Shown here in pieces: positions 1-60,000 of a stretch of 60,000 nucleotides of DNA. This DNA is from Lytechinus pictus (Eukaryota). Both the position numbers and the translations under genes were made by a program. Each line of letters begins with the position of its first letter. Within the stretch, counting starts at the first letter, position 1. The stretch covers positions 41,232,001 to 41,292,000 of the forward strand of contig NC_087251.1 of the NCBI RefSeq assembly GCF_037042905.1, given 5' to 3'. The notes beneath the pieces are model-generated. The model was given only the letters and a program-made list of their open reading frames with translations. It searched no databases and had not been told where the DNA came from.

Positions 1-77
1 TACATTTCTAACGTTAGTCGTTACTTAGTCTACAAAAATGCAAGCAAAGTTTCATCAATTTCTACAAAGTGTTGATG

Positions 78-623
78 TGTAGTAAATTTGCCATGTACCT
101 GTAGTACCCTATATGTATTAGTTTGTGTATTAGTCTATGTATTGATCTATGTTCATGTATATTAAGTCTGTGTGTGTGCTGTGTGCATGCGAGGAGCGCT
201 CCTGATTGGAGGAGCCTTTATATGCTCCTACGCCTGCTACGTGTGTGCGTTGCACAGCACGTACACAAGCTGGTGCAAAGGAGATTGGATCCAGACACCA
301 CAGAAAGAAGACCCCGAGACGCCATCGAGTGTGGACATGCATCCCAGCTGTTCCCCACAAGGCGCCATGGTCTGTTAGTGTTTATAGAAGCAACATAGAA
401 TTAGTATACCTGTTTATCTACCGTGTGGCATCGTCTGTACAAGTGTCAGGTAAGTATTAGTTGTTGTCACTGTTTTGTACCGTCGGTAACCCATTTGTGT
501 ATTAGTGAGTCCTAACCCTTGTCAGTGTTGTACTTGTAAGTTTAACCACTCGCCATCGTTTATCGCATCGTGTCTGTGCCATCATTAACACACCCTAACA
601 CCACAACTCTCATTTTTACAACA
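78..623 (+). repeat. 5' LTR (546 bp)
   Basis: Starts TGTAGTAAA and ends TTTACAACA (8/9 inverted match). Matches 7493-8038 by eye; ORF-track translations are identical at offset 7415. Contains ATTGG, a TTTATAT TATA-like motif and a CAG|GTAAGT donor at 450. Confidence 0.95.
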
Positions 624-624
624 T

Positions 625-640
625 TGGCGATTGCGAGTTT
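625..640 (+). other. Putative primer-binding site (TGGCGATTGCGAG)
   Basis: TGG lies 1 nt after the 5' LTR end, the canonical PBS position. The cognate tRNA cannot be identified by eye. Confidence 0.6.
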
Positions 641-3600
641 TCGGATCGTCCTGTGCGCCTTTCATTTTCATCATTTCATGTCCGTTCATACTTCATGTTT
701 GCTCATGAAAGTCACTTGTGAGTGATTTTGAAGTGTATAACGAACGGAGAGTGAGTGGGAAGTTTTCCGCTCTCTACCGTTAATTGTAAATTTGCGTGCC
801 GTGATTGCGTGGGTTTACATGCATCTCGCACACATCTTGTTTAAGTTTTATCATTTTTCCGTACATGATATCATTTCTTGTTTGATACAAGTGGATTTTG
901 ATATATATTTGCCATATCTAGGAAATTATTTCATGTCCACTACGTTGCATTTTCATTGCAAAGCACGTGGTATTCTCTGTGCACACCAAAGGTGCACACG
1001 CCCTTCATTGTTTGTTGCACTTGCATTTCTCATCGCATTCTTCGCGAGTCTCTTCTATTGTTTGGCTCGCGATCAAGAATTTTGTTCCTTGCATATTTTT
1101 GCGTCGCTTACCATCTCGTTGCTTTTGTTTGTAAATTCTTTGAAGTCTGCATCTAGGCGAGGATATTTTTAGTCCCCCATTGTCTTTATAAGCTTTCTTT
1201 CAAATTCGGAACATTCACACCACACCACTTCCAAAAAAAAAAGTCGGGTATGATCGAGTATTTGGTGGATTTATTGGATTGGAAAAGTTAATTTGAACTT
1301 GAAATTTTCTCTCGATCCTCAGTAATTATTCCAGATGGTATAAGTTTCCTACAATTTCATATTCTTGCATATCGGGCAGTGCACCAATATTTTGAGGGCG
1401 TAGAGTTGTTCATACATTTCTATAAAATTTCCAGTATATATTTTCTATCGACATTTGGCAAGTGTTTTTTGCAGCCAGTTCTGTACACATTGAGTGGCAG
1501 AAAGAGTGTTAGAAGTTCTAATACTCCTGGTTGCCGAGTTGAGTAATAGTCTGAATTTACTTCAAATATTTACCCAATGCAGATCGAAATTACACTTGTG
1601 TCGGTGGTACGTTAGAGGTGGGTTTTTCTGAATTTCAGATCTTACCTGTTACTAGAAAATAGGTGGGTTTTCTGAGCTTCGGATCTTACCTGTAACTTGA
1701 AAATATACTCTTGAATTTTGTTCTTAATCAATACACATCTTGTGAATTTTCTTTAAAGCATTTCATTCATCACATCTGATATTGTGATTGTTTCTCTTTA
1801 ATAACTGTGATTAATTGTCATTGTCTTAAATTCAATCTAAAAGTTATTGTTACTCATTGTTGCTAATTGTTCACCCACTCGGTAGAATTGTGTGTGAATA
1901 TATAGACATCTATAAATAATTCCAGTGTCAGACCCGTTGGGACTGGAAAAAATAGACGTCTGAAATATTTATGTAATTAGACTTCTGTCAATACCAGTGT
2001 CAGACTCGTTGGGACTGGAAAAGGGAAGTCTGAATAATTTTATCTTCCCTATCAAATAATTGGTAGTTTGGGCTGGTTGGGTGTAGGCTCCATAATTTTT
2101 TGAAATTGTGTAGTTTTGCAGAGAAACCGGTAGGCTATTTATTTCTTGATAACTTAGATAAATTATTCTCTATGTTCTTCATGTTACATGTTTATATGTC
2201 GATTTGATTCGAAATAAATTGAATCATCACTGTTTGCATAACATCCATGTGCTGATTGTGATTTCCATTGCGTTGGAGATCAAGATTTGCAAGTCAAGAC
2301 TTAAGAGATTATTGCTTTTGACCAAAATTTGACAATCTACCCTCGATCGCCCCGCTCGGCGAATAATATTGAGTCATCACTGTCGATCACGTGACTCCTA
2401 TATTTTTTCACTTGATCGAGAGATTCTCGTTGTAAACACAACAGTCGATCAGAGTTAGAATTTGAAAAATTCTGATTTTATACGATTATCGTGATTGACC
2501 GTTGATTTATTCTAACGATTAGTTCTAAGTAGGAACTCGTAGAAGTTGATTTTGTAATTTGATCGTTCTTTATTAGTTAATTTTAGATCTAACGTCGCGC
2601 GGTTTCCAACCAACACCAGCGCAGCGCACCTCTCCGTCTGGCCCGTAGCTCCAGGCAGGGGGTAACGTTCACGAGCCGGCTATCGTCTCCGTGAAGGCAA
2701 ATTCTGAACGAGTTTTATTTTCGTCAGTTTTTACCGGCAATTTGCTGGATTTACCTGCCAATTGTCTCTTGATTCAATATTTTCGCGAACATAGCTAAAT
2801 TCCTTGTTTCCATATTGTCATATTACTTGTTCGTAGATCTAACCTTAACTTAACTTCACGCCAAGCTTTGTCTGGTGTCAGCCAACGGCAATAGCGTATA
2901 CTATAGCGTCTGCCTATCTGACGTGTGGGTGTTGTACTGTAGGCAGCACTATCACTACTTTGTCTTTGCATTGTTTGAGCTCAATTCGGCTCTTACTGGG
3001 AATTAAAATAATTTATTTGAATTCCTTTAACCTCTTGAATTTGAGCTTATCAGCTGAGTTAGAGCTGTGAATTGGTTTTTTACCTAAAATATATATAAGA
3101 TCTTTGTCAGTTTGTGATAATTCCGATTTTTGTAAAACTAGCTCGACGACGAATTTAGCCATAAAAATATTGGATCAGAATAATCCCATAGTGAGAATTT
3201 GATTTCAAATATCTTCATTATAGTTGGGCATTTTTCCCTTGCAGATAATCTTGTTAATCTCTCAGGTGTTTGTAATTTCCTGACCGTGTATACCTGGAGC
3301 CAACAAGTGCAATTGTTTGCTTTGCCTTTTGACTCGGTGTACAACTGGTTTGAACGAGGACTTGAATTTAATTTCAGGCCCTTAGTTCTTTGTAGGAAAT
3401 TTTTCTTGGAGGTTATCCTGGATTGTCTTTCTGTCTGTTTGAAAATCAGGTTTTCTTAGTTGATAATTTTTAACAAGCATTGTTAGATCAGGAATTTTTC
3501 TTTGGAATAATTCTTGCTTTTAAATTTAAATCCTATATGAGAGATTTAATTTCTATATTTTTAAAAGAAAGATTGTTCTCAAGGGAATTAGGTAAAAAAG

Positions 3601-4521
3601 TTCTGAATTAAATTTTAATAAGGTTCTTGAAAATACTTATTTTAATTCAATCAACTCTTGATTCTGATTTTAAGTGAAAAGTACAGATACTATTGATCTT
3701 TGATATCAGAATAATTGATATCAACATTCTTTGAAATTATTTTTTCATATAGTTGCTCTTGTATATTTGGAGCATCATTCTTGGGCTGAAAATTTGCAAA
3801 TTTATATTCAGGCTCTGGAATTCAATCCTTCAGTGAAATACAAAATTCACTGCTGTCATTTTGCGCAAGTTGATTTCTAAATAGTTAATTATTTTTAGGC
3901 TCATCCACATTCTAAAAAAAGACACAACAAAAAAAAAATAATAATAAATCGGATGTGGGATAAATGTGTGTTTGACACATTTATTTATATATTGCATTCA
4001 TCAGAAATAAACAATTATTATTGAATGCTACTCCTGTAAATCGTTGAGGCTTCGATAAGTTGAATCCTTGTTAGGTTCTTTTAATAGTCGTAGAGTAAGT
4101 AAAACTTATTAACACTTCTGCGATTACTCAGAGTAGTAGAAGTTTGATATTCTATTCTACAAGTGTAGTTTCTGAAACTTGAAGCTGCACTGTACTTTGT
4201 AAATATACTTTCACTGAATACATCCATTGCTACAGGAGTGTGTACATTTATTATTAATATTCAGAGTCAGACGCTTGTTCTTAGCAGTACAAGTATTGCA
4301 GTACTTCACTCTTTCCTTGGCAGTAAGTGTGTTCAGTGACACAAGTATAAACAAACCTAGTTAAGTTCTTTCACTGATCTGCAAGCTTTATTCTGCTAAG
4401 TTTAATACACTGTAGATCATTGAATAAATGAAAGTATCATTTAAAATATGTTTAAGAATATGCCTTTGAATCACCAAGGTGATCATCAATAATACTTTCC
4501 TGAATTTATCTGGAATTCATA

Positions 4522-6474
4522 ATGATGCAAAGTGAAATCGCCAGAGCAAGACAAGGATTAGTTGAAGACATTATAGACAGTCGTAATACTAGTAGGGGAT
4601 AGTTATATGAGTATTCACTGGCAAATAATCTGTACAAGCTTGGTTATCCAAGAAATTTTGTAGATGAATTTGTTTATGAGAGGTTTGATTGTTCAAGGAT
4701 ACATTATTTATCTGATCTCGATTTAACAGATCTTGTATATAAATGTGCTGATAAATGCCAATATAAATATGCTGAACCCAATACTGGTAGAAAGCCTCAG
4801 GCTGATAATTTGAGTACTGATGCATCTTATCATTCTAGGACTGATCATCATGAAGATTGTTCAAGGAATTTTGGTCATATTTCATATGGTTCTTCCAAGG
4901 TTGATCAGGATAGATATCATTCACAATATACTGATCACTCTAGATATGCTCCTGGTACTCCCTATACTAGTGAGGATTCCAAACATTTACATTCATCTTA
5001 TACTCAATGTGAACCCAGATCAAACAGCAGGGTTCAGAGTACAAATAAACATGATTCTTATCCACAATCTTCCTGTCATACTTCTAATGATCATTCCAAA
5101 GATGATGCTTATATAGCAATGATGATGCACTGTATGGCTGTTCAAATGAAATCATTGTCAGAAGAACTGAAATCATCTCGGCATTCATCTACTCTAGATT
5201 CAAGGCTTCCGTCCTTAGATCGAGGTTGCGATGCCCTGAGATCTTATTCTCGTGGGTGTACTGGTCCGCGAGTGTCCTCGTTGCCCAAGTACGTGACCTT
5301 CGATGGTAGAGGATGTTGGCACACTTTTATACGTAATTTCCAGCTATATTCGGAAGATCGTGGTTGGGGTCAAGCCCAACAGCTCAATGAACTTTGCTTT
5401 TGTCTTGAGGGAAGCGCAATCAAATATTTTGCATCAATTATTGTTTCTTCCAAGCTAAACATTCCCTACACAGATGTTATCAAGAAGCTTGAGCAAAGAT
5501 TTGCTTCCAAAGAATTTCCTGTCGCACAATTGCAATTTGATTTTGCGCAGCAGGCAACAACCGAAACAAAGGGGGAATGGGCCGACCGTGTCCTATCCTA
5601 CGCTTCACGCGTCTTTGACGGATTGCCTGAGGAGATTTTTGAGAGGCAAATAGTGCAAAAGTTTTGTCAGGGTTTATTAGACCATGAAGCGGGAAAATAC
5701 GCTATCAAATCACGTCCTCGGAATCTTGATGATGCCATTTACTTAGTTCGGTGGTTTCAGCATCGGCTAAAGTATGCAAGACAAAGGTCTTACGATACTG
5801 TCGAGGAGGATCCCAGAGTTAACCGTATGGGTGTTTCCGGGCATGCCTCTAATGCTCAGCAGTCCTCCGGTCAGAACAGTCTGGAGGACCGAGTGCCCAA
5901 TCTGGAGAAGAAGGTTGATATTCAATCTGCTCCAGGGGCACAGATGAAGTCCTTCCAGTCCTCAGTCCAGGGATCGGTAACTGCTGTCCAAGAGCAGAAT
6001 AGGCATACACATTCGACTCCTTCGACAGAAGACAATGAATCCCAGTTGTCTTGTCGTGATGTTTGTTTTGCATGCAACAAATCTGGACACTTTAAGAGGA
6101 ACTGTCCAGAATGTTTAGCAGTAAAACATGTAGATATCTTAAGTGTAGATGATGTAACTGTAAATACCACATGTGTAGACGATGTAACTGTAGATACTAC
6201 ATGTGTAAGTGATGTTACAGTAAATACCATAGGTATAGATAATGTAACTCTTGTAACTGTATCAGAGGACAGTCGAGCCTCTACTGAGGATATCAAGCAT
6301 GGGCAGAGTTATCTTGTGCAAATGCTTTGGGGAAGTACCCCTCCTAAGCTGTCCATCCTTGAATTCCTCAGTTCTCTTCTCTGGTGGAACCAGAGGTATG
6401 TCTGTAGTTTAAGTAACGGCCAATTCCATTTATCTTGTCCGTGGCTCCTTCCTCCCTGGCCACCACCCCAATAA
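4522..6474 (+). CDS. gag: Retrotransposon Gag (capsid + CCHC zinc knuckle); frame has one in-frame TAG at 4600-4602, next in-frame ATG at 5119
   Basis: Capsid-like motifs FDGRGCWHTFIRNF, LEGSAIKYF, LEQRF, KFCQGL and RPRNLDDA; knuckle CFACNKSGHFKRNC. Manual translation shows the frame open from 4603 to 6474 and from ATG 4522 to 4599. Confidence 0.85.
6145..6264 (+). repeat. 30-bp in-frame tandem repeat x4 in gag (VDDVTVNTTC-like)
   Basis: Unit GTAGATGATGTAACTGTAAATACCACATGT with progressively diverged copies. Confidence 0.85.
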
Positions 6475-7478
6475 TGGAGTAGTATCTCCTTGATCAGTTG
6501 CTGAAAGTCCTGCAATTGAAATTTCTGTTGTTATACATTGTAATTCCTTTAATAGTCACTGAAGGTGAAGGCACACCTCTTATTTTCAATAGCTTTTACC
6601 TCTTCAGGTGACATATGAATTAATAGGTGCAAACACGGTTTATGCAATAGCTCTTTTATACTACATAAGATATATAGATATTTCAACCATAGATCCTTTA
6701 CCTTGTTTGCAAAGGCTTTATAAACAACCCTGGAAATATTGTCATACAGGATGTTGAAATAGTAGTAGTTTTTTCTCAAGAGAAAATACTATGTATGTAT
6801 GTCAAGTCCAGGTTGTTATATCTATTTGCACCCGATCTGGTTGAATTATCCTTACATTACATATGTTTTTAAGAGCTCAAACATATTACCAATCATATAT
6901 CATATTTGTAAAGGTCACATTGTACAGGCCTATATTAATTGGTAATAGAGCTCCAGCCAAATTGGCTTTATTCCATTGTCATTATTTTAATAGTACAATA
7001 TACAACTTAATATAAAGCACTGACCAAGAGTCAACTTTAAGAATCTATGTCAAGTAGTGCACTTTGAAGGATGAACATACAATGTACCTTCTTTCAGTCA
7101 TTCAGACTTGCACTAAAATAAGAAGATAACCTTTGTATCAATACATAGACAAGACTGGGCCAGCCTGGCCAGATTAATACTTACCATTAACTTGTTCTTG
7201 TTTCTCCAAGGGTACATTTGCTGGTCTCAAGTGATGAGATGTTTAATTTTGCTGGACCAGCAATCTTTTTAATGAACAAGTTAAGAATAGTTCATATCCT
7301 CAGATCACACTTTTTGTGTATTTGAGGTATTTTATTGATGTCATGTATTTAATCAGTTTTAATCATATAGGCATATATTACATTCTTCTGTCAGAGTTCT
7401 TCATATATCTGTTTTTATCTATTGAGATTGCACAATATAGCCAATTCATGGATTTGTCAATATATGTCGCAATCTGAT

Positions 7479-7492
7479 GGAACCGGGAGGAA
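7479..7492 (+). other. Polypurine tract-like site
   Basis: GGAACCGGGAGGAA immediately precedes the TGT start of the 3' LTR. Confidence 0.7.
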
Positions 7493-8038
7493 TGTAGTAA
7501 ATTTGCCATGTACCTGTAGTACCCTATATGTATTAGTTTGTGTATTAGTCTATGTATTGATCTATGTTCATGTATATTAAGTCTGTGTGTGTGCTGTGTG
7601 CATGCGAGGAGCGCTCCTGATTGGAGGAGCCTTTATATGCTCCTACGCCTGCTACGTGTGTGCGTTGCACAGCACGTACACAAGCTGGTGCAAAGGAGAT
7701 TGGATCCAGACACCACAGAAAGAAGACCCCGAGACGCCATCGAGTGTGGACATGCATCCCAGCTGTTCCCCACAAGGCGCCATGGTCTGTTAGTGTTTAT
7801 AGAAGCAACATAGAATTAGTATACCTGTTTATCTACCGTGTGGCATCGTCTGTACAAGTGTCAGGTAAGTATTAGTTGTTGTCACTGTTTTGTACCGTCG
7901 GTAACCCATTTGTGTATTAGTGAGTCCTAACCCTTGTCAGTGTTGTACTTGTAAGTTTAACCACTCGCCATCGTTTATCGCATCGTGTCTGTGCCATCAT
8001 TAACACACCCTAACACCACAACTCTCATTTTTACAACA
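7493..8038 (+). repeat. 3' LTR (546 bp)
   Basis: Copy of 78-623, followed by the GATG TSD. Confidence 0.95.
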
Positions 8039-10564
8039 GATGTTAGGCAATTCTTATAGAGAACAAAAAAAGATTATTACAACTTTTATATAGTTGTAAT
8101 CATCTTCTATTTTTTCTCTATATATACGGTAGATAGGGTCTAGTGAGTGATTGTATTACCGACCGGCCTTGTATTACCAAACGCGCGCATCATACGCATC
8201 AGAAAATAATTTTATACGCTCAAAATTTTGCAACATCCAAAGAGAACTTGAAGTTGAATAGAAACTTTTAGAAAGATGATGAAAAATTGTCAAAAACACA
8301 TTTTCAAAGTCTTAATATTCTAAAAATATGGTCAAAATAGCTCGACATCAGTGATTTTGTTGTTTTCTCAACTTTTCCCATAGAAAACACACGTTCGGTA
8401 ATACGATACCTTTTTCAAGTGACCAAAATGTTTCACATGCGAAGAGGGGTCCGATTGGAAGCTAATATCGTAAAAAGGAAAAACGATTTCGGCCAAATTT
8501 TTACATATTTATATTTTGTAGGTAATTGTGTACCATATTTTTCGGAATATAAACCGCGGACATGTATTAACCGCACCCCAAAATCGGGAGGCTAAAAAAT
8601 AAAAAAAAAGAATTGGCAAACCGAATTTGACGGCAAATTGGACAAGTCAATTTCACTGAAAATCTGTGAAAGGTCAAAAGATATATTACTAATTTTTGTA
8701 TTAAAAAAAATGGTTACCTCATTCTTTAACTTTATTTTTCAAAGAATATGAATTATTCCTTTGTAGAATAAAGAAAAAAAACATGAAATGGCAGCATTGT
8801 ATATCAAACTTATAGTGTAAAAAGGGAATTAAAAAAAAATATATTGAGAGAAAAAGGAGAGAAATAAAGAATAAAGGACATTATTTATTGCCTTTTTAAT
8901 AACCGATTACGTGTACATGCCTATTGAAGAGCATTTTCCATGCATTTTTAGATGAAAAAAAGTTTTCATCACAAAACAATCAGATTTTTTAATAGGAAAA
9001 CATTAAATTAATAGTAATTAAATAAATAATATAAAACAACCTTTACAAAGAAGATTTTTCAAAGAAAACTTCGCAAAATATACTTTCTATTTTTAGTAAC
9101 CAACAAACATTTATACATTGAATATTGTATATACTTCTTGGTTGGTGCATTGTTATACTTACCGAAGAAGCATAGGTAGTCAGTTTACTGATGAAATATT
9201 GTTGTTTCTTTGGATAAACCGCACCCTTTTTTTTCAAGATTTTTTTTTTTTTTTCCTGAAAAAAAAAGAAAAGGTATTTGTGGTAAAAGTTTGGTGAATT
9301 ATATGAGAATGTGTTTGATATGTCATGATTGAATTCATAAAAAGTGTTCAGTAATACGATCCACTACCATACTATACCCTATTTTGTTCTCTATACGGTA
9401 CTATAAAGTGTAATCCAAAGACAAAAAACAAATGCTTCAAAATAAGACTGTCCAGATCCAGACACCCGACCCGGTCCCCCCCCCCCCATCCTACACGAAA
9501 CCACGATTTGGCCGATAACAGTTCATTGCTTAAATCATCTCAATCCGTATTCTGAAAATTTTCCTAATTCTTAATAGGACGTCCCCTATTTTTTTTTCTG
9601 ACACCCATATTTGATCATGAACCAATAATTAATTTTTTTGATATGCTTAGGTCAACCAATAGAAGCGCCTCTTCTGAAAAAATAATGAAGCGGCATGAGG
9701 CCTGTATTAATCTTCAAGTGTGAAGGACACAGGTCTACCCTGAAGAAGAAGTAGAGGCGTAATTTCCCTTGCGCCCCGGACGCTTATTCTTGTGCGCTAC
9801 TGTGCTAAAATAAATCAGTATTCTGAAAATTGTCTTATCTTTGTATTGTAAGGACGTCCCGTCTCTACTGACACGCCCAATTATCATCGAACAATAATTC
9901 AAGTTACATGTGTGTGTCTGGGTCAACCAACTCTAAATAGGAGTGCCTCTTCTGTAAAAACATTAAGCGCATTATTCAAAGGTTCGAAGCTTTATTTTCC
10001 CTTGCGCCTCAGACCCTTATGCTTGTCTGCGCTTTGTGACGAAAATTCATGTGACTGTTCTCCCAGGCAAATTTTCTTTGAAAACATTCATCTCCAATGA
10101 GATCTTTAAATTTCTGAAAAGTCTTCAAATCCGTTCTGTAATATCTCTAGAAATAAATTTCTTCTTTTATAAAACAAGGGCTGATCTTGCGGGATGCCGC
10201 AAAATATTGTTGTTCACCGAAAATATGTCATACAACATCAAGTTACAAGAGCCCGGCACCACCTACTGTAAACACTGTTTATTTGCGGGATTAATTTTTC
10301 GGGCTTGGCGGCTTCAAAACATATTGGAAGGTTCTTGATTTCGCGCTGCACACTCCATAATCTCAAAGTCACTTCCTTCTTCCCCATCTGTGCATGGTTT
10401 TAATTAACATTTCAGCAACAAAATTGTATTTTCTGATCATAATTTCTGCTCTAAAGCGGCGTAATTCAGCATTGTTTTGATGTAATCATAAACTTTTGTG
10501 ACATTTAGCGCAACTTTTCTTTGCGGGACAGACAACGTCAATGTTGACAACGACGCCGCCGTCA

Positions 10565-11292
10565 GAAAACTGAACATCCTGTCTTACATGTAGTTTCAGG
10601 TCACATGACCAAGGTCAAAGGTCATTTAGGGTCAATGAACTTAGACCATGTTGGGGGAATCAATATCGAAATCTTAACCAAGTTTTTGAAATGTTGTCAT
10701 AACTTGGAAATTATATGGACTTAGTTTATGAAACTTAGACATAAGGGTAACAGTGTATCACTGAATATCCCTGATCATCCTGTGCAAGTTTCAGGTCACA
10801 TGATCAAGGTCAAAAGTAATTTAGGGTCAACAAACTTTGATAATGTTCGGGGTATTTGTGGAATTGTCATAACTTTAAAAGTTTATATATCTAGTTCATG
10901 AAACTTGGACATAAGAGTAACCATGTATGAGGTATTATTGAATATCCTGTGCGCATTTCAGGTATCATGACCAAGATTTAAGGTCAATGAACTTTGGCCG
11001 TGTTGGGGGTATTTGTTGAATTGGCATCATAACTTAAAAAGTTTATAGATCTACACATGTAGTTCATGAAACATAGACAAAAGGGTGATCAAGTATGAAT
11101 GATTGTTTTGCACATGTCTTAGGTCACATGATCATGGTCAAAGGTCATGTTGGGTCAATGGACATAGTATTTTATTATCATATGAGTGTTTTCTTTTGTG
11201 AATAATTGTTCAATAGCTGTTTTCAAAGTCAGCACTGTGCTCTATTGAATCGCGTAATTCAGGCGAGACTGCCAAAGGCATTCCACCTGTTA
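10565..11292. repeat. Interspersed element with internal tandem array (GGTCACATGACCAAGGTCAAAGGTCA units), Helentron/HINE-like
   Basis: About four ~170-190-bp diverged units, each with TTCAGGTCACATGA(C/T)CAAGGTCAA...GGGTCAATGAACTT. Family assignment is from general resemblance only; boundaries approximate. Confidence 0.55.
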
Positions 11293-11325
11293 TTATTAAA
11301 CTTCTTTTCTCTTTCTCTTCTCCAG

Positions 11326-11493
11326 GCTGGAATGGAGGATTTCTCTGAGTCTTTTGAGGAAGTAACACTGTTGACAGCCTTTGTGACGTACATGAGTTAT
11401 ATCATCTTAGCTTTAGTTGGTTATGTCCGGGATGCCATGATGAAATTAGGAATAGATGAAGATAGAGCCGCCCAAGAGTCTCCAAAGCTGAAG
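11326..11493 (+). CDS. SPTLC2: Serine palmitoyltransferase LCB2 subunit, first visible coding exon
   Basis: Polypyrimidine tract + CAG acceptor and AAG|GTAAG donor. Encodes AGMEDFSESFEEVTLLTAFVTYMSYIILALVGYVRD, like the LCB2 N-terminal hydrophobic segment. Confidence 0.88.
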
Positions 11494-12105
11494 GTAAGAA
11501 GATTTTGAAAGTGAATAATCAAGACATTCAAAGAAAATAATGAATAAGGCAAAACAAATATCATTAGAAATAGGAATCAAGCAGAGTACAGTAGTAAGTT
11601 TATGTGTCATCTGTATAATGAATGATTGAAAAATTATCATAGAAACACTTCTCAGTGTGTGATATATTAGCAATAAATTTGTTCTGGTGACATCTTGTTA
11701 AGCAAATTCTGCATACACTGAGATAAAGTTATAAAATGTATAAATTATACTACTAATTAAAGCATTTTCATAGCATTCCATAGAATGTTTAAGGCACTCA
11801 AATGTGTGAATGAAACAACCAGAAAAGTACAAACAATAAAAATCTGATTTATTGTATTATGAAGTAGGGTGTATATTGTGACGATTTTTTGTGGTTATTC
11901 ATACCAGATATGTCAAATTCTTGTGTGTATGTGTATCAGATAGAGGGTCCATGTCAGCAGCTAATTGGAGAAATTTTAGAATGTGAGCAATTGGGAGTGA
12001 GTAAGAAATTTACATCAAATTGTAATTGAGTTGTTACTTAGTAAGACTTCAGATCATTCAGTAACTGTTTCATTCAAAACTTTAATGTCACTTTTACTTA
12101 TCCAG

Positions 12106-12260
12106 GCTTTCACCCCACTGTACCAGGACTTTGACAGTTTCTTCACTCGTCACATGTACCGAAAGGTACGAGACAACTGGAATGTCCCAATTGCTAGTCT
12201 ACCAGGTGCTGAATCACACCTACTCGAAAGATACAGCGATGATAATAATTGGTCATTCAA
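12106..12260 (+). CDS. SPTLC2: SPTLC2/3 exon
   Basis: AFTPLYQDFDSFFTRHMYRKVRDNWNVPIASLPG; AG/GT boundaries, phase-consistent. Confidence 0.93.
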
Positions 12261-12807
12261 GTATGTAACTCTTTTGTGTTGTGAGATTTCTATGTATTTC
12301 TCATTTATGTACTTCAAGAATGAAGTCAAGATATTGTGAGAATTTTTAATATGCATTTGAGACAGTGACAAGTAATTTTGGTGGTCATTCCAAAGGAATG
12401 GTTGTGTTACAACTGAATTTCCAGAGTCATGATTAAAAATTGAACATCATCCAGTTAGTTACTAGAAAATAATGTGTTCACTGGTAACAGCTTTGATTAC
12501 ATCGTGATATTAAGTATGCATCTCCAATAATAGTAATTCTATTTACTTTATCACATGTTTCCAGCTAACAAATGATAATTAAGAGGTGATGTGATGGGGG
12601 AAAGATTTGGTGAGAACCAAGTAATATAGACTCATTTTTTTATAGTATGATACCAATTATGAAGCAAATTTCGTTGCTTAGATTAGCAAACACGAATTAC
12701 ATGAAATCAATTGTATTTTATCATTCATGGTAATACTGTATATGTCTTGCGCTGATCTCTATTCTTGACCTCCATTAGTTTTCTATTCAGTGTAGGAAAT
12801 ATTTGTG

Positions 12808-13006
12808 GATGATTTCGCCCTCGTTACAGCCAAAATCAGCCCTAAAGTGCCACAAATGCATTTTTTTTTTAGGTGACCGTCTTTCTTACCATTGCCTCAA
12901 GAGGATGATGGGCGATATCGCCCTCATAACAGCCAAAATCAGCCCTAAAGTGCCACAAATGCAATTTTTGGGGGAGGTGACTGTCTTTCTTACCATTGCC
13001 TCAAGA
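12808..13006. repeat. ~100-bp tandem duplication
   Basis: TCGCCCTC...ACAGCCAAAATCAGCCCTAAAGTGCCACAAATGCA...TCTTTCTTACCATTGCCTCAAGA occurs twice. Confidence 0.8.
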
Positions 13007-13247
13007 TCTACCGCAAACAATATTCAAGTTTATTTTATTAGTAAATCAATACTCCTGCATACTGTAGGTAGGGATATTTACATGTACATTAACGGTATAA
13101 TTGCCTGCTGCACACAGAAAAAAGAAGCCCCTAAAAAAGTGGCCCCCAATTTCTTCCATCGTCCCAAGACCAATGAAGAAAAAATAACCCACGATAAATA
13201 AAAATGATATCCTACCCTGTTTCTGTGACTTTGTTTCTTTAATACAG

Positions 13248-13393
13248 GCTCACTGGTACCACAAGGAAAGTGATCAACATTGGTTCATACAACTATCTAG
13301 GTTTTGCTGAAAACCACGGTCCAAGATCAGATGCAGTTCAAGCGACCACACAGTACTATGGCAACGGAGTTTGTAGCTCTAGGCAAGAATTGG
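13248..13393 (+). CDS. SPTLC2: SPTLC2/3 exon
   Basis: LTGTTRKVINIGSYNYLGFAE...SSRQEL (conserved GSYNYLGF); AG/GT boundaries. Confidence 0.93.
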
Positions 13394-13868
13394 GTAAATA
13401 AATTCTTTCATTCATTCTACTGTACACCTGCATGACCCAGCTGACACGTAGACCCCGACATCTGCCGATTTCAGACTTTTCAGCCTCGATACTATGGCTT
13501 TAAAATGTGTAGCTTCTTTTCAAGCCTTGTGAGTAAAACTGACTTGCATCCCTCTACGAAGGTTATACCTACAGCTGGATTCTGCATCACTCTTAACTGT
13601 ACTCCGTACTCAGCATAATTTGTTGTTCAACAAATAAACTTGGATGATTTTTTTTCCCTTCACTGCTTTTCGAAGATCAGACGCTAGTTGTCACCCGAGG
13701 GTCGTATGACACTTCATCGTGATATGCCCTTTGCTTCTTGACCAAGGTTTCTTTGGGCAGGGGCGTTTCTTATGCCTCCACCCACCACAGGTGGTTGCTG
13801 GAGGCATTATCTTTCTTATGGCTTGTCCATCCATTCTGTCATTCTTGTAGTATTGATGTAGATTCATA

Positions 13869-14179
13869 GGCCTGTATTCTGAAGTCAGGTTGAACTTAGA
13901 CCATGGTCTAACCCTGTGCTTAAATTATGGGAAGCCAAAAGTGTCAAAATTTTTATTAAGTTGTATGTTTCTTATGTTTACTGTGCTCTTTCCTGATTCA
14001 TAGATGGTGATGACGATTATCTATTTATACTTCCTAGACATATATGAATGATTTGAGAGCCAAATGAGCTGAAATGTGATATCTGTACCATTAGTGAATT
14101 ATGTAAAAATTGGCTATCCGTACTTAAACCACAACTTTAAACCTGAGTTTAAGTTAAACCCAAGTTCAGAATACGGGCC
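13869..14179. mobile_element. MITE, PIF/Harbinger-like
   Basis: TIR GGCC(T/C)GTATTCTGAA at both ends; ATA flanks both sides. Confidence 0.7.
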
Positions 14180-14390
14180 ATAGACCTCATTAAAAGCTCC
14201 TGATGTACCACATTGCGTGGGTCCCATGAAAGATAAAGCGTGATTTAATGGGCTACCCCTGATCGAATAAAACAAAAACGACAAACCAATTGTAGAGTAT
14301 GTTCTTGATGCATAACAGAGAGATGGATTCTCATCCAGACCCCTCTTTCCCTGTCGAATCATATCCTAAATTGTATATTGTTGACTACAG

Positions 14391-14515
14391 GAACCCTTGC
14401 TGTTCAGGAAGAACTAGAGAAGCTAATGGCAGAGTTCTTAGGTCAGGAAGATGCTCTTACATTTGGTATGGGTTTTGCCACCAACACACTCAACATTCCA
14501 AGTATCATGGGCAAG
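14391..14515 (+). CDS. SPTLC2: SPTLC2/3 exon
   Basis: TLAVQEELEKLMAEFLGQEDALTFGMGFATNTLNIPSIMGK; AG/GT boundaries. Confidence 0.93.
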
Positions 14516-14882
14516 GTAACACAATCATGGACTTCCGCAGTATTCATTTGAGTTTGCCTTTCACTTTGTGAAAGAATTTCTCTTCAAACAAGAACATTGT
14601 ATAGTAGATCACCAATGATTTTCATGGAAATGAAATGGTACTTGATGTTTTGATATGTTAAATTAATTAATAGCAACTAATTTGCAAGACCATTAGTCCT
14701 TTTGAATGATTGCATTAAGATCATACTTTCAGTCCTCATTCTTGCAGAAGAAAACATTGAAATTGCTGTGTTTGGAAACTGGGGTATTGAACTGACCATT
14801 CTAAAAACCCATGTACATTTTTTTTATACCATAATCTTGACAAATTAATCCAAATAATGTGTATGTTTGTTTGTTTTCTTAG

Positions 14883-14976
14883 GGGTGCCTTATTGTCAGT
14901 GATAGATTAAATCATGCTTCACTTGTACTGGGAGTGAGGTTATCAGGTGCTACCGTCAAAGTCTTTGAACATAATA
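14883..14976 (+). CDS. SPTLC2: SPTLC2/3 exon
   Basis: [31 protein letters not shown] (NHAS motif); AG/GT boundaries. Confidence 0.93.
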
Positions 14977-15604
14977 GTGAGTAAATCAAAACTTTCTTCA
15001 TCTAAAAAAAATAAAAACTTTCTTCATCTTCTGAATCATTGATGATTATCTTTCACATCAAGGAACAGTAATGAATGTCCAAGTTAATGTAATTACTATA
15101 TGTGAGGTGAACATTTGCTAGCTTGTTTGATTTTTCCTCTTTTTTTCCTCTTTCAAAATATCCAAGCATTATTCCAGCAATTACCATTATCATGGATTTT
15201 AAACTGAGCCATTTATATACAGATTATTTTATATTGGCTTATTTGCTCTTGTACTAGCAATTGTAACAAACTTTCACAGAATTGGATTTACAAAATTTAG
15301 GCATGTGTTTTGGAAAAATAATCTGTAAATGTTTTATTCTTATGTGATTAATTACTTGCCTTTTGTATTTCAAAGTGAAATACTTGGGTTGTTTTCCCAG
15401 GATAATATTGAATCAACGTGTATTATTTTTATATTTCTTAAATGCTTTTTAAATCCTAATTATTGAAATAATCTGTTTTGTGTCGAGAAAATTTGTGTGT
15501 AGAATATTAATTTTAATGGATACCATTCATTTTTATAAAGTATTCAAAATGATTGTTATATGCCATTAATTGTTGATGGAATGATTCACTTTATCAACTG
15601 ATAG

Positions 15605-15710
15605 ATATAGAGAGCTTGGAGAAGTTACTGAAGAAGGCTATTGTTGAGGGTCAACCAAGGACGCATAGGCCATGGAAGAAGATTCTTATCATCGTTGAAG
15701 GAATTTACAG
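15605..15710 (+). CDS. SPTLC2: SPTLC2/3 exon
   Basis: [38 protein letters not shown] boundaries. Confidence 0.93.
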
Positions 15711-16171
15711 GTCCGTATTCTCTTGCTTCATAAGGGGGGTGTTTCATGACATTTTTTGTCTGTGACTTTTACTAAAAGATGCTGTAAGCTACTCCCAAGT
15801 CATTGCACCTGATTGGTAGAGAGCTAGTTTATCAATGAAAATCACAGCCAAATTTTTAGTGAAAGACTTCCCAGGTGGTTCTTACTACTCTGCAATACCC
15901 TTGTATCTTATGCTTTGATGATGATCCCAGTCAAATAAGTTTTCTTCAAAGTGGCTGTCCTTTCTGTGTATTTTGCTGATATTTGCAATTACACGTACCT
16001 CATTCCTTAGATCTGCTCTTTCTTTCCTATACCCTTTATCAGTACAAACTGTTTTGACACACCTCACAATTATGCCCTTTGCAATGAAAAACTATTTTGC
16101 TCTTTTGCTATTCATGCCTACGTACCAGGGCTGCAAAAACAGATTTAAACTATTGTTAGATTTAGTATTGT

Positions 16172-16450
16172 GGGGGGTATCGTGGACTAGTGGTTCTAAC
16201 TCTCTACTTTCAATCAGAGGATGACGGGTTTGAATATAGGTGATGGCATTCGTACCTTCTGGGGCCCGTAACACAAAGCTTAGCGATTGATCATACGCTT
16301 GATCTTTACGATTGATTGTACATTGTAGTCTATGGAATCAATCGTAGAAAAATGTGTTACGATCATTGCTAAGTTTTGTGTTACGGGCCTCAGGATACGA
16401 TTTATCCATATTTGGTTTAATTTGACCCAGGTGAGGTAATAGATACCTGA
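16172..16450 (+). mobile_element. tRNA-derived SINE (degenerate) interrupted by a MITE
   Basis: A-box-like CGTGGACTAGTGG, B-box-like GGTTTGAAT and downstream GACCCAGGTGAGG; homologous to 58670-58871 on the opposite strand. Confidence 0.65.
16262..16390. mobile_element. ~130-bp MITE, Harbinger-like
   Basis: TIR GGCCCGTAACACAAA(G/A)CTTAGC; CTG/CAG flanks. Confidence 0.75.
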
Positions 16451-16589
16451 CACAAATAAATACCTTAAAGTTTGCCTAATCAAGGATGATCGAGCCCATC
16501 CATTTCCTTTGGAAGCGCATTGAGACATTTGATAATGATGGGATATGAGTACAAGTATACAAGTACTGAATATTATCATTATTATTATC

Positions 16590-16900
16590 ATCATCACTAT
16601 CATCATCATCATCATTAGAATCCATAAAACACTGTACATGCATATTTTGTGTCATTATACAAAATGTTGGTGGTACTGACTATATTATTATCATCATCAT
16701 CATCATCATTAGAATACATGCATTACATAAATGTCCATACTGTACATGCATATTTTGTGTCATTATACAAAATGTTTGTGGTACTGACTATATTATTATC
16801 ATCACCATCATCATCATCATAGAATACATGCATTACATAAATGTCCATAAGATACTGTACATGCATATTTTGTGTCATTCTACAAAATGTTGGTAGTAGT
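16590..16900. repeat. ~115-bp tandem repeat (~3 copies) containing (ATC)n
   Basis: ACTGTACATGCATATTTTGTGTCATT(A/C)TACAAAATGTT occurs three times, ending ~70 bp before the catalytic exon. Confidence 0.85.
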
Positions 16901-16967
16901 TGCTGTGGCATTGCCATTATCGGTAGGATTCTTTTCACCATCATGTCATTGTCATTATCCTCTCTAG

Positions 16968-17187
16968 TATGGAAGGTTCCATTGTGAAGCTACGCGAGAT
17001 GATAGCCCTGAAGAAGAAATACAAGTGCTACCTATACCTGGACGAGGCCCACAGTATCGGAGCCCTCGGCCCTACCGGTCGGGGTGTGGTGGAGTACTTT
17101 GGCTTGAACCCTAGAGATATTGACATCATGATGGGTACATTCACCAAGAGCTTCGGTGCATCGGGAGGCTATATCTCCGGCTCAAAG
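16968..17187 (+). CDS. SPTLC2: SPTLC2/3 exon carrying the PLP-binding lysine
   Basis: MEGSIVKL...[12 protein letters not shown]...[14 protein letters not shown] (GTFTKSFG motif diagnostic of LCB2). Confidence 0.96.
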
Positions 17188-17555
17188 GTCAGTTGAATTA
17201 TTGCATTGATACGATTCGTAATGTTGAGTGTCATTAAGCAGGGCTGGAATGAATTGATATATATTGTTCTTTATTTTTTAGAGGAGGAGAAATAATCTTG
17301 AACTTTATAGTAGGTTCTCTCCATTGGTGTTTGAAAGCATTGTCTGATCTTCAATACTTATTTTGATTACTACCTAGTTGTGCATTTCCTCTTGGCATAA
17401 TTTGTTGGGTTCACTGATGTGTCTTATGCAGTATGCAACTATGAATTTAAGTGTGACTTTTTGTTACACTTAAAATCATTGGGTAACACCCATATCCCTC
17501 AAGTGAAGATTTGTATGTAAGCGATTATCTTTGTTATCATTTTTATTCCTTTCAG

Positions 17556-17682
17556 GAGTTGGTTGATTACATCAGGGTGCATTCACACGCTGCTACCTAT
17601 GCCAGCTCTACTAGTGCACCGGTAGTAGAACAGACCCTTAGTACACTCAAGACCATCATGGGTATGGATGGGACTACTGTTG
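17556..17682 (+). CDS. SPTLC2: SPTLC2/3 exon
   Basis: [46 protein letters not shown] boundaries. Confidence 0.92.
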
Positions 17683-18198
17683 GTAAGCTATTATGTCTTT
17701 GTTAAAGGCAAAATACAGTAGTTGCAGCAAGCAATTATTTCATGAGAAAGTCTCTTAATTCAAGTTTTATTGTCAAAATATTCTCACACATCGAGATCTG
17801 GTACATTAATGTAAACTTATCTTTGTAGAATCATGAAATCTTAGCCCAAAATTGATAATTCTGATACCGGTAATCATTAACACAGAAAAGCATATGTGGG
17901 ACAGTGTGTTAACATTGCTTCGAAAAATACCCAACATTAATGGAATTCCGTGCTTATTTTGCTCATTTCTCAGCAATTACGCATTTTCCTCCAGAGCTAT
18001 TTGTCACATATTTATTTATACATACAAACACTTTGGTGGTGATTTCCTTGGATTCTGTTCGAACTCATTTTCGTTACCATAACTGGTATTTATCTTAAAA
18101 GGCAAAAGAAGGTCACCAAGGCCTGAACGATTTTGGCTTTAGCCCAGCTGGCTATCCCATGGCAAACAAGCATGCCAAAGAATGAATAACCCTGCCAG

Positions 18199-18752
18199 GG
18201 GGTTGTTTCATAAAGCTGTTCGTAAGTCAAGAGCGACTTTAAGAACAACTAACCATCGCCAATTAACATTTTGGTGTATAGCATTTACCACAAGAAAGGA
18301 TGGTAAATTGCCAATTCGTCCACTCACCACATGGTCTACCTTCATTTAGTCTAATGCCATTCCATCCATTAACATTTCGTCTGACATTCATTTGGTCCAA
18401 TCATCACTTCGTCTAATTACCAGTTCGTCTGTTACCATTTCGTCTAATAACCAGTTGGTCTAATACCCATTTTCTTTTCAGTCATTGTGCACAATTAGCA
18501 CTTTAGTTTAATTAGACCAAGTGGTATATGGACTAAATGGCTATTGGACCAACTGGTTATGAGACAGAATGGCATTAGACTAAATGAAAGTAGACCATGT
18601 GGTGAGTGGACAAACTTATGGTAGACCAAATGATTGTAGACAAGTTTGCTATTGGACGTATTGGCATTAGACAAATTGGAAATAAACCGAAAGGATCACC
18701 AGTCGTTCTTAAAGTCGCTCTTAACTTACAAACAGCTTTATGAAACACCCAC
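18199..18752. mobile_element. Harbinger-like MITE (CAG TSD) containing a nested element
   Basis: ~50-bp TIR TGTTTCATAAAGCTGTT..TAAGT.AAGAGCGACTTTAAGAAC; CAG at 18196-18198 and 18753-18755. Confidence 0.8.
18302..18688. mobile_element. Foldback-like MITE with 8-bp TSD (hAT/MULE-like)
   Basis: TSD GAAAGGAT at 18294-18301 and 18689-18696; imperfect TIR GGTAAATTGCCAATTCGTC; internal TCGTCTA/TAGAC subrepeats. Confidence 0.8.
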
Positions 18753-18943
18753 CAGGTATCCAGTTACTTCACGTGGGTCAAGTGCAGCACATTTTGTTGA
18801 CTTTCTTGCTAAAGATAATTAACCCCATGGCTGGGATTCGAACCCCTGACCCTCTTGTAAGTCAAAAGATAAAACCTCTAGACCACGACATCTCTACAAT
18901 GGTACAAGTTTTGAACATTCTGTATATTTTCCTCTTGCTCCAG

Positions 18944-19079
18944 GACGAGACAGAATTGAGATGTTGAAAAATAATACCCGATATTTCAGGAGGCGTTGTA
19001 TGGAGCTAGGGTTCATTGTTTATGGCAATGATGACTCACCTGTTGTACCGGTTCTTCTTTATCTACCAGCAAAAATTAC
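18944..19079 (+). CDS. SPTLC2: SPTLC2/3 exon
   Basis: [48 protein letters not shown] boundaries. Confidence 0.93.
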
Positions 19080-19173
19080 GTAAGATTTTTTTTTTCTTAG
19101 TTGATCTTTGGCATTTGTGATAATATATATAATAGGCAGCTTTGTATCACCAGACCGAACGTCAAGCTACTAT

Positions 19174-20050
19174 AGGCGGTGCTGCACCATCCCGAGTTTG
19201 CTCAATCTCGAGATTTTAGCCCGATCAGCCCTCTTCGCGATTAATCTCGAGATTCAAGAAACCCCGTCTGCACCATCCCACGAAGAGCGATTCCTGCTCG
19301 AGCGAGGCAACAAGCCCGATATTACGAGCATGCGCACTTTCGGATCTTGGAGTTTCAACGGCCCGCGCTTTTGAATAACTTCCCGCAATATGCAAGCAAT
19401 GTACTCCTTTCACTAGCACTTTCGCCGAATTCAACCGGTGTTATGCAACAATCCTCTCAGCTCAGCGAGTGAAGAAGTGATGTATTCTTCGTTAAATATG
19501 ATGGCGGAGTAGGAGGCAACGACAGAGAGAGAGAGAGGGAGAGAAGGAGGAAAGAAATGCTATTTGCTCACATTTTGCGAAGGAATAAGACAACACTGCT
19601 GTCAGTGTTGTTATTGAATATGACCATCGTCGATGAGCGCCTCCCCCTTCGGTCTGGTCTCTCCCCAAATCCATTCACTGGTGGGACACCATCGTTGCTT
19701 ATGAACGCTATTCGCATGTATAAAGTTGACTTTCGCACGTGTTTATGTTTTGACCAAGGCGGAAGTGGAACGCGAATTGCATTATGGACTGACGTCATGA
19801 ATAAATTACCCCGAGTCCAATCTCGAGTGCGTCTGCACCGACGAATTAGCGGGATAATTCGTAAAATAGCGCGCTATTTTGCAAATAAACCCGAGTTGAC
19901 TTGGGATTGCAATCTCGAGATTAATCCTACGAACTAGCGCGATAATTGCGTCTGCACCGCCAACTATCTCGAGATTTTTCAGATCGGGATAATTTGCCGG
20001 ATCAGAAATAGCGCGCTAATTTGAAAACTCGGGATGGTGCAGACGGCCCT
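19174..20050. mobile_element. Non-autonomous Harbinger-like DNA transposon, CpG-rich
   Basis: TIR AGG..G..CTGCACCATCCCGAGTTT; TAT TSD at 19171-19173 and 20051-20053; repeated TCTGCACC and ATCTCGAG motifs. Confidence 0.8.
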
Positions 20051-20471
20051 TATGAGTGACATAATATTTTGCCACTGTGCATGCCCAAAGGCTTACACTT
20101 TTTCAATGATTTTAGCGTCTTCTTATCTCAATGAGATAAGATAAAAGATAAGAACAAAGATAAGAACGTTTTCAGAATACCACCCCTGTTTTCCAGCTTT
20201 TGTAATACTGAAATGTTCTTTTTCAGGTATGCAGCTCTGTATGAATGAGTAGTAGTATCATCTTCATTACAGCTGCTTTAGTTACAAATGCTTGTTTTGA
20301 AATAATTTGAATTGACATTGGAATTTTATTGAAATTGAGTTGAATTTTGAATTGAATTGAATTGGATTGGATTGAATTTGAATTTGAAATTGAATTTAGA
20401 GTGTAAATTTGAATTGATTTTTAAGCAAATTATGTAAGCAAAGACCTCTTATTCCTTGAATCGACTTCCAG

Positions 20472-20601
20472 GTGTTTTGCCAGGGAGTGTCGTAAACGAG
20501 GCCTTGCCGTAGTCGTGGTTGGTTTCCCGGCCACGCCCATCATCGAAGGTCGAGCAAGAATCTGCCTTTCAGCCGCACACACCAGAGAGATGCTGGATAC
20601 G
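20472..20601 (+). CDS. SPTLC2: SPTLC2/3 exon
   Basis: [47 protein letters not shown] boundaries. Confidence 0.93.
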
Positions 20602-21183
20602 GTAAGTTGAATTCAAACCTAATTAACATTTATGATAACAATCTAAACCTGAGTTAGAATGGATAAAATGATCACCCTTGTGTTTGTATGTAGAATGTGT
20701 GCTGAATGATTCTGGTAGATGGTATGTAATTGCCAATGGTTCTTTTTTTTTTCGGTCTGCCATGTCCAGCTTCTTAATGTTTAACGGCAAGTATTTTACA
20801 AGGCAAAGGTGCTTATTGAAAATCAATAACATAAAAAAATGAGTTGATGAATAATGAAAACTATAATTCACAAATGTATTACTTATCATCAGCCATATTG
20901 TAGTCAATCAATCTATGAAAATGAATACAATAAAACAGCGGTAATCAGTTATATCAGGGAAATGATTTACGAATCAGTCGATTCTTCCCCCTTTTTAGTT
21001 GGAAGGTGCATCAATATTGATGAGTGTTGTGATAGTCGGGGGTTAAGGCATGTACAGTGTCGAACACAATAAAAATCAGCAACCCGGCTAAGTAAATAGT
21101 ATATGGATATGAAAGACAGTGTGAAACAAAAAAAAGATAGTATGTGGTTAAGGATAGTGTGTGTGTGTGTGTATTTGAGTTTT

Positions 21184-21332
21184 GTCAGACGTGTATCAAT
21201 CAGATATGATTATTTACGTCTGGGACCGACCTTTAACGTCACCATCCGAAAGACGTGACCAGGGCCCAAACCTCTGCATCAATTTGTAACTTCCCCGCAT
21301 AGCTTTGATTACAGGCGCACGCCACAACGCCC
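21184..21332 (-). mobile_element. DeuSINE-like fragment
   Basis: Reverse strand reads CGTCTTTCGGATGGTGACGTTAAAGGTCGGTCCC, resembling the Deu-domain motif GTCTTTCGGATGAGACGTTAAA (from memory). Confidence 0.5.
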
Positions 21333-21336
21333 AGAT

Positions 21337-21472
21337 GATAGTCAGGGGTTGAGGATAGTCTTGGGTAAAGGATAGTCTGGGGTACAGGATAGTCCAGGGT
21401 AAAGGATAGTACTGGGTAAAGGATAGTCCGGGGTAAAAGTTAGTCCGGGTTTTAAGGATAGTATGGGGTTAG
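21337..21472. repeat. ~17-bp minisatellite (AGGATAGTCCGGGGTAA)n
   Basis: About eight diverged tandem units. Confidence 0.85.
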
Positions 21473-21852
21473 GAAAATGTAGTGCGAAAAGCATATTACC
21501 CAAGCAGATCGAGATTTACAATGATATAGCAACAATTAATCTTGGTTTTAATTGTATACAGATTTTCTTATGAAATTGGAGTTTACTCCATCTACTTTTA
21601 TTAACCACAGTTTAAATTAAGACGTAATTTGCGAAGTTGGTTTGGTTATTTTTTTTTGTTTTAGTTTTGTTACATCATTTGCCTGACATAAACATGTGGT
21701 TCAGAGTAATAAACTCTGGTTTTATGCAGTTTGCTAAGTTGTACAATATGTGTATCTTTTGTTCATTTAGTTTGGTAACATCAATGACATTTAAATTAAC
21801 ATCTAGCTTTATAGTGATCAGTTTTTCGTGATCAGACATATTTTAAGAATCA

Positions 21853-22120
21853 TGTGTGTTGGCTCAGTTGGTAGAGCGTCCGTCTCACAACCGGGAGGTC
21901 GGGGGTTCAATCAAACCCCGGCCGCGTCAGACCAAAAGACGTTAAAAGATGGGAGTTGCTGCTACCCTGTTGGCGTCCAACGATTAAAAGGGATAGAGGC
22001 TCGTCGATCTGGCGCTGCACAGCGGCTGCCGGGCCCACGATCAATTGGGCAAAGCAAATTTTCGGAGTATTTCATTTCATGACTATTTCAAACAATAAAA
22101 TATGGATTTTCATTTCCAAA
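21853..22120 (+). mobile_element. tRNA-derived SINE
   Basis: TGGCTCAGTTGGTAGAGCG (A box) and GGGGTTCAA (B-box-like), followed by a non-tRNA body and TTTCA-repeat tail. Confidence 0.75.
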
Positions 22121-22170
22121 GGACATCCAGTCTCTAATTTAGTTTGTTCTGTCTCTTTGTATCTTTCCAG

Positions 22171-22269
22171 GCATTGAAGATAATAGATGAAGTTGGTGAT
22201 CTCCTTGGTGTGAAGTATTCCAGACGTCCATTACCACCACCACCAACAGACAAGTCAAAGATGGAGTAA
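22171..22269 (+). CDS. SPTLC2: SPTLC2/3 terminal coding exon
   Basis: ALKIIDEVGDLLGVKYSRRPLPPPPTDKSKME* after a CAG acceptor. Confidence 0.92.
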   Translation, partial: ALKIIDEVGDLLGVKYSRRPLPPPPTDKSKME

Positions 22270-23953
22270 AACTATTTTCATTTTTCTTTAATTCTGATTC
22301 CCCATGATGCATTATTACACCCACCAGATATGATTATTTATGTGAGACTTCACCAATTTATATTTGAGCAATTTTTTAATCTAAAAAATGAGTGTTTTTT
22401 TAATGCAGGTATTGTTTAAGTTTAAAAGCATTTGTCAACAATGATAGTTTATATTTGAGCTGTTTGCCAGTTGACATTGACAATGTCTTTGAATTTGGTT
22501 TTAACCTAATAACTATAACAATTATCATGATGATAATAACATTAATAATGGTGATTATGACAACGATGACTATAGTAGTAATAAATAATTTGAAGAATTG
22601 TGATGATAATAGTGTTCATGATAACTAGCATAATAGTTATAAAGTAATAACAATAACAGCATAAAGAGCAACTATAATGATAATTATTATCACAACAACA
22701 TGCAGCTCAGGATTATAGCCTCCTGAATACTATGTTTCTAGGTCCATAAGTTTGTTCAGAAAATTAGAAAATACATTGGATCATTTTGTTTGAAAAGTCA
22801 ATATAATTCTATGTAAAGGTAATTTTTCCAACAGGTCACAAAAACAAAGTTTTGAAGTCTATTTATGGTTGCAACATCTATCTCATGAATCATGTCTTTA
22901 TCAAATTTATAATTTCTGGTACCTTCATATAGGTACATTGTACTGCAAGAAGCATACTATCAATATGTAATAATTACTATGATTTCGGAAATATGTTTGT
23001 TGCTGGCATGCATTACAATCAAAGCTTTTAATAAGGCAATTAATACTTAATTTGGATGATTTATTATTGTGTCAATTTTTTTTTTCCTCTTTTCAGTTTC
23101 TTTTAGCTTTGTATTTCAAATTTTAGGTTGAAGAGGTTTTCACATTTATGTGCTATATATTTCACGAGTCAGGGAATGTCGGACATTTCCTATGCAGGCA
23201 TGAAAATTGTCTGCGTTTGTGTGGATTTCCGTTTTTTGAGTAATTTTTGAATATTTTTCAGATTTTTTTCGGAATTTGTATCTTTAGCGCTACCATATGT
23301 ATTGCACCACATGGCTATGCGTGTGGATGTATTGTGAGCAATTTCTCAACACGGAGCTCCCGGCCCCGTAGTGATCTTGCTACCGCTGGCTCCCCTGAGC
23401 ATGGGCGGGCTAGCTTCTGTGTGGCTCGGCACTTGTGTGTGCTTGTGTTTGTGTGCAGTCGCGGTAAAAATGTCTTCTACCTTACAGATTTTTTTCCATG
23501 AGGAATTTTTGTGTGGATTATCACGTGTTATATGGCAAGTTCTCTTATCATTGTTTAATGTGATTGTGGTCTGGATATGGACATGCAAATATCAGCATTA
23601 AACAAATTAAACATTCTTATTAGAACTATTGAAAGCCAAGAAACATTTAATGTATATCATGCAGAATAGATGCACTTTAAAGGATATAAAACAAGAAGTA
23701 TGGTCTTTTTATAAATCACCTTGGAGAAAAAATATGGAATGATAAAGAAAAAAGCTTGCATTAAAATGTTTTCATTACATTAATTGTGTTTTATACATTG
23801 TTTTTATTATCAAACTTCAATGTGAATGTGCCTGTTCTAACATTATTATTCTTGTTATTTGAAGAAGCATTTTATCCTGTACTAGTGAGAGCTTTATCAC
23901 AATTTTGTGGTCAGCTTCATTGCTTATGGTGTTGAAATGGTTAAAAATATTTA

Positions 23954-24550
23954 AGGGGAATCCAGCTCTGGTCATAATATGTTGTGTTTGAAAGGAGAAA
24001 AATAAACAAAACAGAATGGTAAAAGTTTGAAAGAAATCGGACAAGCAATAAGAAAGTTATGGCTGTTTCAAAATTGAGATCTCTAAGAGTATGTAGATTT
24101 CAAATTGGCAACTGGGTAAGTAAATTATGACAAGAGGCAAGGACAACTTTCACATAGGCCATGTACTTTATTATCAGTTATTTGTGGTTTTTTCCCCAAG
24201 TACCCATTCCCCTGGGGCTGTAATCTAAATATAGCCTAGGCAGTATGCTGTTTTATGTCCTCATAAAAGAAAAATATAATTTGAAGTAAAACATTTGAAA
24301 AAAAATGTAATTTTAGTCATTTTATGTATTGGAGTACATGGAAGAGTAGTCCTTGCCTTACATCACTTTGACATCACATATGTTGCCAATTTGAAATCTC
24401 CATAGGTATAGTGATTACCAATATTCACAACTTTTGAAAATTCATAACTTTCTTGTTGTTTGTCCGATATTGTTCAAACTTTCACCTATCAACTTGTCTG
24501 ATTTTTCTTTTTCCTCTAAAAGCAAATTTTTATTTGGGTTGGATTCCCCT
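23954..24550 (-). mobile_element. TTAA-target MITE family A (Kolobok-like), copy 1
   Basis: TIR AGGGGAATCCA...TGGATTCCCCT with TTAA at the right; reverse-complement homolog of 27643-28236. Confidence 0.85.
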
Positions 24551-25659
24551 TTAACATCTTCAAACTTCTTTTCCAATCATGTTAGTTTAGTCAGGTACCA
24601 GAATGGTAGCATATAGGAAGAAGCATTTCTTTATTTATTTGTTCTATGTAGCAATTTATGTAGCATTGTATGTATATATTGTAATAAACATATTTCTAGA
24701 TATCATTATATAGATGTTTCCAATTCCATTATAGATTCTACCAGTATGAATGAAAACATACATTGTGAGCTGCAAATCATTATTTTTTTTTAGAATGAGG
24801 TCTTGTTAGTAGTACTAAGATTTATAGCATTAAGAATTTCTTTGTGTGTTAAGAGAGATGATGGGACCATTTATTATGTAATTGCCTTGCATGTGATCCT
24901 CCATGAACAATGTTTTTATCTCGGTTTGAAGGAGGGGATTCTTTGCTTTCACATGATAGATAACTTACCATGTCCCGATGAATCTAACCCTTTGAAATAA
25001 TACTAAGATAAGTCAAGAGACTTATCCCCCAAAACCTCACCACATCCAATTGAACAGCAAGATCATGCTAGATTCAGTTCATCCACACTGGAGTCCACCC
25101 TCTACCATCAAAACCTCTCATGGATACCACTCAGGAAAATATAAAAGGAACTCAACCAGGTACACTGTCTTGGATAGATGAGGCGTCACTTTCAAACAGG
25201 GGGAGGGGGTGCAGTTATTGTCTACAGCAAAACAAATATAAAAAAATAAAAAAGAATAAATAAATAAAGGTTGAATTTAACATATTCATTAACCATTGTA
25301 ATTGTTCAATCAAACTTTGTCCATAGCACAAACACAAAAAATGTTTAATTAACCCATTAACTCATTAACCATTATAAATGGATTGCTGGATTAAACAAAG
25401 TTGGCACAACCTAATAACTCTAACCTTATAATCTTTCCTTTCGTTTTGCTTAAAGCCTGGCCATGACCTTTTCATTGAGTTTAGTTGCTTTCAAGCACTC
25501 TTTCTTCATCTGGAAGACTAAGATTCCCTTAGATTCTGGCCTGAGAGTGAGCACATCATGGTCTATGAGTTGAAGACCATATCTGCTGGGTATTCCATAA
25601 GGCTGTTGGTTTTTACACACAACTGGAACGTGTTCTCAGTTTCCAATATAGCTACTTAA

Positions 25660-26255
25660 AGGTCAAGTCCACCTCAGAAAAATGATGAATTGAATAAATA
25701 GAGAAAAACCCAACTAGCAAAATGCTAAAATTTCATCAAAATCGGATGTAAAATAAGAAAGTTATGACATTTTAAATTTTCGCTTATTTTTCACAAAACA
25801 GTTATATGCACATCTGAGTGACATGCAAATGAGATAGGCGATGATGTCCATCACTCACGATTTCTTTTGTTTTTTATTGTTTGAATTATACAATATTTCA
25901 TTTTTTACAGATTTGACAATAAGGACCAACTTGACAGAACCATATAGTATTAAAACAATGCCAATTCCACATGTTCAGGGAGGAATTAATCTGTGTTTCA
26001 CTTGACAATGAGGAGAAAATTAGAATATTTCATATAATGAAATACAAAAGAAATAGTGAGTGGATGACGTCATCAGTCTCCTCATTTGCATACCGACCAG
26101 GATGTGCAATTAACTGTTTTATGAAATTAAGCGAAACTTTAAAATGTCATAACTTTCTTATTTTACATCCGATTTTGATGAAATTTTCATTGTTATGCTA
26201 GTTGGATTTTTTTATTTTTTTTCAAATCAGCTTTTTGTTGAGGTGGACTTGTCCT
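25660..26255 (+). mobile_element. TTAA-target MITE family B (Kolobok-like)
   Basis: TTAA|AGGTCAAGTCCACC...GGTGGACTTGTCCT|TTAA; lies inside an older degraded element (~25585-26350) related to 18199-18752. Confidence 0.88.
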
Positions 26256-27642
26256 TTAAAGGATATAATCATGTAAAACAAGAAAAGGTTACCAGTCGTG
26301 CATAAAGTCGTTTGAAGCTTGCAAACAGATGTATGAAGCACCCTCCTGAGCCCTAGATTTTGACAATGTATTAGACTACATGTATCTGAAGAAAAAAAAC
26401 CTAACCTGACTGGTTTTCACTTTCTTACTCTCCCTGCTTTGGCTCTTAACACTAAAACCACAATTGTAAATTATTTATCCTTTTTTTATGGTGGTTGGTC
26501 ATGTATACACCCTTATTTGCTCTCCTCATGTAAAGTGTAATTCTCATTGCTCTATGTCATAGTCCTCGTTTTATGTGAAACAATATTTGTAGTGAGGTTT
26601 GCCAGGAGTGTTTCAAGCCCAGAAAACTTGGAGCTTTTAAGTAAAGTAATTTATTTGTGATAATGATGGTATGAATGTGTGTCAACATGCCTGAAATTCA
26701 CTTCTCACTGTGTGAAAACACATTGACTGTGGACAGATATAGAAATTTTAGATCTTTCATGTGCACAGATTTTTTGTTTGTAAACAAGAGACTGGGTGTT
26801 TATGTTTACCTGTAAACAGAAGAGCATGTATTTACTGATGAAAAATGTAAGAGATTGAAAATACTTTTTGGTATATACATGGCCTTCTGTAGCTAATTAT
26901 TTAAGATACAGTTTGTGTACTTTGATCCCATATCAAAAGAGCAGTACTTGTTTTTATATAAGCAACGATTGGTGTTATATGTATTTATTTTGTATTCAGG
27001 TAGATTTACTGTATTAGCCTTGGTAATATATGATTTATTGATTGGAGTATATACATAGTGCTTTCATTGTCAGTCTGCATATACTTGTGTTATTATTATT
27101 TTATTAGATTTTGCTACATGGTCTCCGTACCATGATGACATCACTCAAAGAGGGGCCATTTTTTTTTTCTATTTTTAATAGCAATCTAAAAATCCAGAAT
27201 ATGAACATAATATGATTTCATATTTTCATATTTGTATTTAAAATGAAAGCATTCTACACCCAGTAATGTGTGGTGAAGTTCCATTTGCTAAAAAAAAAAA
27301 CAAGTTCAAATACCTCTACTCTTTTCAACTGGCAATTTCAGATGCACATTTTAATGATTAATTCAAATTTCATTTAGGTCACATGATCTCCCACCTCTTG
27401 CCCGTGAAGAAAAACATTGGCCCAAATTCACAAAGTTGGTTTTGATTCCCTGGTCTGAAAGTATGATTTACATGTATTCAGATTATGGTACCCTGTGACT
27501 GACGCACATACATGTATTCATTATCAATTTTTTTTTCTTCAATATACATGTACACCTTAAATTAATCATAATCAATGCATTCCATGAAATGTGCATTAAC
27601 TGTGGTTTCAGACCACGGAGTCAAAGCCTCTATAGTAATTAA

Positions 27643-28236
27643 AGGGGAATCCAACCCAAACAAAAACTTGTTTTTATAAGGAAAAGAAAAATCAGACAAG
27701 TTGATAGGTGAAAGTTTGAACAATATTGGACAAACTACAAGACAGTTATGAATTTTTAAAAGTTGTAAATATTGGTAATCACTATACCCATGGAGACTTC
27801 AAATTGACCGCATATGGGATGTCATAGTGATGTAAGGCAAGGACTACTCTTCCATGTACTCCAATACATATTATGGCTAAAATGTCATTTTCCCCAAAAA
27901 GTTTTATTTCAAATTATATTTTTCTTTCATGAGGACATAAAACAATATACTACCTGGGTTATATTTAGATTACTGCCCCGGGGGAATGGGTACTCAGGAT
28001 AAAACCACAAATCCCTGATAATAAAGTACATGGCCTATGGGAAAGTTGTCCTTGCCCTTGTCATAATTTACTGACCCAGTTGCCAATTTGAAATCTACAT
28101 AGTATTAGTGATCTCAATTTTAAAGCAGCTATAACTTTATTATTGCTTGTCCGATTTCTTTCAAACTTTCACCATTCTGTTTAATTTATTTTTCTCCTTC
28201 CCAACACAACATTAATGGCCAAGGCTGGATTCCCCT
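27643..28236 (+). mobile_element. TTAA-target MITE family A (Kolobok-like), copy 2
   Basis: TTAA|AGGGGAATCCAA...TGGATTCCCCT|TTAA. Confidence 0.88.
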
Positions 28237-28519
28237 TTAAGGTCTCTGTGAAGGGTATTATTCAAAAGTACTATATTCATATTTATTCCTGCTAGATAGC
28301 TTTGAAGTCCAACTGCAAACTTTATGAATTTAATACATGGAAACATCAACGTCCTTGGTTGAGTTTACCCTAGCATGCTATACAGAGGTATTATTTTTTT
28401 CAGTTCATTTTTATGAAATTTTTTGATGTATTAAAATTGCATTTCGGCCTGTTGATGTGTGATTTTATATAATTTCTACACAAATGCACAATATAAATAT
28501 TGAGGAGTATGTAATTCTG

Positions 28520-28788
28520 GGCCTTGTCTTACAAAGAGTTACGATTGATCCGATCAACCTCAAGTATATGGAAATCCATCAATGTCATAATTTTTCTTTA
28601 GGAAATTTGTACAATGTCCTTTGTAAACAAAGAGAAGCATACTGAATTTCCAAGAAAAATATGAAAGTATGAATATACATCATATTTAGAAAATATTTTG
28701 AACAAACATGTATATTAGATGTTGATGTTGCTGGCTTTCCATAGTTGTGATTGATTGGATCAGTCGTAACTCTTGGTAAGATGGGGCC
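28520..28788. mobile_element. Harbinger-like MITE
   Basis: TIR GGCC..TCTTAC.AAGAGTTACGA.TGATCC; CTG TSD on both sides. Confidence 0.8.
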
Positions 28789-29200
28789 CTGATATTCTAG
28801 TTTTTTACTGGTTTTGGATTCCAAGTGGTGCAAGGATCTGAAAGATTATTTTGATTTTTAAACATTGATCAAGTTTTTGTTATGATGTTTCTTAACCCAC
28901 TGGCTGTATAGTATGATGAATCTGTTAATGAGAATAAATTTTCCACAATAGTATATATTGGTACATGTATGGAGTGTGTGTATTTTTACCTTTATAATCA
29001 GTCTATGATTTCTGTATATTATCTTGCAAATTATTTCCATCCAAATCAACCAAACTCTACCAAATGAAATTATGTTTGCGTGATGTGCATACTTCAATTC
29101 ATCCTTTGTTTTCTTTTGTGGAAGTTTCTTATTTTGCACATGATATATATTTATTCATTTATGATTCATAAATCATTGTTTCCATTTTTGTTAGTCTTAA

Positions 29201-29579
29201 AGGTATTGTTTAACTTTGTGAGCAGCCGATTTAAAAAATTCTCAAACCAAGATGAAACATGTGTACAAGTGCATGTATTAGAACTAATAAACCCTGAAAA
29301 CAACCATTATTGAGAATGAAAAGCTAAAACTACAAGGCAAACCCCGATTTTGTAAATAGGCGTCTTATAGACGCCTAAATAGTACACATAAGTGTATGGG
29401 ATGAAATTAAGATGGTGTTTTCGGTCACTTTATATTTCAATTTTTGAAGCACTAAATAATTATTTTCGAACGCAATTTTTTCTGGGCTTCATTTTTGTAA
29501 CATATCACAGACACAGGTGACAAGTGTGACCTTCTAGCTCAGATTTTTTTAAAAGTCTAACAAATGTTAACCAATCACT
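29201..29579. mobile_element. TTAA-target MITE family C
   Basis: TTAA flanks with imperfect TIR AGGTATTGTTTAAC / AGTGATTGGTTAAC. Confidence 0.6.
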
Positions 29580-32142
29580 TTAAAAGAATGATTCATTGTT
29601 TAGTTAATATTTTGTTGTTTTGATCATCTCATTGACATTATAGTAGCAATATTATTTGTTTTTAAATACTAGTAAAGGATTTATGGTGTCATATGTGGCT
29701 ACAAAAAATAAGATGAAAATTGATAGAGGAAATGTGATAATTTAGGAAAACAATAGTTTACAATATTTTCAATTTTTTTAGATAGAATCTTAGAATTAAG
29801 AATGTTCGTAAAGCATTGTTTAATGGTGTGAATGTAATACGGTAAATTTATAACATTTGAGATAGAGTTATATCACTTGCTCTAATGTAATATAATTCAA
29901 AAGTGTGAGTAGTGTTTCACATGTGTTGCATACAATGAAAGCCTTAACTTGCACTTGGTTTTTTTTTTTGTAAAGAAGATAAACAGTGAGATTCTCATAT
30001 TTTTACATATTAAACCCTAACAACCATTCAAGTACTGATTTTTTATTATTATTATCCATTCTTTTTTTAAACATTTTTCCTATCGTATGTAAGACCAGTG
30101 CCCATTATTGCGCGTCTTTTACACACAAGTCTGATTTGATCGTCCATATTATAATGGGTGCTTTCTTCATTACTTTTCTGTACATTTCACTTATATCTTG
30201 ATGCAAGATATTTTCTGTCTGTTGTATATTTATCAATAAAGGTATTGATGCAAGAGTTCTATTGATACTGTCTCAAGTGACTGTTTATTTGCCATCAACC
30301 TGATGTCATATGACTAAGAAATTGATCATTAATCAAATAATACACGTTGCTGAAGGTATTGGTAAGAAATACATGCACAGGGGACCTTTGGAACAGTTCC
30401 AAACACTATTTCAAAGGTTACAACAACTTGTCAACAAGTGTGTGTAATTGCAATGCCTGAGCAAAATGATGCGTATCGTATGCTAATGAGTTCACATATC
30501 CAATGAGCGATTGAATAAAAAATGAAATATATTGTATTGTAACTGAGAAAAAGGAAATGTGAGTGAGTGTGTGACGTCATTGATGACCTCATTTTCATCC
30601 AGTCCATCACAATGTATATCACTGCTCTGTGAAAGACGCATACTGGCTAACAATGACCAAACTTTCTTACTGTTTGTTTACCATCCAATCTCGATGAAAT
30701 GTTTAGTGTATATTATTTTTGTTTAATTTTATCTTTTCGATGAAATCAAATGTTTGTTGAGGCGGACATGCCCCATGTTTTTTTGTTTTTTCAAGAACAC
30801 AATGTCATTTTAATAGTAAACAAGATGAATATGACTTCAAGTGGAGGGGACTGGAATGCACAGTCTCTGGTCCATAACAAGGATTCCAAGGGTGTTTTTC
30901 AATTTTCTTTACTTATTTATTATTTGCTTATTATTTATCTTCATTTGGGGTGGGGGCACATCAGTAGAATATTATTGAAGCACTCTACCGCCCCCATCAG
31001 TATCCAGGGGGTGGGGTCACTAAGAATGTTACTTCTCGACCATTTCGGGGGCAGAATCCTCGACCGTTTCAATTTTTGTTCATCTTGTAATTTACAAAAT
31101 TATCGTGTCAATGCCATCCTACGAGCGTGTGAAGCGAACGGGGGGGGGGGGCATAAGCACTTCTCTATCGTATGTGTTCTAATTATTATTTCATCAAAGT
31201 AGATGGTTTACTTGATCATCTCATCGCTGAATCTTATTGCTTACCAAAATTATTTTGCATCTACCATAACAATTTATTACCTACATTTTACCAGTTTATA
31301 CTGTATAAAATACGGCGCGCGGAGATGGCCATGACGAATAAGCACCACTTAATATTAAAAGTATGCTGTATGCATTATCATAACAATATGTTAATTATGC
31401 ATATTGGAACATATTATTACTAATCTACTAATTTCCTTGCTTTCCAAAATCATTCCGTACTCATACACCATCCGGTTTATGCCACTACATGGGCTACATG
31501 AAGGCCTGGATCAGAAAACCGGGATTCCCAATTATGTTTAAATAGCCAAACGACATGGTTCTTTCATTCAAATAATAAAAAAATAAGCTTTTCTCCTTTA
31601 TTTCGATACTATCCACGCATAGATGATCATCTGAACACTTTTATGTTGTTTTATTCTGAGATGTAATAAATAGTGAGCATAATAATTATGAAATAGAGAG
31701 AGGAAAGAGTGAGATATAGAAAAAAAAAAAAAAAAAGAGGGCGGGGTTGCGTGGATCATCACGGGATCTTCAATGAGAAAAAGGAAGGGGGTGGCCGGGT
31801 CCTTCATTCAACACAAGTCATGTTTAGGTGAATGCATAATCATAGAGACATGTGAATTCGTGTCCGACGACCTTCTATCCCACTTTGAAAGACTTCCTTT
31901 CTTTGAATATTAAAACATATTTGATAAGATGGCACCAAAATATTCATATGCACGTGTCTTGGTGCGATGTCTCCTCACGAACAAGACCATACGGCCTTTT
32001 ACATCATGACCTATATAGCAGAACGTATATTAGATGTCTTCCCATGCACGTTTGAATACACTACTCCACCTTGCCAGGCTAGGATCCGTATATAGGGGTC
32101 GAAGGGGCCTTGTCACCCCACCCCCCCCCCGCCCCCCCCCCC

Positions 32143-32660
32143 CAAAAAAAAAAGAGAGAGAGAGAAGGGGAGAAAAGAAGGGAAAGGGGGTAAAGGGAAA
32201 GAAGAAGAAGGGAGGAGGGGAAAGAAAGGAAAAGGCGAGAGAAAAGAAAGGTGAGAAAGAAAAAAAGGGAAAAGGAGATCGAGAGAACCAAAGGGAAGGG
32301 AAATAGAGGGGGGGGGGGGGTGAGTGTGAGAGAGAGAGAGAAAAGAAGAATAAAAATAAGGTTGTGGAAAGAGCGAGAGAAAGCAATATAATGATGTTAA
32401 TTACGAAAGAGGGATAAGGGGAAAAGAAAAGAAGTGGGGAAAGAATCACTTGATAAGAGAGAGGGGGAGAAAGGGAAAGAAAATAGAAAAAAGATCGAGA
32501 GAAGAAAAACTGTAAAGGAAAGTGAGAGATGAAAAGATTAGAAATGAAAGATAGAAAAAGGAGAAGAGAGTGAAGGGAAAATGGGAGAGGGAAGAGAGCA
32601 AGATATAGAAGTGGAAGTGAAAACAAAGGTAATGGGGAAAACAATGAAGAGGGGGAAATA
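32143..32660. repeat. Purine-rich (GA/A) low-complexity tract
   Basis: Strongly purine-biased strand; gives rise to spurious F/L/S- and K/E/G-rich ORFs. Confidence 0.85.
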
Positions 32661-34209
32661 TCAGTTGTTAATTTTTCAACAAAATTGTGAATCTCGGAGC
32701 CTAAAAGCGCTTGCCTCCTCTTTTAACAAACAAAATTTCATTAGAAAGGAAAACTTACTCGAAAGATTACAGGCGGATACAGGGCTGAAGTGATCTCGGC
32801 TTCTATTGGTAAATCAAAAAAAAAAGGGGGGGCAAGCATAAGATGAAAATAAAAAGAAAAGGAAAGAATTTTTTTTTTTTTAAAGAAAAAAAACAAGGGA
32901 GAAAAATGATGAAAATGAGAGGAGGAGAATTGGCAAATTTGCTTAGAAACAAAAATGTTTTTAAAATTTCAGCTTGCGCTTCATGTTCGCATTATTGTTC
33001 ATTTAAATACACTGTACTATCTTGATCTTAATTTAATAATTTAAAAACGTGCTAAAAAATGTCCAGTTTTTGGATTGAAATATTAAAGGTTTTCAGCTCT
33101 CGCTTATATTTAGGAAAGCATTATTTTTTTCATGAGTAGGAAAGTTCATAAAATGTCCCGGTTTTAGGTTTAAACTGTAACAAAATTTCAGCTCGCGATT
33201 CGTTTTTGCATTAAGCGTTTTTTTTTATAAATATGATACGGATCCTCATAATTTACTTTCAAAGCAAATGCATCAATCAAAATAATGATAGCACGATTTT
33301 CTAGCATGCGATGCCTAATTTCCACTCTATATAATTTATTTAATGACTTTTATTTTTGTCTTTTTTAAAGTTGTTTTTTATTTGATGTACGTAGTTTGTT
33401 AGTACGTATTTTGTGCCAGATGTACACTAACATTTCTGGACCTTGCGAGAATATTTGGTGCTTTTTTTTTGTAAATTGCCACCTTTTTGTAAATTCATTT
33501 ATTATTTATTTATTTCCTTTTATTTATTATCATTTTTCTTCATATATCAATTTAACAATTGTTACTGCATGAATTAGTGTAAAATCTGTTTATGAAACTC
33601 GAAACATTCAAATTATTGTTCTGATTGTAAATGTAAACTTATGGTTTTCTTCAATACACATTTCAAATGACATGAGGAAATAGAAATCACATTGTTATTT
33701 ACTTATTTTCATTGTCACTGTCATCCCAAACAGTTATTAAAACATTCCCTTTTCGGGTCCATAAAAAAAAATCTCATCTCATCGCATCTGTTTCTTTATT
33801 ATAATTTTATAAAGCTTGTTTACAATGTCCAGTTTGTCCAGTCCAGGTATGATGTTGTTCCTGATTTCAAGCAGTGCTTATATAGAGTGATCCATTTTTC
33901 ATGTGTTAATGCATGAATATCGAAAATGATCAGCTCGCGCTTTGTGTCCACATTAGGCCTTATATAGGATACCGTACCTTGCTTGTAAAAATCAAGTTAA
34001 GATGTACTTTGACTTCCATTATTAGGAATACACCTTCCCTTAAAAAAAGGAAGGAATAAAAAAAACCATCTTCGGGGAATAAAAAACTTGTTTTTTCCAG
34101 CCCCCCTCCCTTATTAGCATAAGCTACATCCGCAACATTGTTGCAGGCAGGCCTATAATTATAAGCCACCAAAATCTGCTATCCCTATTTGAAATTTGGG
34201 ACCCCCAAC

Positions 34210-36232
34210 CCAGGGGCGGTTCCAGCTTTCGCCAATAGGGGGAGCCAACATATTTTTTCACCCATATTTCCCCCGATCAACCGCTCAATATTGATTTTTG
34301 TTTGTTTCTTTGAAGGGGGAGTCCTTACAGTTATAAAACAACATAGATATATAATACTCTTATAAGCCCTCTTCAAATAGTGCGAGCGTGAAGCGCGAGC
34401 TAAATTTTTTGGAAATTTCATGTATTTTGTCCTGAAAATTGAACATTCTGGGCAATGTTTGTGATCCTGAACAAGATGCGAGCGCGAAGCGAGAGCAGAA
34501 AGTTTTAATATACATTCTAGCCTGATCGAAAAAGGACCTGTTAATATGGTTAAGGACTTTTGCAGTTAGCCATGAAGACAATATATATTCCAACAATAAA
34601 TTAATGCGAGCGCGAAGCGCGAGCTGAAATCTTTTTTGACGTTCTGACCTTAAAAAATGGAATTCAAACACTTTTTTGTAATCATGAACATGATAGGTAT
34701 ATAACTAAACGATTGATGCGAGCGCAAAAAACGATTTTGACAAAAAGAGACACTCTATTCATGCTTTGTAAATCATGAAAACTGGGCAATAATTTGGGTA
34801 TCTTCCTACATACACAATGCGAGCGCAAATCGCGAGCAAAAAACAAGCTGCGTATCTCAATAAACATGCGTGAGCGTGTTATAGATTTAGACCTAAAATC
34901 TGGGTATTGTAAATACTTTTTTTATCAAGAAAATAAATAGTGCGAGCGCGAAGCGCGAGCTGAAAATATTTGATATTCCGATCTAAAAATTGTCAATCTA
35001 AGCACTATTTCAATTTTCAATTTAATCTTATTTTCAAATAATCATTTCCACATTTTTCGTCAACATAAATTCATACAAAATCAGTTTGTTATGAAGAATA
35101 TGATTATGTACATTGTAGGTTTTAAGAAGAAGGCGTATACCCTAAAAGCAAAGGCTTGTGCGGGATACGCCTATAAATATAGGCAAGCACTGTGTAGGAA
35201 AATTGTGAAGTGGATATGGATTGCACTTAATAAATGATGCGAGCGCGAAGCGCGAGCTGATATCTTTTTAATTATTATTTTGACCTTGGACCGGGACATT
35301 CTAAGAACATTCGTCATCATATGAAAATGATGACTATCCTCTCATTCATTTTACTAAGCGCGAGATGAAACTTACCGATATTCCATTATGAAAGAAGGGA
35401 CACTTTAAAGGAATTCATAAAAATGTTATAAAAATGTTAAATCTTATTTATTAATCAAATAAGCCTAATGAGAGCGCGAAATTTGTTGATATCAAGGCCT
35501 GACTGAAACTCATTTTAAGCACTTTTGTAATTATGAATAGGATGCATGGGTAAATACATTTTAACAATTGATCATGCGAACGCAAATCACGAGCCAAATT
35601 TTTTTCATTGATAAACTGTCATGAAAGGGGGATATTTAGAAGTTTGTTTTAATTACTGGTATACAAAACTCAATCAAAATGCTAGCGCACAGCGCTAGCT
35701 GGTACGTTTTCCTGTAAAGGGATATTTTTAGAACTTTATGGAATACACGAAGAGGAGAGGTACTTGACAAATCAAATAATGCGACTATGCGAGCGCACAG
35801 CGCGAGTCGAAAATTTTGATATTCAGACCGTAAAACGGATATTTTTACAAAACACTTTTTTTCAAATTAGTTTGTAAATCAAACAAAATAAGCTCGATAT
35901 CCGAGATGAAATATGTTTTGTATATTGACTTCAAACTTGAAATTTTAAGTTCTATATCAGCCTATATTGAGCAAGATATGTATCATCGATCAGGCAATGC
36001 GAGCGAGAGCGAAAATTTTGAATAGTGACATGAAAGATTTTTTTTTCAAAATCTTCCCATCATCTTATTTTATTCACTCGTCTTCCTCCCCTTACTGCCT
36101 TTTCCTTTTCTCCTCTATTTAGGCCTTCTTCCTTTTTTTCCTTTCCCCCCTTTTTTTTGCTCCGCCAATGGGGGGGGGGGGGTGGTTCCGCCTATACCCA
36201 CCTCCCCTACGAAATCCTGGATGCACGCCTGC
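34210..36232 (+). mobile_element. Non-autonomous DNA-transposon-like element with arrayed GCGAGCGCGAAGCGCGAGC motifs
   Basis: Starts CAGGGGCGGTTCCAG; the motif recurs at least 9 times; reverse homologs at ~37700-38750, 55671-56990 and ~57200-57680. Confidence 0.7.
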
Positions 36233-37698
36233 TCCCCGGTCGTATTTATTATCTTTTTCATTGACATCATCTTTTTTTCTTTTTTGTTTGTTTCTCACAA
36301 TTTATTCGCAGATAATCAGATCGTGGTATATAAACAGGCCCTATACAGGATCAGTGAGCTTGGCCCGTTTCTTTTCGTTCGCCTATACCCCAGCCCCATA
36401 AAAACGGGTTTGCGGCCCCTCTCCATTAAATCACTTCAAACAAGTGTTTGCCTTCCCCGTTTCAATATCTGATCTTCAGCTCACCGTTATCCGGTTATCC
36501 ATTCACCTGCATACAGAGTAGCAAGGCGGATCTATCTATGGGGAGGGCGCCGGGAGGGCGATCGAATTTATGGAGTTCCGCAAGCTTTGCTATATACTTG
36601 CCAATAAAATTAACCCCTTCGGTTTCCTGTTTCCCTCCTACTTTTCATTTGTTCTTCTTTCTCCTCTTCTTCTTTTTCTCTCCTTTCGCATTTTCTCTTT
36701 CTTCGCCGTAAATAGGAGGGGGAGGGGTGTGCATGCTTCCCCCTAGAGTACTTTGTTATTGAAAATGGTGAATAGGAAGGTATAACGAAAAATGTGTGGA
36801 GAGACTCGAGAGTGATAAACACTTGATGATAAAATCCTGGTAGGCAAATATAAACCCAGACACAGTCGGATTGAGATACCTGGGATTTTTTTATTTTACT
36901 CTCTTCAAACGAAATAAGGAAAGTAGGTCGTATGGGTTATTTTGTTTTCATTTTCATCAACACACCCGAACTTCGACTGATTTATAACGCTGTTTTCATG
37001 CATCAACCAAAGGTCGAGTACTGCATGTCAATATCTCGTGCTTTTAAATCATCTATATGCTTTTAATAACTAAGCGATAGAAATATTTGTATTACTATCC
37101 ACACGTGTGTTTGTCATTTTGTATTGCTTTTATTAATCATTAATACACTTACATACTTTTTCAACAAAATAAATTGTATGTCTGTTATTGTTTGAATATA
37201 TTGTGGGGTCAGGCAGAGTGCACTGTGTGAGAGAGAGAGAAAAAAAAAGAGAGGGGGGGGGGGGGAACAAGAAAAAACCTAAACCTTTCTATGCAATTGG
37301 TATCATGACAAGGACGGGTATCATCCTAAATTTAAAAACTGGACAAGCAAGAATGTAAATAAAGGAAATGCTATAAACAATCAATGCAATGCGAATGCGA
37401 AGCACGTTTATTATTTTTTTTAAATATACTCTGCAGAAATGGACAATTTTAAGCACTATCTATAACATGTTTTAATATGTTGGAAAAGTGTTAAGAGAAA
37501 TGCGAACGCATGCTCAAAATATGATTGTCCGATCTAAAAACTGAACATTTTATGGATGCTTTTAAATTAAAGAAATTGTTGTGAATCTCAATAAAAAAAA
37601 TTAAATGGGAATTCAACCTTGGTCATAAAATGTTGCGTGCCAGGAGAAAATGTAAGTAAAACAAAATGATGATAAAGAAATCGGACAAGCAATAACAT

Positions 37699-38750
37699 AG
37701 GCGGATCCAGGGGAGAGTCTGAGGCCCCCCCCCCCCCTATTGGCGGAGCAGAAAAATGAATAAAGGGGGGAAGAAAGAAAAAAAGAAAAAAGGGAAAGAA
37801 AGGAGGAAAAAAAGAAGAGGAACAATGAAAGGAGGAAGACGAGTGTATAAAATAATTTCAGAGGAAGACTTGGAAATTTTTTTTTTAATGTTTCATGTTA
37901 TTATATTAAAATTTTGCTCGCACTTAGCGCTCGCATTGCCTGATTTGATTGCATGTATCTTGCTCAATATAGGCTGATATGTATAGCTTTAGATATCAAG
38001 TTTTTAAGTCAATATACAAAACATATTTCAGCTCGGATATCGAGCTTTCATTATTTTGTTTGATTTGCCAATTGATTTTTTTAAAGTGCTCTGTAAAATG
38101 TCCGTTTCAAGATGTGGATATCAACATTTTGCAGCTTGCGCTGTGCGCTCGCATTATTTGATTTGCCAAGTATAGGCCTAACTATTGTCTTTGTGCATGT
38201 TGTGTATTCCATAAGATTCTTAAGATATCCCTTTTTAGGTGTCTGATTGAAAGAAAAAAATAGGCCCTATGAGCTAGCGCTGTGCGCTCGCATTTTGATT
38301 GGTGAGTTATGTATAAACTGCATAAAATCCCGCATTTATGACAGGTCATACAAAATTTTGGCTCGCGATTTGCGCTCGCATTATTTTTTAAAAATATATC
38401 AACTCATGAATCCCATTCATGATTACAAAAGTGCTTAAAATATCATTTTTTTAGGCCTCAATGTCAGCAAATTTCACGCACTCATTAGGCTTATTAGATC
38501 ATGGACCTATTCGTAATAGGTCCATGATTAGATTAATAAATATAATAATATTTTTATGAATTCTTAATAACTGAATTGTCCCTTTTTCAGAAAGAAATAT
38601 TGACAAGCTTCATATCGCGCTTAGAAAGATGAAAAGGAAGATAGTCATCATTTTCATACGATGACAAAATGTCCTTAGGCCTAGAATGTCCCGATCCTAG
38701 GTCAAAATGTTAAAAAATAATCAGCTCGCGCTTCGCGCTCGCATCATTTG
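37699..38750 (-). mobile_element. Partial reverse copy of the GCGAGCGCGAAGCGCGAGC-array element
   Basis: AGGCGGATCCAGG start; CTATTGGCGGAGCA, TCGGATATCGAGCT and GCTCGCGCTTCGCGCTCGC are shared with 34210-36232 (reverse); interrupted by MITE B. Confidence 0.7.
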
Positions 38751-38754
38751 TTAA

Positions 38755-39295
38755 AGGACAAGTCCACCCCAACAAAAGGTTAATTTAAATAAAAAAAGAA
38801 AAATCCAACAAGCATAACACTGAAAAATTCATCAAAATCGGATGTATAATAAGAAAGTTATGACATTTCAAAGTTTCCCTTAATTCCACAAAACAGTTAT
38901 TATGCACATCCTGGTCGGTATGCAAATGAGGAGACTGATGACACCATCCACTCACTATTTATTTTGTATTTTATTATATGATGCTAATTTTCTCTTAATT
39001 GTCAAGTGAACACGTAGAATTAGCATAATTAATACTATATGGTTCAGTCAAGTTAGTCATTCTTGTCAAATCTGTTAAAAAAATATTGTATTGTTCAAAC
39101 AATAAAAAAATGAAAGAGTGAGTGAGGGACATTATCGACTGTTTCATTTGCATGTCACTGAGTTGCATGTGCATGACTGTTCCGTGAAAAATATGCGAAA
39201 CTTTAAAATGTCATAACTTTTATTTTACATCCGATTCATTTTCAGCGTTATACTAGTTTGATTTTTTCTATTTTTTCCTGGGGTAGACTTGACCT
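38755..39295 (-). mobile_element. TTAA-target MITE family B
   Basis: TTAA|AGGACAAGTCCACC...GACTTGACCT|TTAA. Confidence 0.88.
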
Positions 39296-39779
39296 TTAAT
39301 TTATTTTACTTAAATTCCACGATTCTGCATGTTTTCCTGTTCATCTATATGCTTTATCTCGGGTTTTTTTTTAAAGTCAAATCTAGTGGTGTACTTTTCA
39401 CTTCGGCTTTCTTAGCACCCCTTGAATTGACATAGTCTTGTCTTGTCTTTCCGTTGATGCCCACAATCAAAGTGTTGATTATTATGGCAAAGTAGGGCCT
39501 AATGAATATGGTGCCACAATTTTGCCCCTGCCCCGCCCCCCCCCCTCCACATAGCTTCTGTTGTGCCACTGCTATACTACGTGTACTATGGCTTATTTTG
39601 TTGCGTTGTAGTCCTATTTACAAAAACAAGCAAAAATTTCATAAATTACAAGGTACGCATACAGAAAAGAGAATGGCAATAATTGCTTCGATGAAAGGAA
39701 ACTGCTTTATATTACTGCCAGGGTTGAATGGTCTACTTTCACCTACACCTCTCCACATTCCCTGGTAATGACAAGTAAG

Positions 39780-40769
39780 CCAGTATCAAGACAATCCGAG
39801 GAGTATGCCCGTCGCCTTTACCTCACGTGGAATATCATGTTGTCGTCGAGCTCTGTTGTCTTGATAGTCTAGGCTGTCAGACACATCTTAAGTATTCCCA
39901 ATTAAAACTTCAAACTACAAACAACGAATTTAGATTTTCGGTCTATAATCACCCTAATGTTGATATTCATTTTGATAAATGATATCCCAAATATTTTATT
40001 TGTACATTATTACGGCGATTAGACTTCCCAAAATAGCATCCATCGAACAGTACATTCACCAGCGCGCTAAATAGTCTTGAAGCAAAAGACTAAATTCACG
40101 TGTAAACAAACGAGTTACACGTGAGTCAGTACGATGCCTATTTTCATCTGTGCACGGCCAGTTATTCGCCCAAAACACATGTTCACACACGTTCATCACG
40201 TACAACAAAGCGACGATCGTGTATATTCATGCTCAAACACACCGATCTGTTTCCCAGGCTTGTTGGACACCAAGAACTTCCATGAAGTGGTTATTCGACT
40301 GAGGTCCTGGATAAGGAGCAGGTTGTACATTATGATCCTTACATCTCTACGATTTTCGAGTCATTTTTGAGAGATACAAGCATCCACCCGGCCCGGCCCG
40401 CCATCCATGAGCTGTGTTGTACTTGTAGTAGTAGTAGTGCAGTGTGAGACTACAAGTTGAGCCGTGTTTACTCGCCACACTACATGTAGTACATTTTCAC
40501 TGTCACTACCTACCATTCATCGGAATTGGATGAGCAAATGTACCTTCTATCTGGAAATTATATTTTGGAACTAGTTTTGTCGTACTAGAACATCGGGATA
40601 AACATCTGATTGCAGGATATGTACAATATAGACGGTTGTTCCAAGTTAATTTGCAATTCTGGACAGCAGGGAAATGTAGGAGACCTCGCAGTTTCTTCAA
40701 AAATCAACTTCTAGCCGAGACGAAACAAGGTCCTGGCCTAACTTCGTTTAAAAAAATACGATATTGGAG
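39780..40769 (+). promoter_or_regulatory. Putative promoter / non-coding first exon of the CIPC-like gene with E-box cluster
   Basis: Apparently unique, relatively CpG-rich block. CACGTG at 39824, 40097 and 40118; CACGTT at 40188; GAG|GTAAG donor at 40769/40770; next clear acceptor at 46526. Confidence 0.45.
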
Positions 40770-43700
40770 GTAAGATTATCATGAAATATACAGTAATAGA
40801 AAGTACCCCCAAAGTTTTACTTTGAATATGCGGGTATAGCCCCGTCGGGAGCCCCGTATAGCCTATCTATCATGTATATATACTATCTTATCATAGAACA
40901 GAAGGGTATATTCCTATACCCTTCACTTCAGTTCTTTCCGGATAGTATTTGTAATCCAATGATTTTGTCTATAATAACCCTTACTTATATTTTATTAATT
41001 GTAATATACAATTCCCTTATTCCTCTTTAACATTGATGTCACGTTGCTATTATTTGTAATGATCTTAACCCTTTGATATTTTATAGTTTTAGACATACAA
41101 CTGATTGTCATTATAACTGATTGTCATTGTTTCAATCGATTTTCTATAATGCCATGATTATTTCATTACTATAATTTCAGTGTGTTTTATCAGTGAATAA
41201 ATTATACAATTAGTAATTTAATAATTAGTAACTGTTCCCTTTTGATAACTTAAATATTTCAGTTTGATTCATATTATCATTTAAGTAAAAATATTTGTTT
41301 ATTTATGTTACCAAGCATTGTTATCTTTGACTTAGATTTTGACTTTATTTTCATGTATGATATGATGATTTATGTTGCTCTATGTTTTCATCAGGTCATT
41401 GATGAAAAACAGTTTTATGTTGATCTTATGTACCTGAATAAATATGTTCTAATAAATAGAGCCGTCAGGAAACGTATTTTATCACAAATAAAGGTCTAGG
41501 CCGGGGCCTAGATAATATCTACCTATTAATCCTATTTTCACCGCTCTCTCGAGGACATGCACACAGTTTTCAATAAACGGGCCGTAAAGAAAATTTCAGC
41601 CGTTAGGCGGGGCGAGTTAGCCCATCATAAGGGAAAACAGTGATAGAAAACGAATGATGGGTTAAATTAAGGCAATAAACATCAAGCTACTTCCTTTTCT
41701 GATAATCTATGATAAGTTATATGATTTCACACTAATATATATATACCGATATATTAAGCATATTATATTATGTACATGTATACAAGGACATTTTATAGGG
41801 CTATTATGTTCATAGATTAGGGCGAACCTGCCCGTCGCAAAAGGGGTTAACTTGCCCCACGGGCAGTCATTTTCCTTTATCTTGTTCTACGCAAAATGTA
41901 CAACCTATGTTGAAGTATTTCAATAGCCAAATGTCACACCTTTCTAGCAACAAAACTTACTGTAACTGTACCTTTATTTATGAGATTCTAAAGAAAAATT
42001 CAAGAAATCAGATTTTTCTTTAATACTCATATAGCCTCGAAACGGATAAGTCGCCGGAAGTTTTGGAGATTTCGAGCACATGGCCTCTCGCCAAAGTAAT
42101 CCTCCGGGTAGGTTGTCGTTACATCATCGACAAAACTTATATCCAATCACAGCTAAGGGAGAAATCGCGTGGTTGGCGGACTCTCCCCAATAGCTAGTGC
42201 TGATTGCGCGCACCCTTCCCTCTTAGGGCCCTGGAAACGATTTCGCAGGGGATGCTTGTTTAGAACAAATGGTTTTCACTCCAAATAAAAAAAAAAGTCC
42301 AAAATGAAGGAGATTTTTGTTAAACAGTATAGGGGAATAAGAGAAGAGAATGAGTTGATATATATATAAAATATATATAATAAATGAAAAACTATCAAGT
42401 GATAATTTGTAGCAGAAATAGTCATTTCCCTGTTTGTGATACTCGTGAATGTCAACGACACGATTTTGGTACGTACTTCTTTTCTCCAACCACAGAGCCA
42501 GTTTCATTTTGTTCTGGAGTAATATTTCGATCACAAAGATCTCCGGACGGAGATTCATTTTCCCTAATGAATATTTCTTCTTGCTTTGTCTTGTATCTTA
42601 CCTTGTACATTCACAGAAAAGGTTGATTAGTGTGACGACAGTGTAGATGAAGAATATGAATACGTTACATTGCTCATCACGCTGCGGAAACGGGGGGAGG
42701 GGGTGGACTTCAGTCCCCGACTTTTTTTTCAAAACCGTTGCACACGAAAACTTAAAAATGACCATCTGATTGTGATTTTTTGCATGGTCAGCCCCCCCCC
42801 CCACTTTCAAAACCTTTCCGCGGCCCCTGTTATAAAAAGTTTACTAAAACAAGTCAAAATTGATTGTGAAAAGAAGGTGTTTTTTTTGTAATGTTCTTAT
42901 GTTTTACAACGGGCCTAAATACACCTTTTTTTAAATTGTAAAAAAAAACACTTTGCGTACATTCCAGAACTGTAATCTGTAGTGATTTCGATATTTTTTT
43001 CTTCAAAACATGATTGCAGGTGATGTAATAGTATAGGTTGGTGGTAATGAACTTTTCGATTATGGACATTGTAGGCAGGGCGTTTTTTTTTCATCAATAC
43101 ATGTATACCATGTACTAGTTTGGAATTGCTCTGTTTATTTAGTTCATATACCTCTCCATAGAAATGGGTCGTCTGGATTCAAGTTGTGAGTCAACTTTTA
43201 TAATATCCTATAAATATGTTAAGATATTTCAATGTTGCACTTCTCCATCATCCAGGTGTCGTAGTGAGTGTTTGATGTTCATACAATCATTTTTTATTTG
43301 TATAATCATGACTCTGCGCTAGTAAAACATAATGCATAATGGAAACAATTTCAGGGGAAATACAGGAAAATGCATTTCGGTCATTGAAGTAAACGCGGCA
43401 TGTTTATATTCTCAAAAATTACTTGTAAATTATTAGCTTATACTCGTGTGTTTTTATACCCCCCCCCCCAAAAAAAAAGATCCATGTATATAGAGTAACA
43501 ACGGTTTTATCATATCTGTATATATCCCGTTGAATGGTGAGAACAATGTACTCCAATTGGGTCATTCACAATTAAGAGTCACGTTCGTCAACATGTTTTT
43601 GGATAGATCATGGATAGATGTATTTTACCACACACCTCTCTTTTATCAAGATAATGGACTATGATTGGTTGTGGCTGGTCACATGGTGAACCATCGCGAT

Positions 43701-44062
43701 GCAACTTTTGCACACATTCATTCCCTGTCTACGTGCAGTGTGGTATTGCACGTGTAATCTCGCATGCAGTGGCGTCTAAAGTCATTCTTCTGTGACGATA
43801 TACCAGCATGGTATAGCTCAATGATATACCAGCTTCATTTGTGTTCGTTGTGTGTGGTGAATTACGCAAGTGCTGATTCCGGGGGGGGGGGGGGGGGCTA
43901 GTGGGGTGGTCCGCGCTACCAACATACCACTCGACACACACACACACACCCACACACATCGTCTTAACCTAAAAGTCTCTAATACCTCATGCACGCATGC
44001 ACGTCAATCCATTATTTTTTAAAACATCACAACAGGAACCTCATGTACCCATAAAGTTTTTG

Positions 44063-44094
<32 letters not shown>

Positions 44095-45341
44095 GGGGGG
44101 GGGGTTGACAGAAGACTGATCCTTTCCCTTGAAAAGAGTGAAGTATTATTATTAATCTCTTGTAACCCATGTTTTTCAAAATTTTGCATTGATTCATTTT
44201 TGTGAATGTAACTAAAATTGGTAGATGCATGTTTATAAGGTCTATTTTTGGCTAAAGGTATTTACAGATATATTGTATGTAAAATAGAACAAATAAATGC
44301 CCAGTTTTACCATTCCAGAAACCTTCCCTTTTAAACGATTAATTTTTTCGACGTACCCCCCCCCCCCCTTTCAAATACTCAGAAAATGCGATTTATATAC
44401 ATTTACACTACAGGACTAATGACGACCCTACATGTTTTGGCTGCATTCACTTTACCGTTTTATGGGCTTAATCGTTCGTTTAAATTTTTTTATATACTTA
44501 TCTCTGATTTCTGATTTATTGAATAATGTCCTGAAAAAATATCCGTTTTTTTTTTGTTTTTTTTTGTTGTTGATTCGCCTGCGTAGCAGAGCAAGATTAT
44601 AAGGCGCCGCTTTTACCGACGGCGGCGGCGACGGCCGCGTCGTCAACATTAAAAAATGAGGATCATTAAGATATACTAATGTGTACAATTGCCTTGTGAC
44701 TTTCACCTAACCTGGATTGTTTACTTTGCTCATCATGGAGATCACACAATTAATAACTGTAGATGAGTGAAATGTTACCCTACTTGATTTTATAATTATC
44801 ACAAATTGCTTTACCGTTGTTTGATTAACGTACACCAGAGTGTTGACACAATTATTTTGATCAGGGCTAGATTCAGATGGGTCGCGTTAATTACTAGTTT
44901 GTTACCAGATGCCAGATGCATTCTTTTTTATCTATTATGAATTCATGTGTCTTTAGATAGTTTAAATTTACATTTCTTGTATGGTTTTGAATGTTTTGAA
45001 ATGGATGTCGGTACAAAAATTCTCAGATCATATCTTAAAATACCCCGTCACGGAAATAATGTCTAGAGAGTCTTGTGCAAAATGATTATAATTACCTTAC
45101 AATATAAATAAGACCATATAATGTTATAAAAACAGTAAAAAATAATGCACATTGTTTAAGCCTGTCACTCTTACAAGTTGTTTAAACTAATGTTGTAATT
45201 GTTTAAACTTGTTAAACAACTTGTTACAAATTGTTAACAGTTGTTTGAAAAGTTTAAACAATATTTGTTAGAATGACGGGCTTGAAATTTTAAATAGCGT
45301 TTTTACAGTGTAATAAAAAGCACTGGATGAGAGAAATTTAA

Positions 45342-45927
45342 AGGTCAAGTTCACCCCAGAAAAATGTTGCATGCTTCGAATAAATAGAGAAAAAAGCTGG
45401 AATTTTTCATTACAATCGCATATAAAATAAGAGTTATGACATTTTAAAGTTTCGCTTATTTTTCACAAAACAGTGATATGCACACCTCGGTGACATGCAA
45501 CATGAGACAGTCGATGATGTCCCTCACCCACTGTTTATTTTGTGTTTTAATTGTTTGAATTATACAATATTTCATTTTTTTACAGATTTGACAATAAGGA
45601 CCAACTTAGCTGAACCGTATAGTATCAAACAATGCTAACTCCACAATGTTCAGGGATGAATTTATTTTGTTTCACTTGACAATGAGCAAAAAATTTGAAT
45701 ATTTCATATAAAAAATACAAAAGAAATAGTGGATGAGGTCATCGGTCTCGTCATTTATAGGATGTGCATATAACTGTTTTGTGAAATTAAGCTCAACTTT
45801 AAAATGTCATAACTTTCTTATTTTACATCCGATTTTGATGAAATTTTCAGTGTTATGCTTGATGGATTTTTCTCTCTTTATCCAAATCAACTTTTTTTTT
45901 TTTTTGGGGGGGGGGTGAACCTGTCCT
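45342..45927 (+). mobile_element. TTAA-target MITE family B
   Basis: TTAA|AGGTCAAGTTCACC...GAACCTGTCCT|TTAA. Confidence 0.88.
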
Positions 45928-46543
45928 TTAAACATACACTTTTAAATTTGCTGGGTACACCAATACTACTTTTTCTTTTGGCTAAAAATTTGGTATTTTT
46001 GGCGAAGATTTTTTTTTGTATATGTAGTTCTATAACTTCTAATGGATACACCCTATGCCCCTTTTAAGTGCATATTTTGTAATTCTCAGTTAATATTCTA
46101 CCAGAAAATATATACTTTTATGTACAATGGGTGAAGTACATGTATGTCAAAGTTACAGAGATTCAAAGGACGAAATTTTTCATGTCGCGAACACATGTCA
46201 CACAAAACTGGCAAACTCAAAACACATGGCCTAGCTATCATTTTCATGAGTTTCAAGTTGCTTAAGGGCAAAGGTAATAGGGTCAATAAACTTAGTATTT
46301 TATTACCATATTACTGGTGTCTTTTGTGAATAATATAGCTAGTCTAATGCAAGCGAGACTGCTAGGGGTGTTCAGCATAGATATCGTGATTTAAAAAAAA
46401 AGTTCAGTCAATGTTACTTTACCAGATCTGGACCTATGATCATAATAGTGACAATTAACCTTGGCTTGACAAACTTTCGCTTGAAATCTGTGATTGATTC
46501 AACTACTTTTATTTCTCTTTAAATAGATTGATCATCGTACAAG

Positions 46544-46850
46544 ATGGCATCGACAGATTCAAGTCCTTCCAGTGATGACACAAACCTATCAACTTACCAC
46601 ATCGCTCCGTACAGCAGTCCTAACAAGAGCCAGATCGCTAGGAACCTACAACCAGACCCGAGTCAACCTGGACCTTCTAGTGTTGGTCGCCCATCCTGTT
46701 CTAGTTGGTCTCCCCAATCAGAGCGGCCTTTCACGCCAAGAAAAAACCGCACCGCAATGGTAGCTTCTGAGATAGACCGAACCAATACCTCAAGTTCCTC
46801 TTCAGACTCGTCCTTAGGAGAGTCAAGATCTCCTGACGTCATTTGGCGAG
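46544..46850 (+). CDS. CIPC: CIPC-like protein, first coding exon (exon starts at 46527)
   Basis: Acceptor TTTCTCTTTAAATAG, ATG in AAGATGG context, S/P-rich ORF, phase-1 donor GAG|GTACAT. Confidence 0.65.
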
Positions 46851-47986
46851 GTACATGTATGTTTACAATTTCGATGGGGGGGGGGGGGGAAACAGCAAGT
46901 TAATTCCACAAAAGTTACTGCTTGTGTCTTATTAACAAAAGCAAAATCCTTTTTTAATGTTCCATTCATATAGGATGGTACATCAATCTGGAACGTACTA
47001 GATTTTAGTAAGGCCGTTAACAAGCTCTCTTGAAATTTGTCTTTATTTCCCATCAGTGCAACAAAATTACGTTTAGCCGGTTCAGTTTTGAACGCGATAA
47101 GAGAATATTTTCATCATTTATGGAGGTAAACTTAAAATGGTGTAAGAATTCATATAATGAAACTGGATTTCACACTTTCAGAATAAAAGCTTGCGTGCGA
47201 TTCCGTATCCTTATCAGATGCGGTGTCACCCGGGGTGTCGCGGCGGTGAGATGGGGACGGGCCTCCCCCATCATGCTCATTCTTTGCTAACCTTACAAAA
47301 TTTGAAATTTCTTGGGGGCGACCCCCGTTAACTATACCCCTCTTCTTTCACAGGACATTCTCTATTGGTATTTTCTATTTCTGTTTTCTTTGTTTTTATG
47401 TGTGCCTTGTTTTCATTGTCAGGATTGATGAGCACGATATTTGAAGTATTAAAACAAATCATTACCCCTTTTCACCTAAATCATCTTGTAAAAATGACAT
47501 GTGGAATTCCAGCCTTTATTGTGAACCGGGATTAGGCACTTTATACTGCCTGGTGTTGAATTTAAGGGAGCCGATTTAGGCATCCAATGTTAGGCAATCC
47601 ATCTCGATTTGAATCACGGTCTGATATCTTTCTTTTCTTTTATAAATATTTGGGGATATATAGGTAGAACAAATTTCATCTTTCCACAATCAAAATTGAT
47701 GGTGGAAAGACGAAAATTTGTTAATTTGAGTTTTACCAAAAATATTAAATCTCTTTACGGATTTGGGGACATAGAGTTTCTCATTTTTATATATATGTAC
47801 ATGTATATTCATACTCTGTGGTGCTCGTATCACTTATATATTTGTCGCCATGTTGAAAATTCTCACTGCACAGCACTTGAGCTACATGTAAGGGCATGGC
47901 CAAGGTTTGCTAATATCCCCGTTATCGCCACCATCATCATCTGTTCCCCATCTTTAACTTGTACATTATTTGTGTATTCTTTAAAG

Positions 47987-48118
47987 ATGACTCGCCTGAA
48001 AGAGCATGTGGAGGTAACATTCCCACCAGGATGTTCTCCAACACATCTCGTCAGAGAAAGAGAGCTTATTCAGATGACTTTCACTATAGTAAACATGCAA
48101 AGTTGATGCACAAATATG
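47987..48118 (+). CDS. CIPC: CIPC-like protein, coding exon 2
   Basis: AAG acceptor, DSPERACGG...RQRKRAYSDDFHYSKHAKLMHKY, phase 1-1, donor G|GTAAAG. Confidence 0.6.
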
Positions 48119-49446
48119 GTAAAGAAAAAATGAATGGATGTATCGCTGTTATCGAATGAAGAAAAATTCCATAATGGCTTTAAAAAAAACCAGCGTGATA
48201 TTTTTGGACCCGATATCATCCGCCTGAGGGAAATATTAATTAACAAGTTTTCAATTTCTTTTTATTTTGTGATTGCAGTACTGATAGTAAATATGAAATG
48301 ATAACACCTTTTCATGTTTTCCAAACTCACACTTGCCATGTTATTCTCAAGCTGATATAACAAGTTATATATTTCACGCATTCTACCAATGAATGTGGAG
48401 TTTCTCAGGCTACTTTTGTAGGGCCTGTCGTGTTCACTTTTGGTGTGTTTGAAAAGAATGTAACCCAAATCAACGCACATAGAAACTCACTTCATTCATT
48501 AATGTGTGATTTGTGTCTCTGGCTATAAATATGTACCCCATTTCCTTCATGTATTTTCCATTAAATTGTATTGCATGTCAGGGGAGGGCCCTGGCTATTG
48601 CATTATCTCCGTTATGATGTTCAAATGTTCCGTTCGAAGGTGTTTCAAGATGCTGTTGTATCACTGAAATGATGATGAAAATCTTAAACCGCTAAGCTTG
48701 CATGAGCAATTTATTCAGTATATACTAATAGATATAATCAAAATATGATTTTATGTTCATTTGGAACTTGAACTTTAAGGATTTTTACTTTTTGAAAATT
48801 ATACTTATTAAGTTATTAATGTAGTGCAGTTCGTTCATAGATGAAAAAACGCAAAAATATGCTCTGGCAATGGTTGAATATTTCATACCTGTATGATCAT
48901 ATTTTGAATATGTCTCTTAGTAAAAATTAATCGTGATAAAGCAAGTCATGCGTACGGGTAAGTCCTAATTGCCCCAGATACCGGATATACGTATATATTT
49001 CCATTACATTCCATTGAAAAAAAATGCACACATTTTTATAGCACCATTTGTATGTGTACATGTATAAGATTATACAAATTGCACGTGCATGAATCTATTT
49101 GATTGTTTTTCCTAACAATTACTGGGTGAGTGTGCGTGTGTATCTTCTTCAATTTAAAGAAGGATGTCTCCTTTCACCACATTTCATTTACTCTGAAAAT
49201 TTACATCTTTCAGAAAAAATGAATCATTTATTACTCAAAGAAAATGTATCGTTACTATTTTCTTTGATATGCCTTTACGTTTATTGTAGGTATCATATCT
49301 CTTCAGTGTTCATAATATAGTTTGAATGATTACAGTCATACAGACGGTCTTAGTCTTTTCCTCAGTTTCTCACTTTTTACTAAAAAGTGAGATAAAGGAA
49401 AGCAAATATGTAAATATTGTTAAGTTTCACTGTAAGAACTTATTAA

Positions 49447-50048
49447 AGGACAAGTCCACCCCAAAAAAGTTTATTTGAATAAAAAGAAAAAATTCAAAAA
49501 GCATAACACTGAAAATTTCATCAAAATTGGATGTAAAATAAGAAAGTTATGACATTTTAAAGTTTCCCTAAATTTCATAAAACAGTTATATGCACATCCT
49601 GGTCGGTATGCAAATTAGGAGACTGATGACGTCATCCACTCACTATATCTTTTGTATTTTATCATATGAAATATGAAATATTCTCATTTTCTCCTCATTG
49701 TCAATTGAAACAATGATTATAATTCCTCCCTGAACATGTGGAATTAGCATTGTTTAATATTATATGGTTCAGTCAAGTTGGTTCTTTTTGACATATCAGT
49801 AAAAAATGAAATATTGTATAATTCAAACAATAAAAAACAAAAGAAAAAGTGAGTGAGGGACATCATCGGCTGTCTCATTTGCATGTCACTGAGTTGTGCA
49901 TATCACTGTTTTGTGAAAATTAAGTGAAACCTTAAAATGTCATAACTTTCTTATTTTACATCCGATTTTGATGACATTTTCAGCGTTATGCTTGTTTGAT
50001 TTTTCTCTATTTAGTCAAATCAACATTTTTCTGGGGTGGACTTGACCT
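49447..50048 (-). mobile_element. TTAA-target MITE family B
   Basis: TTAA|AGGACAAGTCCACC...GGACTTGACCT|TTAA. Confidence 0.9.
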
Positions 50049-50300
50049 TTAAGTCATTTAATTAGAAATCATATGAAATCAACCTGTAAATAAGATAGCC
50101 ATGCTCCGAAACTCAAGTGATGAGCAATCCATGTTGCTTTTGTCAGGAAACTTATTGATAAAAGAAAGACCTGAAAACATGATTTGACAGTGTAAAATTC
50201 CCATTCTAATTTTCTGCATCTAGTAATTTCAAAACTAATTTGTCCCTGCCCACAAGAGAGATATGAGAAATGAAATAACTCTTGACGGATGATGAAATCA

Positions 50301-50470
50301 TCCCATTCTGACCAATGTAGGATACACTCTTTGTAGTCCCACCCTGACCCCTGTTGGATACACTCTTTGTAGTTCCACCCTGACCCCTGTAGGATACACT
50401 CTTTGTAGTCCCACCCTGACCCATGTAGGATACACTCTTGGTAGTTCCACCCTGACCCCTGTAGGATACA
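50301..50470. repeat. 36-bp minisatellite x~4.5
   Basis: GTAGGATACACTCTTTGTAGT(C/T)CCACCCTGACCC(C/A)T units. Confidence 0.9.
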
Positions 50471-50539
50471 GTCTCTTGATATCAATGATCTTGTGTGCCT
50501 CTTTTTCTCTTCTGCATATCTTTACTTTCTTCCATGCAG

Positions 50540-50595
50540 ATAGCTGCGTCTCTGACATGTCCGAATTCTCCCCGGATTCAGCCAATTGCTCTACA
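50540..50595 (+). CDS. CIPC: CIPC-like protein, coding exon 3 (56 bp)
   Basis: Pyrimidine tract + CAG acceptor, DSCVSDMSEFSPDSANCST, ACA|GTAAGT donor; bridges phase 1 to phase 0 exactly as needed. Confidence 0.65.
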
Positions 50596-50894
50596 GTAAG
50601 TAATGATTCTTTATCAGCTGCACTATCGTACCCCCTAATGAAAATGAAGTAATGCAATGGGTTGGGGGTTTTTTGTGGGGGGGGGGTGTAACATGACTAC
50701 ATGTATGTGTCTCATTTCAGCATCATACTTCCTCAGCACTTTCTACTCATGACCATCATATATTGTAACACAAGTTACAATTTGCCAGGAACATTTTTAT
50801 AGACAGTTCAGGGTCCTATTTCTTAATGTACCTGCCAAGGAATACTATTCCAGGCAATTAAATTGATTGGTTTTGATTTCTTTGATTTTTACAG

Positions 50895-52001
50895 CAAACG
50901 TCACTGAAGGATGAATCAAATGGAAGTGGGCTGAACGGTCATAGTTCCAGCGGGATGAACAGTGACCAGGAGAAGCAGGAAAAGATATCCCAGGCCACCT
51001 TTGATAAAGTCCTGATTGATGCTAACCAGCGGAGGCACATCCGAAATAAGGCCAGGAACACGGGCACCGACTCTGGTTCGGACTCAAGCTCCGGGAACAT
51101 GTGCTTGGACATGACGATGACAAGTCACATGACTGATGTAGTTGGTACTTCACAAAAGTTGGACAGTACAACCTCTGAATCCTCAGGCATTGGAGCCAAC
51201 TACATGTCGTCAGTTCAGTGTGATTTCCAGTTGCCCCGATCTACAATCATGGCTGGCGGTGTCACTAACAGTAGCACTGGTGTGTCAACCATGTACAATA
51301 GCCAAGGAAATAAAGTCTCTGACGAGAGCAAACAAGAAAGTATGTCCAGTGGCAGCAGTGGAGCGCGTAAGAGACATGTCCCATGGTCAATAGCACGCTA
51401 TTATTATCAAACAAAACGACCTCCACTTTCCCAAGATGTGTCAGTAGATGGTGATGAAGGTAACATAGAAATGAATAATTTACCAAGCAGGCGTATTGGA
51501 CAACCTGAGAGGAAGCGGAAGCGGTTTCATAGGACTTTCACAGCACTAAGACAATGTGGCCTTTTAGATCTCACAATGCAAACTGCTTCTTTGATGGAGC
51601 AAAACTCAAAGCTCCAGAAGCAGCTTGGTGAGCTGCACCGTCAGGCGCACCTTATGTACCATACTGTGAGTCATTTTTCTAAAATTCAACCAAATGTATT
51701 AGGTAGTCCAGAAACACAGAAAGTCATGGACGGACTAAAAGCAATGATGGACAGAAACCCTGTGGAGGACATCGATATGTCTTTGTTTGAATCCTTGTCA
51801 GGTTCAAGAGACTCTCCTGCTGTGGAGAGTGGGACATTTACTATGAGTAATCAGATTCCATCCGTCTCTGTTGAATCCTCGGAGAGATCTGGTGCATTGA
51901 GGATACCTGGCCACCAAGGCCCAAGAAACAGTTCTGACAGTGCCATTCAATCATCAATCAATGCATCAACATTCTCACCAAGTGAAAAATCGGGACAGTA
52001 G
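50895..52001 (+). CDS. CIPC: CLOCK-interacting pacemaker (CIPC)-like protein, terminal coding exon with CiPC motif
   Basis: TTTTTACAG acceptor in frame with the 348-aa ORF. KRKRFHRTFTALRQCGLLDLTMQTASLMEQNSKLQKQLGELHRQ resembles the vertebrate CIPC C-terminal motif ([30 protein letters not shown]..., from memory). Confidence 0.8.
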   Translation, partial: QTSLKDESNGSGLNGHSSSGMNSDQEKQEKISQATFDKVLIDANQRRHIRNKARNTGTDSGSDSSSGNMCLDMTMTSHMTDVVGTSQKLDSTTSESSGIGANYMSSVQCDFQLPRSTIMAGGVTNSSTGVSTMYNSQGNKVSDESKQESMSSGSSGARKRHVPWSIARYYYQTKRPPLSQDVSVDGDEGNIEMNNLPSRRIGQPERKRKRFHRTFTALRQCGLLDLTMQTASLMEQNSKLQKQLGELHRQAHLMYHTVSHFSKIQPNVLGSPETQKVMDGLKAMMDRNPVEDIDMSLFESLSGSRDSPAVESGTFTMSNQIPSVSVESSERSGALRIPGHQGPRNSSDSAIQSSINASTFSPSEKSGQ

Positions 52002-52517
52002 ATTATTATGTAATGGTGGCTGTTTCTGTGAACTCATTGTGTTGTTGTATTAGCTGTTGGTAGATATTTTCATCCTATGAGGTGATTTGAAAGTTTTCTG
52101 CTTCCTATACTTTGTAAGGATTACCCCTGCATAAAAGAAGAAATGTTAGAAGGTCACACCCTAAACTATCTTCTTGATGTATGCAATATTACATTTTTAC
52201 GTTGCAAGTAAGATGTTGAAAAAACAGTTTCTTGGTATCCAAAGGCAAACTACAGAAATGGGTGGTTTGATCCCATTAAAAACGGTCCCCGTACACGCTG
52301 CAGGATGTCTTACTTAAAATCTAACCTCTTTTTTCATAAGCTCATTGGCTTAAGTAACTGAAATAAAAATGTGTACATTTCCATAGAAGTCTCTCAGAAT
52401 ATGGAAAGAATAAATGTTTGTACAGTTACAATGCAAATTATGTATTTGTTTCGATTGAAAAAAAAACCTAGGTAATGGTCTTGAGGCTGGATTTAGAGGT
52501 ATTTTTCTCTTGTTTTA

Positions 52518-52679
52518 TACCTCGGTCACATTTGCTCTACGGCGGCCGTACGGCGAGTGGAAAACAGCCGTTTTAACATCTTCTACCATAGCTAATTATA
52601 GGTAGTATGAATAATAATGAATACAATGGCTGTTTTCGACTCGCCGTACGGCCGCCGTAGAGCAAATGTGACAGAGGTA
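52518..52679. mobile_element. 162-bp Harbinger/Tourist-like MITE
   Basis: ~52-bp near-perfect TIR TACCTC.GTCACATTTGCTCTACGGCGGCCGTACGGCGAGT; TTA TSD. Confidence 0.88.
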
Positions 52680-53291
52680 TTACGTATACAAGACAATTAA
52701 TATTTAACATAACTGAAAAAAAACCCGAAGTTGTAGTGTTCATCTTTTACAATAAAGTTTTGTTATAGGTACTTATGTTACTCTTTTGAAATATATATGA
52801 TTAATAATGAGTTCTGCCAGACTAAAAAAAAAAATCGAAATGGATCTAATGGCACATATCTGTGTGACGTTCATATCTAAACAAGGACATCCGTTTCTTC
52901 AAGATAAGTATAGAACGATAAAACGAAGCCGTGTTGTACACGTGTCTAGCAGGCCTACACAATCCTGTAAGGAAATATTGACTCTTTGCAATGTCCAATA
53001 ATACTAGTAAATTGAGAGAAATATTAAAAGCAAATTCCAGTTTAGGTTGGCAGTTAGTCATGGACTATTTGAGTGTGATACTTATCTTGCTGTTTACCGT
53101 ATTTAATCCGTGAGGATTTACCTTACCAAATTTAATGCTCGTGTACCAGAGTTTGAGTTTCTTTATCGTAGTAGAATCCATGGCAGTATGTCAAGATCCA
53201 ATTCTTTCTCAACTCCCCAAGTATTACTCAAAGTACTGCGATAATAGATAATGCAAGTTAATTCCTGTTTTAATGCTTCAGAATATTCCAG

Positions 53292-53560
53292 ACTACGGGG
53301 AAACTTTCTCCACCCACCAATTCCTTTGAAAATGCAAGTCAAATCACAATGGAGAGCTGGGAGGCTTTTGTCGAAAGTTGGTGGACCGGGACAGCATCGG
53401 AACCGTTGACTCCGGACAACGACATATTTGCGATTGTTCGTCCGGTGCAAATCTTTGGATGATCTGCTGTCCCAGTCCACCAACTTTAAACAAAAGCCTC
53501 TCAGCTCTCCATTGTGATTTTAATTGCATCTTCAAAAGAATCGATGCGTTTCCCCGTAGT
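53292..53560. repeat. Foldback inverted repeat (~100-bp arms), probable MITE
   Basis: ACTACGGGGAAAC...AAATCACAATGGAGAGCTG..AGGCTTTTGT..AAAGTTGGTGGAC.GGGACAGCA mirrored on the other arm. Confidence 0.8.
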
Positions 53561-55670
53561 AAATACGAAAACTACCTAATGTTTTGGAATAACGAACCTT
53601 TGGATTTCGGAATAATGAATCTTCACACAAAGTAACGAGCATATATCCGACATTCAAAGGTATAGTGAACGTTTCTTCTTTTTTTTCGCTGCAATGTATA
53701 TATTCACTTTCTTGAAGGTTGGTTAGAAAGGTCATTTATTACATTTTGCATTTTCTAAAAGAAAAACACCAAGCGTAAGTAGTGGTATTCATAAGGTGAT
53801 ATTGGATGAAGAGTATTGAATTTTATCATAATAAGGTAGTAGGAATACAAGCAAGCTGATTCCATTCTTATCCAACGAGATGCCTACATTATTCCTTTGA
53901 AGTCAATTAAGAGGTAGGAAGAGATTTGTCAACCTGTTTTTGCGCGATGGCTGGACATTCAATTATCTATGTTTATAGCTATCACTACCAAATAAAATCT
54001 TTTTGTAACAAGGTCCTTAATCTGTAAGACTCATGATTACAACCTTGCCAAATAGGTAGAAAGTCTGAAGCATTTTAGCGGTTCCAGATGATCTGTATTT
54101 TGATTGTCTTTACATCCATGTATTTTCTTAACAGCAAGCATACAATGTTGTACATAGATTGAATTAAAAACTTTAACTTTCGATAACTTACTCTTGTCAT
54201 ATATCGTGTGCTTTGTGTATTGCCAATTTATAGATTTATAAGTAAGTTTTTCCCCTTCGAACCCGTTTTCAACAGCAGCTTTTCTGTGGTAGGCCCTGTA
54301 CCTTTTGATTTGGTATAGGCAACTGATCTGTAGTGCGTTTCAATAAAAAGTGTACACTTTAAAAAAAGTTCCGGGAATTTAAAAATATACATAATCGGGA
54401 TAAGTTTTTCACATATTTTCTTGAGTTTGGGTCTCATCTATCAAATGAAAGTTATAATTTTGACAGAATGTTACACTTGAGTGAGCACTGTCCATTTTTT
54501 GTAAAGCTCGCAGAAATCGGTTTGCGCAGAAATGCTCATTTTCACCCTGTGTCAAGGGAGAAAGGCGAAAACAATCTTGTGCGGTACATTTCTCATACAT
54601 TTTTTTTTCATTTTTATCAAATTGAAATAAACACATACATACAATCATTTTGTAATGACTCTGCCACCCAAATTGACATTTTAACCCAAAGTAAGCACAA
54701 CTTTTCATTTCATTTATTTTTCACAAATCAATCAAAATACAAAACATCTAACTCATTCCAAAATAGTATGCATAATTACAATATAAATGCAGATTCAAAG
54801 TGGATGGACCTAAAGTAAAGCAAAACCTTAATCTTTTTGTGCGACTGAGCGCATTGAAATGGCAGTCAGGGTTGTTGCATCCCTGCAGACATCACTGAAT
54901 TTAAACAAATGTTTATCTGTGACATCACCAGCATTCTTTCACTAAGTTTTTCTCATTTCAAGTGGGACCATGTGGGTTTGAAATTCATATTTCATTTAAT
55001 ACATGTTTCTTCACACTTTTCCCAAGCTTGATGATTAGCAAAACAAAAATCAAGCCTAGGCCATTTCATGTGTAAAGCAGACTTCATCGTACGTGTGGAG
55101 AGGAGGGGGCACAATGGCGCTCTATAAAGTGTTCAGGGCAAGGAAACAAGTAAAAATATTAAATACATCTTCAAATCAATTTTCTTGCTAAATTCCATTA
55201 GTTCTTGATGATTAACGTCTACTTTTATTCTTTTTTCAATTCATTTCATTTATTAACCATATAAAATATTAAAATACAATGTAAAATAACATAATATATA
55301 AATGTAGCAACACATACAACAAATAAATATAATTTATACATTAATGTAAAAGAAAAATCAATATATGGTAAGAGGCAACCAAAAAGATTAAAATCTTGTA
55401 GGCAGGTGCCCCTTTACAAGTATTCAAATAATCAAAACATAATCATTATACACTGTTGGTCATAAAGGTGGAATAAAATATTTTTGAATAAAACTCGACA
55501 GTTTTGTTGGTATTTGAAAGGCTACGCGAAGACAAAATGGTAATTGAGTGATGACATGTTTCCCATTACACATGCAGGTCACATTATAACATGATAAATT
55601 TGGATTACGTAATAAATTATTTTGTTGTAGACTATAAAAGCCTATGTATATGATATTCTGTCCCTTTCCC

Positions 55671-56990
55671 CAGTGGCGTAGCTACGGGTGGGCCTGGGGG
55701 GCACGTGCCCCCCTGAAAAAAACTGGCAGAGCAAAAAAAAAAAGAAAAAAGGGAGAAAGAAGAAAAGAAAAAAAGAATAAAAGAAGAAAGACAGAAGAAA
55801 AAAATAAGAGGAAGACGAGTGAATGAAATAATGTGAGGGGAAGACTTGCAAAAAAAAAATCTTTCATGTTACCATATAAAATTTTTGCTTGCGCTTTGCG
55901 CCAGAATTGCCTGTTCGATGAAATTCATATTTTGCTCAATAGGCTGATATAGAGCAAGTTTTGAAGTCAATTATACAAAACATATTTTAGCTCGGACATC
56001 GAGCTTTCATTATTTTTTTTTCATTTAAAAATTTAAGTGCTCTGTAAAATGTCCGTTTTATGGTCTACATATCAGCATTTTAAGCTCACGCTGCGTGGTC
56101 ACATTGTTTGATTTTCCAAGTTCATATTGTCTACGTGTTTTCCATAATGTTCCATTAAACAAATGTATTCAGAATGCCCAGATTCTAGGTCTAAATCTAA
56201 AACATGCGCGATAGCCGGCATGTTCTTTATTTAAAATGTACTTAAATTATCCAGTTTCACATCAGAATATCTATAATTGTCTGCTCACGCTTCACGATCG
56301 CATTATTAATGATACCCAATTAACTATATCCTATTTATGATTTACAAAATATGAATAGAGTGTCCGCTTTTAGGTCTAAAATATCAATTTTCTTCCTCTC
56401 GCGCTTCGCGCTCGCATTAATTGTTTAGTTACATACCTATCCCATTTATTAATACAAAAAGTGCTTAGAATGACAATTTTTAGGTCGGAATGTCAAAAAA
56501 AATTGCTCGCGCTTCGCGCTCGCATTATTGAAATATATACCGTCTTCGTGGATAACTGTAAGCAGTCCTTAACAGGTCCCTTTTCGATAATGCTAGAACA
56601 GTTAATAAAAATGTTTGCTCGCGCTTGGCGTTCGCAGTAACCATCTAGTTACATACGAATCTTGTTCAGGATCACACATACCATTGCCCAGAATATTAAA
56701 TTTTCAGGACAAAATACATGAAAGTAAAAAAAATCGCTCGCGCTTCGCGCTCGCACTTTTTATAAGGCTTATGAGATTATTTCATGTTTATGTTGTTTTA
56801 TAAGAATTAAAACTAAGAAGTGACTGATCGGGGAATATATAGGTGAAGATAATTTCGGGCACCGTCCCCTATTGGCGAAAGTCGGATCCGCCCTTGTGAC
56901 ACATACACACACACCAGAAAAAATGGTGCCCCCTGAAAAAGCAAGGACCCCCCAGTGCCCCCCAGGAAAAAAATCCTAGCTACGCCACTG
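55671..56990 (-). mobile_element. hAT-like non-autonomous transposon (composite)
   Basis: Perfect 14-bp TIR CAGTGGCGTAGCTA; 8-bp TSD CCTTTCCC (55663-55670, 56991-56998); interior homologous to 34210-36232. Confidence 0.88.
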
Positions 56991-58669
56991 CCTTTCCCTG
57001 ATTTAGCACTGTGTATAAGAAGGTTGCATTTTTTCGAGTTCCTTGTACCGTTTGAAATAAAAATCGGTAGAGACGTTCCCTGGACTATGCCTGGTCCAAC
57101 AGCAACACGCGAGAGAGTGTATAACACAGCGACAGGAGGGCTACAAGCAGACTGATATCGCAAAATTTAAGAAAATAAGAGGAGAATTGGCAAATAAAAA
57201 TATTAAACTGTTTTTAACAGGTCCCCATTCGGATCAGTATTCAGCTCGCGCTTATATAGCGCCCGCATTAATTGTTCATTACACAATTTTTTTTTTATTC
57301 AAAACGTAGGCCTACCAAAAATGTCAAAGTTTCAGATCGAAATATTGAAAATGTTCAGCTCGCGCTTCGCGCTCTCATCTTAATTTAGCAAATGCCCATC
57401 TTTTTAATGATTTTTTTTATAGAAGTTTTCAGGTCATAATGCAAAATAATGAGCTCAAGTTTCGCATTATCACGACTATAGAATCAGTTGTACAATCCCG
57501 TTCATGGTTTAAAAATATGCTGAGTTTCAAGTTGTGAGGTGAGAAAACCAACAATTTTCAGCTCGCTGCGCCCTTGCATTAAGATTATAAAGATATTTAT
57601 TCTCTTCATGAATTTCTAAAAACAGTCCTATTTCCCCTTTTCATTAGTATACCGAAAAGCTCGCGCTTTGCGTTCACAAGGAAGGGAAAGTGTAAACATG
57701 ACATCATCAGCTAACCAATACATATTCCGTATGACGTCATGCACTTTTTCACAAAATATAGCTTAATATTTAATTAAATTCAATTTATTTTATTTTTATT
57801 TTCAGATAATAAACATAAGAACAAACATATACATAATATACAAAACAGAATCAACGTCATAATAAACAAAGAGAGGGAGAAATATTAAATTTAATTAACA
57901 TTTTTATTTATTATTAGGGTCCTTATAAATTATATTATATTATTCAGCCCAGAAAGCAACTTGAATGTATCCCCCTGCAATGATATGTTACTTGTTATTC
58001 TTTGCATGTATATTGCTATTATAGCAATATATACATATTTGTTTTATTTCCGTCATAAAAATTTATATTAATATATAATTTTTATGACGGAAATAAAACA
58101 AACGAACAAACAAACAAAATTGAATTGAGTGTTTAGACCCCCCCCCCGTCTCATCGGTATAGGGGCAACCGACCCTCGATGAGTTTTCATGTAGTGGAAA
58201 AAAGGAAGGAAAAGAGGAAGAAAGGCGACAAAGGAAAGCTTGTAAAACGAGAGGCATATCTTGGAAAACAAGATCCCCTATCAGAATAATTTCCACCCCT
58301 TTCTGTCTGCCTACTTACAGTGCTAAATGCATTTAATGATTTTAATCATATTAATTTTGCTAAAGTACACATTCCTGTAACCTGAAATACAGCAAAACGT
58401 GGGATAATCTCTTGTCGAAGGAAATTAATTATCAAATCAAACTCGGGAATCAACGGGAAATAAGCTTATTTATCTTAACCAGTATTTGGAACCATTCCCA
58501 CCAAAACACAGATGGTATTTAGATGAGGAAAATTCAGTTATATTAAATTCAATTAATGTTTTATTACGTATAAAAAGCAATACATGATGCAAAGCTAACA
58601 TACTGAAATTAGCATGCTTACAATAAAGATAATAATAATGATAACAATGATAATAATATGTCCATTTAA

Positions 58670-58871
58670 TACATAGCGCTGTTACTATGTGCATATACTC
58701 AACTGCTCTTTGTCAAGGAATAAATCCGGTTATCCATTCACCTCACCTGGGTCGAATGCAGCACAATGTGGGTAAATTTCTTGCTGAGGAAAATGCGCCA
58801 TGGCTGGGATTCGAATCCACGTCCCTCTGATTGAAAGACGAGAGTCGTAACCACTAGACCACGACGCGCCC
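58670..58871 (-). mobile_element. tRNA-derived SINE
   Basis: Reverse strand reads GGGCGCGTCGTGGTCTAGTGG (A box)...GGATTCGAATCCC (B box)...GACCCAGGTGAGG; left boundary approximate. Confidence 0.75.
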
Positions 58872-60000
58872 ATATTTACAAGTCATTATTGGGTAAAAGT
58901 AACAATGATAATTCAAACTGGTACATCATGTAAGAATGATATTAATGGCATACAGATAAATAAATACATTTTAAAGGCTTATTGTGGATAAGAATTCATT
59001 GAATATGATAAAATCGGATGCAAAAAATTGCACAATAAAATACAATTTCAAAAAATTATTATTAAACTACAATTAAAAATTAAGATTATAATCCAGTATA
59101 AGCTGCAGATCCAGAGGCACATGCGCATATTGTGATTCCCTTTTTGGTCAAATATTGTACAAAAATATAACACTGTAGTAAGACCCCCCCCCCCCCTCAC
59201 CCCCGTTGGGAAGATTGGGGGAAAATTGAAGTATGTTCCTTTGTTTAGTTAAGATCCTAAAAACGTCAGACAATAAAAAAAAAAAAATTTCCTGTGCGGC
59301 CCTTGCCTCTGCGATATTATCAAGATAATCAAGTGGGAGAGGGAAAGAGAGGGGGGCGCCTTTCTCACCAACACGTTATCCAACAGTGTATTTTTGTTTT
59401 CTTTGTTGATAATGCATCAGCAATGGGAGATTAAAATTAATAATCACTACATAGTAGGTGCAAATATATGTAACATTCCTCGTGCTGAAATTGTTAACGT
59501 ATCCATCATGATCACACCTGCTAATATCCACAGGTGTGAGAATGGTATATTGATGTAATGAAATCCTTGCTGCGCCTATACTCAGCATGAGGTTTTTATC
59601 CATCATGATCAAATTCCATTCAAAAGAAGAAAATAGCCAATATCCATGACGTCATGACCTTTTGAAGATAGGATTGTGACGTGATATTGGGTTGCTCGAT
59701 TACTTTGTTCATTTTCTTGTCTAAATGTGCATGATGGTGAAATATATACGCTCCATGCACGTTTCCACCCGGTTCACGCAAAGTAAGTTTTAGACAAGAT
59801 GCTAAAGAAAAAAGGGGCATCGTCATGCTGTCCTATACAATCGAACTAACGATGACAATTTTATATAGTTGGAGAGTTACATGACCTACCCTTTCATAGT
59901 TCTTTCTCATTTTTTTTCCTTTCCGCCTTTTCTTTTCCTCCCTTTTCCCTCTTTTTACACTATTAAAAACAATATTGGAAGGGGGTCACCCCTGCCCCTT

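What the first reader, a model, noticed from the sequence alone, without database searches (positions are those of the whole stretch)
78..8038. Very young ~8-kb gag-only LTR element with no pol: a parasitic retroelement that brings its own capsid
Seen: LTRs identical by eye, intact GATG TSD, PBS- and PPT-like sites, one Gag ORF, ~1 kb non-coding 3' region, and no RT/RNaseH/integrase/protease frame in 8 kb. Known: LTRs are identical at insertion, so the insertion is recent; gag-only TR-GAG elements are described mainly in plants. Inference: it was mobilised in trans by an autonomous gypsy helper while keeping its own gag. It may be an animal gag-only family rather than a one-off deletion.
Basis: partly seen in the sequence, partly recalled or inferred. 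Interest (0 to 1): 0.8.

Follow-up and report, generated by a model that had tools for sequence, protein, structure and literature searches.

The report
Sea-urchin gag-only Gypsy retrotransposon family
This freshly inserted sea-urchin jumping gene carries a capsid-type gene (with an early stop in this copy) and no copying enzymes, so it likely borrows them from a complete relative, a way of life already known from plants and zebrafish.

Summary
The anatomy is confirmed: 546-bp LTRs identical at 546 of 546 sites, a 4-bp GATG duplication, one Ty3/gypsy Gag with a predicted PNMA2/Arc/Ty3-type capsid fold, and no detectable pol. It is a family, not a one-off deletion. Contigs of other samples and of another organism label cover the whole pol-less layout, and the listed gag indels keep the frame (5 of 5, against 1 of 7 in the leader). 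Half the element is a 3.9-kb non-coding leader. This copy's gag has a stop at codon 27 that 3 of 3 other runs lack, so 'brings its own capsid' fits the family but is doubtful for this copy. The helper was not found (no genome held); autonomous relatives are only 30-48% identical. Gag-only elements are known in animals (zebrafish Bik-1/2), and this scan noted such elements in other genomes. Two leads remain: a GT..AG joint from the LTR into gag (2 of 8 runs, one study, RNA not on record) and a C-terminal PWPPP motif on Gags from at least three branches. New member of a known kind.

The parts
74..77 (+). Target-site duplication, left copy (GATG)
78..623 (+). 5' LTR, 546 bp, TG...CA
   Evidence: identical to 7493-8038 at 546 of 546
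217..223 (+). TATA-like box; a start near 245 is inferred
   Evidence: sequence; sense RNA depth is higher over 288-577 than upstream
272..273 (+). Weak candidate donor of the 271->4913 GT..AG joint
   Evidence: contigs of X1 and X2; letters between not known
449..455 (+). Splice donor CAG|GTAAGT inside the LTR, used by family LTRs
   Evidence: 7 RNA reads (X21) and 21 (X22) leave the LTR after 449; 3 contigs of X6 after 450
625..637 (+). PBS-like site; primer tRNA not identified
   Evidence: sequence; no self-priming match above chance
624..4521 (+). 3.9-kb non-coding leader with 22 ATGs, short internal duplications and an A-rich tract with AATAAA near 3915-3948
4522..6474 (+). gag, interrupted in this copy by a stop at 4600-4602; open from 4603; next in-frame Met at 5119 (451 aa to the end)
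5275..5784 (+). Capsid (CA) domain
   Evidence: 10-residue blocks at pLDDT 88-98; best folds PNMA2, Arc, dArc1, Ty3 capsids
6061..6111 (+). CCHC zinc knuckle (nucleocapsid)
   Evidence: PF00098, E 4e-5
6112..6474 (+). 120-aa tail with 3.6 copies of a 30-bp repeat, ending CPWLLPPWPPPQ, where relatives have the gag/pol junction
6475..7492 (+). 1018-bp 3' non-coding region ending in the polypurine tract (7479-7492)
7493..8038 (+). 3' LTR
8039..8042 (+). Target-site duplication, right copy (GATG)

Best explanation
This is a recent insertion of a multicopy, pol-less Ty3/gypsy family of a sea urchin whose Gag is predicted to fold into a capsid, and it likely moves by borrowing protease, reverse transcriptase and integrase from an autonomous element of the same Gag lineage. 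Shown: the LTR/TSD anatomy, no detectable pol, the same layout in other samples and in another organism label, frame-keeping indels in gag, and sense RNA from family LTRs. Inferred: the full-length RNA is packaged into particles of family and helper Gag with helper Gag-Pol, copied from the PBS and PPT, and integrated by the helper integrase with a 4-bp duplication. Pol was likely lost once, long ago, when a 120-aa tail replaced the frameshift junction. This copy cannot make the full-length Gag (stop at codon 27). It either makes a 451-aa CA-NC form from Met 5119, possibly from a spliced RNA, or it took Gag from a sister copy.
For: Identical LTRs and intact TSD. No pol by Pfam or tblastn with controls. 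The Gag lineage is Ty3/gypsy: L013 has gag, a TTTAAAC heptamer, then PR-RT-RH-IN-PHD; pol matches lie in 6 of 15 related loci. Of 112 relatives with a knuckle, 96 end within 40 aa of it, against 120 aa here, and no slippery heptamer of the searched form lies between knuckle and stop. Family: contigs cover 30 of 30 bins in X2 and in X10 (organism C, DNA by guess), the 3' non-coding part included. In X10 the knuckle and tail (6078-6577) have the highest summed depth outside the LTR. A named paralog at 67% identity has the same tail (P0001). Listed indels: 5 of 5 in gag are 3-nt, 1 of 7 in the leader is a multiple of 3 (Fisher p 0.008; 12 of 100 rows shown). Precedent: Bik-1/2 and TR-GAG.
Against: No helper was found; the closest pol-bearing loci are 30-48% identical in Gag and come from unnamed metagenome records. 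In X10 the summed depth falls from about 930 over the tail to 114-377 behind it, so many tail-bearing copies go on with other sequence, which could include pol; only 24 of 209 loose ends were shown. No second insertion with its own TSD could be read. No contig spans the element. This copy's gag is broken at codon 27. Gag-covering raw RNA reads are few.
Confidence: 0.75

Rival explanations
1. This copy is a Gag-dead passenger: the stop at codon 27 was already in its parent, so it needed both Gag and Pol in trans. This concerns the copy, not the family, and can hold together with the best explanation.
For: The stop is absent from the contigs of 3 of 3 runs that cover it (X1, X5, X8). In 14 of the 40 rows shown, all three contig runs differ from the window at interior sites, while its LTRs are identical. 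Both LTRs share a letter (474/7889) that X1, X5 and X8 lack, so private changes were carried in from a parent. Six out-of-frame ATGs lie between 4914 and Met 5119.
Against: If 14 interior changes arose after insertion, identical LTRs still have probability 0.11. The CA, knuckle and tail are open from Met 5119, and all six upstream frames stop by 5116.
Confidence: 0.45
2. The pol-less copies are derivatives of an autonomous sibling that has the same LTR, leader, gag and tail and carries pol further downstream, so the helper is a close twin.
For: Depth drops behind the tail in X10, and X6 shows another 3' form (joint 6508->7184).
Against: The tail has no slippery site of the searched form. The one alternative 3' form seen rejoins the element at 7184 (letters between not known). 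No loose end in 6150-7490 is among those shown.
Confidence: 0.15
3. Gag is kept because the host uses it, as with zebrafish Bik-1/2, and transposition is a by-product.
For: Frame-keeping indels across organism labels; family LTRs are transcribed and spliced; precedent (PMC12067270).
Against: Selection on a mobile family's Gag explains the same pattern; this copy is broken; no host phenotype or fixed locus is shown.
Confidence: 0.07
4. A unique deletion of pol after insertion, or LTR identity made by assembly collapse.
For: The reads behind the assembly were not available to test collapse.
Against: Contigs from other samples run through tail, 3' region and into the LTR (X1 6895-7522); organism C has the 3' region; P0001 has the tail at 67% identity.
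Confidence: 0.04

Closest known systems
Zebrafish BHIKHARI Bik-1 and Bik-2 (PMC12067270; passages and section 5 read)
   Same: Animal LTR elements with one long Gag ORF (617 aa in Bik-1), no pol in any copy, near-identical young copies, precise TSDs, helper inferred but not found.
   Different: Bik elements are relatives of lokiretroviruses with a foamy-like Gag and a shown developmental role. This one is a Ty3/gypsy Gag with a CCHC knuckle in a sea urchin, and no host role is shown.
TR-GAG of plants (Chaparro et al. 2015, PMC4350172, abstract and Discussion read; transposition shown in PMC8704663, passages)
   Same: LTRs, PBS, PPT, TSD, a single Gag ORF, no pol, movement in trans.
   Different: TR-GAGs are generally under 4 kb with 5-bp TSDs and were described in plants and one alga. 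This element is 7961 bp with a 4-bp TSD and a 3.9-kb leader.
Autonomous HhH-Gag Ty3/gypsy lineage of marine invertebrates (L013, L003; Mercenaria P0113, Mytilus P0057)
   Same: Homologous CA-coiled-coil-CCHC Gag (30-48% over the core).
   Different: These have an N-terminal helix-hairpin-helix, a short Gag end, then PR-RT-RH-IN(-PHD); L003 and L013 also have a TatD ORF. The element has no significant HhH match, no pol and no TatD. I could not tie the lineage to a named clade of PMC6238403 (passages only).
Non-autonomous Troyka elements of sea urchins (PMC12440569, two passages) and mammalian MaLR (PMC6466679, passages)
   Same: Non-autonomous animal LTR elements; 62 of 70 non-autonomous Troykas are from sea urchins.
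   Different: Troyka has CG-type ends, not TG...CA. That MaLR carries a gag-like ORF is recalled; the passages seen say only that it is non-autonomous with traces of retroviral homology.

Membership tests
LTR retrotransposon | Terminal direct repeats with TG...CA ends and a TSD | tested here: met
LTR retrotransposon | PBS complementary to a tRNA 3' end | tested here: inconclusive
   TGG one base after the LTR; no host tRNA gene on hand; self-priming not above chance
LTR retrotransposon | Polypurine tract next to the 3' LTR | tested here: met
   12 of 14 purines at 7479-7492
Ty3/gypsy | Pol order PR-RT-RH-IN and RT phylogeny | not testable with these tools
   The element has no pol; Gag relatives L013 and L003 have this order
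Ty3/gypsy | Gag with a Ty3/Arc-type capsid domain | tested here: met
   predicted fold matches PNMA2 (E 6e-5), Arc, dArc1 and Ty3 capsids
TR-GAG | Single Gag ORF, no pol | tested here: met
   gag interrupted at codon 27 in this copy
TR-GAG | Length generally under 4 kb | tested here: not met
   7961 bp
TR-GAG | 5-bp TSD | tested here: not met
   4 bp
TR-GAG | Several copies with different TSDs | tested here: inconclusive
   multicopy by contigs and named paralogs; no second TSD read, no genome held
BHIKHARI / lokiretrovirus | Foamy-like Gag of the lokiretrovirus clade | tested here: not met
   nearest sequences and folds are Ty3/gypsy
Troyka | CG-type termini | tested here: not met
   TG...CA (Troyka ends from passage)
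Tf1-type self-priming elements | PBS pairs with the element's own LTR RNA | tested here: not met
   longest pairing 9 bases, mostly G-U; 526 of 1000 shuffles reach 9 or more; listed in-LTR splice joints give at most 5

The most novel reading that the evidence does not exclude
Pol-less satellites of this marine gypsy lineage are a recurrent, specialised design. On at least three separate branches the Gag has a long tail carrying a PWPPP motif (CPW-L/V-LPPWPPP in most) in place of the frameshift into pol, and the motif serves to engage the helper's particle or a host proline-binding factor. The sea-urchin family also makes its Gag from a spliced subgenomic RNA that drops the PBS and the 3.9-kb leader, separating mRNA from packaged genome as retroviruses do.
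Probability: 0.2. Interest if true: 0.6.

Novelty: new member of a known kind. Interest (0 to 1): 0.3.

Why it matters
It adds an echinoderm case to a known way of life: a retroelement that keeps gag and borrows pol. It is multicopy, recently active and shared across organism labels, in a sea-urchin genus used for embryo work. There one could ask whether such a Gag acts for its own RNA, for the helper or for the host, the question that the zebrafish Bik work raised. The shared tail motif, if it proves tied to pol loss, would be a sequence marker for satellite Gags.

Tried and rejected
No genome is held, so copies, TSDs and helper could not be counted. The search among longer proteins for a Gag-Pol found none among 374 candidates; this is weak, since gag and pol are separate frames in this lineage. 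Rfam: 0 matches in 1-8600. ARAGORN: no tRNA in the window or 15 loci. The U5-PBS region folds no better than shuffles (z -1.28). Self-priming and splice-built priming, suggested by notes on other elements of this genome, were not supported. An HhH remnant at the Gag start is not significant: hhalign probability 0.3, and 13 of 300 shuffles score as well on a profile of 39 N-termini. L009's 3.1-kb repeat looked like giant LTRs round a gag, but it is a duplication that holds RNase H remnants. The tail does not align with P0029 by BLASTP. One origin for the PWPPP Gags is rejected (AU p 0.0019; 26 of 84 rows; one row without the motif held in the group, which was drawn after the first tree was seen); the test on all 84 rows did not finish. 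ESM Atlas: no usable hit for the tail, only scores under 0.8 for P0056. Viral and prokaryote collections gave no related locus. No RNA holder was listed on record. The exon joined to the 449 donor was not found in the window. Paper searches for a description of this family listed none by title or abstract start; Repbase, Dfam and subscription journals were not searched, and no supplements were opened, so a library entry may exist.
Full report
Observation. The LTRs are 78-623 and 7493-8038, begin TG, end CA, and are identical at 546 of 546 sites; GATG flanks both ends. The 95% upper bound on LTR divergence is 0.0055. At assumed rates of 1e-8 to 2e-9 per site per year that is 0.27 to 1.4 million years, with a best estimate near zero (rates not measured). 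A PBS-like site starts one base after the 5' LTR and a purine tract abuts the 3' LTR. The internal region is a 3898-bp leader with 22 ATGs, gag, and 1018 bp of 3' non-coding DNA.

No pol. All six frames of 624-7492, read with X at stops, gave only the zinc knuckle with E under 0.1 in Pfam, while the same call found protease, RT and RNase H in relatives L013 and L003 and integrase in L013. Six pol segments from three related loci scored at best 22.7 bits on the element, inside the range of 20 shuffles (20.4-29.3). Remnants decayed beyond these methods cannot be excluded.

The Gag. A model of window 5245-6471 built on 92 sequences is confident over residues 11-180. It matches the PNMA2 capsid (E 6e-5), Arc, dArc1 and the Ty3 capsid. 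The lineage is large, 2207 clusters at 50% identity. Top relatives typically have an N-terminal helix-hairpin-helix and end soon after the knuckle: 96 of the 112 with a knuckle, among 152 proteins examined, end within 40 residues. L013 shows why: a TTTAAAC heptamer there leads into PR-RT-RH-IN-PHD, the Ty3/gypsy order. Pol matches were found in 6 of 15 related loci; most of the others are short. In the window a 120-residue tail stands in that place, with no heptamer of the searched form. The nearest named proteins are two Lytechinus pictus gene models (67% and 86%), and the scan's notes call this genome a sea urchin, so the host is very likely Lytechinus.

This copy is damaged. The frame opens with Met-Met at 4522 and stops at 4600-4602, codon 27. 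The contigs of 3 of 3 runs that cover the site lack this stop (one contig each). The end stop at 6472-6474 is also absent from 5 of 5 contig runs covering it, though 2 of 4 RNA reads in X21 agree with the window; P0001 runs 11 residues further. The next in-frame Met is at 5119 and would give 451 residues with CA, knuckle and tail. Both LTRs share a letter that X1, X5 and X8 lack, so at least some private changes came from the parent; the early stop may have too (not shown). 'Brings its own capsid' is therefore a statement about the family.

Family, not accident. Eight of 23 listed runs were laid. Contigs cover 30 of 30 bins in X1, X2 and X10, 28 in X5 and X6, and 26 in X8; raw RNA reads cover 29 (X21) and 10 (X22); the stretch included the flanks. 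X10 is another organism label and has many diverged contigs over leader, gag and 3' region. An X1 contig runs from 6895 into the 3' LTR with one difference and two gap letters. Of the 12 indel rows shown (of 100), 5 of 5 in gag are 3-nt and 1 of 7 in the leader is a multiple of three (p 0.008), so gag is being kept in frame. P0001 has the same tail at 67% identity, so the tail is old.

Expression. Raw RNA reads lie mostly with the first mate on the minus strand over the LTR, which in most stranded libraries means sense RNA. Seven (X21) and 21 (X22) reads leave the LTR exactly at CAG|GTAAGT (449/450) for sequence outside the element. Many laid reads are under 95% alike or poly-A noise, so these speak for family LTRs, not this locus. 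A joint from 271 to 4913 with GT..AG ends appears in X1 and X2 (depth 8 and 36.5, beside 6.5 and 32.2 for the colinear path) and in 0 of the 6 other runs. GT..AG by chance is under 1% for one joint. The short side has 27 letters, which fits a start near 245, 28 bases after a TATA-like box at 217. But both runs are from one study, their kind is not on record, the letters between are not known, and both sites are weak. If real, this RNA would skip the PBS, the leader and the early stop; all six out-of-frame ATGs behind the joint stop by 5116, just before Met 5119. Spliced Gag mRNAs are known for plant copia elements (PMC5580714, abstract only).

The tail motif. PWPPP occurs in 4 of the 152 proteins (P0001, P0007, P0029, P0056) against 0.017 expected, always in the C-terminal part, and at the very end in P0007, P0056 and their cluster members. 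Three of the four lack the knuckle. All sit in one 18-row branch mixed with ordinary Gags (quick tree, support 96), yet one origin is rejected (with the caveats given under Tried and rejected). Their DNA could not be fetched, so it is not shown that they lack pol. The motif may be convergent, carried by recombination, or a piece of something in this subclade's complete elements that I did not see.

Mechanism. The likely cycle is the standard one for a non-autonomous LTR element: transcription from the 5' LTR, packaging with helper Gag-Pol, copying from PBS and PPT, and integration with a 4-bp duplication. The anatomy and the family are shown; the helper, co-packaging and any role of the element's own Gag are inferred. 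The scan has noted young HhH-Gag and TatD-bearing gypsy elements in this genome; they are candidates for the helper lineage, unchecked here.

Comparison and verdict. It works like a TR-GAG but fails that family's size and TSD marks. The closest animal precedent is zebrafish Bik-1/2, young gag-only families with no pol and an unfound partner. The scan has reported gag-only gypsy elements in other animal genomes; a look-up by this sequence found nothing. I found no description of this family in ten paper searches, but repeat libraries were not searched. It is a real, young, new member of a known kind; interest 0.3, with the spliced RNA and the tail motif as the leads worth following.

Noticed in passing
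L013:1-1506 and L003:6988-9099: Two autonomous relatives carry a TatD DNase ORF (PF01026, E 7e-32 and 7e-38): in L003 behind pol, in L013 running out of the terminal repeat. The scan already noted this clade in the window's genome (e1-7881919); a paper search listed nothing on it by title.
   Followed up: partly
window 6395-6401; P0002: A Lytechinus pictus gene model (XP_054750202) joins the 3' third of this Gag to a G-patch domain protein 4, breaking where the window has a donor-like GAG|GTATGT. It may be an annotation chimera or a real exonised insertion.
   Followed up: no
window 449-455 (LTR): Family LTRs splice from this donor to exons outside the element (7 and 21 RNA reads; 3 contigs in X6), so some copies likely act as promoters for other transcripts. 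The common variant at 452 keeps the donor consensus.
   Followed up: partly
window 67 / 8048: One X1 contig (depth 4) joins the two flanks without the element and with a single 4-base site, but differs at several letters, so it may be a paralogous repeat copy and not the empty allele.
   Followed up: partly
window 1235-1944 versus 3957-4387: In X1 and X2 the leader is 5 to 9 times deeper than the stretch just behind the A-rich tract (37.8 vs 4.1; 98.8 vs 19.6), which may mean a leader-only RNA or leader-only derivatives.
   Followed up: no
window 50886-52001: Host exon matching clock-interacting protein CiPC (PF15800, E 1e-10), 43 kb from the insertion.
   Followed up: no
window 8141-8600 and 10592-11183: A high-copy repeat begins about 100 bp right of the insertion, and a separate tandem-unit repeat lies at 10.6-11.2 kb.
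   Followed up: no
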